DNA of 64,000 nucleotides from Sulfolobales archaeon (GTDB lineage Archaea; Thermoproteota; Thermoprotei_A; Sulfolobales; NBVN01). Made by a program: the position numbers and the translations under genes. The stretch lies in contig JAWBTQ010000001.1 in NCBI GenBank assembly GCA_038841535.1, positions 180,142-244,141 on the forward strand, written 5' to 3'. A model generated the notes under the pieces. The model worked only from the letters and a program-made list of their open reading frames with translations, had not been told where the DNA came from and made no database searches. Numbering within the stretch: the stretch's first letter is position 1; every line of letters starts with the position of its first letter. Of this stretch, positions 1 through 64,000 are shown piece by piece.

Positions 1-1180
1 CTAAAAATCCGTAGCCGTAGCTACTGTCGTACCCTGGCTTTCCCAGGTCTATAGCCGAGCTCGCTAGAACATCCTTAATATTGCCTGGTGCTAACTTGGA
101 CATGCTGCTCGCTAACCTCATTGCCTGAACTATAGCTACTGCTGCCGAAACGTGGGGACATGCCATACTCGTTCCACTGGCGTATGCGTACCTATTCTTA
201 GGCCACGTCGAGAGTATGTTTACACCCGGTGCTACTATGTCTGGGTTTCTATTGCTCCAGTCGGGGACTGCGTAGCTAGAATCTGCAGCACCAACGGCTA
301 TTACCTCGCTGTAGCAAGCAGGGCAGCTAGGTGCTAGAGCACCCTCGTTGCCAGCGGCAGCAACTAGCACTACTCCGTATCCGTAGGCGTAGGAGACTGC
401 GTCACGCAATATTTGTGAGTCAGGTCCCCCCAAAGACATAGATATGACGTCGGCATCGTCGTCGGTTCCAGGCAAGCCGTCCGGTCCCTTAACAGATTCA
501 ACGATCCCCTTAGCTACGTCACTTACATAGCCCCTACCTGACGCATCGAGTACTCTGACAGCATAAAGGCCTGATTTAGGTGCTACACCAGCTATACCTG
601 CGCCATTTAGTCTAGCAGAGATTATTCCGGCTACGTGTGTTCCGTGACCGTTCGGGTCAGCACAGTTCTTTAAGTTAGCTCCCCTATAGAATGTCTTACC
701 ATCCCTGAGAGATACTATGCAGAACACTACCGCTCCCTTAAGGTCGCTGTGTGCGTAATCTATGCCAGTATCGAGTACGGCAATAGTAATACCCGGGTAG
801 TAACCTAGGGCGGCGTTACCGTACTCGCTACTCATATTCCAGACATCTGTAGCGTTCACTATCTCGACGTTCCAGCCGACTTCCTCAGCTTTAACTAGCT
901 TGTCTTCTTCGACGTATCTAACGAAGGGTAGAGCAGCTATGCGAATTACCGCAGCCGATGGGACTTCTAGGACCATCGCACCAATCTCGGGAACCTCTAG
1001 GTCTACTCTGCCGATACCTAAAAGCATGTTCATCGAGACCGAGTACGGACCATAAACACCGACCACTACTCTGACCGTGGGAGCTACAGCAGAAAGTACT
1101 GGAGCTACCGTGATGAGCGCAATGACTATTAGGACAGATAAGACTCCGGCTCCAACATATCTCAAAGACACGGATCGCAC
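1..1180 (-). CDS. Secreted subtilisin-like S8 serine protease (3' end runs off window)
   Basis: Manual translation from GTG 1180: signal peptide, propeptide, then catalytic motifs VLDTGID, HGTHVAG, GTSMACPHVS. Absent from the ORF track because the stop is outside the window. Confidence 0.93.
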   Translation of the reverse strand, partial: MRSVSLRYVGAGVLSVLIVIALITVAPVLSAVAPTVRVVVGVYGPYSVSMNMLLGIGRVDLEVPEIGAMVLEVPSAAVIRIAALPFVRYVEEDKLVKAEEVGWNVEIVNATDVWNMSSEYGNAALGYYPGITIAVLDTGIDYAHSDLKGAVVFCIVSLRDGKTFYRGANLKNCADPNGHGTHVAGIISARLNGAGIAGVAPKSGLYAVRVLDASGRGYVSDVAKGIVESVKGPDGLPGTDDDADVISMSLGGPDSQILRDAVSYAYGYGVVLVAAAGNEGALAPSCPACYSEVIAVGAADSSYAVPDWSNRNPDIVAPGVNILSTWPKNRYAYASGTSMACPHVSAAVAIVQAMRLASSMSKLAPGNIKDVLASSAIDLGKPGYDSSYGYGFL

Positions 1181-1206
1181 CACACCTAAAGGGTCATTTT
1201 ATTCAT

Positions 1207-1235
1207 GTTTCAAAGCTTATATACGGATTTGAAAC
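1207..1235. promoter_or_regulatory. Inverted repeat GTTTCAAA-N13-TTTGAAAC enclosing the TATA box of the protease gene
   Basis: Perfect 8-bp arms at 1207-1214 and 1228-1235; the spacer reads TATATAAG on the minus strand, about 36 nt upstream of the start. Confidence 0.5.
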
Positions 1236-1414
1236 CGGCTGACTCCACGTTAAAACCTTGAGGTTGAATGTATAAGAAGAAAAGGACCTCACAAGTTCAC
1301 TCCCTATTTCAGTAATACCTTCAAGTAGAGTCGCGATGCGACCACTAACACTCTATATTAGAGAAAGGGCTTAAATAACTAAAGATTTTCCAAGCTCTCT
1401 TCACGTTTTCAACC

Positions 1415-1720
1415 TACTTAAGAAGCCCGAGATACTTAGTTGAACTCTCTGAGCGACATGATGTAGAACTCTAGCAAGTACTCTAAGTACTTCTTCAATA
1501 GCAAAGTTTTACTCTCCATGGGTCTGTACTTAACCTCATTACTACTGCTAGCACGTCTATGTCGTTAGCTAGAGCGAGCATCTACCCCTAAAGGTTGACC
1601 CTAAGATGTATTTGCTTCCTTGAAGTACCTGAGCAAGACTATTTTAACCTCTCTAAGCAGTTCCCGGGAATTCCAAAGTCCACCCAAGCCTAGTAGCAAC
1701 CTTGGCATAGATATCGAACT
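1415..1720 (-). pseudogene. Decayed minimal nucleotidyltransferase (MNT, pol-beta family)
   Basis: Frameshifted fragments FDIYAK / RELLREVKIVLLRYFKEA / YILGSTFRGR / NDIDVLAVV / EFYIMSLREF occur in the order expected for GS..DxD MNTs; several stops. Confidence 0.6.
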
Positions 1721-1900
1721 AGTTTCGCGATCATACCTGAGATTCTCTACGAAAGAAGCGATCGCACAATCCCCGGCAACAGATTATCTGTAATTATTCT
1801 GCCCCCGCATTTCTTCGTAATCTGCCTCGCAACTATCTCATACCCAACCCACCTGTTAGCTCCCTGCTGAACAGCACCAGAATTCACTCGAGCACTACTA

Positions 1901-1986
1901 TTAGTGCCTAATGGCTATGTTGAGGTGAGGAGATGAGGCACCGAACACTCCTGCTAAACCTAAGATGACCTAGAACGAAGGATAGT
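1901..1986 (+). repeat. Degenerate partial copy of family A tnpB-tail-like element
   Basis: TGAGGCAC...AAACCTAAGATGACCTAGAACG aligns by eye with TGAGGGCAC...AAACCTAAAAAACCTAGAGCG of the copy at 43002-43141. Confidence 0.45.
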
Positions 1987-2128
1987 TAATTACCGGTTTA
2001 TTAATTCTTGATCTTGGGAAGTTCAAAAGCATCTTACTTATAGCAGCCTTGAACTCAGGACTGAGAGTTTGCGATCGACAGAAGAAATCGTAGAGAGCAT
2101 AAGTAGTCTCACTGACGGAGGATAGATC

Positions 2129-2742
2129 TTGGAGCAGTTAAACTATTTTGAATCGCATAACCCTTCAAAGGCTGTGGATGTTCTTATAAGACTTGATAGC
2201 GAATTCTATAGAAGGAAATTGTTTGGTGCAAGTCTCAGCAACGTTATCGAGGTTTTAGTGCGGTTACCTGACGAAATGGTGTTTGAGATAATTGGCGTTA
2301 AAAGTATTGATGATTTAGCTGAAATACTCAATAAACTCCACGTAGATGATGTAGTCGAAGTGCTGTTTAAGCTTCCGTCGAAAACGGGGTATAAGGTACT
2401 TAAGATTTTATCTACCGAGCTATCAGCCGAAGTTTCTAAAGTAATCGAAGTCTCCTTCAGAAAGCGTTGGAGAGATTATTAAATACCCAGGACTCAGTTT
2501 TCGATGCCGATGCGGCTATAGGTAATGTAATGACATCTATGCCCATAAAGCTAGGTCAGTACGATGGACGTAACTATATATACGTGGTTAGCAAGGACCG
2601 AAAACCTATTGAGTATTTGGACCTAAAAGCTCTCCTCACTAAACCCAGAAACCTTCAGTTAAAGGACTGCGTAAAGAACGTTAGAGTACACATAGACCCG
2701 TTGATTAATAGAGCTATAAACCTCAGGAGGTTTTCCCTCTGA
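2129..2742 (+). pseudogene. mgtE: Frameshifted, truncated MgtE magnesium transporter (N-terminal helical and CBS parts)
   Basis: Two overlapping ORFs (2129-2482, 2467-2742) with MgtE-N-like LxxDDxVEVL helices and CBS-like YIYVVS; the membrane domain is absent. Confidence 0.65.
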
Positions 2743-2915
2743 GTAGCATTCCTAAGCCTGGAATGGTGTTAATAGAAGAGCTCTCTAGTTTCATCACTTT
2801 TAAAACATAGCTACTCTATCGTAACGCGCTCGGTAGAACTAGTAAGAGGATCTTAGAATAGAATAAAAAAGAGGCAATTTACTCGTATGTATTAAGTGGA
2901 GGCCTCTTGCCTTCG

Positions 2916-4154
2916 TCAAAGGTATCTCTTCATTAGTAGGTAGTAGGTTCTAACCATTCTCTCAAATTCTTCTATTGGGAGGTACTCGTCTGCTATGTGG
3001 GCTACTCCTAGGAGGCCCGGTCCATACGTGATTGTCTGGATACCCTCCTGCGTGTAGTACCGCATGTCTAACCCGCCGAGGCAAACTGTTGTTCGTGGCT
3101 CAAAGCCGAGCACCTCCTTAGCTACCTCCTTAGCTGTCCTCACTAAGTCAGAGCTAGGGTCTGTAAGTGCTGGTGGTAGCCTATTTGTTACTTTCACTCC
3201 TATCTTGACATTCTTGAACTCCTGAGATATTCTCTCTACAAACCCCTTAATCTCGCTTTCTACCTCTTCAATTTTCTCTTCGGGAGTGATTCGGCGGTCT
3301 ATAGAGAATGAGTAGTAACCTGGTACTACGTTAACCTTCGCGCCTCCTTTAACCTCCCCACCTATCATGGCAGTAGGTCTAGCCCCCCTCGGGTCATCGT
3401 ACTCGTAGGAGCTCCTCCTAGACTCTAGCTGGTATACGTACTCGTCTATTACTTTACTTGCTATCTTAACCATGTACTCGAAAGCGTTTATACCTAGCCA
3501 CGGGGTAGAGCCGTGGGCCTGCCTACCGTAGACTTCGACTGCGACCCAGAGGGCACCCTTGTGCCCTATCCATATAGTCCCGGAGCCACTGGGTTCAGCT
3601 ATTACTACGTAGTCAGGTCTAGAACTCATCTCCCTAACTAAATACCCAGTGCCAGTCTCACCACCGATCTCTTCGTCAGGTACTAGGGCTAGCTCTAAAG
3701 TCCCCTTAACCTTACCCACGGACTCAACTAAGGTCTTAGCAGCAGCAATAAAAGCAGCAATACCACCCTTCATATCTGAAGAACCCCTACCGTAAAGTCT
3801 GCCTCCCTCAATAATGGGCTCGAACGGGTCCTTAGTCCAACCACTCCCTGGAGGAACTACGTCATAATGACCGTTGAACTGCAGAACTGGCTTACCGGTG
3901 CCGTACTTTGCTAACACTATATACCTAGGGTACTGACTGTAGTCAGGGTAGTATCTCCCAACGTACTCTCTAAGAACCTCGGAGATGGAGACTTCGAAAC
4001 CGATGTGCTCTAGTACCTCTTTCGATAACCTAGCGAAGTCTCCGTACTTCTCGCCCGGTGGGTTGACAGTTGCCACGGACACCATGTCCTTTAGAACTTT
4101 GAGACCCCACTCAGTGTTTTTTGCTAGTCGATCTACCTCACTCAACTCAACCAC
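2916..4154 (-). CDS. M20 family metallopeptidase/amidohydrolase (DapE/ArgE-like)
   Basis: Motifs FNGHYDVVP, GRGSSDMKGG, DEEIGG, IAEPS, AHIADE. Confidence 0.92.
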   Translation of the reverse strand: MVELSEVDRLAKNTEWGLKVLKDMVSVATVNPPGEKYGDFARLSKEVLEHIGFEVSISEVLREYVGRYYPDYSQYPRYIVLAKYGTGKPVLQFNGHYDVVPPGSGWTKDPFEPIIEGGRLYGRGSSDMKGGIAAFIAAAKTLVESVGKVKGTLELALVPDEEIGGETGTGYLVREMSSRPDYVVIAEPSGSGTIWIGHKGALWVAVEVYGRQAHGSTPWLGINAFEYMVKIASKVIDEYVYQLESRRSSYEYDDPRGARPTAMIGGEVKGGAKVNVVPGYYSFSIDRRITPEEKIEEVESEIKGFVERISQEFKNVKIGVKVTNRLPPALTDPSSDLVRTAKEVAKEVLGFEPRTTVCLGGLDMRYYTQEGIQTITYGPGLLGVAHIADEYLPIEEFERMVRTYYLLMKRYL

Positions 4155-5577
4155 CTCTATACGTGATTCTAGATACTACTAAGGTAATAGGTAAGTTGAA
4201 CATCAAACCCCAAATTATTGAGTGTACACCTAAGTAGTCTGGCCAAATAAAGCACGTCAAGACACCCATCACTAACCCAGCTATGAGACCTGCTAGAACA
4301 CCCTCTTTCGTGATCCACTTCCATACGCTCCCCAGAACCCATCCCGGAAACATCTGGGTGATCCCTGTATACCCGACAAGCAGTAAGTAGACTATGTATG
4401 CTGGTGCTGTGTAAGCTAAGATGACGCTTATAACAGTAAATATAACTATCCCCAGTCTACTCACTAGTATCACCTCCTTCTCGCTAGCTCCCGGCTTTAT
4501 CCACCCCTGGTATATGTTCCTAGATAGCAGACTCGCCTGAGTCAGTATAATGCCTGCTGCTGACGACAGTGCTGCCGCCATTCCAGCTGCGCCTATAAAG
4601 CCTAGAGCCACGGGGCCAAACGTATCTCTTATTAGAGCTAGGAAGGCGTGGTCAGCTACTGCCAGTTTCATACCTAAGCCGAGTGCTACGAGCCCAGTTA
4701 GAGAAGCCCAAAGAATCCCTAGAACGTGGTACCAAGAGGTCATAGTTATACTCCTCCTCAAGACTTTAGCGTCTCTTGCTGGAAATACCATCTGAGCTAG
4801 CTGTGGCCACACCCAGAACCCCAGCCCACAGCCTACAGCAGCTGTTATAACCCACTGAACAGAGTTCCTACCTACTGCTGCCCAAAGGTATGCGTGTTTA
4901 GGAGATGCTGCTTCTACCGCAGCGAATAACCCAGGAAGTCCACCGTAGTAATAGAATATTAATGAGAGCCCTCCGCCCAGCATAGCTGCGAGCATTATCG
5001 CACCAAGAAACACGTTAGTTATTGCTACACTAACCATGCCACCAAGGAAGACGTATATCATCACCACCACAAATGATACTACGGCAACATGCAGAGTGGG
5101 TAAGGCACCATAGGTAGAGAGATCTAATACGTACTTAGTAGTTAGAATCTGAAGCTGGCCGTAAGGTATGTTAAAGGTTATTCCCACCAGTGCTGTAAGA
5201 ACCATTAGTAGCCTACTGCCGTATCTCCACATAAAGAAGTCCGCCTGAGTGAGGAGTCCCTGCCCCTTAGCTGTCTCCCAAATCCTCGGTGCGAAAAAGA
5301 ACGCGAAAGTGTATGCCAAAGCCCCATAGATCCATATGTATAGAACTGGTGCACCATACGCATACGCCCAACCCGAAGCCCCTAGGAATGCGAAGCCACT
5401 ATAGATAACTGCCGCCATGTTCAAGAACGTTACTATGAACCCGAGGGCTCTACCAGCCACCATGTACGTGTCGACTCTGAGGACTTTAATTCTTAGTCTA
5501 TAGGCTAGAACACCTATAATGAAGGTTATTGCTAAAGTGACAGCAATGATTAGAGTAGCTATTGTTGCCTCTATCAT
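4147..5577 (-). CDS. Sodium:solute symporter (SSS) family permease
   Basis: Polytopic membrane protein with YMVAGR, SGFAFLG, GGMVSVAITN and AAALSS motifs. Confidence 0.9.
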   Translation of the reverse strand: MIEATIATLIIAVTLAITFIIGVLAYRLRIKVLRVDTYMVAGRALGFIVTFLNMAAVIYSGFAFLGASGWAYAYGAPVLYIWIYGALAYTFAFFFAPRIWETAKGQGLLTQADFFMWRYGSRLLMVLTALVGITFNIPYGQLQILTTKYVLDLSTYGALPTLHVAVVSFVVVMIYVFLGGMVSVAITNVFLGAIMLAAMLGGGLSLIFYYYGGLPGLFAAVEAASPKHAYLWAAVGRNSVQWVITAAVGCGLGFWVWPQLAQMVFPARDAKVLRRSITMTSWYHVLGILWASLTGLVALGLGMKLAVADHAFLALIRDTFGPVALGFIGAAGMAAALSSAAGIILTQASLLSRNIYQGWIKPGASEKEVILVSRLGIVIFTVISVILAYTAPAYIVYLLLVGYTGITQMFPGWVLGSVWKWITKEGVLAGLIAGLVMGVLTCFIWPDYLGVHSIIWGLMFNLPITLVVSRITYRGG

Positions 5578-5780
5578 GGTTTCACCTCAAGCATGTAGTA
5601 AGCTAACGTCAATAGTACAGGAACTACGAAAACCCATATCAGCACCCAGAACCAGAGCAGAGGTATGCCAGCAATATGGACGTTAGGTCTGTTAATTATG
5701 GGTAAGACGATGGACAACATGAACCAGACGACCGCTGTAGCAACCATGAACTTTCTCTCAGTAACGGTTTTTCTAGACAC
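5574..5780 (-). CDS. Small 2-TM SSS partner protein (DUF3311-like)
   Basis: INRPNVHIAGIPLLWFW motif; overlaps the SSS start codon. Confidence 0.8.
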   Translation of the reverse strand: MSRKTVTERKFMVATAVVWFMLSIVLPIINRPNVHIAGIPLLWFWVLIWVFVVPVLLTLAYYMLEVKP

Positions 5781-5835
5781 GATCTGTTACCTCAAGATCA
5801 TCCTCAGGTTTTAAACTTAATATTTGTTGCTGAGT

Positions 5836-5870
5836 CTGAAATCCTCCCCACCCTAATATGACCAGGCTTC
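5836..5870 (-). mobile_element. Degenerate IS200/IS605-type right-end remnant
   Basis: Minus strand ...TTAGGGTGGGGAGGATTTCAG resembles the CCCTTyAGGGCGGGGAGGAGGTCAG-type end of crenarchaeal IS605 elements (recalled consensus). Confidence 0.4.
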
Positions 5871-6097
5871 TATGTCAGCGGTGCGCACTTTATAAGAGTG
5901 CTAGGAATTAACTCGAGTAGATCGACTTTAGCTGATGCCCTAATACGGAGGCACCGTGAGGAGTACTCAGAGGTATATCGAAGAAAGCGGTATAGCGCAA
6001 CCCGGCTCTTTTAAATCAGACCCTCGAGACCTTTGTTGATAGTGTTTACTTATTATAGCGCTCACTAACGATTAAATTAGAGACTGGCGGTGGTTGG

Positions 6098-6373
6098 ATG
6101 CCTAAAGTAGTGAGCGACAAGGTTATTAGATATGTTGAGGGAGCAGTTCTCTCGATGCTTAGACTTAGACGATACCTTCTATCACGGGGTGTAGACCCTG
6201 AAGAGGTTAACGAAAGAATAAAAAAGCAGGCTATTGGCATGCTCGAAGCCTCAGGGTTAAGCAAGGAGAAGATTGTCGAGATATTAGTCGAGCTAAAGCT
6301 GGTAGTTGAAACCCTTATAGACTTAGTAAGTAAAGCAGATTTTCGCGAAAGCGATGAAGCCAGCTCCAGCTGA
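6098..6373 (+). CDS. Hypothetical helical protein
   Basis: 91-aa ORF with a GGTGG ribosome-binding site and protein-like composition. Confidence 0.7.
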   Translation: MPKVVSDKVIRYVEGAVLSMLRLRRYLLSRGVDPEEVNERIKKQAIGMLEASGLSKEKIVEILVELKLVVETLIDLVSKADFRESDEASSS

Positions 6374-6435
6374 CACTTTGGGTGTAATCTAAAGCTCAAA
6401 TTATTGAAATGAACTAAGTGACGGTGTAAGTAAGG

Positions 6436-7617
6436 GTGTTAGGACTAGTAACCCTAGTAGCTGTCGTAGTAGCTATCATAGGTGGCCTGAAGATCGGTTT
6501 GAGTCTTGGGCTATCTATTGCTCTAACAACTATAGGCTTAGGCCTTCTTATGGGTAACCTCCAGAAAGCCCTTGTAGCGACCCTATTAAACGAGGACGCC
6601 TGGATACTGATCCTCTCAGCACTAACTATAGCTACGCTGGCTGAACTCTATAGAATTACAAACGCTGTGGAAGAACTCGGTCAAGGGCTGTCCAGCACAC
6701 TGAGAGACCCGAGGCTGGGACTTGCTACTATACCTGCAGTAGTTGGTCTCATGCCAGTAGCTGGTGGAGCCCTACTCTCAGCACCAGTGGTTGAATCTCT
6801 CGGGGCTCCGATCGGACTTACAGCAGAAGCTTTAGCATACATAAACGTGTGGTTCAGGCATGTGCTGATTTACTCATACCCGTTTTCTCAACTAATAGTT
6901 GTTCTCTCTCAGTTAACAGGAGTCCCGATTTTAACCCTAATGACAGCAACTTTACCTATGACTATACTGATGGCTGCTATAGGGACAGCAGCTCTCTTGA
7001 AAGTTAAGGTAGAACCACTTGAGCAAGTTAGTAGACGCAGTAGAGAGGACCTCAAAGCCTTAGTACCCTTAGGTGTAGCTGTAGCTCTCTTAGTGCCCCT
7101 AGTGCCACTCATAGGAAATTGGGCTATTCCTCTGGGTACCTCAGTTGCTGTCCTCGTTCTAGTTCGACTTAGAAAAGCTTTAAAGCTACTGCCGCACGCT
7201 CTCATTTCAGAGAGGGTGGGTGACATCATCCTAGCTGTTGTAGCAGTAATAGTGCTTAGGGAAGTAATATCATTAAGCAACATATCTATGGAGCTACAGG
7301 AAGCTGTCAGCGGCTTTATTCGAGTAGAGCTCGCCCTAGCTATACTATCTACTTTAGTATCAATAGCTACGGGTTCAGTCATGACCGGGCTCTTCGTTAG
7401 TTTACCTATTCTTTCATCACTCGGCGTAGATAGTGTTGGTTCAATACTTCTTATCTACACGTACTCCTTCTTAGGCTACATAGCGTCACCAACACATCTA
7501 TGTCTTCTGTACACCGTTAAGTACTTTAAAGCAAACTTGTTAGGTACTTACAGGTATCTCCTACCCTCAGTACTTCTAGCTTTAGTAGTAGGTACTGTGT
7601 ATTACTTAGTTATCTAA
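6436..7617 (+). CDS. DUF401 family membrane protein
   Basis: Motifs PAVVGLMPVAGGALLSAP, NVWFRH, SPTHLCL. Confidence 0.88.
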   Translation: MLGLVTLVAVVVAIIGGLKIGLSLGLSIALTTIGLGLLMGNLQKALVATLLNEDAWILILSALTIATLAELYRITNAVEELGQGLSSTLRDPRLGLATIPAVVGLMPVAGGALLSAPVVESLGAPIGLTAEALAYINVWFRHVLIYSYPFSQLIVVLSQLTGVPILTLMTATLPMTILMAAIGTAALLKVKVEPLEQVSRRSREDLKALVPLGVAVALLVPLVPLIGNWAIPLGTSVAVLVLVRLRKALKLLPHALISERVGDIILAVVAVIVLREVISLSNISMELQEAVSGFIRVELALAILSTLVSIATGSVMTGLFVSLPILSSLGVDSVGSILLIYTYSFLGYIASPTHLCLLYTVKYFKANLLGTYRYLLPSVLLALVVGTVYYLVI

Positions 7618-7684
7618 TGCTAGAGTACCGAAGCCACTTTAAGCTCTTAAACTCTTATTTAATCATACGTCATGTTATTATGCG

Positions 7685-8848
7685 GTGCAAATGGCTAAAG
7701 AAAGCAGCATCCACGAGGTAGCTCTAAATCTTGGAACTCTCTTATACTTTCTTTCACTTCACTCTATAGCACCGTACATATCTAGGTATGCCGTATCTCT
7801 CGGTGCGAGTGAGTACGAAGTAGCTATGCTTGGCCCTGCTCTCTCGCTGATAGCTATAACACTTAGACCGCTCAGTGGGTCACTCATCGACCGGGGCTTG
7901 CTGCGCCCACTCATGGCATTAGGGATAGGTCTAGCTATGGCTGCGCAAACTCTCTATAGCGTATCGACTGGCGTCCCTCTTCTATACATCGGGAGGGGGC
8001 TTCAAGGTATGGGAGTAGCTCTCTTTATACCTGCCTCTGTGTACACAGCTACTCTAACTAGTAAAAACATAGCTAGCTCGCTAGCGTGGAGGTCTACTAT
8101 GATAGGGCTCTCCGTGTTTCTTGGACCAGCTATCGGTGGCTTTATAGTGAGTGTCTACGGCTTCAGGTTCCTGTTTACTATAACCATTACGTATCTCTTA
8201 GTATCAGGATTACTGAGCTCCTTAGCTTTAAAGACTTTGAAACCCTCTGGGAGAATAGAAGAAGGTGGTCGATTAAAAGACCTTCTCAGCACAGACTTCC
8301 TCGTCTCCTCTTTCGCTGTATTGGCGTATAGTGTCCTATACAATTGCTTTCTACTCTTTCTCCCCGCATACCACAGTGCTTTAGGCATGGATGTAGCAGT
8401 AACTACCATGTTATTTACAACTATCTCAATAACAAACTTCACTTCTAGAATAGTGCTCTCGGTACTGATGAATAGAGTTAAGTACTCAGTAACTGCGACA
8501 CTAGGTTTTGCCCTAGCTCTTCTCGGGATTACATTTATAGTCCTAGACCCTACATCTCCGTATTTAATGCTATATGCGATTGTAGCTGGAAGTGGTGGAG
8601 GCCTCCTAATTCCTTCTCTCCAAGTGCTAGCTCTACTCAACATTAAAGCGAGAAGTAGGGGGTTGGGCTCTGGAGTCTACACAGCAATGTTTGACGCAGG
8701 AAACGTAATTGGACCGCCGGTAGCAATAATGCTCGGCGGCACGTATCTAGGTTCTCTAAAGATATCCCTCGGAGTTTCATCTGTGGGACTCGCAGCACTG
8801 CTGACCTATAATGCCTCACATTTCGGCCGTGCTCGTAAGGTTCAATAA
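7685..8848 (+). CDS. MFS transporter
   Basis: About 12 TM segments; RPLSGSLIDRG, GRGLQG, GPAIGG. Confidence 0.9.
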   Translation: MQMAKESSIHEVALNLGTLLYFLSLHSIAPYISRYAVSLGASEYEVAMLGPALSLIAITLRPLSGSLIDRGLLRPLMALGIGLAMAAQTLYSVSTGVPLLYIGRGLQGMGVALFIPASVYTATLTSKNIASSLAWRSTMIGLSVFLGPAIGGFIVSVYGFRFLFTITITYLLVSGLLSSLALKTLKPSGRIEEGGRLKDLLSTDFLVSSFAVLAYSVLYNCFLLFLPAYHSALGMDVAVTTMLFTTISITNFTSRIVLSVLMNRVKYSVTATLGFALALLGITFIVLDPTSPYLMLYAIVAGSGGGLLIPSLQVLALLNIKARSRGLGSGVYTAMFDAGNVIGPPVAIMLGGTYLGSLKISLGVSSVGLAALLTYNASHFGRARKVQ

Positions 8849-8892
8849 AAAAGAACTGAAGTTAAGTGCTGCCAAGAGCTTCTCTTCTAAAA

Positions 8893-10236
8893 CTACTTAC
8901 CTGCTAAAGTGATTTTAGGTACGTAGATAGCGGGAAGAGAGAATCTCCCGAATCTCTCGAGACTCCTTGAGACCCTAACCTCTGCTGGCTTCAGAACTTC
9001 ATACACGTTGCCGGACAATACGACTCCCTTAACTGGGAACTTCTCTTCCCCACTCTCTACATAAATGCCGTTTGTTATCGTGGCGTTAAGCAATCCGCTG
9101 ACAGGGTTAGAAAGCCACTCTCCTATAGTCGCATAAACTATGACTCCTTTCTTAACGTCCTTGACTAGATTGCTTAAGTCACCACTTCCTGGTTCTACAA
9201 GCAGGTTCGATATCCAAGGCGTTGGAGTAGAGTATGGTACGTTCCTGAAAGCGTTACCCGTCGAGTTCTTGCCTTCCACAAGAGCTGTATACGTATCGTA
9301 TAGAAATCCGCTCAGAACTCCTCTGTCGAATACTACTTTCCTCTTAGTTGGAACACCCTCATCGTCAAATCCCCTAGTCCCCGTGAGTCCGGGATATGTG
9401 CCGTCATCGATAAAGGTCAAGTTCTCGGAGAACACTTGAGAACCGAACTTCCCCTTAAGCGGTGATCTACCTTTCTGTACCGAGTCAGCACAGACGGCAG
9501 GTACAACGAGCGACTGAACAACCCCAGCAAAAACCTTGGGTATAAAGACTAATTCGTAAACGCCTGTATCCACTCTTCTAGCACCAAGCGTTTTAACTGC
9601 TACTTCCGTTGCCTTACTGATGAGCTCGTCTGGGTTAAATCGAGCTAGAGTAGGCGCTACGTACGCTTCATAGTAACCCGATTCCTCCCCAGCTTCTACG
9701 GCTTTAACACTAACGAACACGCTGGCCTCAGTAGCATCTTCCCGCTGGATCTCTCCGTAGTTATTACCTATGGCTCTCTCAACCGTGCTCAGATGGATAC
9801 TGGCTGAACTCGTAAAAGCTCTCTTGTCTATCTCACCTGACTTCTTTAGGAGGAACTGGACTATCTCTATAAAGTAATCGGTTTCCGGCTCCACGATTTT
9901 GGGGTCTAAAGTTTCCTCTACATGAGACTTACCCAATTCTCTAGATAAAGAGATCCACTGCGGATCTTCGGGGAGAGTTTTAGCTATTTTCACAGCGGTC
10001 TCTACTATTAAGTCTAAGTCTTCAACTCGTGAAATCATTCCTCCCTGTACGGACACTCTTTTACCGATAACCACTCTAACTCCAGCGTCTATTCTCTCCC
10101 CAGAAGATAGCCTTTCTATACCTCTAATAGTTCCAACGATGTCCGTTCCGACCCTCCTAATAGCGTATACCTCTACCTCATCTGCTCCAAGCTTCGTACC
10201 GACCTTAATTCCTCGCTCCACAATATTCTCGATCAT
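8893..10236 (-). CDS. TldE/PmbA family protein
   Basis: FDDEGVPT and STGNA motifs, no HExxxH; adjacent to tldD. Start placed at the ATG after GGTGG. Confidence 0.9.
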   Translation of the reverse strand: MIENIVERGIKVGTKLGADEVEVYAIRRVGTDIVGTIRGIERLSSGERIDAGVRVVIGKRVSVQGGMISRVEDLDLIVETAVKIAKTLPEDPQWISLSRELGKSHVEETLDPKIVEPETDYFIEIVQFLLKKSGEIDKRAFTSSASIHLSTVERAIGNNYGEIQREDATEASVFVSVKAVEAGEESGYYEAYVAPTLARFNPDELISKATEVAVKTLGARRVDTGVYELVFIPKVFAGVVQSLVVPAVCADSVQKGRSPLKGKFGSQVFSENLTFIDDGTYPGLTGTRGFDDEGVPTKRKVVFDRGVLSGFLYDTYTALVEGKNSTGNAFRNVPYSTPTPWISNLLVEPGSGDLSNLVKDVKKGVIVYATIGEWLSNPVSGLLNATITNGIYVESGEEKFPVKGVVLSGNVYEVLKPAEVRVSRSLERFGRFSLPAIYVPKITLAGK

Positions 10237-10237
10237 C

Positions 10238-11650
10238 TTATCCACCACCGACAACTATTCTTCTCGTCCGTATATGTGGTCCCCCATCCCCGACTCTAAC
10301 TGTCTGACCACCCTTACCACACCCCCCGAAGACGCTGGTGGTTATCTTAAGGTCATTAGCTAAGGCATCAACTTCTTTTAGAGTTTCGAGAATGTTGCCG
10401 CTGACTACAACACCTCTTACGAGTTCCACAGGCTCTCCATTCCGTATTATGTAGGAAGGACCTATGCTAAACGTAAATGTTCCTACAGACGGATTTACTT
10501 GACCTCCCATCGCACCTCTACCCCTTAGGTATATGCCGTGGGAAACCCCTTCGAATAGCTCTTCGACTTTCCAATCTCCAGGTTCAGCATAATAGTTAGT
10601 TTGTCTAACCAAAGTATCAAAGGATACGTCTTGAGCTCTCGCATTCCCGGTTGGCTTGAGGTTTAGCTCTTGAGAAGTATCTCGACTTGTGAGATACCCC
10701 TTAAGTATACCTTTTTCTACTATGACGGTCCTCATCTTTTGCACTCCCTCGTCATCGTAGGGTACAGGGTAACCGCCTTCAACTAACCCGGCATCTACTA
10801 TTGTCATGAGCTCACTAGTAACTCTCTCACCAACCCTATTCTTAAGTATTGACGCTCCAGCTACCACTCCATCACCCTCACTAGCGTGTCCGAAAGCCTC
10901 ATGCAGCAGGAGCCCTACTACCTCATTATCAACTACTGCTATATACGTCCCCGGCGACGGGGTCTTAGATTGTGAAGCTTTAACTGCTAGTTTATCTATT
11001 TCTTCGGCAAAAGCGTTCCAATCTCTTTTCTCGATATGCTCGTACCCACCGATATACGATTCTCTATCACCTACCCTCTCTATGACCGCACCATACCTAG
11101 CAACAGCCATGTGGGCAAGACCTACACCCACTACATCGACCTCGACTACGGTACCTTCGCTAGTTACTATAACCCTTCTATCTCTCTCTAACCCAAGGCG
11201 GGTCACAGCCGATACTATTCCCGCACGCTTAATGCTGTTAGTATTCACATCTTTCACTAAGTCCGCCTTTAACTTAGGCTCAACTGTGTGGGGGTCTGTC
11301 TTAAACTCTACTCTATACTTATCCTTAACGGGGGCTGTTGGAGTAAACGATTTCTTACCGTACTGGCTTGCTACTTTAGTTAAAGTTATAGCTCTATCAA
11401 CAGCTTTAAGAACGCTTTCACGATTTAAGGAAGTAACGTAAGCATAACCAGTACCTCCCTTAATCACCGCTCTAACTCCTAGACCAACTACCTTGCTAAC
11501 AGTATAGCTCCTTAAAATCCCGGTATCATAGATTATAGTTTCATAAACCCTCTCTTGGAGTCTAATAATAGCATGCTCGGCCCCCCTCTTTAATACTTCT
11601 TCGAGAACCCAGTGAGCAGTATCTACATCAATCACTATTTTACTCACCAA
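10238..11650 (-). CDS. tldD: TldD family metalloprotease
   Basis: HEAFGH zinc motif, YDDEGV, CGKGGQ. Confidence 0.93.
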   Translation of the reverse strand: MVSKIVIDVDTAHWVLEEVLKRGAEHAIIRLQERVYETIIYDTGILRSYTVSKVVGLGVRAVIKGGTGYAYVTSLNRESVLKAVDRAITLTKVASQYGKKSFTPTAPVKDKYRVEFKTDPHTVEPKLKADLVKDVNTNSIKRAGIVSAVTRLGLERDRRVIVTSEGTVVEVDVVGVGLAHMAVARYGAVIERVGDRESYIGGYEHIEKRDWNAFAEEIDKLAVKASQSKTPSPGTYIAVVDNEVVGLLLHEAFGHASEGDGVVAGASILKNRVGERVTSELMTIVDAGLVEGGYPVPYDDEGVQKMRTVIVEKGILKGYLTSRDTSQELNLKPTGNARAQDVSFDTLVRQTNYYAEPGDWKVEELFEGVSHGIYLRGRGAMGGQVNPSVGTFTFSIGPSYIIRNGEPVELVRGVVVSGNILETLKEVDALANDLKITTSVFGGCGKGGQTVRVGDGGPHIRTRRIVVGGG

Positions 11651-11891
11651 CTTAATTACAGATACACATAAAAATAATCTACTGATAATGTACTTCTCTT
11701 ATAATTCCTCGCCAGCTCCTGCATGCGATTTCGAGTTCCGTGTGATTTTGTATGAGCTGACCCCGCTAACTTCGTTTCTCACAGTCCCGCACCATATAGC
11801 GTGCCCTCAGCCTAACCATCACCTCGAAAACTTAAGGCATCTCCGTGATTAAGGTCAATATATGGACAGCACTACTCGCTACTATAACCCG

Positions 11892-13097
11892 TTAGATGCC
11901 CCTAATATGGGTTCTTATCTCGATCACGTCTCCATCTGAAAGAACGTGGTCTAAACCGACCTTTTCTCCTGGATACTTAGCTGAGGGTCCCCAAATTCTT
12001 GCGTACTTAAAGTGTTTGAGGAAGTCTTCTCGTATGTGTCTAACAGCGTCCTCAATGGTGGAACCCTTTGGTATTACAAGGGGGTCTTTTGAGGGCTCCC
12101 TAGAGTTCGGCTCCTTAGTGTATATTCTAATTAACTCCAACACGTTGAAAACCGACTTGGGTACCAAGTCAACTCCTTGCTTTGTGACAGCTGATACCGG
12201 TATGATCTGGACATGGGGCGTTAGCACACTAAGTTCCCTTACCTGGCTCTTTACCTCATCATAGCCCACTAGGTCTACCTTGTTTAGCAACACTACAGAA
12301 GGCTTGTAGACTACAGCTTCGAAGAGAGATTTCTCTACGTCATCTATAGAAACTTCACCATAGATTTTAACAAGGGCGTTGTAAACTCTATATGACTCCA
12401 AGAGCTTTCTCACGTCGTCCTCGGTTCCATCGAGAATCTTTCCCATTCTCGCAAGCCTAATGCCTGAATACGCCTTACTTCTCTCTATCTGAACTCTACC
12501 TCTAGGCTTTCTAAGCACTATACCGGCACCCTCCAATTCTTTCAGTATGCCTTTGTACTGCCCCACAGGGTCTGCTGAAGCGTCAAGAACGATAGTAAGA
12601 GCATCCGCGTTTCGAGCTAAACCGATTAGCCTGGCTCCCCAACTAACTTTTCCTGAAGTAGCTTCTGGTACAAAAGGAGGAGAGTCAACGAGCTGTATCT
12701 GAACGTCCTCAAATGGCATCATCCCCGGAACTGGGTACATGGTGGTGAAAGGCAAGCCTGTAACTTTAGACTTAGCGCTAGTCAAAGCATTGAATAGCGA
12801 GCTCTTACCCGACAGCGTGTGCCCGAGCAGAACGACTTGCGCTACCCCGTGTTTCTCGATAAAGAATGATGGACCACCGCCCCTCTTGCGCCTGCTTTCC
12901 TCAAGTTCTTCCCTAAGCTCAGAGAGCTTCCTCCTGACCCAAGCAACTAAGTTCTCGGTGCCTTTATGCTTAGGAATGGAAGAAAGAAACTCTTCTAGAG
13001 CTCTTATCTTCTCTTCGGTAGTCCGAGCCTCAAGGTACCTAACCCACTTAGCTCTAGCTTCTGCTGGTAAGTTAGTAACCATAGTTCTAAGCTCCAC
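11892..13097 (-). CDS. DRG/OBG-family GTPase with TGS domain
   Basis: IPKHKGTE, G1 GHTLSGKS, PFTT, NKVD, IYTK, ARIWG, and a C-terminal TGS domain. Confidence 0.92.
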   Translation of the reverse strand: MELRTMVTNLPAEARAKWVRYLEARTTEEKIRALEEFLSSIPKHKGTENLVAWVRRKLSELREELEESRRKRGGGPSFFIEKHGVAQVVLLGHTLSGKSSLFNALTSAKSKVTGLPFTTMYPVPGMMPFEDVQIQLVDSPPFVPEATSGKVSWGARLIGLARNADALTIVLDASADPVGQYKGILKELEGAGIVLRKPRGRVQIERSKAYSGIRLARMGKILDGTEDDVRKLLESYRVYNALVKIYGEVSIDDVEKSLFEAVVYKPSVVLLNKVDLVGYDEVKSQVRELSVLTPHVQIIPVSAVTKQGVDLVPKSVFNVLELIRIYTKEPNSREPSKDPLVIPKGSTIEDAVRHIREDFLKHFKYARIWGPSAKYPGEKVGLDHVLSDGDVIEIRTHIRGI

Positions 13098-14545
13098 TAG
13101 TACCTTCTAGAGTACCTCATTAATGTCCTAGCTTCCTCACCACACAGGGGACACTTTAACCCGCTAATCTCAGACTCTTCGACTTTTAGAGGAGTTCCCA
13201 AAGCCTTCCCACCTACTCTTACCTCCAGCTCTGTAGCACAAGATACTCTACCACACCAAGGAAGCTCGACTATATTACCACTAGAAACAGCTTTTTCTGC
13301 TTCTTCTATCCTACTGGCTCTAATTATGCGACTAGTGAATCCCCGCAACGCCTCGGACTTAATGGCCTCATCGTACTCTCTACCTACTTTCTTAACACCT
13401 TCGGCAAGCTCACCAATACCCACTGAAATCCTAGACCTAGTGTCCCTTCTAACTATCGTTACACACTCTTCTTGTAGTTCCTTAGGCCCTATCTCTATTC
13501 TTATAGGAACCCCTCTTCTCTCCCAATAATAGAACTTGTCTCCAGGAGTCATGTCTTCTCTGTCATCTATAACTGACCTTAATCCTTCAGCACGGAGCCT
13601 TTCTGCGACTTTACCGCATAGCTCTACTATCTTTTTACGCACCTCCTCTGGTCCTGCCGGTATAGGCACCACCACGACCTGGATCGGGGCAAACTTGAAG
13701 AGCAGCCTGAGCCCGGTATTATCACCGTGAACTGATATTAGAGACGCTATAACCCTCTCAGAAATTCCGTAGCTAGTTTGCCAACCGAAGTCCATAGATC
13801 CATCGGGCATATGTACCCATACATTAAACGCTATCGTGAAAGACCTACCTAGGTTGTGAACTGTTCCGATCTGTAGAGTCTTACCGTCAGGCATTAAGGT
13901 ATCAAAGGCTATAGTATAGATAGCACCAGGGAATTTATCCCATTCAGGCCTCTTGGATATAACGAAAGGTATTCCCAGCTCCCTAAAGAACGTGCTATAC
14001 ACCCCAACAGCTTCAATAACTTGTCTCTCTGAGTCTTCGTAAGTTGAATGAAGAGTGTGGGCTTCCTTAAATGTTGTAACCTCACGAACTCTTATCATCG
14101 CTCTAGTTGCTGCTGTCTCATACCTGAATATGCTCACTACTTGGTAGTACTTCTTTGGTAGCTGCTTGTAGCTCTTGATCCACATAGACTCCAAGTAAGA
14201 TAGGGGAGTCTCGCTAGTCGGCCTCAGCGCCAACTTCACATCAAGTGGAGTAAGGCCCCCATGCGTAACCCAGTAAACTTGGTCTTCAAATCCTCGGACA
14301 TGCTCGGATTCCTTAGCCAGTATGTTATCTGGTATGAGTATCGGGAGCAGTATTTCTTCATGACCTGTAGAATCCAGTAAGTCCCTCATCAGCTCTATGA
14401 CGTACCTCCTAATTTTGAAGCCGTATGGTAACCAGACGCCCATACCTTTAATTGGATACCTTCCATAATCATAAATCTCGGCTTCACGCACTATCCAGTC
14501 AAACCATTCATCAAAATCTCGCCCGAGGTCTCTGTACACCCCCAT
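13097..14545 (-). CDS. proS: Proline-tRNA ligase (archaeal/eukaryal type)
   Basis: LRPTSET, FRYE, IRVRE, YGISER, C-terminal Zn cysteines and terminal Tyr. Confidence 0.97.
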
Positions 14546-14606
14546 TTAACTCCCTCAACCAATATTTACCAGACAAAGTATAAAATACTCTTCTCAATGC
14601 ATGCGA

Positions 14607-14864
14607 TTACCTAGCTTTCGAAGAGATCAAGGTAGTAGTCTTCATTATCTTAGGGTGCTTTCTTACCTGTGTAATCGCTCTGTCTAAAGAGCTTAAATCA
14701 ATTGCTTCGAGAATTACGATTAAATCGTATTCACCATAAACTACGTCCGCATCAATTTTCATACCTGCTTCAGCTATTTTTACCAAGTCTTCCAAAACTT
14801 CATACTCGCTCCCTATTGTAGTCGTAATCAAAACGTACGCTCTGACACCCACACCTAACACCAC
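14607..14864 (-). CDS. Stand-alone Lrp/AsnC ligand-binding (RAM) domain protein
   Basis: AYVLI...VYGEYDLI...TTTLI; no HTH domain. Confidence 0.88.
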   Translation of the reverse strand: MVLGVGVRAYVLITTTIGSEYEVLEDLVKIAEAGMKIDADVVYGEYDLIVILEAIDLSSLDRAITQVRKHPKIMKTTTLISSKAR

Positions 14865-15033
14865 ACAACGACGTTAAGTAAGTCCCTTTAAAAGTTTCTA
14901 AAAGCAGCATTGTCAGGTGGGCTATGCCGGTATAGCCGAACGACGTAGTTCAGCACAAGAAACGAACTACGCAATTCCCCTTTACGTAATTATTACGACT
15001 TAAAGAGTTAAATATGGTGGGAGAAATTAACGG

Positions 15034-16221
15034 ATGAAATCCGTCGCTATCGTAGGCGCTGGGATATCTGGACTTCTATCTGCGTACTATGCTGCGAAAG
15101 GACTTAAATGCTCGTACCTAAAGGTTTATGAAGCTAGGGATAGCGTTGGAAGACTCCACTGCACGGGTCTCGTGTCCGCAGAAACTGCTAGTAGGATACC
15201 TTTTGCTAGAAAGCACATCTCACATGAGTATTCTGCGGTAAAGGTCGTTGTTCCCGAACTTCGAGTTGAAGTCAACATAGCTTTTGAAGACCGCAGTTTT
15301 GTCAAAATAGATAGAGTAGAGCTAGAGAAAACCCTGTACCATGAGCTCCAATCTCTCGGAGTTGAAGCTTCTCTCGGCGACCCAGTTCACGCTGTAGTCG
15401 ATCAGGCAGGTGAGTGGGTTGTCCACTCCAAGCGCTGTACTAGTAAGTACGATCTCCTAATTCTAGCCTCAGGATATAACGTTAGGCTGGTCAAGTCTGC
15501 CGGACTGTCGTGTAAGGCAGACACACTATCGGGTGTGCAAGTAGAGTTAGAGACTGGAAGTAGACTACGTATTGATGAAGATGCCGTCTTAGTCTTACTG
15601 TCTAAGCACTTCGGTGAAGGATTCGCCTGGGCCGTTCCTACTGGAGATAGAACTCTAGTAGCTGGTTGCGCTACAGTACCTAAGGTGGTTGAGTCAGTTA
15701 AGTGCCTAAACCTATTGCTATCGGCAATCTCTAGAGTATGTGGAGGCGTCAAGCCTCTGTCCAAACCTTATGGAGGGGTTGTCCTTAGGGGGTACCCCAT
15801 TAGGCCATACAGCAAGAGAGCCATGGGGGTAGGTGATTGTGTGTCGATGGTCAAGAGCCTGAGTGGTGGAGGTTTATACGCTATATCACTTGCTTCAAGA
15901 TTCGTAGATGCGTTTATAGCGCAGAAGTCGGACCTCATGGAAGAAGTAGATATATTGAAAGCGGAACTTAGAAAGCACTACTTTTTAGCAAAAGCAGTTA
16001 AAACAGCGATTAGAGTAGCTGAAGCAGCCGGTATAGAGGGCTTGCGGGTAAATATCTGGAGTCGTGGAGTAAGCTATGACGACCACCTTGCGATTCTCTA
16101 CGAGATCTTAAGTAACAAAAAATCTCTCCCCGCTCTCATGAAAAATAAATCTGTGACTCTGCACATCGTTCGTGCAGAAACCCGCATAAAGCGTTACATA
16201 TCCAACGCCTCACCGCCCTAA
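15034..16221 (+). CDS. FAD-dependent oxidoreductase, geranylgeranyl reductase family
   Basis: Motifs GAGISG, HCTGLVS, GFAWAVP, VGD...KSLSGGG. Confidence 0.82.
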   Translation: MKSVAIVGAGISGLLSAYYAAKGLKCSYLKVYEARDSVGRLHCTGLVSAETASRIPFARKHISHEYSAVKVVVPELRVEVNIAFEDRSFVKIDRVELEKTLYHELQSLGVEASLGDPVHAVVDQAGEWVVHSKRCTSKYDLLILASGYNVRLVKSAGLSCKADTLSGVQVELETGSRLRIDEDAVLVLLSKHFGEGFAWAVPTGDRTLVAGCATVPKVVESVKCLNLLLSAISRVCGGVKPLSKPYGGVVLRGYPIRPYSKRAMGVGDCVSMVKSLSGGGLYAISLASRFVDAFIAQKSDLMEEVDILKAELRKHYFLAKAVKTAIRVAEAAGIEGLRVNIWSRGVSYDDHLAILYEILSNKKSLPALMKNKSVTLHIVRAETRIKRYISNASPP

Positions 16222-16299
16222 CAAGAGATTAAGCTGTGCTTAAGCGTTTCTTAGGGCTACCTGTTCTGCGCATACCGCATGAGCCAAGCTTTTATCGAA

Positions 16300-16734
16300 C
16301 TAGATGTCCAGCACGAACCTGAACATCCACTTACCGTCAGACTGGCTTATCTCCATTAGAGAGTAAGTAACGGCCTTTACTTCTGTTCTTGCCTCATGCT
16401 TTTCTGGATCGAAATAATCACCAAGGCATAGCGCTTTAAACGCGTACTCGTCGCCCTCTCTTGTAACATGTTCAACTCTAATCTGGCTGAAGACCAGATT
16501 CGACCTACCATACTCTATTAAGAGGTCTTCGAGCCACCTGTAGAGAGCGCTCTCTAAGTCGAAGCCTTTATCCTCTATAACTCGGGCCACTCTAGGCTCG
16601 ACCTTACTGGTATCGGTCATTACTTCAAAGAGGGCCAATCCGGCTAACTCGAAAGCCCTCTCCAAGCTTTCACCGCATACCTCAATGTAGGCATCTGCTG
16701 TATGTTCTAGGAACTTAATGTAGTCGCAGTTCAT
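16300..16734 (-). CDS. Archease (RtcB cofactor)
   Basis: FLEHTAD, EVKAVTY, C-terminal LDI; start placed at MNCDY. Confidence 0.95.
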   Translation of the reverse strand: MNCDYIKFLEHTADAYIEVCGESLERAFELAGLALFEVMTDTSKVEPRVARVIEDKGFDLESALYRWLEDLLIEYGRSNLVFSQIRVEHVTREGDEYAFKALCLGDYFDPEKHEARTEVKAVTYSLMEISQSDGKWMFRFVLDI

Positions 16735-16735
16735 T

Positions 16736-17494
16736 TTAACACACCTCCGAACAAACAGAGATAAACCTTTGGGCATCTTGAGCCATCGAAATGTTGTTGA
16801 ACATTACGTATATCTCTCTGGAGCTAGTAGCAAATTCTCCCAATAAGCCGCAAAGAACTTTAAGGTCTATATCTGTATACTTGTAACTGTAGTTAACGTC
16901 TTTTCCACCGATCCCGTGAAGTCTGAAGTAGCTGATCTCCTTGACTACGGTGGGCTTGGACCTGAAGGGATCCACTACGTGTATGAGGTTAGTCTGCGAT
17001 TCTATGATTCTTCTAACTGATTGGGGATTATCTATCCACGTACCCCTAGGTTCCCACCCAACTACGACCCCTCTCTGTGTTGCGACTGAGAAGAAGTCTA
17101 GAGCGTTCCTGAAGTTCTCGTCGGAGAAGCCGAAGGACGGTGGAGTCTGAACTACTACGACCTTAGCCTCTAGAGCTTTAGCTCTTTTCACAGTTTCCTC
17201 CCACAGCTCCACGTTCTCTCGTGTTGGCCTAAGAAGCCCTATACTACCTCTTAAGGTCTCACTAAGCTTCCTCTTAGCTCTCCTCCACGTTGGTGAATCG
17301 AGGTCGTGTGTAATTCCCTGGTAAGCTTTCATGTTGAACACGAAGCCCTGCGGGGACTCTCCACGAAGAATCCTCATCCTATCTTCTGAGGGTAAGTCGT
17401 AAAAGGTCTCTTGGATCTCCACCGTCTTAAACGTGGAGTAGTACTTGGACCTACTCAAGCAATAACCGCAGCATCCAACATACACTGTGTGCAT
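16736..17494 (-). CDS. DUF72 family protein
   Basis: Motifs VGCCGY, VEIQETFY, QTPPSF, WEPRG, YFRLHG, MFNN. Confidence 0.92.
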   Translation of the reverse strand: MHTVYVGCCGYCLSRSKYYSTFKTVEIQETFYDLPSEDRMRILRGESPQGFVFNMKAYQGITHDLDSPTWRRAKRKLSETLRGSIGLLRPTRENVELWEETVKRAKALEAKVVVVQTPPSFGFSDENFRNALDFFSVATQRGVVVGWEPRGTWIDNPQSVRRIIESQTNLIHVVDPFRSKPTVVKEISYFRLHGIGGKDVNYSYKYTDIDLKVLCGLLGEFATSSREIYVMFNNISMAQDAQRFISVCSEVC

Positions 17495-17664
17495 TCTACT
17501 AGACCGCGAGTGCAAAATATTAGTTAGAGATTTAACTTTTGTGTCGTAACTAAGAACACCTAATGATTAGTTCAATCAGATAACACATATGGGTACCCGG
17601 TCTCATTTCGGTTCTAGAAACACTTAAAACCATGACTAGCTAGAGTCTTCTATGGGTATTTCCA

Positions 17665-18672
17665 GTGAGGGTTTACGTAACAGCTCCAGGAAAAGTCACA
17701 CTATTCGGTGAGCACGCTGTCGTTTATGGGCAACCAGCTATCGTGGCTTCCATAGATAAGAGAGTCCATGTTTTCGCTGAGCCTAGACCTGACGGCACTA
17801 TCACTATTGAAGCTCGTGACCTTAGAGTCCCGGGTGTAATTGTTACTTATAAAGAGGGTGAAGTAACTGTTGAAACAGAGTATGGTCTAGTGCTACCGGC
17901 GATATCGTACCTTAATAAAGCCGTAGAATTAACCTCTAGGTATCTTGATAGTAGGCACGGCGTCAAACTCGTCGTTCGCTCTGAAATGCCTGTCGGGGCT
18001 GGTCTTGGAACATCAGCAGCCGTTGCTGTAGCAACAATAGCTGCTTATGCGTATAGCGGTGGTTACGAGCTCTCTAGAGATGAGATAGCTAGGCTGGGCT
18101 GGGAAGTCGAAAAAGCTGTTCAAGGAGTTGCGTCACCCATGGATACTTCGATAACTACCTACGGAGGGTTCATGAAGATAGAGTATAGTGGTGAAATAAT
18201 AGAGCGGCAAAACTTAGGGGTGAATGGAGATCTTCCGATAGTTCTAGCTTACGTAGAAAGAGAATTCAAGACTAGAGACATGGTTTTAATGGTTCGTGAC
18301 AAACTGTCGAAATACCCGCAACTCTATGGAAGAATAATCGAGTTGATAGGGGAAGTCACTAGAGCGGCGGAAAAAGCGCTTGTGAGGCATGACTTACATG
18401 AATTAGGGCTCTTAATGAACTTAAACCACGGGCTTCTCGACTCTCTTGGAGTTTCTACTAGAAAGCTAAATGAAGTAGTGTACGCTGCTAGAAGTTCTGG
18501 AGCACTTGGTGCTAAGCTTACTGGTGCTGGTGGAGGCGGGTGCGTCATAGCCTTAAGCCAGTCGGAGAAACTAGAAACTGTTGAAACAATCATGAGGTTC
18601 TTGAGCGAGTTCACCATGAAGACTTCTCTCGGTTCCGAGGGAATAAAGGTGGAAATAGAAAAGAGTAGTTAA
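17665..18672 (+). CDS. mvk: Mevalonate kinase
   Basis: APGKVTLFGEHAVVYG, PVGAGLGTSAA, KLTGAGGGG. Confidence 0.95.
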   Translation: MRVYVTAPGKVTLFGEHAVVYGQPAIVASIDKRVHVFAEPRPDGTITIEARDLRVPGVIVTYKEGEVTVETEYGLVLPAISYLNKAVELTSRYLDSRHGVKLVVRSEMPVGAGLGTSAAVAVATIAAYAYSGGYELSRDEIARLGWEVEKAVQGVASPMDTSITTYGGFMKIEYSGEIIERQNLGVNGDLPIVLAYVEREFKTRDMVLMVRDKLSKYPQLYGRIIELIGEVTRAAEKALVRHDLHELGLLMNLNHGLLDSLGVSTRKLNEVVYAARSSGALGAKLTGAGGGGCVIALSQSEKLETVETIMRFLSEFTMKTSLGSEGIKVEIEKSS

Positions 18673-18685
18673 AGGTAGTGTGATT

Positions 18686-19030
18686 TTATGTAGATGACCT
18701 ATCTGCGTAGTTCCTTGTGTACCTAAGGGGTCTTAGCTTTTCTAACACTAGATCGTAAGCCAGTTCGGGTTTACTCTTCTCACCACACGTGTAAATATCT
18801 ACAATGCCGTAGGAGTATCCCTTATACACATGAATAGCTAAGTGGGATTCTTCTACAAGTACTATAGCACCATATACCGTTGGTTTTTCGTAAGTCATGG
18901 CCTCGACTACGTGCATGTTAGCTACGTTGGCGGCGTCGAGAAGTATGTCCCTCAGTTCTTCCGGCGTACGCTCTCTAAACCCGTATATTTCCCCGAACAC
19001 GTGCTTACCTACTATCCTATCTCCTTCCAT
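18686..19030 (-). CDS. Pyruvoyl-dependent decarboxylase proenzyme of the AdoMetDC fold; most like crenarchaeal arginine decarboxylase
   Basis: ESH cleavage motif and YTCG; DRIVGKHVFG, LVEESH and YADRSS match the crenarchaeal ArgDC paralog better than SpeD. Confidence 0.8.
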   Translation of the reverse strand: MEGDRIVGKHVFGEIYGFRERTPEELRDILLDAANVANMHVVEAMTYEKPTVYGAIVLVEESHLAIHVYKGYSYGIVDIYTCGEKSKPELAYDLVLEKLRPLRYTRNYADRSST

Positions 19031-19221
19031 CTTACTTTTTGTCCTCGAAATTTTTCTAAGTGGTAAGACTTAATAGCACTCTTAGTGCTACATAACACTA
19101 AAACGCGAACAATGTCCCTAGCATCAGTTACTCACAACATGAAATAAACAACGGATGAGCAGACCTAAAAGCTACGTTGTGCATAGATATCCTTAACCGC
19201 GGTGTTACGAATACCCGAAAT

Positions 19222-20280
19222 CTACTGCTCTATCCTCTCTACCAATCCGTAGGTATCCACTGGGTACCTAAGTACGGCCACTATTCCACCGAACGCTTTA
19301 ACCTTACTAAATACGTGCGTCTCCTCTGGAACTATCCTGACCTCACCTCCGCGGGACTCAACTTTCTCCATGATATCGTTGACTATCTCCATGTGCTCGC
19401 TATAAAGCATGTCCTCGTTTACGAGTAACTTTAGTATCGCACCTGAATTAGCAAGTGTTTTTAAAACATTTATTCCGTATGCTACTCTACTGCTTCCCGT
19501 GGAAAGGTGCCTCATAAATTCTTCAAATGTAGTCTCGATAATCAGGATATTGTGGGAGTGGAGTATGCTTTTAAAGGTGTCCCTCCTCATCAACTCACCA
19601 ACACCCGGCTTTCCTCCAGTACTAACCGAGTCTGTAAAAACCGGTTTATCGAGTCTCCTGCTGAGAAGATCCGCTACGTAGTCCTTAAGAAACGCTGGAG
19701 AAGCCACAAGGACAATATCGGGGTTCTCACGCAGAGCAGCACTAACGATCACTTCTGATATTGCTTCAGCAAGCTCTTCAACTGCAGGACCCTCATCCCG
19801 TAAACCAGGGAGACTTCTTTCAGCAACGTACTTAATCCCCTGCTCTTGAACAATAGCCACCGCCATCTCATCGAAATCGAATGCTGCGAGTAGAGCTTTT
19901 ACTCTTCTTGCTGAAGCTTTTTTTAGTCTACTAATCTGCTCTTGAGACCACTTAGGTTTTACGATAGTCAGTTCAGACCCAGTGTCTATACTCAGCGTGT
20001 GGAATGAACCCTTCAAGCCGTATCCTTCAGGACCCTCTATTACTCTCCCATGTATTCTTAGTCTACTGCTAAAAGGCTGGAAGTACACGTTTTGAACTTT
20101 GATAGCTAGAACCATTGGTAGGCGCCTCTTACCCTCTCCATCTATTTTGACATCACGCATCGTCTTCGCTATTACTACGTCCTCCTTAGAGATCAGGTTC
20201 TTCAAAACCCATAAATCATCCTCGCACTCCACCCGGACTTCGATGGCACCGTGCTTAAGGTCTTCTCTAATGATTTTCAA
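19222..20280 (-). CDS. pelA: Pelota (mRNA surveillance/ribosome rescue)
   Basis: Motifs EDDLWVL, RLRIHG, GSFHTL, FGGIVAVLRY. Confidence 0.95.
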   Translation of the reverse strand: MKIIREDLKHGAIEVRVECEDDLWVLKNLISKEDVVIAKTMRDVKIDGEGKRRLPMVLAIKVQNVYFQPFSSRLRIHGRVIEGPEGYGLKGSFHTLSIDTGSELTIVKPKWSQEQISRLKKASARRVKALLAAFDFDEMAVAIVQEQGIKYVAERSLPGLRDEGPAVEELAEAISEVIVSAALRENPDIVLVASPAFLKDYVADLLSRRLDKPVFTDSVSTGGKPGVGELMRRDTFKSILHSHNILIIETTFEEFMRHLSTGSSRVAYGINVLKTLANSGAILKLLVNEDMLYSEHMEIVNDIMEKVESRGGEVRIVPEETHVFSKVKAFGGIVAVLRYPVDTYGLVERIEQ

Positions 20281-20307
20281 ACTCTCCTACCTCTACACTC
20301 TATTGTT

Positions 20308-20805
20308 CTAAACTTCATAGAGAGACTTCAGCCCTGAGATCCTAAGGTGCATAGTATTGAATACTCCTATTACCGCTAGGTAGAGAAAAAGATCGACTAC
20401 ATACCAATCATCTTCTCCAGCAATACCCACTATAGTGAAAGGAGTCCAGCTTAACCTTAAAGGAGAATAGGGTGGAGGAACTCCGAGGAGGTACGATACG
20501 TAGCGGGTCACATAAATCATAGCTAAGACTCCAACCCATAATGTGACAAGGTTTATCCACATTAACCCCCTCACGCTTTTATAGAGGCTGTCGTACCTAG
20601 CCTTAATCGTCCTCCACCTTTTCTGCTTACTTGGTGAAGTTTCCCGAAGCCTTAGAGCGACATACTCAAGTTCTCGAAGTACTCTATCTAGCCTAACCTT
20701 CTTTATGTAGGCTCTAATGAGGAACGTTATAGGTAAAAGACAGACTAAGGGCAGAACTATGTATACCATAAGACTAAGTATGACTAGAGCTAGGTTGCCG
20801 ACCAT
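20308..20805 (-). CDS. 3-TM membrane protein, probable divergent DUF106/EMC3/TMCO1 (Oxa1 superfamily)
   Basis: TM, basic coiled coil, TM, loop, TM topology; lies directly after secY-adk, the usual DUF106 position. Confidence 0.55.
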   Translation of the reverse strand: MVGNLALVILSLMVYIVLPLVCLLPITFLIRAYIKKVRLDRVLRELEYVALRLRETSPSKQKRWRTIKARYDSLYKSVRGLMWINLVTLWVGVLAMIYVTRYVSYLLGVPPPYSPLRLSWTPFTIVGIAGEDDWYVVDLFLYLAVIGVFNTMHLRISGLKSLYEV

Positions 20806-20807
20806 AC

Positions 20808-21407
20808 CTATATTTCCTCTACTACCTTAATGAATTCCTCAGCCGCTTTTTCGACACTTCCTTCACTGTTTTGTATGAAGCGGAGAGCGGCACCAGAGAT
20901 TACTGAGCTCGCAATGGCATAGTATCGGTTTATTTGGAGAAGTTCCTCTATGGTCTCTCTAGATGATAAGTCAGCTCTGTATCTACCTGAATCCCGCAAC
21001 TGCCTCGATATTATCTCGTCAGGACTGGCTTCAATAACTGCTATGACGCTCGGTTTAAGTTCTCTTAAGACGACCAGAGGTAGACCCGGCCAGTAGCCCA
21101 ATCGAGTTTTAATTACTGCGTGTGTGTCTACTATACCAATTACACTATCTCCGGGCAGAGCCTCAAGCTCTCTGCGGATATCTCTAGCAGCTGCTTCTTG
21201 GGCTTCCAGCTGAGCAGTTAAGCTCAGACTCCTTATCTGGTCTCGGCTTTTAACTACTCCAGACTTTCTGAGGTAATTGAGCATGTAGTCACCGAAGTTT
21301 ACTAGCCTTACTGTGTACCCCTTCTCAGATAGCTTTTTAGAGGCTACTGCTAAAACAGTGCTTTTCCCTACTCCCGGGATACCGACTACTACAACAACCC
21401 GTAGCAA
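20808..21407 (-). CDS. adkA: Archaeal adenylate kinase
   Basis: GIPGVGKST, NFGDYM, RDQIR, VDTH, PGLP. Confidence 0.95.
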   Translation of the reverse strand: MLRVVVVVGIPGVGKSTVLAVASKKLSEKGYTVRLVNFGDYMLNYLRKSGVVKSRDQIRSLSLTAQLEAQEAAARDIRRELEALPGDSVIGIVDTHAVIKTRLGYWPGLPLVVLRELKPSVIAVIEASPDEIISRQLRDSGRYRADLSSRETIEELLQINRYYAIASSVISGAALRFIQNSEGSVEKAAEEFIKVVEEI

Positions 21408-21409
21408 GG

Positions 21410-22825
21410 TTACTCTCCCACGAGCCTCCTGAGTACTGGGTACATTTCGAGGGCTTGCTCGTATGTTAGTGCTGTGTAGATCTGCTGGAGTATTCCTGCG
21501 GCAAGTAAGAGACCTATGCCCCCACCGTAAACGTTGAAGATATCTGCTACGATAGCTAGTGAGGCTACTATGATAGAGCTAAGCACGGCTAGCGGGTATA
21601 CATATCTAGCAAGTACAGACTCGAGAGCCTTGGGATTGGACCTCATTCCGGGGATGCTTATCCCAGACTTCACCAAGTTTTCCGCTTGACTTGCTGGACT
21701 TAATCCTCCTACTTCCACCCACATTAGTCCAAAGAGTACTGCTAGGCCAATGAGTACGGTAGCGTATATTACGGACCTTACTGGGTCGTATATCACGCCA
21801 AGAAGCCCCCTAGGGGGACTCAAGTACATTAGAACGCTGTTAAGAGCTCCACTTAGCCACGGCAGCTGAGGTAAGTAAGCCTCAACCATGTTTCTTATCA
21901 GGAGTATGTTAGATATAACTATTCCTACGAGAAGAACCGGTATGTTAGATACGTAGAGAAAGTTTAGTGGGACTCTACCGCGAATCCCGGGAGCCCTCTG
22001 AATAGTAACAGGAACATTGATTTTCATTCCTTGTAGGTATATTATGATTATTAACAGCATAAGTGTTGCTACCATACCCGTCAGTGATGGTAGCATAGCT
22101 GCCTCACCTCCAGCTAAGTACCCAGGTACGTACCCGTATAGTAACCTCCCTGTATCTATCTCCCCACTTACAAGCCCGGTTATAATGTATGGAATTACAC
22201 CGTAGCGGTAGCTTCTAGTAGAGCCACCTAGAGTGTATACCTGCACGCTAACTGGAGCAAATATGTCCCAGACGATGGTTCTAGCGACTCCAGCGAGTAT
22301 GAATAGACTTACACCTGAGCCAATACCGTACCCCTTCTGTATAGACTCGTCAAGCATCATCAGTATTAAGGCTCCTATGAAGAACTGTAGGGCAATAGAA
22401 ACCGTTATGAAGACGTTCTGCCTGTAGGTTAGGGCAAATCCCGCGGCCTCCACTACTGCAATTATGAGTGCTAGTCCTTTCTCCGATTGAGTAAACTTCT
22501 TCCTATCATCTGGGTTAGTCAGGTCTAGCTCTATGAGCTTACCGCCCACTAAGACCTGAATTATGAGACCTGCTGTTACAATTGGTCCAATACCCAATTG
22601 AGCCAAAGTCCCGGTAGTAGCAGCAAATACTACCTGCATTACGGCAGGAAGCTGAGGTCCAGCACCAGCTGTTGTAGGATAAACTGCTACGGAAGCCATA
22701 GCGTAGTATATAACTACAGCTGCTAAAGTAAACAAAAGTCTGTACTTTAAGTCAGGCCTTCTAGACGGCTTTGGGGCTGACGGAATTATGTCACCTAGCC
22801 GCGCGAGGAAATTTAGTACCCCCAT
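21410..22825 (-). CDS. secY: Preprotein translocase SecY
   Basis: LGIGPIVTAG, GYGIGSGVSLFI, YVSNIP, IPGMR. Confidence 0.97.
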   Translation of the reverse strand: MGVLNFLARLGDIIPSAPKPSRRPDLKYRLLFTLAAVVIYYAMASVAVYPTTAGAGPQLPAVMQVVFAATTGTLAQLGIGPIVTAGLIIQVLVGGKLIELDLTNPDDRKKFTQSEKGLALIIAVVEAAGFALTYRQNVFITVSIALQFFIGALILMMLDESIQKGYGIGSGVSLFILAGVARTIVWDIFAPVSVQVYTLGGSTRSYRYGVIPYIITGLVSGEIDTGRLLYGYVPGYLAGGEAAMLPSLTGMVATLMLLIIIIYLQGMKINVPVTIQRAPGIRGRVPLNFLYVSNIPVLLVGIVISNILLIRNMVEAYLPQLPWLSGALNSVLMYLSPPRGLLGVIYDPVRSVIYATVLIGLAVLFGLMWVEVGGLSPASQAENLVKSGISIPGMRSNPKALESVLARYVYPLAVLSSIIVASLAIVADIFNVYGGGIGLLLAAGILQQIYTALTYEQALEMYPVLRRLVGE

Positions 22826-23072
22826 CTACGACACACCATTCCTATTCCTTGCCTAGAAGTCAGTGAACTGGTAGCTTAAAAGCTATCCAATAGCTATAAG
22901 AAAACCCTCGCCAACTAACTACTTCCCATAAAAGGTAGTGCAACCATCAGCTGTAACCACTAATTGTTTGCTTATTTATAGAAATGTAGCATAGCTCGTG
23001 TGAGCATCCTAAATTAGCTTAATTTAACTGTGAGGAAACTATTAAGTGCGGAACTAAACTGGAATCGACTAC

Positions 23073-23531
23073 CTACTTCTCAGATTGCTTCTTTAGTATC
23101 GTTATTTCTCCACCAGCTTTACTTATCTTTTCTACAGCTTCTCTTGTTGCTTTGTATACGACTACCTTGAGCTTTAGGTCTATCTCTCCTCGCCCAAGAA
23201 GCTTGTTGTATCCGAGAGTAGCTAAGTCGAGAACGTAGTGCTCTCCCTCTTTTTGTATCTCACCCCTAGATTCTAGGTATTTCACTAACTCACTCAACTC
23301 ACCAACGTTGATGGTCCTATATTCCTCCCTAATCTTGATCGGGTAAGTAAATCCGTGTTTCCCATACCAGTTAGGGAAATACTTAACTACCCACGACCAC
23401 TTATGTTTATGCATACCTGCTGCTCCTTTACCACCCCGACTACCGCTCTTTCTGTGCTGTCCTATACTGCCGTAGCCGTGAGTCCTTATACCGCGCATCG
23501 ACCTGCTCTTCTTCTTCTTTCTCACCACCAT
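23073..23531 (-). CDS. rpl15: 50S ribosomal protein uL15
   Basis: RTHGYG, HRKSGSRGG, KLLGRG. Confidence 0.96.
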   Translation of the reverse strand: MVVRKKKKSRSMRGIRTHGYGSIGQHRKSGSRGGKGAAGMHKHKWSWVVKYFPNWYGKHGFTYPIKIREEYRTINVGELSELVKYLESRGEIQKEGEHYVLDLATLGYNKLLGRGEIDLKLKVVVYKATREAVEKISKAGGEITILKKQSEK

Positions 23532-23544
23532 TCTGAACCACCTG

Positions 23545-24018
23545 CTATATGAGTCTAGTGAGAAGACTATTTATCTCCGCACCTCTATATCCAAGCTCTC
23601 CTCCAGATCCGTAAGGCTTCTTAACACTCCCCTTAAAGCCTCCGCGCGGTGGATGTAGCCTGAAGACTGGTTTCACGTAGTCTTCATACTGGTGCCACAA
23701 AATCCTCCCCTCGTATAAAGCACTCACTAACTCATCAACACTATCTACTCTGAACACTCTCTTTACGTCTTCTTCACTTATCGGTTTCCCTCCTACAACC
23801 CTACCCCTCTTCAAGATCAGCAACTTCAGTACGTCCCTACTGATCTCACCCCAAGTCACCCAGTCCTTAACTACCTTCAGCATTCCCTCTAAACTCTCTG
23901 ACTTCGGGTAGACCACGGCATGGAAGGGTTTTACAAGCCTCAGCAAGCGTAGAGCATGCTCAACATCTGTTGGTACGTCTGCAGTACCTCTTATCCTCAC
24001 AATAGCGTAGAGCACCAT
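23545..24018 (-). CDS. rpl30: 50S ribosomal protein uL30
   Basis: VRIRG, FRLHPPRGG, GELGYRG. Confidence 0.96.
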   Translation of the reverse strand: MVLYAIVRIRGTADVPTDVEHALRLLRLVKPFHAVVYPKSESLEGMLKVVKDWVTWGEISRDVLKLLILKRGRVVGGKPISEEDVKRVFRVDSVDELVSALYEGRILWHQYEDYVKPVFRLHPPRGGFKGSVKKPYGSGGELGYRGAEINSLLTRLI

Positions 24019-24021
24019 ATT

Positions 24022-24660
24022 TCAGACACCTCTGCGCCAGTCAGTAGGAGCCATAAACTTATAGGTCCTTCTTAAAGCATCGTAAGCTGCTAAAGCAAAG
24101 TTGAGTGAAGTCCTAGTCTCGCCTTTAGACCATGTCCACACGTCTCTTATTCCAGCGTACCTAAGAATCACTTTAGCTACATCTCCAGCAACTAGACCAG
24201 TACCCTTAGGAGCAGGCTTGAGAATCATTCTAATACTCCCAGCTTTCCCACTTATAGCAAATGGAACGCTGTGAGGCTCCTTGCAGGAGCACTCCCAGCT
24301 GCCACAACCCCTCCTCACTGGAACTATGTTTAGCTTTGCCTCTCTGATGGCCTTATCGATAGCCTGCCTTAACTGCTTGGCTTTACCGATACCCACTCCA
24401 ACGTAACCATCAAAATTCCCAACTACAACCATAACACGAAACCTTGACACCTCACCGGCATCAGTCTGCTTCTGGACTATAGACACGTTGATAACTTCGT
24501 GCTTTAAGTCCGGCAGTAAATAGTCGACGATCTCGGGCTCCTGTATAAGCCAGTTGTTATCGAATATCTCTCTAATACTAACAACCTTACCCTCCTTAAC
24601 CATCATACCAAGCTTCGTCCTCGGCACCCACGACTCCAGGCCTGAACCAGTCTCAGACAC
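24022..24660 (-). CDS. rps5: 30S ribosomal protein uS5
   Basis: [28 protein letters not shown]. Confidence 0.97.
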
Positions 24661-24662
24661 GG

Positions 24663-25262
24663 CTAACCACCAGAAAAGGCTTTAACTATATTCGCCTTAA
24701 CTTCGTCGAAGTGCTTCGGCAACTCACGTGGATCGAGCCCTCTCTCAAGGTATTCGGAGAATAGCTTCCTAAATCTATCCTCACTTTCAGTAAATAATGC
24801 TTCAGCATACTTTGCTATATGTTCTCCCCGTATTCTATCACCTGAAGGCAGTACTTCATCAGATACTGGAACTTCGACACCTGCATCTCTCAGCCCCCTT
24901 ACTGCGGCAAAGATGCGGCACCCTCTAACAGGTCTATGTAGTCCAATATCGAGAATAGCTCCTGTAATACCCATCTTCACTGCTTTAAGTCCCGCAATAA
25001 AACCCGTTAAGTAAGCAGCTGAACTGTTGTTGTAACCTCCCTTCCAACCGTACTTAGATAGAGCTCTACTGTGTACAGCTACTCTCGTTACGTCTCCCTT
25101 AGGTGCGAACTCCATTATCTGCACTACTACGTAATTGTTAGTTTTTCTTACAACAGCCCTCACTTTTTGTCCGGACTTAACCATTCTGTACCTTCTGTAG
25201 TAGTTAGTTTTACCCTCTCTCCTCCTTCTGAGAGGAACCTTGTAGCTAGCACCTCTAGCCAT
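24663..25262 (-). CDS. rpl18: 50S ribosomal protein uL18
   Basis: [21 protein letters not shown]. Confidence 0.97.
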
Positions 25263-25263
25263 A

Positions 25264-25716
25264 CTATCTCACCTGTATACCCATAGCTACCAAATGCCTC
25301 TTGAGGTCCGGTAAGTTCTTAAAGGCCCCTCCCTTAGCTAGTCTGTAAAGTCTTCTATATGTCGCAGTATCTATGACCTCGTTATCCCTAAGCCACTTAA
25401 TAAACCTTCTGACTTTTCTTATGGTTTTAACCCACTTCTCGCGAGGTTCTTCTCTCGCACCTTTAGCTCCCTTTCTCTTGCCAGGACCTCTTCTATGACC
25501 CCTCTTCCTCTTTTCGTGTCTCTCCTTCCACCTCCCTCTTGAGTTTCTTCCGGAGGGTTCGACCCATATCACACCTTCTTTAACTAACTTCCTTACATCC
25601 TCCTTGGTTAGTGCTGACTCTATATCAGCAACCCTCTCTGGATCAAACTTGACCCTGTTCTCTCCTACCTTCAGTATCTCAGCAGCCAGTCTCCTCTGCA
25701 GTGTTAGGTCCACCAT
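25264..25716 (-). CDS. rpl19e: 50S ribosomal protein eL19
   Basis: [23 protein letters not shown]. Confidence 0.97.
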
Positions 25717-26108
25717 CACGCACCACCTGGATTAGCTACTCGGAACCCCATCTCCTGAGCCTTTCTAACTATCTCTAACCTCTTTCTTAGTCCTACGGTA
25801 GAGCTAATATAGACTATGTTCCTTGACGGATCTAATCCACTAAGGTCTCTCAAACTACTAACCACTGCTGGCTCAAGACCTGACGGATGAAGACCTCTAA
25901 TGGCTGCTGGTGTCCCATATCCAGATGAAGCTATTGGGGGGAGGCCTTTGAGTCTTAACCTCATCGGGTTATCCTTACCTCTCGGCCTCCTCCACTTTGG
26001 GTCATTTCTGAATTTAGAGAACTTCCACCACTTGTTTCTATAGAAACGCAGCTTTAACTTTTTCTCGATTAGCTTCTTAGCCTCGTCTGAACTTAGCGTG
26101 CTACCCAC
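25716..26108 (-). CDS. rpl32e: 50S ribosomal protein eL32
   Basis: WRRPRGKDN, RGLHPSG; start moved to GTG 26108 after GAGGTG. Confidence 0.95.
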   Translation of the reverse strand: MGSTLSSDEAKKLIEKKLKLRFYRNKWWKFSKFRNDPKWRRPRGKDNPMRLRLKGLPPIASSGYGTPAAIRGLHPSGLEPAVVSSLRDLSGLDPSRNIVYISSTVGLRKRLEIVRKAQEMGFRVANPGGA

Positions 26109-26118
26109 TACCACCACC

Positions 26119-26673
26119 TCAATCAGCGTAACCTCTTTCGTAAATGTATATCCCGTCGACAAAAACCCTTCTATCGAACTCTCTTATCTTAGTCGCTTGC
26201 TCTATGTTAGCAGCTGTTTGAGCTACTGCCTCGAGGTCGCATCCTTCTACAGTAACGTCAGTCTTACCTACCGTAACTTTCACGTTCCCCATTATTCTAG
26301 CTACTCTAGGTGCTCTCTCCCCGATGAAGTTCTCGATAAACACCTTATCGCCCTCTACTCTAACAGTTACCGGGAAGTGAGAGTACACTATCTTGAGCTT
26401 GTATCTATAGCCCTTAGTAACACCATCCAGCATGTTCTTAATGTGAGACATTATCGAGTAAAACTGTGCCTTCAGCTCTCTATCTGCAAAGTACGCCTCA
26501 AGAACTACAGCTCCTCCCTCAATCCTTATCACCATCCCTCTTGCGTAGCTGAAGTCCCTCTCGACTACTCCCTTAGGTCCCCTCACACGTACTTTCTTCC
26601 CTTCTAGTTCTACGCTAACTCCAACCGGAATAACTATCTCCTCCCTCAGTCTAACAGCCCGAGCCATTAGCAT
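26119..26673 (-). CDS. rpl6: 50S ribosomal protein uL6
   Basis: YSHFP, NFIGER, DRRVFVDGIY. Confidence 0.97.
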   Translation of the reverse strand: MLMARAVRLREEIVIPVGVSVELEGKKVRVRGPKGVVERDFSYARGMVIRIEGGAVVLEAYFADRELKAQFYSIMSHIKNMLDGVTKGYRYKLKIVYSHFPVTVRVEGDKVFIENFIGERAPRVARIMGNVKVTVGKTDVTVEGCDLEAVAQTAANIEQATKIREFDRRVFVDGIYIYERGYAD

Positions 26674-26676
26674 CCC

Positions 26677-27078
26677 CTAGTAGACATACGCTATTAGCAC
26701 ACCACCGATTCTTCTCTCTATAGCCTCTATATGCGATATCACTCCCTGGGACGTAGAAAGCACTAATATACCTATATCACGAGACGGTAAGTAACTTTTT
26801 AGCCAATCCGGCATCCTCAGCAAATCTACGTACTTAACTGAGTACCTTGGCTTAATGGCTCCACACTTATTTATTCTACCCAAGAGCTGTATCTTAAGCT
26901 TTCCCCACCTCCCGTCATCGATGTGCTCGAACTCCCCTATGTAACCATATCTCTGCATTACTCTAAGAACTGACGCTACTAACTTTGAAGACGGCATCAA
27001 CAGAGCCTCCCGATTGCCTCTCATTTCGTTATTGTATATCGTTGATAGAGCGTTTGCGAGAGTGTCCACCGACACCAT
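26677..27078 (-). CDS. rps8: 30S ribosomal protein uS8
   Basis: [28 protein letters not shown]. Confidence 0.97.
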
Positions 27079-27087
27079 AGTCTCACC

Positions 27088-27252
27088 TTACATGTACTTC
27101 TTAAACCCGAGCTGCATTGCTACCTCCCTAAAGCACTGCCTACATAGATAAAGACCGTACTTCTGTATTACCGCATCACGACTACCACACCTCCTACACA
27201 CTTGAACTCCCTTTCCATACCTCCTAACTATGGGCCTCCGGTACTTACCCAA
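27088..27252 (-). CDS. rps14: 30S ribosomal protein uS14
   Basis: CRRCG...LCRQCFRE; TTG start at 27252. Confidence 0.96.
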   Translation of the reverse strand: MGKYRRPIVRRYGKGVQVCRRCGSRDAVIQKYGLYLCRQCFREVAMQLGFKKYM

Positions 27253-27817
27253 AACCGACCACCTTAACACCCAGCTTAGACATGAAGAACACTACTGCTT
27301 CTTCTCTACTTACCCTATGCCTTCTAGGTATGTTAGACCTACATCTCCGTCTCCTCATAACTCTGTAGCCGGGCCTCTCCAGCTTTACTGTTACATCCAT
27401 TCCGAAGATTCCTATATCTGGGTCATACTTTGATCCGGGGAGCACTATATGCTCCTTTATACCAAAAGAAACGTTGCCGTAGTCATCAAAACTTGAGTAC
27501 TTGATCCTGCGACCAATAGCGGTTAGCGCTTTATCGAGAAACTCCATAGCTCTAGGACCGCGAAGTGTGACAGCTACTGCTATAGGCTCGCCTTTCTTTA
27601 TGTTGAATTCTTTAATAGTTCTCTTAGCTCTCCTAAGAGATGGTTTCTGCCCTACCAATTGCTCAAGCAGTCTAGTCGCCCTCTCTAGCCTCTCACCAGA
27701 AACCCCAACACCCATGTTAATAACGACTTTAGCTACTCTAGGCTCGAGCATCTTGTTAGAGGCCCACTTACTAGTAAGCTCTCTCACTCTTTCTTCCACA
27801 GCTTCCATCATCGTCAC
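27245..27817 (-). CDS. rpl5: 50S ribosomal protein uL5
   Basis: KVVINMGVG, VTLRG, GNVSFGIKEH, GIFGMD. Confidence 0.97.
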   Translation of the reverse strand: MTMMEAVEERVRELTSKWASNKMLEPRVAKVVINMGVGVSGERLERATRLLEQLVGQKPSLRRAKRTIKEFNIKKGEPIAVAVTLRGPRAMEFLDKALTAIGRRIKYSSFDDYGNVSFGIKEHIVLPGSKYDPDIGIFGMDVTVKLERPGYRVMRRRRCRSNIPRRHRVSREEAVVFFMSKLGVKVVGFG

Positions 27818-28572
27818 CTCATCCCACCACTCTTTACAGTCGCGGGCAGGGCGATTTCTGGCTTCTCGATACCGACTACGAACACCTTATCTAGCGATGT
27901 ATAGAAACTGCCTCCGGTGACGTCCTCTAAGAGGACTAGTTTCCTATAGTGGCGCATGCCTTCACTCACGCTTAAGACTCTGCCGACTCTACCTACGTTC
28001 ATACCGCCCACTATTGTCGCAAGAACTCCCTTCTCTATCGGAATGTAACCCAGCAACCTGTAGTCAGGAATAGAGACTTTTAATACTGACATCGTAGTGA
28101 GCTTCTTTGCCTCCTCGTTTGAGACTTCCACGTTCTTACCGTCATGTAGGTTTAACTGGACTTTCCCTCCCTTGAGGGTGGTCTTGTTTTCGATTCTGCA
28201 CAACTTAAACAATGCCTCCTCTTTCGATATCGGAATAAGCGCTAAAACCTTTACGGGTACTGGGACTATCCTAAACAACTCTCCTGTATCTACTATCTCT
28301 AAAACATCCATTAAACCTACTGGGAACTTGTAATCACGCCTAACGCGGCCATCTACCTTAAAGTGCCCCTCAGCTATCAGCTTTCTAGCTTCCCTATAGG
28401 TCTTTGCGTATCCAATGACATCTCTAATTACAATTAGTAGCGGGAGCGCTCTACTTACTGGGTGTGGACCGGGAGACGGTCTAACAGTCCACATCGCCTC
28501 CTTTCTCAACAAAGGCCAGAAATCTGGGGCAGCTAATCTCTTCAGGTGCCTACTACCTCCCATCCTACCCAC
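27814..28572 (-). CDS. rps4e: 30S ribosomal protein eS4
   Basis: HLKRLAAP, PSPGPH, VDGRVR, QLNLHDG. Confidence 0.97.
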   Translation of the reverse strand: MGRMGGSRHLKRLAAPDFWPLLRKEAMWTVRPSPGPHPVSRALPLLIVIRDVIGYAKTYREARKLIAEGHFKVDGRVRRDYKFPVGLMDVLEIVDTGELFRIVPVPVKVLALIPISKEEALFKLCRIENKTTLKGGKVQLNLHDGKNVEVSNEEAKKLTTMSVLKVSIPDYRLLGYIPIEKGVLATIVGGMNVGRVGRVLSVSEGMRHYRKLVLLEDVTGGSFYTSLDKVFVVGIEKPEIALPATVKSGGMR

Positions 28573-28970
28573 TACTTACCACCTCCTGAAGTCTCCTTCC
28601 TTCTCTCTATAATCTTTTCTCTTACCTTATCTACCTTACCGAGCTTCATTATCACTACCTTAGAGGGGTGTACAGGGTAAGGCACGGGGGTACCGTCAGC
28701 TTTCTTGATTGTTATTCCTTCAATATATATCCTAACTCTCTTGAGGTCGACTCTTAAGACCTTCCCCTCGTGGCCAGCCCAGTCCCCTCTAACAACTCTA
28801 ACTACGTCATCCTTTCTGACCGGTAACCTCTCAACTCCGTACTCCTTCTCAAGGTCTTCCGAGAGGGGGGCATTAAAGTACCTGTGCTTAGAATGTAAGT
28901 AGGCCTTAAAGAAAGCCAACCTCTGTTTACGGGGTTGCTTACTGATATCTCGTGTCACCATAGCTATCAC
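28572..28970 (-). CDS. rpl24: 50S ribosomal protein uL24
   Basis: SKQPRKQR, KOW motif, HPSKV. Confidence 0.96.
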   Translation of the reverse strand: MIAMVTRDISKQPRKQRLAFFKAYLHSKHRYFNAPLSEDLEKEYGVERLPVRKDDVVRVVRGDWAGHEGKVLRVDLKRVRIYIEGITIKKADGTPVPYPVHPSKVVIMKLGKVDKVREKIIERRKETSGGGK

Positions 28971-28971
28971 C

Positions 28972-29391
28972 CTAGACCACGAGTGTCGCTAAGTTGGCTA
29001 TCCCCGGCCATCTCTCAGCAGCCTCCCTCGCGACCGGCCCTCTTATTTCACTACCCTTAGGGTTGCCCTCAGGTGTAACTATAACGCACGCGTTATCTTC
29101 GAACGCTATCCAGCTTCCATCTGGTCTCCTATAGGGCTTGCGCTGCCTAATAACTACTGCCTGCATCACCTGGCCGATGAGCTCTGTTTTACCTCGTTTA
29201 ACTGTCACTACGATTAGGTCCCCCACCGTAGCGAAGGGAACTCTCCTCAACCTCGTTTTAACTCCTGTTGCACCTACCATCATCACTTCTTTAGCACCGC
29301 TGTTATCTGCCACATTAAGTCTAGTTCCGTTAATGATTCCCGGGGACCTTCCTAATCTACTAAACCTAGCTGTAGACTTCACTGAGCTCAT
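28972..29391 (-). CDS. rpl14: 50S ribosomal protein uL14
   Basis: [19 protein letters not shown]. Confidence 0.97.
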
Positions 29392-29750
29392 TCAGTGCCA
29401 CCCCTACGGAGTGCCCCCAGAACTACCCAGGAAACTGATTTAGCGAGAGGTCTTGTTTCACCTATTAGAACCATGTCCCCTGGAGAGACCTTTATACAGG
29501 GGGGTAGGTACGCATGTATCCTAGACCTACGCTTCTCGTACCTGCGGAACTTTCCAATATAGACCAAGTAGTCTCTCTCGATTACAACCATTCTCTGCGC
29601 TCTTGTTTTGTAAACTCTGCCTTCTAATAAACCACCACGAACCTTTAGATGACCGTGCCATGGGCATTTCGGGTCAGAGCACGCCTCTTGTGGAGGATTA
29701 AGCCCCTTATAGCCTATCCCAACGTTATTTACTTTAACTCCCTCACTCAT
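29388..29750 (-). CDS. rps17: 30S ribosomal protein uS17
   Basis: [24 protein letters not shown]. Confidence 0.96.
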
Positions 29751-29755
29751 ATCCC

Positions 29756-30031
29756 TCACCAACACATTTTAACCCTTTCCTCAGGATTATCGAGGATCTC
29801 CTCACCTTCAACTATCACTAAGCTATCTGAACTAGGTAGCTTAAAAGAAAATCTTCCGAACCTTTTTGAAACTTTGAACTCGCGATCCGAAGCCTCCACA
29901 ACCAGCATGTTCTTTGTTTCCCAGACAACTAACCCGCTAAGTCCCTCAAGTCGTTTGTCACTGTGCTCTAACACACTTACTTCCAAACCTATCAGCTCAT
30001 GGCATTTGAGGTTGTTCCTGGAATACCTCAC
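29756..30031 (-). CDS. rnp1: Ribonuclease P protein component 1 (Rpp29)
   Basis: HELIGL, GLVVWETKNML, PEER; conserved operon position. Confidence 0.92.
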   Translation of the reverse strand: MRYSRNNLKCHELIGLEVSVLEHSDKRLEGLSGLVVWETKNMLVVEASDREFKVSKRFGRFSFKLPSSDSLVIVEGEEILDNPEERVKMCW

Positions 30032-30237
30032 TTGCTAACACCTCTTGCGCGTTCCTCGTTGAGGACCGTAAGAATGCGGGCTATATTCTTTCTTACTATC
30101 CTTATTCTCGCAGTATTCGTCAATGTCCCCACTCTAGCCTGAGTCCTCAGCTTCAGCAGTTCCATTCTAAGCTCGCTAAGTAGCTTAACCCTATCCTCTG
30201 CACTCATTTCCCGTATTTCTCTTGCCGATAAACTCAC
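30028..30237 (-). CDS. rpl29: 50S ribosomal protein uL29
   Basis: EIREMS, RKNIARILTV. Confidence 0.96.
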   Translation of the reverse strand: MSLSAREIREMSAEDRVKLLSELRMELLKLRTQARVGTLTNTARIRIVRKNIARILTVLNEERARGVSK

Positions 30238-30881
30238 TTAACACCACCCTCAGCTCCCTGAAGCACCTGCGGTGAAGCTTCCTGAGTCTGGGTTTTAATA
30301 ACAACAAGGTCGTCGGGAGTACCTGGCTTGACTATGATTACCTCAATGCCGTAAATCCCGGGCTTTAGAAGAACACTCGATATAGCTCTATCAACAAGTC
30401 TATCAGAGTGTCCTCCTGTCTTGTATACTTTACCGGCCTTGACCTTCTCGTACCTTGCTCTCTCGGAAGTCAGCTTGCCACTGATTACTATCTCACAACC
30501 GACAGCCCCAGCAGCCATTATCCTTCTGAGGGCAACAAATGCGGCGCGCCTGAAGTGATAACCCTTCTCAAGAGCTAGAGCTATTCTAGATGCCATAACC
30601 CTAGCACTAAGCTCCGGAACTTCGAGGCCAGTCACAGTAATCTGCGGGTTTTCCAACTTGAAGTACTTAGAAAGAAGGTCGGCCAGTTTTTTAATCTGCT
30701 GACCTCTTCTACCTATGACCATAGCTGGTCTATCAGCATATATGATTACTCTATCACCAAGAGGAGTTCTAAAGAGGTCGACACCAACATATCCGGCCTT
30801 AGAGAGCGTTTTAGCAAGGTACTCATCGATTTTCAGTCTGGTGACATTCATTTCTAGAAAGTACTTCTTTATGTCTACCAC
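30234..30881 (-). CDS. rps3: 30S ribosomal protein uS3
   Basis: KH domain VIGRRG, FRRA, ISGKL. Confidence 0.97.
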   Translation of the reverse strand: MVDIKKYFLEMNVTRLKIDEYLAKTLSKAGYVGVDLFRTPLGDRVIIYADRPAMVIGRRGQQIKKLADLLSKYFKLENPQITVTGLEVPELSARVMASRIALALEKGYHFRRAAFVALRRIMAAGAVGCEIVISGKLTSERARYEKVKAGKVYKTGGHSDRLVDRAISSVLLKPGIYGIEVIIVKPGTPDDLVVIKTQTQEASPQVLQGAEGGVK

Positions 30882-30884
30882 AGA

Positions 30885-31364
30885 TTACACCTCCTCCACC
30901 ATAACCTCGACGTGAGTCAGTGACCTGAACTTAGGTGTCGCTCGCCCAAAGGCTCTCGGCATCCACCTCTTTAAGTAAGGACCTCTATGTACTGCTGCGT
31001 GTATAATTACCAACCTCTCTAGGTCTAACCCCTTCGACTCCGCGTTATTCTCTAAATTACTAAGAAGCTTAAGAATATACTTTGCCGTTTTTACGGGATA
31101 TCTCCCGATAGGCGAGCTCCACTTAGGAAAACTATCTGAAAGACCTGGTTTGTGCGCGATTGAAAGCTTATGCCTTGTGTAAGGTACTGCCCTCTTCATA
31201 GCAATAATATCCTCAAGAAACTTCTTGGCTTCACTGAGCTTCATACCTCTCAATATTTTAAGTATCTCGTAGGCTTCCTTCCTAGATATCGGTGCATCCC
31301 ACATCATAGCTTTCGCTACTCGCGACTCGTCCCGCAACTTTAGCGAGTAGCTCCATACCGGCAT
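30885..31364 (-). CDS. rpl22: 50S ribosomal protein uL22
   Basis: GRYPVK, NNAESKGL, PRAFGRA; ATG at 31364, with its own TATA (CTTATAAG) upstream. Confidence 0.97.
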   Translation of the reverse strand: MPVWSYSLKLRDESRVAKAMMWDAPISRKEAYEILKILRGMKLSEAKKFLEDIIAMKRAVPYTRHKLSIAHKPGLSDSFPKWSSPIGRYPVKTAKYILKLLSNLENNAESKGLDLERLVIIHAAVHRGPYLKRWMPRAFGRATPKFRSLTHVEVMVEEV

Positions 31365-31623
31365 ACTCCAGACCAAACCTTAATGTTCGGACTAAGCCTT
31401 ATAAGCTTCAGGTATGTGTAAAGAGAAGCTATCTCGATTATTAGCGCATGTAATCTTAGTACCTATATTAGCACTAAACACTACCACATAGCGTCTCTGC
31501 TACGATCAATACTCAATAGATCTACGAAGAGCGGTAAGCCGCGCTCCTATGAAACACTTTCCAGCCTTGCGCAACTGTTTCGTCTTTCATATCTGTTTGT
31601 ATTGGTTGATATTGATCGGAAAC

Positions 31624-31845
31624 TTTATAAACACCTTTACAGTGATATATGTAGATACATCTCGATGAGGGATCGAGAGCCGCTGTAGTGCTGTAGTTGA
31701 CGGCTCTCCCCGAGGTACACCAAGATGTGGGGTGCTAGGGGTAGCCCCGAACGCCCCCAAGGGTGATGCAAACCCAAGACCTATGCGGGGGAACAGAGAT
31801 GAAGCAATGAAACCAACCAATATAAACCTATATCGGAGCTGAACC
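31624..31845 (+). mobile_element. Family B element, copy 1: TATA + 5' hairpin + tnpB-tail/omegaRNA-like scaffold (internally deleted IS200/IS605 derivative or ncRNA)
   Basis: TTTATAAA at 31624; stem GAGAGCCG/CGGCTCTC (31675-31708); 31721-31845 aligns with 42932-42809 on the minus strand. Confidence 0.7.
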
Positions 31846-32274
31846 CCTACAGTACTTACTAAGGTAGTTTTCTAAAATAGCAGCAGACCTCCTGTTAGCT
31901 ATTAGAGTGTGAACCAAACCACCAATCTTTATCTTAATTACGTAAATCTCGCAGTAGAATACTCCACCAATCTTTATAACTTCGCTAGGGCTTACCCCCA
32001 AGTACTTAAGTAGCCTCCCCTCGCTTCTATCAAGCACCTCTATCTTTCTCTTACTCTTTCTCACCGTGAATCCGCATTCGCGTCCCTCAAGAATAAGCTT
32101 CACATACCTCGATATAACGCTACTAACCTCTCGAGGAGACAGTGAACCTTTAGTCCTGCGTGATTCTGAGACCTGCGTATCAAGAACTACTTCAATAAGT
32201 CCATTCTCATTCAATAGCATAGTAGCTGGCATTAAGAACCTACTACTCCTAAATAAAACCTTAACTTTTTTCAA
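31828..32274 (-). CDS. Hypothetical basic protein
   Basis: 148-aa ORF overlapping the rtcB stop (translational coupling); no recognised motif. Confidence 0.65.
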   Translation of the reverse strand: MKKVKVLFRSSRFLMPATMLLNENGLIEVVLDTQVSESRRTKGSLSPREVSSVISRYVKLILEGRECGFTVRKSKRKIEVLDRSEGRLLKYLGVSPSEVIKIGGVFYCEIYVIKIKIGGLVHTLIANRRSAAILENYLSKYCRGSAPI

Positions 32275-33758
32275 CCCTTTGCCACACCGATAGGTCTCAA
32301 ACGCGCCACCAGTTTAGCTATCCTTACCTTGTGGCTAACTACAGCAACTCTATCGACGTCTTTATACGCTCCAGGCGCCTCCTCGGACACAATCCTCGAT
32401 GTTGCTGCTCTTATGTAAATCCCCCTCGAACTCAGTTCTTGTGTCACGCTTTGAGGTCTGTAAGTCCTAATAGCTGCTTCTCTTGACATCCATCTACCAG
32501 CACCGTGAGCTGCTGAATAGAACGTCCTATTACCCTCTGGTATACCGACCATAACGTAACTCGACGTCCCCATAGAGCCAGGTATCAGCACTACCTGACC
32601 TGTGGACTGATGTGCCTTAGGTATGTCTGGGTGACCTGGTGGAAAGGCTCTAGTAGCTCCCTTCCTGTGAACAACTAGCTTCAGACGCTTCCCGTTAACG
32701 ACATGGTCCTCAATTTTAGCTATATTGTGCGCTACATCGTAAATTATCTGAAGACCTAGCTTATCTGGATCTACATTGAATACGCTTCCGAAAGACTCCC
32801 TAACCCAGTGAGTTATAAGCTGCCTATTGGTCCACGCATAGTTGGCTGCTGCGGCCATAGCAGCAAAGTAATCTTCTCCTTCTCTAGTCTTTATAGGTAC
32901 TGAAGCAAGCTCTCTATCTGGAGGTGTTATACCGTATTTCCTCATGGCTCTCTCCATTATCACTAAGTAATCACTAGCTACCTGGTGTCCTAACCCGCGA
33001 GAGCCCGTATGTATCATCACCATGATCTGTCCATCATGCTCTATCCCAAGCGCCTTGGCTACACCGGCATCGTAAATTTTGTCTACTACTTGAACCTCAA
33101 GGAAGTGGTTTCCCGCTCCCAACGTACCTAACTGAGGAGCCCCACGCTCTTTAGCTACTCTACTAACCTTACTCGGATCTGCCCCACGCATCGCACCCCT
33201 TTCTTCTATGTAGTCCGGGTCTTCCGGCCACCCAAACCCTTTACCTATAGCCCACTCCGCGCCATCGTGTAAGACCTTATCTAGCTCGGAGAAAGTGAGT
33301 CTAACCTTACCAGTACTTCCAACACCGGATGGAACATTGCGGAATATAGTGTCGATAAGTTCCTTTAGCTTCGTTCTGACATCGTCTAAACTCAAGTTCG
33401 TTCTCAGTAACCTTACTCCGCAGTTAATATCGTAACCTACTCCACCAGGAGATATAACTCCTTCCTCGTACTCCATTCCGGCGACCCCACCTATCGGAAA
33501 TCCATACCCCTGGTGACCATCCGGCATTACGTAGGAAGCTGAAACTATTCCGTTTAAGCAAGCGACGTTTGCTGCTTGTGCTAAAGTTAAATCCTCTCTC
33601 ATCTTGCTGATGAGGTAGTCGTCAGCGAATACTACCGCAGGAACCCTCATGCAGTTCTTGTAATCCCTAGGGATCTCCCACGTATATTCGTCCACTCTCT
33701 TTAAGGGCACCTTGGGAGGGGGTCCCCTGTACGCAGCTTCTTCAAACACAGCCTTCAC
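32271..33758 (-). CDS. rtcB: RNA-splicing ligase RtcB
   Basis: MPDGHQGYGFPIGG, GYDINCG, GNHF, HTGSRG, HNIA, HRKGAT, HGAGR; no intein. Confidence 0.98.
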   Translation of the reverse strand: MKAVFEEAAYRGPPPKVPLKRVDEYTWEIPRDYKNCMRVPAVVFADDYLISKMREDLTLAQAANVACLNGIVSASYVMPDGHQGYGFPIGGVAGMEYEEGVISPGGVGYDINCGVRLLRTNLSLDDVRTKLKELIDTIFRNVPSGVGSTGKVRLTFSELDKVLHDGAEWAIGKGFGWPEDPDYIEERGAMRGADPSKVSRVAKERGAPQLGTLGAGNHFLEVQVVDKIYDAGVAKALGIEHDGQIMVMIHTGSRGLGHQVASDYLVIMERAMRKYGITPPDRELASVPIKTREGEDYFAAMAAAANYAWTNRQLITHWVRESFGSVFNVDPDKLGLQIIYDVAHNIAKIEDHVVNGKRLKLVVHRKGATRAFPPGHPDIPKAHQSTGQVVLIPGSMGTSSYVMVGIPEGNRTFYSAAHGAGRWMSREAAIRTYRPQSVTQELSSRGIYIRAATSRIVSEEAPGAYKDVDRVAVVSHKVRIAKLVARLRPIGVAKG

Positions 33759-33790
33759 CAGTATATTAGGTACCTCCGACGCTAATAACT

Positions 33791-34321
33791 CTAAGTTCTA
33801 TCTTTATTAAAGGTAACGGTATGCCAAAGCAATTCGTAAGAGCCTGAAAAGCTTAAAACACAGTTCTCACCTATTTCGCTCAAGATACTATTAACTACAC
33901 TCACTAGCTCTACATCCAGAGCTTTAAAGCAACTAACTTCCCTAGATACGTAAACTCCTTCGGTGGACACCTCTACGTAACATGACTTCGAGGTGAGGGA
34001 ATGATATATTCGTGTCACAAAGTCGCGTGCGTCTATCTCAGACGTTAGAATTACCTCAACGACGATACTGCTGACACTCGGTGGAGTGTAGATTATGGAT
34101 ACTGCTACATCTCTTAATAGATTTTTACTGCAACTGAAATCGAACTTCATTCTTACGGTGTTAGCAACGTACTCTTCAGCTTCCACTAGAAGCCTCCTAA
34201 TCGTCTCTAAGGGTACAAGGTTCTTAAGGAACTTGCTTAAACACTCCAGGCTAGCTTCTTCATTACCTCTGGCATCAGTTAGCAACACTCTACCCCTACT
34301 ACTCGAAGCAATCCCTATCAA
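33791..34321 (-). CDS. Hypothetical protein
   Basis: 176-aa ORF co-oriented upstream of rtcB; no recognised motif. Confidence 0.6.
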   Translation of the reverse strand: MIGIASSSRGRVLLTDARGNEEASLECLSKFLKNLVPLETIRRLLVEAEEYVANTVRMKFDFSCSKNLLRDVAVSIIYTPPSVSSIVVEVILTSEIDARDFVTRIYHSLTSKSCYVEVSTEGVYVSREVSCFKALDVELVSVVNSILSEIGENCVLSFSGSYELLWHTVTFNKDRT

Positions 34322-34463
34322 GATTCCTAGTATAATTATAAAGACAACTAAGTGCGAACCTAGGAAATCAGTTCAAGAGTTCTAGGGTCTTGTAGCTGTT
34401 TTAGTGTGTAAGGTTATTGAAGTTTCCATCGATGTTTTAGAGTCAGGAGGAGCCTAGTGCATT

Positions 34464-34662
34464 CTCCGACCTTGGGGGGTGTTGGCGGGCGATGTCGGAG
34501 CCTCTAGGGGATGTTTACGAAAGTGTAGATGTGGATCTGTGCCGTCGGGCTCGAAGGGGCTCAAGACCCTCATGTGGAGTAGTCGGTAGCGACGTTGAGC
34601 CACGGAGTCGAGACCCAGCCACCACAGAAAAACCTGAGGAAACCTTGGGGTGGGAACAGTAT
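34464..34662 (+). mobile_element. Family A element, copy 1: 5' hairpin + tnpB-tail/omegaRNA-like scaffold
   Basis: Stem CTCCGAC/GTCGGAG (34464-34500); 34526-34662 aligns with 43141-43002 on the minus strand. Confidence 0.7.
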
Positions 34663-34694
34663 ATTCCCGCACCTAGAGGAAATCGTATAAAATA

Positions 34695-35171
34695 CTACTT
34701 CATTGCTACAAACAGCGTCGACCTTGTTGCTTTGAGACCTGGTTCACCGTGCTCTACTTTCTTTGTTGATATAGCGAACTCTCCTAAGTAGTGTCCTATC
34801 ATTTCGGGCGTGATCTTTACTGGAACGTACTCTTTGCCGTTGTACACAGCTATAGTTAAACCCACCATTACTGGGAGTACTATAGCATCTCTTACGTGGG
34901 TTTTTACCACTACGTTTTTCCCGCGAGCTAGCATCTCTCTAGCTTTTAGGACTTTCCTGAGTAGCTTTAATCTCTCCGGTTCGTCTCTCTCTGAGTTCAA
35001 CATACCGTACTCAACCATCTTGACCCTTATTTCCGGGTCAGACATTCTCAAGAGGCTTCTTCTAACTCTGGCAGGCAGTAGTTTCACTAGTTCGTCCATA
35101 GGCATGTTCATGAGTTCCTCTAGAGACTTGCCCCTATACCTGAATTTAGCCCACTCGGGCGGTAGCTCCAT
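34695..35171 (-). CDS. rps19: 30S ribosomal protein uS19
   Basis: FRYRG, KTHVRD, YNGK, GHYLGEF. Confidence 0.97.
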
Positions 35172-35225
35172 TCTCGTATCAGGCGTAGTCTATCCCCTCA
35201 ACATCTCGACTATTAGCCTAATAAG

Positions 35226-35942
35226 CTATCTCTTCGTCCTCCCAGTTCTTTTAGCAGCTATGTGACCCACCTTACGCCCTGGTGGAGCGTTTCTAGATAC
35301 TGTCGAAGATCTCGAAACGCTCTGGTGGGAGCCACCGCCGTGTGGATGCGATACTGCATTCATCACCACTCCTCTCACCTTAGGCCACTTTCTCGCTTTA
35401 ACCCTCCACTTATGATAAGATAATCCGGCTTTCAGTAATGGTTTTTCTGGTCTACCAGCACCAGCGGGAACACCTATAGTAGCTCTACAGCTCCCCAAGA
35501 CCATTCTCTGCTCACCGCTCGGTAAGAGCACTATCACATAGCTTCCGGACTTACCAAGCACTACAGAGTAGCTCCCAGCCTGTCTAGCAAGCTTACCACC
35601 GTCACCTGGTCTCAGCTCTATGTTAAAGATCTTCGTGCCCTCCGGTATCTTACTTAATGGGAGGATGTTTCCAACAGCTATCGGAGATTGAGGTCCTACG
35701 TAGACTACTTGCCCTTCGTAAATGCCTTCAGCTGCCGGAACATAGAACTCTGAACCGTCCTCTAGTACTATCCGTGCTAGAGGGACCCAACGTCCAGGGT
35801 CGTGCGTTAGCTCTACTACAACTCCCCTCTTAGTGCCCTCAGTTAGAGTGGGATACCTCGCCGGTGCTACTCTTAGATGATATGGGCTTCTAAATACTGA
35901 AGTCCCTCTTCCAGCTCTCTGCGACAGTATCCTCTTACCCAC
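35226..35942 (-). CDS. rpl2: 50S ribosomal protein uL2
   Basis: MGKRI, HDPGR, MNAVSHPHGGG, PPGRKVG. Confidence 0.97.
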   Translation of the reverse strand: MGKRILSQRAGRGTSVFRSPYHLRVAPARYPTLTEGTKRGVVVELTHDPGRWVPLARIVLEDGSEFYVPAAEGIYEGQVVYVGPQSPIAVGNILPLSKIPEGTKIFNIELRPGDGGKLARQAGSYSVVLGKSGSYVIVLLPSGEQRMVLGSCRATIGVPAGAGRPEKPLLKAGLSYHKWRVKARKWPKVRGVVMNAVSHPHGGGSHQSVSRSSTVSRNAPPGRKVGHIAAKRTGRTKR

Positions 35943-35957
35943 TCAGACCACCACCCA

Positions 35958-36221
35958 TTATACCATACCTAACTTAGTGGCTACGTCTGACGCCTTATAT
36001 TCTTGAGTTAGCTTAACGTAAGCCTTCTTCTCTCCTTTAGGCGTTATTACGGTTCGGACTCTCAGCACTTTAACACCAAATAGTTCTTCAACCGCTCTCT
36101 TAATATCGTGCTTAGTCGCCCTCAGGTCAACTATGAATATGAGCGTGTTGTACCTCTCCATATAAGCTATTGCCTTCTCGCTTGAGACAGCGGCTTTAAT
36201 TACGTTGGGCAACTTACTCAC
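35958..36221 (-). CDS. rpl23: 50S ribosomal protein uL23
   Basis: [19 protein letters not shown]. Confidence 0.96.
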
Positions 36222-37027
36222 AGTGTTATCACCTCAAACTTCTCGCCTATCTTGCTGAGAGCACTAGCAGTTATTACCATGAGTCTGCCAGGATGACCCC
36301 CAGGAGCCAGGTGCATAACGCCAAGCAGGTCCGCAGAGACTACCTCAACACCGGGTAAGGCTCTGCCCGCTCTAACAACGGGGCTCTTTTTACCTGAGAC
36401 AACTATTAGCAGAGACCTCGGCTCATCATATCTCCTCCCTCTCATTTTGCCTTTACCAGCTCTTATCTTTGTTCCTCTGCGGGCCCTCACGACATCATCC
36501 CAGACCTTGAGAGTCTTTAGGACTTTCTTTAGAGCTGACGTCTTATCTATGTTCTCTAGATCGTCTATGACGACGACCGGCAGAGTAGATGCGGAGAACT
36601 TGTGGCCCCTATGTCTAACGAGGTCGGTTTCCGAGGTAGCTGCTAGTGCCGACGCTAGAGCGAGTAACCTCTCTTTCTTATTTACTCTTTCATGTATTCT
36701 CTCGGCTATAGTAGGTGGAAACGCTAGTCGACCACCTCTGACTTGAGGAGCGATTACGGCTCTACCGTTATCAAGCCTGGGGACTCTAGCTACCGAGTAG
36801 TTTATCCCCCATGATTCGCCGACTCTTCTTTTACCTGCCAGCTCGTCCCTACCCTTGGGTTGTATACGCGCCGTTAAAGCTGATAGAAACGCCCTCCTTA
36901 TTATATCTCTCCTGACCGGGACAGAGAAGACTAGCGGTAGCTCTACCTCCTTCACAATACTCCCATCAAGACCGTATAGCGGTACCCTCTTCGGTGCGAC
37001 CTTCGCTGGCAACACTATCGTCATCAT
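36218..37027 (-). CDS. rpl4: 50S ribosomal protein uL4
   Basis: [26 protein letters not shown]. Confidence 0.97.
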
Positions 37028-37038
37028 GTTTATCCACC

Positions 37039-38061
37039 TTACTGCTTGCTTTCCAAGCTAACGTATACAATTTTAGGAGGCTCTAATATAGCTTTTGCTG
37101 GTGGTCTTATTGGCCACCGAAGCACTATTGGTCTCTTTGGTGGACCAAATACGCTGCCTAAGAGCAGAACATAAGTAGACCTAATTACCCCGTAATGAGG
37201 AAAGCCTCCGGATGGCGTGATCTCGTGTCCGTTATTGCTTATATTAAGTATCCACTTATTAAAGTCCGTTCTCCTGTGGAACCCCATTTGACCGGCCTGC
37301 GGCACAGTACTGAGGGAACCCATTGCGGGAGATCTAGCTCCGATCCTCCTACTCCCTTTTCTGTGCTTATGCCATTTAGGAAGTTCTCTAACACCAAACC
37401 TCTTAATAACTCCCTGAAAGCCCTTACCCTTAGTAACACCTATTACATCAACAAATTGACCAGTAGAAAAGATGTTAGAGATCTCGATAGGCTTTCCCAG
37501 AGTTGATAACGCAAAGCTTACTCTATCATGAATGCTACCACCTCCAACTTTAACCTCTAAGAGGTCAGGAACCTTCTTACTCAAGCCTCCGGTCAATCTA
37601 GGCTGAGTTGCTGCTATTATCGCTACGTCTACTACTCTGTCTACGTAACTTAGAACCATCTTGGTTCTATGCTCGTTCTTCTGGGGGTCTACAGATAATG
37701 CCGATATCTTGCGCCATAGTCCTAACTCTCTCGGCGGCTCTGCCCATATCTCAGTTAATGTCTTAAGACTACCCATGCTTCCATAGGTATAGAACCTCGC
37801 ACCTAGTGAAACCATTGGGGGAGTTTCGATAACTGTAGCAGGAACCGTAATCTCTTGACCATACGTCATAGAACCTGGTCTGCTATCTACTATAACGAGG
37901 TGCGTCATTCCAGCCTTATAGCCAACAAAAGCTAGAGGCTTTGGACTGGCTAGGTCTACTTCAGGCCACGATTTCACTCTCGGAAGTAGTCTCTGTGCTC
38001 TCTTTCGAGGTCTAACACCTAAACTACCCCTACGTGGAGCTGAGTGCTTTCTTCGTGCCAC
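37039..38061 (-). CDS. rpl3: 50S ribosomal protein uL3
   Basis: PRRGSLG, GYKAGMTH, KGKGFQG, AGQMGFH. Confidence 0.97.
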   Translation of the reverse strand: MARRKHSAPRRGSLGVRPRKRAQRLLPRVKSWPEVDLASPKPLAFVGYKAGMTHLVIVDSRPGSMTYGQEITVPATVIETPPMVSLGARFYTYGSMGSLKTLTEIWAEPPRELGLWRKISALSVDPQKNEHRTKMVLSYVDRVVDVAIIAATQPRLTGGLSKKVPDLLEVKVGGGSIHDRVSFALSTLGKPIEISNIFSTGQFVDVIGVTKGKGFQGVIKRFGVRELPKWHKHRKGSRRIGARSPAMGSLSTVPQAGQMGFHRRTDFNKWILNISNNGHEITPSGGFPHYGVIRSTYVLLLGSVFGPPKRPIVLRWPIRPPAKAILEPPKIVYVSLESKQ

Positions 38062-38178
38062 CGCTACCGCCTTACCTACTTCATTACCAGTACTCCACTT
38101 TAAAGCTTTTTCATTATATACTCCATTTAACTTTTAGCATCAATGTCTCCACCGATGCTGGCAATAGGTAAGATAGAA

Positions 38179-38232
38179 AGTCAGGCTTCGGGAGATACCT
38201 CACAACTCGGTACTCGGCTTTTACATCATCCA
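38179..38232 (-). ncRNA. Candidate box C/D methylation-guide sRNA
   Basis: Minus strand ATGATGT-aaaagccgagta-CCGA-gtt-GTGAGGT-atctcccgaagc-CTGA has the C, 12-nt guide, D', C', 12-nt guide, D layout. The D guide is complementary to conserved 23S CUUCGGGAGA. Confidence 0.65.
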
Positions 38233-38289
38233 CTTCTGATCGGCTATAACACTTAAAAGCTATGGAATACACTGCACTCGGTGCGTGAA

Positions 38290-38418
38290 ATGGGCGGTAG
38301 ACAGAGGACAACTCTTTTTATGGGAATAGGTGAGAGTGGGAGCTCCAAGGAAGCCGAAAAGGCTAAAAGCGAAGGCAAAAAGCAGGCAGCTGGAGAGAAG
38401 GAGAAGAAGAAAAAGTAA
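38290..38418 (+). CDS. Unannotated 42-aa Lys/Glu-rich small protein
   Basis: MGGRQRTTLFMGIGESGSSKEAEKAKSEGKKQAAGEKEKKKK*; TATA-like CTTAAAAG near 38252, GGTG 6 nt before the ATG, stop 15 nt before the SPOUT gene. Confidence 0.6.
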   Translation: MGGRQRTTLFMGIGESGSSKEAEKAKSEGKKQAAGEKEKKKK

Positions 38419-38433
38419 GTAGCCGGGATACTA

Positions 38434-39288
38434 GTGTTTAAATGGCCTCCCCCATTAGGGCGCCATTCTGTAGCTGTAGTGATACCCTCCTCAAACCTTG
38501 TTCTCTATAAAGAACTAAGGCTAAAGACAAGGTTGGCTGGAGACTACATTAGGGCTTTAGCTGTATTTAGAGTCTCCACTCTTGCTGTATTTAAAGACCC
38601 GGATTCCACTGTGGAAGACCATAATCTCTTCTTAAAGATCTCGAGGTACATGCTTGTACCACCCTACTTACGTGTTAAAACCGAGGTGTTGAGTGAAGAC
38701 CTCCGGTTTGCTGGGTTATTGCCTCCACTAACGATCTACCCTCATAACCCAGAAAGTAGGCAAGTAGCCTCCGGAGACATTAGGTTCGGGCTAGTACTTA
38801 GTGAGCACGGTTTAGTTGACATAGGCTGGGAGAGACCTTGCAGATTACTTGATGTGTACTACGCTAGACCCGGTGACATAAAGCTAGTTAAATTGGAGAG
38901 CACGGAACCACTACTATGTCGCGAAGTGAGTGAACCACCCATTTATGCTGGTTATAGAGTTGTAAACTTAACTGACAGAGCTAGTCTTACTGACTTTCTC
39001 GAGCATTACGACTTAGTTATAAACACTAGTAAAAAAGGTGTGCTCGTACACAACGTCCTCAAGGATAGGGAAATTCTCAACAAACTAGGAGGGGCTAAAT
39101 CTATTTGCTTACTGTTCGGCAACCCAAGGAAGGACTTCGACGAACTTGTTGGAGAAGACGTGAGAAAGGACCTTGTAATAAACTTTATTCCAGGACAAGG
39201 AACCCTAACCGTCAGAACATATGAAGCACTAATTTCGTCTCTAGCTATACTCAACGTTCTGCTTGAAATATATCACGCAAAGCCTTAA
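38434..39288 (+). CDS. SPOUT RNA methyltransferase (MTH1/SPOUT1, DUF171-like)
   Basis: YMLVPPYLR, AGLLPPL, YAGY, LFGNP, INFIPGQGTLTVRTYEA. Confidence 0.9.
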   Translation: MFKWPPPLGRHSVAVVIPSSNLVLYKELRLKTRLAGDYIRALAVFRVSTLAVFKDPDSTVEDHNLFLKISRYMLVPPYLRVKTEVLSEDLRFAGLLPPLTIYPHNPESRQVASGDIRFGLVLSEHGLVDIGWERPCRLLDVYYARPGDIKLVKLESTEPLLCREVSEPPIYAGYRVVNLTDRASLTDFLEHYDLVINTSKKGVLVHNVLKDREILNKLGGAKSICLLFGNPRKDFDELVGEDVRKDLVINFIPGQGTLTVRTYEALISSLAILNVLLEIYHAKP

Positions 39289-39510
39289 ACAGTTCGGAGT
39301 TAGCCTATCTCACTAGCTCTCTACAAAATGAATACTCAATGCGGGCCAATAAAACCTCCTTGTAAGGCCGAGAAAACTATTTTTAATCTAGGTAATTTTG
39401 AAAATCGAGCTATTCGGGTTAAATCTCTAACGAACACTTAAGTGATAAGGTATCCTTACTGCGCCGTCGTTTAACTTTTTAACTCGTTAGGATCTTACAA
39501 TAGGACTTCC

Positions 39511-40227
39511 ATGAAGGTGGCGGTAAAATATTTCGCAGTACTAAGAGAGGTAGTTGGGGAAAGTAGCGAAGAACTTGTTTTCGACTCATGCCATGCGACT
39601 GTTAGAGAGGTTCTAGAAGCAGTAATTCGTAAACACCCGGAGCTATCCACACTGGTTTCCGGTGGGCTCGTTCTAGTAATACATAGGGGGAGCATAATCA
39701 GAGAGCTCGACCATGAACTCGATCTATGCTTGGAACCTACAGTAGACCTAATTCCTCCTTCTGCTGGTGGTGAGAGTTCTAGTGAAACCCGCATCCTACT
39801 TGAGCAAGCCGTGGATGCTGAAGCTTTCTTGCGTAATCTCCTAAGTAAACTAGACCCAGAAGCTGGTGCTATAGCACTATACTTTGGTGTAGTTAAGGGT
39901 GAGGTGGAGAGTAGTAAAGTCGAGGAACTCAAGTATGAACACCATAAAGAATACACAGAGAAAGCTCTTGAGAAAATCTCTCTAGAGGTTTCAAGAATCG
40001 AGGGTGTAAAATATGTTGCTATACACCACAGCATAGGTACGTTTAAGCCGGGCGACATAGTCTTTGCTGTAGGGGTCGTTAGTCGGGGTAGAAAGAGTGC
40101 TATTGCGGCACTACAAGAAGTCGTTGAGAGAGTAAAAGGCGAGGCGGCTATCTGGAAGATTGAGGTAAGAGAAGACGGGGCATTCTGGGTCATAGGGGAT
40201 GGTAAGAGAATTCGAACAAAGTTGTAA
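39511..40227 (+). CDS. Fused MoaD-MoaE molybdopterin synthase (MoaX-like)
   Basis: N-terminal VKYFAVLRE...IPPSAGG ubiquitin-like domain joined to MoaE (GAIALYFGVVK, YEHH, IWKIE). Confidence 0.9.
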   Translation: MKVAVKYFAVLREVVGESSEELVFDSCHATVREVLEAVIRKHPELSTLVSGGLVLVIHRGSIIRELDHELDLCLEPTVDLIPPSAGGESSSETRILLEQAVDAEAFLRNLLSKLDPEAGAIALYFGVVKGEVESSKVEELKYEHHKEYTEKALEKISLEVSRIEGVKYVAIHHSIGTFKPGDIVFAVGVVSRGRKSAIAALQEVVERVKGEAAIWKIEVREDGAFWVIGDGKRIRTKL

Positions 40228-40275
40228 GTCCTTAGCTACGCAACAGAATGTTCTCGCTTAATATAGGTTGGTTGC

Positions 40276-40794
40276 TTAGGCCTGAGGTCCGGAGGTCGAT
40301 ATTCCTCCGGTTTTTCTATTTAATTTGTTCTTCACCATCTCAAGGGTATCACTTATGGTCTTCCAGTGGTTTCCCTGCCAGTACACCTTGTGACACTTGC
40401 CGCAATACCAGAAGGTATCGTACTTATTTAAGACTTCTGGTGGTACAAAAGAAGCTATTTGGGCTTTAGGTACTATCGAGAGTTTATTGTTGCAGAGGGG
40501 ACACCTTGTGTTACCTTTATCAAATTCTACGTTCAGACCTAGTTTTTCTGCTACCAGAGCGAGTATGTCAGCTATCTCCGTCAGATCCGGGGGGATATAA
40601 ACAGACTTCAAGTTCTTCTTAGTTGCTCTCTTATGCAACCCTAAGTCTCTAGTGACTATGACCCTATCGTCACGTATGGCTAAGTTGAGGATGTCTGCAT
40701 CCTGCGATTTCCTGGAGTACTCAGTATCGTAACCCAACACTCTTAACCAGCGAGCTAGGTTGCCTAGCATGTTATCTACGACGATCCTAACCAC
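40276..40794 (-). CDS. Mut7-C RNase (PIN + Zn ribbon) protein
   Basis: DNMLGNLARWLRVLGYD, TRD, RCPLCN, CGKCHKVYWQGNH. Confidence 0.92.
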   Translation of the reverse strand: MVRIVVDNMLGNLARWLRVLGYDTEYSRKSQDADILNLAIRDDRVIVTRDLGLHKRATKKNLKSVYIPPDLTEIADILALVAEKLGLNVEFDKGNTRCPLCNNKLSIVPKAQIASFVPPEVLNKYDTFWYCGKCHKVYWQGNHWKTISDTLEMVKNKLNRKTGGISTSGPQA

Positions 40795-40916
40795 TATGTA
40801 GCATCCACGTATTAAGCTTACGAAGACTTTTAAAGATCTCGGCACTCAAAAAGCGCTAAGTAATGATCCGAGCTCTAAATGCGAGAAGACGCAAGTAAGT
40901 GCCTTCTCTACTAAAG

Positions 40917-41183
40917 CTAGTCGCTCTTAGGTTCCTCTTTCGTCGTCAGAATTTTTAAAGCTTTTTCTGTTATGTGAACAAAAAACCTTTCTTCCGTAGT
41001 AGTTGTTACTCTAATCAAGCCCCTCAGCTCTAAAACCATTAGTAACCTAAGGAACTCACTAAACGAAATATCACCAGCTTTTTTAAGCTCCATAAAGAGG
41101 GAGTCACCAGCTATCGTACCTCCCGCCCTTGCCACAGTCTCCAGGATAACGACCGTTGGCACTAACTGTTGAATCCTCCTCAT
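40917..41183 (-). CDS. Small winged-helix protein
   Basis: ISFSEFLRLLMVLELRGLIRV is a wHTH-like pattern. Confidence 0.7.
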   Translation of the reverse strand: MRRIQQLVPTVVILETVARAGGTIAGDSLFMELKKAGDISFSEFLRLLMVLELRGLIRVTTTTEERFFVHITEKALKILTTKEEPKSD

Positions 41184-41716
41184 ATACGACCAATCTTAGT
41201 ATCTAGTAAACCTTATAAGCAAGTGCCTGAAACCGTAAGAATCGTTCCTTACTGTAGGTTACTATAGGCAGAGAACTTCTCTGGCATTTAAAGAAGGTTT
41301 TGTGGGCGAATCCTCCATCACCACTAGCTAGAGTAGCTGAATGACCTAAGCTCTCTACAGATTAAATGCTATAGCGGGTCCGCTATTCCAGACCTAGCTT
41401 TTAGAAAGCCCCTTTTCCAATATTCTCCGTTAGCTTAGACTAGCTATGCTAAAGTCCGCCGAAGATTGCTCTAACTGAGTTGCGAAGCTCCTTATTATCA
41501 GAAGTTTGTACTTGTCGGTTTGCGGGATTTAGTAAACGTGTTTCTCAAGGAAGCTACTTAGTAGGGCATCCACGCAGGGGCGCCCAGTACTAGAGCCTCT
41601 GCTGCCTCCGGATTTTTAACGCAAACAGGAGAGCAGACTCTGTCAAGAACATCAATATGTAGGGATGGGAAACTTGGGTGAGGTTAGACTCTGTGTGCTA
41701 GTAAGTTACGTCAACT

Positions 41717-42100
41717 CTACTTACCGCTTTCCCAAATGAAGTTGGGGACCTCTTGGACGTTTATTATTGGGACGTTTATTACTCCTGCCTTAAATCCCTT
41801 GCTTAACTCTATGTGTTCCCCTGTTTCATCTGATCTCACTACGGCATAGTTTCTGTCCATCGGCATTCTACAGCCTTCATCGGGCCAGTAATATATGAGT
41901 GGGATCCCGTAATACCTATAAAAGTCCTTAAACACTGCCATTATTCCATAAACACACACATCACCTCCCGCAACAAGCCTCAGTATGTAAGTAGGTTGAC
42001 CCATCATTATGCCTGAGGCAGCCAGCCTTACAAGATCTGCGAAATCCCTTACCCTAATCTTTACAACCTTACTCTCCAAACTCTCCAATCTAAACCCCAT
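41717..42100 (-). CDS. Conserved crenarchaeal hypothetical protein
   Basis: DLVRLAAS, YGIMAVFKDFYRYYGIPLIYY, PIINV, recalled as a crenarchaeal family. Confidence 0.72.
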   Translation of the reverse strand: MGFRLESLESKVVKIRVRDFADLVRLAASGIMMGQPTYILRLVAGGDVCVYGIMAVFKDFYRYYGIPLIYYWPDEGCRMPMDRNYAVVRSDETGEHIELSKGFKAGVINVPIINVQEVPNFIWESGK

Positions 42101-42223
42101 AATTAGGGTAATGATACACTTAAAAAGAGGTTATCTACGTAAAGCGCCTCCCGCTGTGCTGCGATGTCCGACCTACCTGCTCTCTAAAATCATCGCTAGT
42201 ACCTTCACAAATAGCGTTAGCCT

Positions 42224-42775
42224 CTAGCTTACCGGCTTTATTAAATGTATTTTACCGTCTTCAGCACTAACGGTTAGTAGGCAGTCTCCTCTTATGTAGC
42301 AAAGCGCTACGAGAGCAGATACTATTGCGTCGCGTAGGTCCTTACCTAGTGCTTTTCGTCTGTAGATACCTAAACTTACCCCAAGTTTTTCTGCGAGTAC
42401 GAAACAGTCGTTGAGCCCTGAACTCTTTAAAGCACTCCTTGGATGAGTCTCTATGACCTCGATACCTTCTGTTGATAGTCTCTCGTACAGTCTCCAACCT
42501 CTTCGAGTAAGCTTCCTCATGTATCCGAAATTGGGTGGTAGTACTCTAAAACCTCTTTTTATAGCTTCTCTATCTACGTGCCTAAACACTGGTTCTCTTG
42601 ATAAGGGAGAATCGACGCTGACTAGTCTTACTTGGTCTGATAGTATGTTGGTCATTATCTCTTCATCACTGTAGAGACAAATTGCTTTAGCCAAGGTCAT
42701 AGTATTGAGGTCTATGACTGCATATCCGCTGCAGTTATAGCTTTCAGCTGCTAGGTCCAGCCCGGAAACCTTCAT
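42224..42775 (-). CDS. DUF429 family predicted RNase H-like nuclease
   Basis: GLDLAA, VDSPLS, RHVDR, IETHPRS, DAIVSA. Confidence 0.9.
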   Translation of the reverse strand: MKVSGLDLAAESYNCSGYAVIDLNTMTLAKAICLYSDEEIMTNILSDQVRLVSVDSPLSREPVFRHVDREAIKRGFRVLPPNFGYMRKLTRRGWRLYERLSTEGIEVIETHPRSALKSSGLNDCFVLAEKLGVSLGIYRRKALGKDLRDAIVSALVALCYIRGDCLLTVSAEDGKIHLIKPVS

Positions 42776-42808
42776 ATACTGACGCCTTACTTAGAGCCTC
42801 TATATCAA

Positions 42809-42932
42809 GGTTGAGCTCTGATATAATTTCATATTATGTGATGTCGTCGCCTCATCTCCGTTCCCCCGCATCCCGCTCGGGCTCTCATCGGGCTTTGGGG
42901 TGTTCGAGGCGACCCAGAACCCCCATACCCTG
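42809..42932 (-). mobile_element. Family B element, copy 2 (tnpB-tail/omegaRNA-like)
   Basis: Aligns over about 125 nt with 31721-31845; preceded by the hairpin TGCCC...GGGCA at about 42953-42982. Confidence 0.7.
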
Positions 42933-43001
42933 AGTAGCCGAGGAACGGATAGTTGCCCGTGTCCACCAGTTTTCGTGGGCATAAGATCATTCCACCTGAG
43001 C

Positions 43002-43141
43002 ATACCGTTTCCCGCTCTAGGTTTTTTAGGTTTTCCTAGGGCGGGTTGTGCCCTCAGCCCTGCGGTTCACTGCGGCTACCAACCACTCTACGCAGGGGTC
43101 ACGGGCACCCTTCGAGCCCAACGGCACGGGGCTCACATCTA
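43002..43141 (-). mobile_element. Family A element, copy 2 (tnpB-tail/omegaRNA-like)
   Basis: Aligns over about 140 nt with 34526-34662; hairpin GAGCCC/GGGCTC; TTTATAAA at 43200-43207 upstream. Confidence 0.7.
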
Positions 43142-43539
43142 GCTCTACCTCTAGGTGTCTCGAAGTACCTCTCATCATCACGAAAAATCCCACAAAACCT
43201 TTATAAACCTAGCGCACTAAAACAGTTGCCAACCCTGTATTCCCCTACGGCTACCGGGCCTTGCTTTTATCCCAAGAGTAGTTCACGGAGCTTCGTCCCT
43301 CGTCAATGGCTCATCAGCTCACGGGCTCCGATATATCTAAGTAATCTAAGTACCAAGTACTTTTTAGTGGCTAGCTTGGAGCCGAAATCCCTGAAAATCT
43401 CTCAGGTAACTAAAAGAACCAAAAACTAAGCAACCAGCAAACAGCCCTGTAGAGTCACTCAGACATTATAGTACTTGTTTTATCCTCAAATACCTTATAT
43501 AACAAAACCAGCTTGTAAGACTTCACCTAGGAAACGGTC

Positions 43540-43920
43540 CCCAAACCATGCTCCTAATTCTCTCACCATGCCTCTCGATAGCTTTCTTAACGTCTCTAAT
43601 AAGCCTTCAGGACCTAGGATAGCGTTTCTGAATGCTCTGAATCCATATTCTGTGAGTCAGTATCTTCCTAAGAGTGTCTTGAACCTCTTGAGCCTGAGGA
43701 GCTTACCTTTGTTATTAAACACGGTTAGCGTGGTGCCGTCCAAGTTTATGTCCACGGTCATAACTGCTCTAATTGTCCTTTAGCTTAATTTTCCTGGAGT
43801 AAAATAGATACGTAGATACCTCTATCACCAACTCTCACAGTCAGTCTTCTTGGAACAGGTTTCCTACCACTGCTCCTCCTAGTAGCTTAGACTACAGCCC
43901 TAGCGTACAGGTCTACTAAA
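43540..43920 (-). pseudogene. tnpB: tnpB (IS200/IS605 RNA-guided nuclease) fragment
   Basis: Frameshifted translation GRKPVPRRLTVRV / IYVSI / RAVMTVDINLDGTTLTVF..KLLRLKRFKT / LRKILTHRIWIQSIQKRYPRS*RLIRDVKKAIERHGERIR gives RuvC-I (VDIN) plus a basic helix. Confidence 0.8.
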
Positions 43921-44039
43921 AATTTACGTGCGTAATAAGGTATTCAACGCAGACCATATAAAAACATAAAGCGTGCTACTCGAAAGAGAAACACGCCTCC
44001 GAGGCCGAACTATTTGAGGTGGGAAATATTCGCTCGAAA

Positions 44040-44114
44040 CTGGGCGTAGGTCTAATCCCCAAAGAAGGAATGAGGCCCCAAACTACTCGCCCTTAAGGGA
44101 ATAGAAGGAGTCAG
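44040..44114 (+). mobile_element. Degenerate IS200/IS605-type right-end remnant
   Basis: CTCGCCCTTAAGGGAATAGAAGGAGTCAG resembles the CTCGCCCTTyAGGGCGGGGAGGAGGTCAG-type end (recalled consensus). Confidence 0.45.
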
Positions 44115-44150
44115 AACTCATGGTAAGAGAGCCATAGCTGATGCGAGTAG

Positions 44151-45086
44151 CTATTGCTCGCACAACACTGCCTTGATTCTAGACATACACCACTTGACGT
44201 AAGGACTCGGTATACCTATTAATAGAAGGACTCTATAAAGCCATGGTGGGCGGAGGGAGAAACCGGCAGCATTCGGGTGTCCTCCGCCTCCTAGTTTTTT
44301 AGCAATTTCTCGGACGTCAACTTTGCCCCGGCTTCTTAAGCTGACAGACCCTCTCCTACATATAACGGCCATGTCGGCGTTGAACCTCGACATTAATAGT
44401 GCTGCTATATAAGAAGTAATGTGGTCTTTTACAGACTTATAGTAGTGGGCTACTCTTATTCCGCAAATATCGCTCACGCCACCCCTTTTGAGAGCCTCAG
44501 AGAGGATCTTGAGCTCTCGATCCACACTTTCCTCAACGGTTTTCGATACTTCTTCGTCGAGCAATACACCTTTAGATAGCTTAATAGCAACTTTTTTCCT
44601 CCAATCCTCGCTTTTGCTGTAACCTACATATCTAGCTAGAAAGTTCCCAACCCAGTCGTCAAAGACCCAAAGATCTAAAGAACATGCTGCTTTAGCTATG
44701 TACTCAGATGTGCTGTCTCCAAATCCGAGCTGCTTGTACACTATCCCCGCTGAACAGGTAGAAGTATCTTGACTGAGTCTAACGCCTAAGTTAAGAACGC
44801 TTTCAACCCATGAAGGATCCCAGATATGATGGTCGAACCACCAGACTCTAGAGCCATATTCAACTAGCTTCTTTATAGTACTCAAGATAGAGCTAACGTT
44901 ACCATAATTTGGACTGAGATCGCATACGTAGACCTCACACCCATCGAGACATTTGATCCTAGAGAGAGCCCTGGGTAGTGTGTGGGGTTGCGTAAACACG
45001 TACTTATCGACTTTACTCAGGCTCCGAGTTATAATAGCTGCTGACGCTATACCGTCTAAGTCCGTATGAGTGACAACGATCCTCAA
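44151..45086 (-). CDS. DHH/DHHA1 phosphoesterase
   Basis: HTDLDG, CDL, FDHH, SLRS, GGGGHPNAAG. Confidence 0.94.
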   Translation of the reverse strand: MRIVVTHTDLDGIASAAIITRSLSKVDKYVFTQPHTLPRALSRIKCLDGCEVYVCDLSPNYGNVSSILSTIKKLVEYGSRVWWFDHHIWDPSWVESVLNLGVRLSQDTSTCSAGIVYKQLGFGDSTSEYIAKAACSLDLWVFDDWVGNFLARYVGYSKSEDWRKKVAIKLSKGVLLDEEVSKTVEESVDRELKILSEALKRGGVSDICGIRVAHYYKSVKDHITSYIAALLMSRFNADMAVICRRGSVSLRSRGKVDVREIAKKLGGGGHPNAAGFSLRPPWLYRVLLLIGIPSPYVKWCMSRIKAVLCEQ

Positions 45087-45105
45087 AGTTTCTCTTTCCT
45101 TTATT

Positions 45106-45549
45106 CTACCTCATCGGCTTCTGCTTTTTGCCTTTCAATAGCTCCTTGAGTGATACTCCATTTACAGCAACTACTCTATACCTAACTCCAGGTAAGTCAC
45201 CCATCGACCTGCCTCTAGTGCCTCCAATTCCCTCTATTATCACTTCATCGTGTTCATCTATGAAGGTTATCCCGCCATCCCATGGAACAAAGGCTGTTAC
45301 AACCTTTCCGTTCTTAACTAGCTGCACCCTAACACACTTTCTTAAAGCTGAATTAGGCTGTCTAGACTCTATCCCAACCTTCTCTATAACAATACCTCTA
45401 GCCATAGGTGCTCCTTCGAGCGGGTCGTATTTCTCTTTAAGCTTTAGCATTCTCACCCTAAACTCTCTTTGCGACCATCTGAACTTTAGCCTCTTTAACC
45501 TCAGTTTCCTAGCCGCATAGAGACCCTTAGGTGCTTTCGAGCCTGGCAC
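45106..45549 (-). CDS. rps12: 30S ribosomal protein uS12
   Basis: [31 protein letters not shown]. Confidence 0.97.
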
Positions 45550-45591
45550 AGTCCACACCTCAAGTTGTCAAAGCATTATTACCTTATAAGC

Positions 45592-46026
45592 CTAAATAAT
45601 TGAGACTACGTCGATATCGAAGTATCTTTTTAGTATTGTCTTAGCCTTGTTTACGTTTTTACCTCCTTTACCTATGGCAAGACCCTTGTCCTCAGGATTT
45701 ACTCTGACGTAGAGGACCCTCTTACCGTCCTTAAGTTTCATCAAGCTTGTACCAAGAACTCTCGCCGGCAGGAATAAGTTCTTAACGAAGTCCTCCAGGT
45801 TGTCTGCCCACTCGACTACCTCTATTCGCTTGCCAAGTATCTTGGATAGCCTCTTAACGTTCGACCCTCTATTCCCGATGGCCAGACCGGCTTTACCTGG
45901 TGGAACTATAAACACTATAGCACCACTATCAGAATCTATTATGCAGTCCTTTACGTCAACACCAGTAACGTCGCTAAAGAGAGCCATATACCTTAGCTCC
46001 TCGTTACTTAGCTTTATTTCAGACAG
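45592..46026 (-). CDS. nusA: Archaeal NusA (two KH domains)
   Basis: AIGNRGSNV and AIGKGGKNV; the conserved N-terminus (M)SEIKLSNEELRYM implies a CTG start at 46026. Confidence 0.95.
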   Translation of the reverse strand: MSEIKLSNEELRYMALFSDVTGVDVKDCIIDSDSGAIVFIVPPGKAGLAIGNRGSNVKRLSKILGKRIEVVEWADNLEDFVKNLFLPARVLGTSLMKLKDGKRVLYVRVNPEDKGLAIGKGGKNVNKAKTILKRYFDIDVVSII

Positions 46027-46339
46027 ATGCTACCACCTCCGCAAACCTGGACTCCCCAAAATCTAGGATAGCCATCACTGAGACTGGAAACTGTTTCCCA
46101 CAAACTAAACCGAGATCATAACTTGTGCCTGGATACCTTATAACAGGTATTCTACCGAGGCTTGCGTAATGAATTACGTCTGCCTCAATAGTTGGCAGTA
46201 TCTTGCTGGCAACGATGATTGCCTTCGCTTTACCAGTCAATACAGCCCTTAAGCTCCTCTTACTCCCCAGTATGTACTTACCTGTTCTAATTACGTTCTT
46301 TATCTCTTTCTCCAGCTCTGGTCTAGTTAGCTCACTCAC
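46019..46339 (-). CDS. rpl30e: 50S ribosomal protein eL30
   Basis: TGKYILGSKR, LGLVCGKQF, GES. Confidence 0.95.
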   Translation of the reverse strand: MSELTRPELEKEIKNVIRTGKYILGSKRSLRAVLTGKAKAIIVASKILPTIEADVIHYASLGRIPVIRYPGTSYDLGLVCGKQFPVSVMAILDFGESRFAEVVASV

Positions 46340-47817
46340 TGAGTATCCCCACCCCTAGCTAATTGTTGTGGACTGGTTTTAAGCTCCACAATACTCGTTC
46401 CAAAGGGGATCAACTGCCCTATAATGATGTTCTCAGCAACTCCCTGCAGGCTATCGAATTCCCCGGAAGCACTAGCATCAAAAAGCTGCTTAGTGGTAAT
46501 CTCGAAAGCCGCTCTAGCTAGAACACTCTTTTTCTCGCCTACTACACCGTGTCTCCCGATCTGCCTAACTACACCTGACCAAGTCATGAGGTCTGCTACG
46601 AGCATTACGTGCCGCACGTCTACCTCAAGACCTTGCTCCCGCAGGGTATTCATCATCTCGTTTATCAGAGCCTGTCTAGCAGCTTCTATACCTAACACTC
46701 TCTCAATCTCGTGTATATCGTTAGTTCTAGTTCTCCTATGGTCTACCTGGGGTATTCCCAGAACTTCTGCTAGATTAGACCCTTCGGTTAACAGAACGTA
46801 CTCGTGCTTACCGGTAGATGGATCATATCTCCTCTGCAGTATGACCTTCTTGATCCCCTTAACTCCCTTGATTTTCGACTTAAGCAGCCTCTCCCTAAAC
46901 TTCAGTATTTTAGAGATATGTGCGTATGGCTTAGGAACTTCGATAACTAGAGTTAGTGGGTCTTCTTCATCTACCCTTACCCTACCTGCTAGAACCTTAC
47001 CCTTGGAGAGAGCTCCTACCACGTCATCCACGCTCAGGCCTTTGTCCTCGAGCATATCCCTATCTAACCGCACGATTATGCTTTCAGTTATTAGGTCTAC
47101 CTCCGCTGACTCAGTAATAGCTTCAAGGCTAGTGTACTCAAGTTTTCTCGCTATTTCGAGAGCTATGCTCAAGTCATGTTTATACTCATCCTTAAGGTAG
47201 ATCTCCATTATCGGTGTCTCCGGCCTCCTCTTAGCATCTACAAGCTCTATCAACCTAGGCAACCCTAGAGTAACGTTAAGCTCTCTAACACCAGCAAAGT
47301 GAAAGGTCCTTAACGTCATTTGGGTACTGGGCTCACCGATAGATTGCGCTGCTACTGTCCCCACAGGTTCGCCTGGCTCAACGAGTGCTCGTAAATAGGA
47401 CTGCACTATGTCTTCTCTTATTTTAACTAATTCTTCATCCGTTATAGAGTACTTATGAGCGACTTCTACCAGTTTAGAGAGCACTTCATCTACTATAGCC
47501 TGGGGAACAGTACTCCGTATCGGCTCTATATTGCTGTATACTCTATGAGACAAATTTACAAGCAATTCAAACTCTTGCCTTATCTTAGTCTCGTCGGGTC
47601 TCGCACCGTACTTTCCGAGAATTACCGACCTAATAGTATTAACCAAAACCGATGGCAGCTGCTGTTGTAGACCGTACTCCTCTATCAACCTTGCTACAAC
47701 CTCACCTGGTTCCGCAACAGCCTTACGTATTTCTTCTAGAGTACCTGGTTCAACCTTCTTAGGAGGTTGTTTTGCGGGTTTAGTTTTCCTACCCCTAGAC
47801 TTGGAGCTCTTACTCAT
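46336..47817 (-). CDS. rpoA2: RNA polymerase subunit Rpo1C (A'') with N-terminal extension
   Basis: [40 protein letters not shown]. Confidence 0.97.
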
Positions 47818-50462
47818 AGACTCATCCTCCACCCTACGTTCTTCACGATTATTCTCTCTATATCTACTGCTTTACCAAAAGCCGTTTTCTTGGGATTTAC
47901 CGAGTCTTCACCGTATCTAAACTGAACAAGCTCTCCATAAGAGCTTCTAACGGACATATCGTATTCAACATAGAGATCTTGTAAGGCGTTTATCAATCTT
48001 CTCTGCATGTAACCACTCTGGGAGGTTCTTACCGCAGTATCTACTAGACCCTCTCTTCCACCCGCCGAGTGGAAGAATACCTCCAGTGGTGACAGGCCCT
48101 CATAGAACGAGCTCTCAACAAACCCTCTCGCTTCAGGGGATAAGTCCCCGTACTTAAAGTGGGGAAGGACCCTACCTCTAAACCCACGCCATATTCTCTC
48201 ACCTCTGACAGACTGCTGCCCCAGCACAACCGACATTTGGGTTATGTTCAGGTTACCACCTCTAGCGCCAGTTCGAGCCATTATGTAGGTCGGGTTCGTT
48301 AAGCCCATGTACTTTATAGACGCTGAACCAGCATCATCACGAGCTCTAGCTAGTACGTCGAGTATTCTTATCTCCAGCGTTTCGCTCAGCGTCCTGCCAG
48401 GAACCGGCTCTAGCTGCCCAGTCTTAAACATCTCTATTAGTTTATGAACCTCACTATACGAGTCCTTAACAACTTTTTCAGCATCTTCTAGAGCCCTCTC
48501 TTCAGGCCTAATGTCGTCTAAAGTCATAGTAAAGCCGACCATCTCGATATACCTGAGGAACAGCTTGAAGGCTTTATTCATGAAGTCGGCACCAAACCTA
48601 ACACCTTTTTCGGAGATCAAGTAATGCATTAGAGACTTGGGCTGCTGCGACCCAATTACGGTCTTATCTATCACTCCAGCGAGAACCTTGCCCCTCTTTA
48701 CCACTAGTAAAGTATCCCAGAAGCACTCTTCTGTAGCACACTTTAAGTTGCCTGAAGAGAGCCTCGTTTCACCTATAAAGTTGAAGTCCTCAGGGATCAA
48801 GAGACTAAAGATCTGCTTACCAGTCCAGGCCTCGATCGGTGACAAGACTGCTGGCTCGGGAATTTCGCCTGAGTAGTCGATTGTGGCTAAGAGGTCGGAA
48901 ACTTGATCCTTAGTCAATAGTGTTGACTTGAGAGTTAAAAGGTACCCTCCACTTATGTAATCTTGGATTCCACCTATTATCGGACCACCGTATCTTGGAG
49001 TAAGTATGTGCTCCTCTACTAGCAAAAGCTCCTCCGCCTCAGCTCTTGCCTCAACTGTTTGTGGAACATGAAGATTCATCTCGTCGCCATCAAAATCGGC
49101 GTTATATGGTGGGCACACAGCGAGGTGTAGCCTGAAAGTCTTACCGGGGAGAACGCGAACTCTGTGCGCCATGATCGACATTTTGTGGAGTGAGGGCTGT
49201 CTGTTGAATAGAACTATATCGTTGTCTACTAAGTGTCTTTCTATGATATACCCTGGTTTGAGGCTCTCTGCTAGGGCCTTCAAGTCCTTAACGTACCTTA
49301 AGTCGAGTCTTCGCCCGGCCGGGTCTATTACGTAGTTAGCACCAGGCCACTTATAGGGACCGTTGAGTACGTACTCGCGCATCCTGTCTATATTCCACGG
49401 GGTTACGTACTCAGGAACTGTTAACGTCATAGCGACTTCGTAAGGCACTCCAACCTCGTTTATGTCTAAGTTAGGGTCTGGGCTTATTACCGTTCGAGCT
49501 GAATAATCTACCCTCTTACCGGATAGGTTGCCTCTAAATCTACCTTCTTTACCCTTAAGTCTCTGTGATAGAGTCTTAAGGGGCATTCCAGACCTTCTTT
49601 TAGCCACTGGGATTCCCGGTAGCTCGTTGTCTATATACGTCATCACGTGGTACTGAAGCAAATCCCATAGGTCCTCCACTATTATCTCAGGCGCCCCAGA
49701 GTTCAGAGCTTCCTTCAGCTTCTCATTAGCTCTAATTATATCGACTAACTTGTGTGTTAAGTCGTCTTCAGCCCTCATACCGGTCTCAAGAACTATCGAT
49801 GGTCTAACTGCGATGGGGGGTATAGGAAGAACGTTGATTACCATCCACTCAGGTCTCGCAGTCTCCGGGTCGAGACCGAGAACCTCTAAGTCGCTGCTCG
49901 GAATATTGCTGAGCCACTGCTTTATGACATCCGGATAAAGCTTGCCTCGACCTCCTTCCTCAATAAAGGTTGCTGGCTTCTCTAGCCTAATTTTGAACTG
50001 ACGTGCTTTGCAATGGGGACACTCTAGTGCCTTCGACGCCTTCTGCCTAATGAACTCCACTAAGCTGTTAGCGAGCTGAGGCCACCTATCTTTAAGCCTT
50101 CGATAAAGGTCTCGATACTTGATTACATCGTCTTCAGGTATCTTAACACGGTTGCAGGAATGACACGTAGCTTTTAGAAGCATGAAGATGTGTCTAACGA
50201 ATCCTATATGCATTACTGGCTTTGCTAGCTCTAAGTGGCCGAAGTGACCTGGACACTGAGCTAAGGTATTCCCGCACGTAGCGCATCTTTGACCTGGCTC
50301 TATCACTCCTAACCTCGGATCCATTACACCGCCTTCTATTGGTATCCCATTTTCGTCGTAGACCTCCGGAGTTACTACCGCAGTAACTGACATCTTTCTT
50401 ATCATTTCTGGCGATAGAATACCGAACTTTACACCCTTAACTACCTTCTCAGACTCTGCCAC
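47814..50462 (-). CDS. rpoA1: RNA polymerase subunit Rpo1N (A')
   Basis: CPGHFGH, catalytic [17 protein letters not shown]. Confidence 0.98.
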
Positions 50463-50464
50463 TG

Positions 50465-53400
50465 CTACTCACCCCCAACTACCTCGTATTTATCGCCTAG
50501 AACGAGTCTCGGGTAAACCATCATGGACATTAACTCCTGGAGTAGCAACTTAAATGCGTAACTCACTTTAACTGGGTAAAGTCTTCCCTTATCCCCGTGT
50601 AGCGGGCAGACGTACTTGTTCTTCTTTCTATCAAACCACCCGATTAAACCACAATCGGAGCAAACGTACATTAGTACCTTGTCTGAGCTCTCCAGCATTC
50701 TTTCCTGAAGAAGTAAAGCTGCTCCATGGCCGATAAGGCAGTCCCTCTCCATCTCACCAAATCTAAGTCCACCTTCACGAGCTCTCCCCTCCGTCGGCTG
50801 ACGAGTAAGTAATTGAACCGGTCCTCTAGCCCTCGCGTGGATCTTGTCAGCTACCATATGGTGCAACCTCTGGTAGTAAACTATGCCGATAAATACTGGA
50901 TTAGATAGTAGCTCCCCCGTTCTCCCGTCATAAACGGGTTCAGTACCGTCCCTCGGGTACCCTCTAAGGAGCAGTCGGACCTTAAGCTCCTCCGGCTTCT
51001 CACCATGGAATGGGGTCCCATCCACGAGCCTGCCCTCCAGAGATCCGACCTTACCAGCTATAGACTCAATTAACTGCCCAACAGTCATTCTAGAGGGGAG
51101 TGCGTGTGGGTTTATTATTATATCTGGTGTTATGCCGTCGGGAGTGTATGGCATATCGTACTGCGGAAGAAGAAGCCCTACAACACCCTTTTGCCCATGT
51201 CTAGAAGCGAACTTATCCCCTATCTCCGGAACCCTTAAGTCTCTAACTCTCACTCTAACAAGCTTATTACCATCAGCAGATACCGTGATTAGAACGGAAT
51301 CTATCACACCTCTATCTCCATGTCTTAGAGTCACTGAAGTATCACGCCGTGTCGTACTAACTATCCCTAGCTCCTTGTACTCCTCCATAAACCTTGGAGG
51401 CGAAGTCTTCCCCACCAATACATTTCCAGAAAGCACCTTTGCCTCTGGGCTCACAATACCGTCATCATCCAGCAGCGAGTAGTTCTCCCGTCCTCTATAC
51501 CCTCTCACGGAGGGCTCAGGTATCTCTATCTTATCCATTTGCCCTCCAGCATACCTGAGCTCCTCTGTTATGTACTCCCTGAAGAACGTACTACGTGCTA
51601 GACCCCTATCTACAGAGGATTTATTGAGAATTACAGCGTCCTCCATGTTGTACCCGGTATAGGAGAGTATTGCGATAATGAAGTTCTGGCCGGCTGGTCT
51701 ATCATTATATCCTATTACGTCTAAGAACTTCGTCTGAACTAAGGGCTTCTGCGGGTAGTGGAGAACGTGCGCTCTACTATCAAACCTCAAGTTGTAGTTC
51801 GAGGCATAAAGTCCGAGGGCCTGTTTAGCCATAGCCGCTTGATAGGTATTTCTTGGGGACTGGTTGTGCTCGAGGAAGGGTATTGTAGCAGCCGCTACAC
51901 CAATTATCGCTGGAGGCCATAGCTCTAAGTGAGTATGCTCTGGAGTTAGGTCTTCTGGGTTTAATGCTACATACGCGTTCTCTTCTTCATCTGGGTCAAC
52001 GAACTCTATTATCCCCCTCTTGACGAGGTCTTCGAAAGTTGCCTTCCCCGATAAGTACTCATTTACTACCTCTTGAGTAAGCTTGGGTTTCCCGTTCTCT
52101 ACAACTATTAGGGGTCTGAGAGTCCTACCCTCGTCGGTGTTTATATAGATCTCGTTGAGGTACTCAGTCCTTAAGTACTTAACGTTAATCTCAGGGTGTA
52201 GCCTACCTTTTCTCCTCAAGTGCGTGAGGGCCCTTGCTAAAGACTCTGCGCTTCCCGCGTAATAACCTACTAGAGTTCCATTAAGAAAGACCTTTGCGTA
52301 TGAGCTTGCATCTTCAACAACTTCAGGGCTCTGATTAATGAGTTTCCTAAATACATCCTCGGCAGGGATAACACCGAGTTTCTTTACGATTGCTAGTACT
52401 TCCTCGAGGCTAGCACCAGCTGATATCTTCACGTAGAGAGCTAGGTTCTTGACTAAGCCACAGTTAGGTCCTTCAGGTGTTTCGAAGAGACAAATCCTAC
52501 CGAACTGAGTCCCATGTACATCACGTGCTTCAAAGTGAGGTTGCCCTCTACTCAGCGGTGACACACTCCTTCTTAAATGACTGAGAGTAGATATCCAGTT
52601 CGTTCTATCTAGCATCTGGCTTACCCCTGTTTTCCCACCCACCCAATTACCTGTCGCTAGTGCGTGCCGTATTCTCTCAGTAACAATATCGGGTCTAGCA
52701 AAAGCCTTAATATTGATGCGCCCGGACCTTATCGTTATTCTTTCCAGAGCGCTTTTCAGTTCCTCGATGTACTGCCTGAAAGCAACCCTAAATAGCTGAG
52801 CTAGTAGATCGCCAGCAAGCCTCAATCTTCTATTCCCGTAATGATCTCTATCGTCTGGCTCACGCTTCCCCAAAACTAACTCAATTAACCTGTTAATCAT
52901 CTGCCCGAGGTAAAGAGCCTTCCTCAATCTCGTAGACGCCGACGAGTCCGTTCCAATATGGGGGAATAGGTACCTGTCTAAAACCTCTTCTGCCCTCTTT
53001 CTCCTAGCTTCCGCTACTTGTCCAGCAGCAATTCTAGCGCCAATGTAGTCTAGCGCCTCTTCGCGAGACTTTATCTCCTGGACTTGCAGAAGAGAAGGTA
53101 AGAGCTCTTGTTGTACCTCAGGGTCCTGAGATACAGCATAAACTATTTCCTTATCTGTAGTTAGTCCCAAAGCCTTCATTACTATAACCACGGGAACTTT
53201 AGCTAGCAGCGGTGGGAAGTTTATTACGAGAGTTCCATCCTTGAGTCTGTCGACGATCGTCGGCACTCTAAGACCTGCTGAAACCGATATCATTTTAGCT
53301 GAGTGAGTTATATTGGCACCAGCCTCTGCTTTCTCTACGAAGACTCTGTTGGGTGCCAGGTCCTCCTGCGCTACTATAACCCTCTCAGACCCGTTTATTA

Positions 53401-53881
53401 TGAAGTAACCCCCAGGATCTCTCCAGTCCTCACCTATCTCGATAAGTTCTCTCTTACCCATCTTTGAAGTAGGATCGATCTTCGATCTCACCATCACAGG
53501 AAGCAGGCATATCGGTACTTCGTCTTCATACAAGACACTTCCGTCTCTCTTAACCACAACCTTAGCGTTAACTGGAACACTATACGTGAGGTTTCTGAGG
53601 CGTGCCATCATTGGTGTCACATCAACTACATTACCCTCGACTTCGTAAAACTTTGGTGCCCCGATGCTAACGTCTACAAACTCTATCGTTAGACCCTTGA
53701 GGGAAGGCTCTCTAGTAGGTACTTCAATTACACCAAGGTTTGTGACTATTTCCTTTAGCCCTTTATCGACGAAGTTATTGAAAGAGTCTACGTGGTGCTT
53801 TACTAGCCCTATTCTCTGAAGGAAATCCTTGTATATCTGCCATCTGACCTCCGGTACTAGGTAACTACTCTCACCTGTCAT
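50465..53881 (-). CDS. rpoB: RNA polymerase subunit Rpo2 (B), undivided
   Basis: [33 protein letters not shown]. Confidence 0.98.
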
Positions 53882-53890
53882 GCCTACCCC

Positions 53891-54148
53891 CTATCCTACG
53901 ACAACGAACCTATAAGCTATAGAGGTTCCTGCTGTAGGAGATTTTCTTGTTATTCTTATGATATCGCCAGGCTTAGCATTAAGTAGTTTAGCTACCGGAT
54001 CAGATGCTCTAATCCAAGGGAGTTGCTCTGGGCGAACCCCAAGCTCTTTAAGCACTCTAATAGCCTCTTCCTTAGTTAAAAGCTCATGCTTGGGGACCAA
54101 TTCGTGCTCCAATATTTTTTCTTCAACACTTACTCTTTTACTGCTCAA
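53891..54148 (-). CDS. rpoH: RNA polymerase subunit Rpo5 (H)
   Basis: HELVPKH, QLPWI, SDPV, RKSPTAG. Confidence 0.97.
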
Positions 54149-54413
54149 ACCATACCCCAGCTACTGCAGTTGTTCTTGTAGCAAATTATAAGCATTACGC
54201 TGGGGTAGTTTCAAATAAGTTAACCAGCCCAGTACATGTAGGTTAGCTAGCGCAAGCTGATAGCTCGTGGTACGATTAAGAAAAGTCCATACTACCTAAT
54301 CAACGACCGACCATGTTCTTTATTTTCACTACGACCTAAGATTGCTTTCGTTGGGGACTTAAAGCAACTAAAATAATCGACTATGACCTGAGCAAGCAGT
54401 CGAACAAAGCATG

Positions 54414-56084
54414 TCACGGCTTATGAGTTCTGAAAAGCTTGATTCCCAAAACTTCGGCTAGCTTATTTACGGAAACTTCGAATACGGTGGCAGGTGCTCT
54501 TAGTTCTAGATACTTCAAATACTTAGGATGAACCTCACCAACAACACCTAAGAGCATCCCATTAACTTCTACAGCAGCAGTTCTCTCATCTATAGTCAAC
54601 TCTGTTTCTTCGAACTTTTCAAACCGCGGTCTCAGCCCAACCGCTTCAAAGACCGTTCTAATTACTGCTAATCCATCAGTTAACGTAATACCCGGTCCGT
54701 ATATTGCCCCTGAGACTGCTCTCAGCGAATTTAGAGTTCTTGGGTCTACTATGTCCCCGATCTCAAATACTTTGAGATTCTGAAGCCCGTACTTCTTTAC
54801 GTTCTTAGATAAGCTCTTGAGAATCCCAGGTAATAGTGAAGGTCTCAGTACTGAGTACATTCTCATCTTCGGGTTTCTAACATCAATAAACTTAGTGTAA
54901 CCTAGTGCTGTGAGATAGTCTGGATCAGACAACATGAAGTTCAAAACCTCCGTGAACCCCAAGCCAACTAGCGTGTCCCGCAAGTATCTAGATATAGTTT
55001 CCAGAGGGTGTGCGATACCGCGATTAGTTGGAGGCTCTAACTTCCCAACTATCTTATTGTAGTCCATAGAGATAGCTATGTCCTCAATTATATCGTCCTC
55101 GTCGATAACGTCCACTCTGTACGGTGGAACCCAAACAGTAGCGGAGTCCTCACTAGCAGACTCAACAATGTATCCATGTCTCTCTAGGTACTTCAATACG
55201 TCCCCGAAGCTTACGTCAACTCCCACTAAGTTCACCACTCTTTCAGCTCTAACGGTCAGTCTTCTTCCCTGAAGTAATTCACTGACTAGTTCCTCTGCTA
55301 TCGCTCCCTGAACTACCGGGACTACCTCTACGCCTAAGGCTCCCCGCTCATAAGTAGCTAGGGTCATAACAGAAAGTATTGAAGCCATTAGTCGCGGCTC
55401 TGTTCCAGTGACGTCTATCAGTATGTTCTTAGTTTTTTCCGTGATCTTAGTATCTTCGGAGTTTATGATCGGTGGAAGGGAGAGGACGGTTCCACTCGAG
55501 TCTACTAGTAGCGGGTATCGACCCTCTTTAACTAGATGACCGTACTCTCTACCTTTCTCCGTCTCTACTAATATATCCCGTGCGCTCATATCTCTATCGT
55601 AGCCTAGAGGCCTAAAAACCACGGTATCGACCTCTCGGTAGTAGACCGGGAATTTAAGGACGTCCAAATCGTATAAACCTATAGAAACTAGCTCCCTGTC
55701 ACCACAGTGAGTCAGGTGTAGCTTTTCCTGCAACTGAAACAGCTGGCTAATGGCCTCATCATCGAGTTTTACACCCCGTACAACGGTCATTAAGACGTAG
55801 GGTCTATAGCTAGGTGCCTTACTGGAGTCTACAAAGACGCTGCTTTTAGATATCAGGTACTTATTTGGCTTCCTAAAACCGGCATAGTAAGATATAGCCC
55901 TCGCCAGCCCCTCGGCTGAGTAAAGGTCTAGCCTATCGTGAGCAGCGTCATAAGTGAGTGTATCACCCTCCAGTTTCTTTACTTCTAGCTTAAAGTTATC
56001 GAAGAATTTCGAGAGAATGCCCTGGTCTAAGTAAGAGCCTACTAAGCGAGCTATATCCCATAGCTTAACCGAGACTACCGGCAC
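54414..56084 (-). CDS. pheT: Phenylalanine-tRNA ligase beta subunit
   Basis: RLDLYSAEG, QEKLH, SLPPIINS, YRVDVIDEDDIIEDIA. Confidence 0.96.
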   Translation of the reverse strand: MPVVSVKLWDIARLVGSYLDQGILSKFFDNFKLEVKKLEGDTLTYDAAHDRLDLYSAEGLARAISYYAGFRKPNKYLISKSSVFVDSSKAPSYRPYVLMTVVRGVKLDDEAISQLFQLQEKLHLTHCGDRELVSIGLYDLDVLKFPVYYREVDTVVFRPLGYDRDMSARDILVETEKGREYGHLVKEGRYPLLVDSSGTVLSLPPIINSEDTKITEKTKNILIDVTGTEPRLMASILSVMTLATYERGALGVEVVPVVQGAIAEELVSELLQGRRLTVRAERVVNLVGVDVSFGDVLKYLERHGYIVESASEDSATVWVPPYRVDVIDEDDIIEDIAISMDYNKIVGKLEPPTNRGIAHPLETISRYLRDTLVGLGFTEVLNFMLSDPDYLTALGYTKFIDVRNPKMRMYSVLRPSLLPGILKSLSKNVKKYGLQNLKVFEIGDIVDPRTLNSLRAVSGAIYGPGITLTDGLAVIRTVFEAVGLRPRFEKFEETELTIDERTAAVEVNGMLLGVVGEVHPKYLKYLELRAPATVFEVSVNKLAEVLGIKLFRTHKP

Positions 56085-57585
56085 CGAGTATCACCCTGGG
56101 GAGCTCCGCTTTCTCTATCTCCCTCACATCATCGGTGTAGAGGTCCCTTATATCGCTAATTCCTAGAAGAATCATGGCCACTCTATCTACACCTATACCC
56201 CAAGCAGCCACGTTATACCCTCTAAGCCCCAGCGGCTCGAGTACTTGCCTCCTAAACATACCTCCCGGCAGTACCTCTATCCAACCAAGCTTTAGGTGTT
56301 TAACGTATCCCTCTACGCTAGGCTCTGTGAACGGGAAGTAGGCAGGCTTAAATCTAACCTCTCCCAACCCTAGACCGCGAGCAAACTCTCTAAAGAACTG
56401 AAGTAAATCCTTGAAAGATACTCTCGCTCCAACTATGATTCCATCGAGTTGGTGGAACTCCATTAAGTGTGTTGGGTCCGGCGTATCTGGTCTAAACACC
56501 CTGTCTATCGTAAACACTCTGTAGTCGCCTGGACCCCTCTCCCAGATAGTTCTAACGGATACGGAAGTACAGTGAGTCCTAAGAACTAGCCTTAATGCTC
56601 TCGACGGGTCCCACTCATACCCCCTGTACTCCTTATGGTAGCTGCCAACAGTAGAAATCAGATGCTCTAATTTAGGAAGCTCGTTTACTGCCGTGCCAAC
56701 TATGTACACGTCAGTCGGTCTTCGAGAGGGGTGGTGTTGTGGAACGAATAGGGCGTCAAAATTCCATAACTCCAGTTCAACGTGGGGTCCTTTAACTTCT
56801 TCGAACCCTAGAGATAGCATCAATTCTCTCATATAGTTTAGTACTTCAGTAAAGAAATGCTTCCTAACAATCGGGCACCTAGGCGGCTCTACAGTGAGAT
56901 CGAACGGCTTGAACTCTATAGAGTCCCAAGTCTCGAGGCTTATTATCTCAGGAGAGATTACGGTTACGATATCGCCTGGCTTCAACTCACTAGAGTAGCT
57001 AGTTAAGATATCTGTTGCCTCTACAACTATCTCCTTGTGCTCGCGAGCTAGAACCAAGCCCCTTCTTCTAACCTCGCGTATTGAATCCGGCAGCTCCGCT
57101 AGGGTTATCGGGAGAGAGTACTGCTCTAACTCTCTCTTAACGCTTTGAATATACTCTTGAACCCTTTGAACTCCAGTTACGTTTAAGTCTATTAGTCCTC
57201 CTTGTATCCTTATAGCACTGAACATCCTTAAAATCCCTAGCGCTATCTCAATTTCATCATCATCAAGACCCAGCTCTTTCAGGTTACTCACATGCAATCT
57301 CTCATTCTTAATAAGCTCTCTTAAGACAACTTCTTCAGGTAAACCATCTCTAAGGTACTTTTTACCTCTCTCGCTTATCTCAACTTTAAAGTAAGTCCTC
57401 CTAGAGATGGTGATAAGCTTGCGTCTCTCTAGTTCTGCTATGTCTCGCATTATGTCTTGCTCGCGCCTGCCGACAGCTCTAGCTATCTCAGCTACTGTAG
57501 CCCTTCTAAGGGTTAAAATAGACCTGGCGATAGCGTAAAGCCTGGGAGGCAGTCTCAACTCTCGTGAAGCATTCATTCCTCGCAT
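56065..57585 (-). CDS. pheS: Phenylalanine-tRNA ligase alpha subunit
   Basis: WNFDALF, LRTH, EFHQ, YFPFTEPS, AWGIG. Confidence 0.96.
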   Translation of the reverse strand: MRGMNASRELRLPPRLYAIARSILTLRRATVAEIARAVGRREQDIMRDIAELERRKLITISRRTYFKVEISERGKKYLRDGLPEEVVLRELIKNERLHVSNLKELGLDDDEIEIALGILRMFSAIRIQGGLIDLNVTGVQRVQEYIQSVKRELEQYSLPITLAELPDSIREVRRRGLVLAREHKEIVVEATDILTSYSSELKPGDIVTVISPEIISLETWDSIEFKPFDLTVEPPRCPIVRKHFFTEVLNYMRELMLSLGFEEVKGPHVELELWNFDALFVPQHHPSRRPTDVYIVGTAVNELPKLEHLISTVGSYHKEYRGYEWDPSRALRLVLRTHCTSVSVRTIWERGPGDYRVFTIDRVFRPDTPDPTHLMEFHQLDGIIVGARVSFKDLLQFFREFARGLGLGEVRFKPAYFPFTEPSVEGYVKHLKLGWIEVLPGGMFRRQVLEPLGLRGYNVAAWGIGVDRVAMILLGISDIRDLYTDDVREIEKAELPRVILGAGSLG

Positions 57586-57817
57586 CCTAATAAAACCTAC
57601 ACTGAGATTTTAAAGAAATCTTGGTCAATCACTCCCTTAGATAACCTCCAGTAATACGATTCCAGCGCTCCGTAGAGTTGGAATTTTTCACGTATTACAG
57701 TGGACAGGGTAGCCTCTCAATGTAACATAAGCACTAAAGCAGGAATTAGCAGACGTAGTTGTAAGAAGCTTAGTGTTAGCAATTAAAATTTAAAATCGTT
57801 TTCTAGTTTAGATGAAC

Positions 57818-58096
57818 TCACTCTCTAGTTACTCTAGTAAGTGTGCTGAGTGAGCTTATCCTCACTTTCAACCCGCTTTCCAACTTAGTTATAGTCACTT
57901 CTTGTAGTATATCACGATAACCGCAGGAAGAACACTTTAGAAGATATCGAACTATCGAACCACCGTCCGACACAGACTTTTCAGCTATTATTGCCGCCCT
58001 ACCATCACATACAGGACACTTTACTCCTCCGTCATGTCTTAGCACCATCTCTAGCACCCTTACTCGTTTCTCTACTACCAGTCGCCACCTCAACAA
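57818..58096 (-). CDS. Small zinc-ribbon hypothetical protein
   Basis: CPVC...CSSCGY pair; start uncertain. Confidence 0.72.
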   Translation of the reverse strand: MLRWRLVVEKRVRVLEMVLRHDGGVKCPVCDGRAAIIAEKSVSDGGSIVRYLLKCSSCGYRDILQEVTITKLESGLKVRISSLSTLTRVTRE

Positions 58097-58346
58097 GCGT
58101 CTAAAAGCTTATAATCTTACATCTACTACTTAGCCATGCCACTTACTTCCCAAATTTGCTTATAATGTAAGAAGCGTGAAATCTCTAATTAAGCTTGAGA
58201 TGCTTGAGGAGATGTGGGAGGTTGTAAGTGGCAGTGGTTTATGGCTTAAACCCGCTTCTCCCCCCTCCTCTATCCTGGGGAAAGCTTCAACCGTGAAGTA
58301 AGCCAGCTACAGAAGCTTAAATATTCCTTGACGTACTAGTAGAGAG

Positions 58347-58423
58347 GGGCCCGTAGCTCAGCCAGGCAGAGCGGCGGGCTTTTAACCCGTAGGTCCCGGG
58401 TTCAAATCCCGGCGGGCCCGCCA
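58347..58423 (+). tRNA. tRNA-Lys (UUU), intronless, CCA encoded
   Basis: Acceptor stem GGGCCCG/CGGGCCC, anticodon loop CUUUUAA, T-loop GTTCAAATC; TATA-like CTTAAATA upstream. Confidence 0.97.
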
Positions 58424-58729
58424 CAAGGTCTAACCCCCGTTCGGGTTTCGAAGACCATGTTAGAAGTACCTACTCGCTAATACATCAAGACTTACGAATA
58501 TTTTTGGCGCGATTAAGAACACTTAAGAAAGATGAGTGAAGACCTTAGTTAAGCCTATTAGACAAGTGTTTACTGAGGGCAGAGGCTAGGTTCGAGAGGA
58601 GCTCTTAGCAGCTTGGATTACCTCAACGTTACGTTAAATGGTTTACCTATGTTTTCCCTAGAAGCCGAGAGACAGCACTATTTCGGTTAGCTTGCCGATG
58701 CTCGTAACACTCAATCTTCAAGGAGAAAC

Positions 58730-59155
58730 TTAGGAAGGCTTATCGCAGTCTGGGTTAAATACTATTGACGCCTCATAGTGAGCCCTCTCTTCGCTATCGG
58801 CTGCGTGAACTATGTTCTCTAGTACGGAAGTTGAGAAGTCTCCCCTTATAGTCCCAGGAGGCGCTTTTCTACCATCTGTCGGCCCTATCATAGCTCTAAC
58901 TACGTCTATGGCCTCCTCTCCTTCGACTAGCAGGGCGACTACCGGACCTGAGGTCATGAACTTCACGAGTTCGTCATAGAAGCTCTTTCCTTTATGTACA
59001 TCGTATAGCCTCTCCGCACACTCACGAGTTAGCTGAAGCATTTTAAGCCTAACTATTCTAAGACCCTTTATCTCTAGTCTCCTTATTACCTCCCCCACTA
59101 AGCCTCTCTTTACTCCGTCGGGCTTAATCAGCAAGAACTCCTTTCTCTGAGTCAA
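58730..59155 (-). CDS. ndk: Nucleoside diphosphate kinase
   Basis: IKPDGV, SGP, PGTIRGDF, NIVHAADS. Confidence 0.97.
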   Translation of the reverse strand: MTQRKEFLLIKPDGVKRGLVGEVIRRLEIKGLRIVRLKMLQLTRECAERLYDVHKGKSFYDELVKFMTSGPVVALLVEGEEAIDVVRAMIGPTDGRKAPPGTIRGDFSTSVLENIVHAADSEERAHYEASIVFNPDCDKPS

Positions 59156-59161
59156 CTAGGA

Positions 59162-59344
59162 TCACTTTGTTTTCACGTAGTAGGCACTCCACGGAGTTTT
59201 CTTGGGGTCCCTACGTAGCTTGAAGTTCTTAAAGCACTTGCTAGAGCAGAAGTGGAGTATCACTCCACTCCTAAGTACGAAAGTCAGCCCAGAGCCGGGC
59301 TCTATCTGCCCACCACAGAAACTGCACGTGTATACCTTAGGCAC
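59162..59344 (-). CDS. rpl24e: 50S ribosomal protein eL24
   Basis: CSFCG, IEPGSG, FCSSKC. Confidence 0.96.
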
Positions 59345-59374
59345 GCAGCATTCCCCCGTACACTGCAGAGCTCT

Positions 59375-59392
59375 GCTTTAAAGCTTTAAAGC
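59375..59392. promoter_or_regulatory. Palindromic double-TATA bidirectional promoter
   Basis: GCTTTAAAGCTTTAAAGC is a perfect 18-bp palindrome between the divergent rpl24e and rps28e. Confidence 0.65.
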
Positions 59393-59412
59393 GTGTATGC
59401 AGGATAGAGAAG

Positions 59413-59679
59413 GTGCTGGAGGTGGGTGAAGTCAGGAAAATCGATTTAACTCAACCCGATGTTAACGTGGTGGAAGAATTCGGTTTTCCAGCTGAGGTGC
59501 TTCAGATAGTAGGTAGAACTGGAGTTACTGGTGAGATAACCCAAGTCAGAGTTAGAGTTCTGGACGGAAGAGATAAGGGAAGAGTAATAACTAGGAATGT
59601 TAAAGGCCCTGTGAGAGTGGGTGACATAATAATACTTAGGGAGACTGAGAGAGAGGCTAGAAAGCTGACGGCTAAGTAG
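59413..59679 (+). CDS. rps28e: 30S ribosomal protein eS28
   Basis: [25 protein letters not shown]. Confidence 0.97.
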
Positions 59680-59713
59680 CTTTCTACTATCCCTTAGGAT
59701 AGCTCTTCACGAG

Positions 59714-60271
59714 TTGGAAAATATGTTTATTGATGTTTCTGCGGCCAAGCTACCGAAGAATCTCAATTACTTGTGGGTACCCCACTTGCTAATAAAGCCA
59801 TCTTGCCGGAAGGACATGGTTTTATTGGATTGCTTCTTTTCATCTACACTGAATAAGGATGTTGTAATGGTCTTACTGTCGAGAAGTGTGAGAAGCGTGA
59901 AAGTAGAAGCGTCCGCCCCAATAGACTATCCAGTGGTTTTCTCTGGTGGATGCAACCTCCTATTTTATCACAAAGTGCTGAATACCGTTGACTCTTCTCT
60001 CAAGGCAAACACTATCGAGAACCTCGTACTAAAACCGCAAGACGCTAAGGCCAAAACTATGGTCGCAGATATTTTTAGAGCTATACTAAGACTGCTGTGC
60101 TTTCCAGACCCACCAATGGAGTCTACTCAGGTGTACGTATTACTCGGACTAAATACTCGAGAAAAGCGAGCATATGTTGCTCTAGGTAGCAGACTACTCA
60201 GATCGTCGATACTGGAGGAAGTACTTTACGGACAGCTAAACGGGCTTAGCGCCATAAAGCGGTATCTCTGA
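59714..60271 (+). CDS. Hypothetical protein
   Basis: 185-aa ORF directly downstream of rps28e; no motif recognised. Confidence 0.55.
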   Translation: MENMFIDVSAAKLPKNLNYLWVPHLLIKPSCRKDMVLLDCFFSSTLNKDVVMVLLSRSVRSVKVEASAPIDYPVVFSGGCNLLFYHKVLNTVDSSLKANTIENLVLKPQDAKAKTMVADIFRAILRLLCFPDPPMESTQVYVLLGLNTREKRAYVALGSRLLRSSILEEVLYGQLNGLSAIKRYL

Positions 60272-60364
60272 TTTTTCATTAATTTGTTAAAGAGAGCTGC
60301 TAAGTCGAGTTATATTAACACTAAAACTTGCTAACCTTGCGACTTCAAGCTATGTATAGCGGGG

Positions 60365-61228
60365 CTATCGTAGTACCTGTACAGCTGCGTATCCTACTAC
60401 CCAACTTTTTTCGCCAGTTATGTCTCCAGAGGTAAAGTACTTTAGGAGGCGGGCTCCTCCCGCGTTTAGTGCTTTAGCAAAGTAAATAAGTGCCATAGTG
60501 CTCCCCGGTCCACACATACTAATGTCTTTCTCCACAACTACCCTAAACAGTCCGTCCGGGTCTAGCTGGACTATTCTCTCGATCACGAGCTGGTCCTTTC
60601 TATGAGCTATATCGTGAGGCTCATAGTGAGTTAGGTCTGTCGAAGCTATTATGAGGATATCGTTGGGGTCTCTCTTAGACAGTTGAACAGCCGATAATAC
60701 TGACTTAGCTAAGTCTTCAGCTACTTTAGGTGTCTGATTTAGTATAGTGATCGGGACAATAGTGAAATCTTCTTTGAGTACGTACTGTAGGAACGGTAAC
60801 TGTACTTCAATAGAGTGCTCGTATTCATGTGCGGTAGTATCGAGCCTAGCAAATCTACTGCTACCAGCAATGAGTTTAGCCAGTTCTGAGTCTACTGGTA
60901 CTCTCCCCAGGGGTGTCTCCCAAAACCCCTCCGGATAAACAGACACAGAAGGTCCTACACCAGTGTGGTTGGGTCCTATAAGTACGATAGTTCTGGGTTT
61001 TTTCTCCATAGAGAGTGCGTAGTACGCATGTGCTGCTGCGGGACCACTGTACATGTAACCAGCATGGGGAACTACAAACCCAAGACTAACCCTTTCCTGA
61101 GACCCTTCACCCTTAGGAATAACCTGCGGACCTAGATTATGCAGAAAGCACCACTCGATCTGCCTTACCAGACCGGTTGGGCTACCTTCATAAAACTGTC
61201 CCGAGACCAGGGGTTTTCTAACGCTCAA
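60365..61228 (-). CDS. MEMO1 family protein (AmmeMemoRadiSam protein B)
   Basis: [41 protein letters not shown]. Confidence 0.95.
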
Positions 61229-61871
61229 CAGTTGACACCTTAGTTTCAAAAGCTTCGTAGCTTACTGGTAAGTTAGCGTCCGGCTGTAGAACACCCCTCT
61301 CTCTCAACACTTGCCTAGTAAGTATCCAGTAGATAAGCGCTAGAGATTTCCTTCCCTTATTGTTCCCAGGAATAACCAGGTCTACATTGTTTAACTTAGC
61401 GTCTGTACTTGCTATAGCGATAACGGGGATCCCGACCTTGGAAGCCTCTTCAATAGCCTGCTCATCCACTCTCGGGTCTGAGGCTATTAAGACCCCAGCG
61501 TCAATATGGATGTCTAGATATGGGTTAGTTATCGTGCCGGGAATGAACCTGCCAGTAACAAACCTAGCACCAGTAAACTCCGCAAACTTTTGGACTGGAG
61601 TAAATCCGTAAGGTCTCGAGGAGACAGCCAGCACTGAGCGAGGTTCGAATGACGAAATGAACTTAGCGGCTATCCTGAGCCTTTCATCTATTTTTCTGAT
61701 GTCTAGTATGTAAGGGCCGTCGGGTCTTGACCTGTAAACGAACTTCCTCATATACTTTGTGCAGACATACGTCCCTATGTGCACTCCAGCCTCGAGGTAA
61801 AGCTCTGAAGGAGCTAGTAACTCCGAGACCAGCTTTGGAGCCTCGTCTAGGTATCGCTTCTGTGCACTCAA
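61218..61871 (-). CDS. rps2: 30S ribosomal protein uS2
   Basis: AGVHIG, GRFIPGT, PGNNKG. Confidence 0.97.
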
Positions 61872-61874
61872 GTC

Positions 61875-62075
61875 TTACACCTTTCTCCCATATACAACGA
61901 TCTCGTTTATTAAATCTACATGCGATAGAAACATTCTCCTACAACAATACCTTTTCAACCCCAGCTCATCGAGTACTTTCCCCGGGTCTTCACCGCTTGC
62001 CACTCTCCTAGCGTACTCATCCCATAGGTGCCCAATGATCCTGCCGCAAGTAAAACATCTTACTGGAACTATCAC
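61875..62075 (-). CDS. rpoN: RNA polymerase subunit Rpo10 (N)
   Basis: [15 protein letters not shown]. Confidence 0.97.
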
Positions 62076-62081
62076 GGCAAC

Positions 62082-62531
62082 CTACCTATAGGATTTCTGC
62101 CTCCACCTCCTGGCGCTATACCTCATCCACTTTTCTGGTTCCGTCTGCCTTGGATCACCAGATAGCATGTACCTAGTATACTCTCTAAATAACTGCTTAA
62201 GCTCCTCACTACCTGTGAACTTAGCTAATCCTCTAGCAATAGCCATCCTAACGGCTTCCGCTTGAGCCATGTACCCCCCTCCAGAGACTCTAACGCTTAT
62301 ATCTACAGATTTCCTAATACTGTCACCAGCTAGCAGAAGGGGTTCCATCATCTTTATTCTAGCTAGCTCTATGGGAAATATCTCGATGGGGACGTCGTTA
62401 ACCCAAACTCTACCAGAACCTTGAGTTACTGTAGCTCTCGCCACTGCTGTTTTTCTTTTACCGATCTCAATTACAACCTTCAACTGCTTACCCTTTGAGG
62501 GATCCGTTCTAGACACCGCACCTGCGCTCAT
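62082..62531 (-). CDS. rps9: 30S ribosomal protein uS9
   Basis: GKRKTAVA, GGGYMAQAEA, QKSYR. Confidence 0.97.
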   Translation of the reverse strand: MSAGAVSRTDPSKGKQLKVVIEIGKRKTAVARATVTQGSGRVWVNDVPIEIFPIELARIKMMEPLLLAGDSIRKSVDISVRVSGGGYMAQAEAVRMAIARGLAKFTGSEELKQLFREYTRYMLSGDPRQTEPEKWMRYSARRWRQKSYR

Positions 62532-62983
62532 ACCTTACCCCTCCAGCCTAAATACTTAGCTACCTCACCTACTGTTATGTATTCATGCTTAAGTTTACTA
62601 GCTCTAGCCTCAGGAATTTCGATAGCGACCAGCTTCATTTTCTTTACTTCCTCTGGGTAGCCTACGTAAACCTTCAGCTTTTTGAGTAGCGTAATCTTCT
62701 TAAATGGATCCTTCGGGAGCATTCCCCTAACGGCGTACTTCACTATAGACACAGGATTTCTAGGTCTGTGCGGTGACCATTTACTCGGGTTTCTCAGTGT
62801 CTTGATTTCGAACCACGTGGCGTAAGATTCTTTAATCGTGTGTGGGTCCCCACTTACTACAGCCTTTTCTGCGTTAACTACGTGAACTCTGTAACCATAC
62901 TTAAGGAACTTAGCTACTACCGAAGCCAACCTACCTAGGATAAGGCCTTCGGCATCTATTAAGATCTCCTTGCTGTAGCTCAT
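62528..62983 (-). CDS. rpl13: 50S ribosomal protein uL13
   Basis: ILGRLAS, VNAEKA, VRGMLP. Confidence 0.97.
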   Translation of the reverse strand: MSYSKEILIDAEGLILGRLASVVAKFLKYGYRVHVVNAEKAVVSGDPHTIKESYATWFEIKTLRNPSKWSPHRPRNPVSIVKYAVRGMLPKDPFKKITLLKKLKVYVGYPEEVKKMKLVAIEIPEARASKLKHEYITVGEVAKYLGWRGKV

Positions 62984-63342
62984 ATTATCACCTTCACGTT
63001 AGAGCCCTGAGGATTTACTTTTAGAAGCTCGGTAATCGGAATAGCTGAACCACCAGCACTACGGATCTTCTCTAAAGCTCTCTTCGAGAACGATACAGCT
63101 GCGACGGTCACCGGTTTCTTTAAGGTTCCTGCTCCAAGGACTTTTCCTGGTACAACGATGTATTCCCCCTGACTTGAGAATCTGCTTACCTTGCTTAAGT
63201 TAACTACCACGCGCCTTCTAGAGGGTTTCTCCAGCAAGTCAGCCACGTAGTCCCATATTCTAACACTATATTGATTAGAAGTCCTTCTTAGCTCTCTAAC
63301 TAGCTTCCTTATAACTACGTTCGTCGGTCCCGTACGCTTCAT
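62980..63342 (-). CDS. rpl18e: 50S ribosomal protein eL18
   Basis: TGPTN, VNLSK, VPGKVLG. Confidence 0.96.
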   Translation of the reverse strand: MKRTGPTNVVIRKLVRELRRTSNQYSVRIWDYVADLLEKPSRRRVVVNLSKVSRFSSQGEYIVVPGKVLGAGTLKKPVTVAAVSFSKRALEKIRSAGGSAIPITELLKVNPQGSNVKVII

Positions 63343-64000
63343 GCTCTCACACCTCTAGCAGAGAAAACTCTATCGAGATGCTCATGCAGTTCTAATAGTT
63401 TTTTCTTGATTTGAAGCATTGCCTCACCAACTATTCTCTCGGGACTTAAAGCACCCGATGACTCTACACGCAGTTTGTACTCGTCTTTACGCCAGCTAAG
63501 GTCTATCGCCTCCGGTCCACAAACTTTAACGCACTGCCTACAGAGAGTGCACTTGCTTTCATCAACAACTACTTCCCCCGCTCTGATAGTTATCGCCTTG
63601 GTCGGGCAGTACTCAGCGCACAGCCCGCACATAGTGCACCTATAGGTAGAGATAGTCACCTTAGGTATGTACGTGAGTACAGAAACCGTCGCCGGAGACC
63701 ACTTAATATGTTCCTTCCCCCTACCGAGTCTAGCCCATGCTTCAAGGACTACTCTCTGCTGAGGGCCTAACTTAAGTACAGGGATCCCCCCGTCTACGGG
63801 GACAATCTCCGGGTCGTCTTGAGGTTTTATGTCCCTAGAGTACACAACCAGCTCTTCCTGAGGCCCGCTCTCGGCTTCAAGGTAGAAACTAGCATAGCAT
63901 CCATCCGCTAAAGCACTGCCTCTACATTCTTCAGGTTGCTTATAGCGCTCAAGTGCGTGGTCGGACTTCAGCGGAATTAGGGCCAAGCGGTGAGATATTA
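63339..64000 (-). CDS. rpoD: RNA polymerase subunit Rpo3 (D) with ferredoxin-like domain (5' end outside window)
   Basis: SHRLALIP, GRGKEHIKWSP, two CxxCxxCxxxC motifs, VESSG. Confidence 0.96.
   Translation of the reverse strand, partial: ISHRLALIPLKSDHALERYKQPEECRGSALADGCYASFYLEAESGPQEELVVYSRDIKPQDDPEIVPVDGGIPVLKLGPQQRVVLEAWARLGRGKEHIKWSPATVSVLTYIPKVTISTYRCTMCGLCAEYCPTKAITIRAGEVVVDESKCTLCRQCVKVCGPEAIDLSWRKDEYKLRVESSGALSPERIVGEAMLQIKKKLLELHEHLDRVFSARGVRA

Follow-up and report, generated by a model that had tools for sequence, protein, structure and literature searches.

The dispersed repeat designated family B is almost certainly the right-end and omegaRNA module of a transposon that has tnpB as its only gene and occurs in hot-spring Thermoproteota. 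Copy 1 of this family in the window (the whole stretch of 64,000 nt that was analysed) is a 281-bp non-autonomous derivative of such a transposon, formed by internal deletion and occupying positions 31565-31847. Retained are both transposon ends, the tnpB promoter with its leader hairpin, the final ~35 codons of tnpB and the scaffold; the deletion has joined the leader and start codon of tnpB directly to those codons. For this copy, the preliminary description of an omegaRNA module whose nuclease ORF had been deleted holds. Gene-less, omegaRNA-carrying transposon derivatives are an already known kind of mobile DNA. New here are their occurrence in an archaeon, their IS607-type ends and a covarying K-turn around the start codon of the parent gene.

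Family size and distribution

The source genome comprises 1.56 Mb on 40 contigs and is 84% complete. A blastn search of it with positions 31600-31900 returned 50 rows, the query counted in, and a profile built from 77 copies found 57 matches genome-wide, exactly two of them in the window (31711-31847 on the plus strand and 42938-42809 on the minus strand). The two copies of ~125 nt that had been aligned in the preliminary description, 31721-31845 (+) and 42932-42809 (-), are both recovered by the profile, with no third in the window. The three sequence blocks said to be shared by them are present as well, and the similarity ends after ...AACC(CC) in both. The window contains two occurrences of a 20-nt core pattern where chance predicts 0.02, and 0 of 100 shuffles reach this count.

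The ~50 members in the genome stop sharply at ...GAGCTGAACC+CC. Right ends in most copies read ...GAACC+CC, and a multiple alignment places the shared 3' boundary at ...AGAGCTGAACC+CC, with unrelated sequence downstream in the different copies. Many copies are decayed, with 70-77% identity by blastn.

Family B is present in four of the nine other genomes of the genus and in three of the nine other genera of its taxonomic family, one of these three occurrences being weak. The only match beyond the taxonomic family (41 nt, E 6e-4) is taken as chance. A second sequence search gave 41 matches to the repeat, among them one 13-nt chance match. Relatives of the C19-type TnpB described below were found at 51 loci, in hot-spring MAGs labelled Ignisphaera, Desulfurococcaceae, Sulfolobales or Thermoproteota. 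Rfam at gathering scores recognised no family in the window besides a tRNA, and nothing in the full-length elements at E values up to 1. The sole weak match, to a C/D-box snoRNA model of Rfam (E 1.1, 15 bits versus a cut-off of 44), was discarded as chance.

Relationship to tnpB

The TNB domain (PF07282, Cas12f1-like) is matched 14 times in the genome, and four of these matches lie directly upstream of a repeat copy (Table 1). On contig C19, an unbroken tnpB frame enters the repeat and finds its stop within it, so that tnpB contributes its last ~35 codons as the first ~100 nt of the repeat, while the remainder runs on to the right end. This overlap with the 3' end of tnpB is the standard arrangement of an omegaRNA gene. 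Full-length members share it, a repeat of 130 nt overlapping the intact tnpB 3' end. Long upstream flanks were retrieved for 22 loci of relatives, and at 8 of these a TnpB (50-82% identical) is encoded immediately before the module. At all of these places (the four TNB matches, that of C19 among them, and the 8 of 22 loci) the repeat sits at or over the tnpB 3' end and reaches the right end, as an omegaRNA does. The absence of similarity to tnpB 3' ends had been named beforehand as an observation that would speak against the omegaRNA reading; such homology is found both in the genome itself and in its relatives.

The TnpB of C19 carries the motifs TIDVN, LEDL and DRDVVA together with a CxxC...CxxC ribbon. 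Pfam recognises the TNB domain alone, and residues 226-352 align with solved TnpB/Cas12f chains (best E 6.6e-8). The protein is intact, with the zinc ribbon and the catalytic D-E-D of the RuvC domain in place, the catalytic motifs being visible both in its sequence and in the alignment with the solved chains. A tblastn search with it found one intact copy in the genome (that of C19), four fragments cut by contig ends (73-84% identity; C9, C35, the far end of C19, and C3) and further decayed pieces, and the cut fragments indicate that several full-length copies probably break the assembly. In the complete C19 element (~1.5 kb), the left end contains GCAACTGTTTCG and starts ~300 nt ahead of tnpB; it lies 1,499 bp upstream of the right end.

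Anatomy of the copies in the window

The coordinates of all features are collected in Table 1. The span originally assigned to the first copy, 31624 to 31845, covered the repeat but began too late, cutting off the left end of a mobile element that extends from 31565 to 31847. The succession of TTTATAAA and a hairpin of K-turn pattern was described correctly. This hairpin encloses the former tnpB ATG (31665-31667) and a distal stem, GAGAGCCG/CGGCTCTC. The tnpB frame of copy 1 meets a stop 7 codons past the ATG. At about 31715, after CCCCGAGG, copy 1 continues directly with the 3' end of tnpB; the former tnpB stop lies near 31808-31810, and GGAGCTGAACC forms the terminal block of the scaffold. 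The subterminal 10-nt TATTGGTTGA of the left end recurs in inverted orientation near the right end. An antisense ORF of 77 aa extends over 31587-31820; many indels among the copies argue against coding.

Table 1. Features of family B in the window and, in the last four rows, tnpB-linked copies elsewhere in the genome
Feature	Position	Strand	Basis or content
Left junction	31563..31566	+	flank AG, then core CC at 31565-31566
Left end (LE)	31567..31623	+	GCAACTGTTTCG at 31571-31582; subterminal TATTGGTTGA at 31600-31609
TATA-box-like TTTATAAA	31624..31631	+	purine-rich GGAAAC just before; former tnpB promoter
Leader hairpin with K-turn-type core	31661..31715	+	CTC / GAT bulge / GA / GGG ... CCC / GA / G
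tnpB 3' remnant and omegaRNA scaffold	31716..31845	+	homology to C19 tnpB 3' end; 77-sequence alignment
Scaffold helix H1	31729-31734 with 31743-31748		94% of cells paired; 36-47: UG 45, UA 12, GC 11; 37-46: GC 44, UG 12, CG 10
Scaffold helix H2	31754-31758 with 31787-31791		94% of cells paired; 61-91: CG 50, UG 11, UA 6
Inner stem, 3-nt bulge	31762-31765 with 31780-31781 and 31775-31776		85% and 90% paired; 65-84: CG 40, GC 20, GU 4; 66-83: CG 36, GC 23; 67-79: CG 40, UA 23
Right junction core CC	31846..31847	+	family end; 31564-to-31846 join in near-identical strain
Flank, would-be guide if transcription passes the right end	31848..31867	+	putative guide role
Copy 2, right-end/omegaRNA module of decayed full-length family B element	42809..42943	-	profile E 2.6e-29; pairwise alignment
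Second-family short element (C18/IS607 type)	43004..43237	-	between tnpB remnant and copy 2
tnpB pseudogene remnant of copy 2 (residues ~161-240)	43541..43779	-	tblastn, C19 TnpB
TNB match, contig C19	1409-1603		repeat copy 1402-1269
TNB match, contig C9	40807-41001		repeat copy 40793-40667
TNB match, contig C1	173485-173670		repeat copy 173677-173786
TNB match, contig C3	5-178		repeat copy 185-319

Copy 2 is of a different nature. It had been described as a stand-alone cassette, which it is not: tnpB residues ~161-240 are still recognisable upstream of it, with 56-62% identity to the C19 TnpB in two pieces and 70% DNA identity to the C19 element, and the copy represents what is left at the tail end of a full-length element that has decayed. 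The element nested between remnant and module belongs to the second family, its LE-like part (43183-43237) being 84% and its RE-like part (43004-43142) 91% identical to the C18 element. Subtraction of its ~235 nt from the spacing of ~580 nt leaves roughly 112 codons, which fits a nested insertion.

Short copies and insertion polymorphism

Left ends were sought for 49 right ends. For 29 of them a left end lies 190-316 bp upstream, in classes of ~190, 272-288 and 315 bp; one has its left end at 1,499 bp (the C19 parent), one pairs only with the left end of a neighbour, and 18 are without a detected left end, including tnpB-linked copies, copies at contig ends and copy 2. Each size class has its own deletion junction and retains at least 125 nt of right end. 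The left end is common to the 29 short copies and the full-length C19 element. The short copies thus combine both ends of the parent and a high copy number with the absence of a transposase or nuclease ORF, as non-autonomous derivatives do. The designation of the module as promoter-bearing applies to copy 1 with its TATA-like box but cannot be extended to the family: a strict TATA box is found in 8 of the 29 short copies and is degenerate in the others or, in the 190-bp class, deleted.

The genes flanking copy 1 are syntenic in all nine other genomes of the genus. In two of these (G002 and G007) an intergenic stretch without the element lies between the flanks, and two further insertion sites are likewise empty in relatives. 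A public-library contig of 203 nt from a near-identical strain places 173 nt on 31846-32018 (3 differences) and 30 nt on the left side, joining 31564 straight to 31846 with a skip of 281 bases, CC to CC. The presence/absence polymorphism therefore has exact boundaries, and copy 1 was inserted after the split from the two sister species. Its insertion replaced the final codons of a conserved ORF. The flank at 31848-31867 lies antisense to the adjacent ORF, at the 3' end of the latter. Two short copies lie at an apparent rearrangement breakpoint.

None of the three compared sites displays a target duplication, and the subterminal 10-nt motif is the sole inverted feature of the ends; hence family B resembles classical MITEs in size and copy number only. 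The preliminary description had set MITE or PATE debris against its own reading. This opposition dissolves, as copy 1 is a complete non-autonomous transposon with its left end kept and its site empty in relatives.

Structure of the omegaRNA scaffold

The scaffold structure was derived by hand (by eye and by an all-pairs scan) and counted on the same sequences, 77 distinct copies from 7 genomes. Its four helices are 85-94% paired and six pairs change on both sides, as expected of a structured omegaRNA scaffold. The inner stem contributes the consistent pairs 65-84, 66-83, 67-79 and 68-78 (alignment columns), the first three of which flip between G-C and C-G or between U-A and C-G. A compensatory swap in this stem had already been proposed; swap and pairing are confirmed, whereas the register had to be corrected to that given in Table 1. 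Cells changed on both sides number 129, compared with 57.3 +/- 5.4 after shuffling, and 0 of 500 shuffles reach 129, although kinship inflates such shuffle tests and related sequences can exceed shuffles even without structure. The covariation score is 0.261 versus 0.143 for shuffled alignments, and at most 0.10 with the partners slid. The covariation may have arisen in full-length ancestors of the short copies.

The helices fall in the C-terminal tail of tnpB, where the protein reads PKGDAYPRP in one case and PKPDENPSG in another with the pairing kept, which points to constraint at the RNA level. The thermodynamic evidence is weaker. RNAalifold on the 77 copies yields only 6 pairs and no covariation; the covariation whose absence would have counted against the earlier reading is seen in the two-sided changes. 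The single-sequence minimum free energy of copy 1, or of its putative transcript, is not exceptional (z -0.71), and the single sequence prefers another structure. A rival pairing of G/C runs is 91-95% paired but hardly covaries, and the inner hairpin of the single-sequence fold is 51% paired on the alignment. The single-sequence centroid fold (71% paired, score 0.099 on the alignment) was inferior. Neither a 3' hairpin (columns 133-138/144-149, 68% paired) nor a long-range GATGT/ACATC pairing, 86% paired but varying on one side, is claimed.

A K-turn around the tnpB start codon

The hairpin of K-turn pattern in the leader is conserved in 52 family copies. In 28 full-length leaders, whose TnpB identities go down to 48%, a segment of the 5'-UTR pairs with codons about 15-17 to form a C-stem of 6 bp. 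This stem is 96% paired, and four of its six pairs change on both sides, CTACTC/GGGTAG being replaced by TCTCCC/GGGAGA or CTCTCC/GGAGAG. For the leader structure as a whole, six two-sided pairs compare with 3.0 +/- 1.0 after shuffling (reached by 1 of 500), and 14 two-sided cells with 4.3 (0 of 500). Taken together, the 28 leaders show the sequence features of a K-turn, namely a stem, a 3-nt bulge, tandem G:A/A:G pairs and a second stem. The third bulge base U, the 5' G, the 3' A and the closing pair C:G are invariant (28/28 each), the 5' A occurs in 27/28 and the 3' G in 23/28. The conserved N-terminus opens with an in-frame ATG or GTG located within the bulge and the first G, which places the start codon inside the K-turn motif.

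In the short copies, the first two pairs of the C-stem are each kept in 34 of 44 and the third in 6 of 44. Here the deletion removes the 3' strand of the C-stem, and the motif in copy 1 is consequently a remnant. The K-turn proposed earlier for this copy therefore gains support as a feature of the tnpB leader and is only partly kept in the short copies. The genome encodes two L7Ae-family genes. A role of the K-turn as a translational brake on TnpB, exerted via L7Ae, would be a reasonable hypothesis. Among the papers listed in a literature search, none links L7Ae or K-turns with TnpB in its title or abstract, and the one listed that contains all three terms concerns IS110.

Ends and mobilisation

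Among 32 left junctions, the core reads CC in 28, the preceding base (-1) is G in 28 and position -2 is A in 22. The G at -1 is also found in the empty sites of relatives and hence belongs to the target. Most right junctions likewise carry CC, as does the empty site of the near-identical strain; in the three empty sites known from other species its place is taken by another pyrimidine pair, TT, CT and TC respectively. No significant DNA hairpin was detected at either end on either strand (z +1.05 to -0.68), and the genome, at 84% completeness, contains no match to the Y1 transposase (PF01797).

Contig C18 carries a separate element in which a TnpA of 195 aa (HTH_17 and Resolvase domains) overlaps a TnpB of 423 aa, a textbook IS607 arrangement. 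Its left end starts with GG followed by TGTGCAACTGTTTCG, and its right end stops at ...AAACGG. The 12-nt GCAACTGTTTCG motif is common to the left end of this tnpA(Ser)-tnpB element and that of family B. According to the consulted part of the IS607 literature, elements of that family have GG at their termini, an invariant GG at the target and no target duplications (PMC6188088). Given the CC junctions, the lack of target duplication and of hairpins at the ends, and the left-end motif shared with the C18 element, mobilisation of family B appears IS607-like and not IS200/IS605-like. There is no tnpA within family B elements, and we infer from these sequences that the family is best classed as IS607-like and non-autonomous rather than as a full IS607 member, and that a serine TnpA acting in trans, with that of C18 type as candidate, moves it.

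The alternative is a PATE of IS200/IS605 type. On that view a Y1 (HUH) TnpA would recognise hairpins near the ends, mobilise the element in single-stranded form and place it on the 3' side of a fixed motif. The parent is a tnpB-only element resembling the IS1341 group, filed under IS200/IS605, and the conserved (A)G in the left flank could be read as such a motif. Neither the subterminal hairpins nor the Y1 enzyme of such a PATE was found, the two junctions share one dinucleotide with the empty site of the near-identical strain, and the left-end motif is that of a serine-recombinase element, all of which makes this alternative improbable.

Guides and transcription

The flanks of all copies are mutually unrelated, similarity stopping at ...GAACC+CC among the 45 copies listed, so the sequence past the right end is variable as in the 3' guide of an omegaRNA. 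Mapping of the guides to chromosomal targets, which had been suggested as a check, disclosed no second perfect match to any guide in the genome besides one inferred to be a single locus at two contig ends. The remaining matches are imperfect (16-19 nt with 1-2 mismatches) and, by a rough estimate, at about chance level. Copy-specific flanks without a second site fit the logic of a transposon whose omegaRNAs are each aimed at their own emptied site, and such copy-specific guides speak against a domesticated regulator.

Five pieces of a metatranscriptomic library, among the matches listed, fall on 31674-31850, each with 8-16 differences from the window. With so many differences these RNA-library contigs come from other family members; they attest presence only, and carry-over of DNA is possible. 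Summed over contigs, depth in the RNA library amounts to 5-8 for the left end and 380-1,528 for the scaffold, and the DNA runs give about 1:7.5; contig depth cannot rank the parts of a stretch, and these figures carry no weight as evidence. The intact TnpB of the same family on C19 makes action in trans possible, and use of the copy 1 RNA by this TnpB would be plausible. Whether the RNA of copy 1 is still made and used is, in our judgement, about evenly balanced.

Proposed mechanism and alternatives

The explanation that we consider probable as a whole is that copy 1 is an omegaRNA-carrying deletion derivative, moved by a serine TnpA in trans, with its omegaRNA loaded by the C19 TnpB. An IS607-type serine TnpA, with the C18 gene as candidate, would exchange copy 1 at CC and leave no target duplication. 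The old tnpB promoter would transcribe ~190 nt of hairpin and scaffold and continue into the flank, yielding an omegaRNA whose guide would match the insertion site of the copy itself. Loaded in trans with this RNA, the C19 TnpB would cleave the site left empty by excision, and repair from the sister chromosome would then restore the short element, which would thereby exploit both TnpA and TnpB.

A more far-reaching proposal joins the leader to this scheme. The host L7Ae or its paralogue would gate translation of TnpB at the start-codon K-turn, and the short copies would be guide-only hyperparasites that use the serine TnpA to move and, via a promoter-driven omegaRNA of their own with the K-turn remnant at its start, the TnpB of another element to be restored once excised. 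We regard this proposal as tentative and on the unlikely side. If true, it would tie the archaeal K-turn and L7Ae to the RNA-guided maintenance of transposons and extend TnpB homing to archaeal serine-recombinase elements.

Considerable weight, short of making it likely, has to be given to the view that the short copies are inert debris, mobile now or formerly just by virtue of having both ends, in which the scaffold persists because it overlaps right-end DNA needed by the transposase and because copies are young, with no function at the RNA level. The decay of many copies agrees with this view, as do the strict TATA box missing in 21 of 29 short copies, the loss of their K-turn C-stem past two pairs, the lack of other guide targets in the genome and the weak thermodynamic signal (RNAalifold; z -0.71). 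Against it, every size class (~190, 272-288 and 315 bp) keeps its 125 nt or more of right end, probably more than a transposase normally needs; the structured part remains 85-94% paired across 77 copies, the module is present in RNA-library contigs, and an intact cognate TnpB exists in the genome. Extremely improbable, in our estimate, is the domestication of the locus as a host RNA, be it a guide for a nuclease-dead TnpB-like repressor or, as the preliminary description had also considered, an L7Ae-bound ncRNA. Such an RNA might be suspected from the promoter and K-turn-type motif of copy 1 and from the L7Ae-family genes of the host. The locus is, however, an insertion absent in sister species and in a near-identical strain, and it replaced the last codons of a conserved ORF. 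About 50 copies each have a different flank, the guides differ from copy to copy and match their own flank with no second site, and the TnpB of the family retains its catalytic D-E-D.

For the preferred reading of copy 1 as an omegaRNA-carrying deletion derivative, several consequences follow. The "structured RNA" family of ~50 copies is now identified and need not be followed up as a new class of RNA. It offers a clean natural example, outside bacteria, of gene-less guide-RNA carriers with IS607-type ends, exact boundaries, empty sites and a parent nuclease, and it supplies the parts for testing whether TnpB serves guide RNAs in trans. The start-codon K-turn is a testable hint that hosts or elements throttle the nuclease through L7Ae, whose involvement is predicted. 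Genome annotation is affected too, one copy having rewritten the end of a conserved ORF and two lying at the apparent breakpoint.

Comparison with known systems

Leaders of l7ae genes contain K-turns with a GAU bulge and tandem G:A/A:G pairs, and binding of L7Ae occludes the ribosome-binding site, as stated in the consulted portion of PMC6298567. Compared with those K-turns, as far as the accounts consulted describe them (PMC6298567; PMC5539422), the one found here lies on the mRNA of a transposon nuclease and has the start codon in the bulge and first GA. A further departure from the l7ae leaders, on the same portion of PMC6298567, is that the C-stem is truncated in short copies and that L7Ae binding is here only predicted.

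With the IS607 family, as portrayed in the consulted part of PMC6188088, family B shares the absence of terminal inverted repeats and of target duplication, the same dinucleotide at both termini and target, and a tnpB with a 3' guide-RNA module; the same genome also houses a tnpA(Ser)-tnpB element whose left end is related. It differs in having no tnpA and in its core, CC on the tnpB sense strand as opposed to GG in IS607 and the C18 type. Nor do its empty sites in other species carry CC.

The C19 parent resembles the tnpB-only elements of the IS1341 group and archaeal TnpBs such as SisTnpB1, for which the consulted part of 10.1101/2023.03.06.531077 gives TTTAA as the TAM: it has a solo tnpB, an omegaRNA overlapping the tnpB 3' end and a thermophilic archaeon as host. 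The C19 TnpB matches solved chains weakly, in the RuvC/zinc-ribbon part only (E 6.6e-8). TldR proteins, in the consulted excerpt of PMC10705468, also use a TnpB-type scaffold with a 3' guide, but there the guide RNAs are fixed host loci adjacent to a dead nuclease, whereas family B is mobile and numerous, with arbitrary guides and an intact nuclease.

The closest parallel is found in the PATE-like IS200/IS605 derivatives of Geobacillus stearothermophilus. PATE elements often encode omegaRNAs that need TnpB in trans, according to the consulted part of 10.1101/2023.03.14.532601, and the concept of a gene-less carrier was thus already known. As described there, those derivatives likewise have no protein gene, carry both ends of a TnpB element and keep the omegaRNA, and in both systems TnpB for the RNA and TnpA for the DNA would come in trans. 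In contrast to them, the ends of family B are free of palindromes and have CC at both junctions, pointing to a serine recombinase rather than Y1; its host is an archaeon, and the deletions that give rise to its short copies join the scaffold directly to the promoter and leader of tnpB.

Open reading frames and synteny at family-B copies

The gene-less short family-B element (copy 1) touches the end of a conserved 148-aa ORF. Read antisense, the inserted element now supplies the last codons and the stop of this ORF, which ends in ...KYCRGSAPI* here, whereas its counterparts from two sister species end in ...KYCKRESDS* and ...KYCERESAS*. A 77-aa ORF lying antisense within the same element is probably not a gene, since this region differs between the element copies by many indels.

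Elsewhere in the genome, two copies of a single family-B subfamily (L064 and L065) are found at synteny breakpoints. The left flank of one copy and the right flank of the other are contiguous in another genome of the genus (G002), with 1 nt between them, which suggests that recombination between the two copies rearranged the genome containing the window.

The genome holds two matches to the L7Ae family (PF01248), the stronger one on contig C8 and the second within the window.

Coordinates of the features discussed, in the window unless a contig is named
Feature	Position	Strand	Remark
77-aa ORF	31587-31820	-	antisense within copy 1
148-aa ORF	31828-32274	-	no Pfam family
C18-type right-end module copy	34526-34635	+	within overlapping small ORFs
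Short element of second TnpB family	43004-43237	-	nested within decayed family-B element
Its right-end-like piece	43004-43142	-	
Its left-end-like piece	43183-43237	-	
L7Ae-family match	46046-46315	-	52.6 bits
Decayed IS607-type element	C6:10711-11446		directly adjoins family-B short copy C6:11442-11718
L064	C10:14490-14805		314-316-bp copies (L064, L065)
L065	C1:37177-37490		

Related TnpB elements

A third left-end-like variant, AG GG TTG GCAACTGTTTTA, is present at three places in the genome and may mark another related element family.

The nested short element, which belongs to a second TnpB family, has left- and right-end-like pieces with 84% and 91% identity, respectively, to the IS607-type element of contig C18, whose module is present in about 10 copies in the genome. 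A weaker copy of its right-end module (72% over 113 nt) was also observed in the window. On contig C6, a decayed element with ~ 70% identity to the C18 element retains a tnpB fragment and a resolvase interrupted by two stops.
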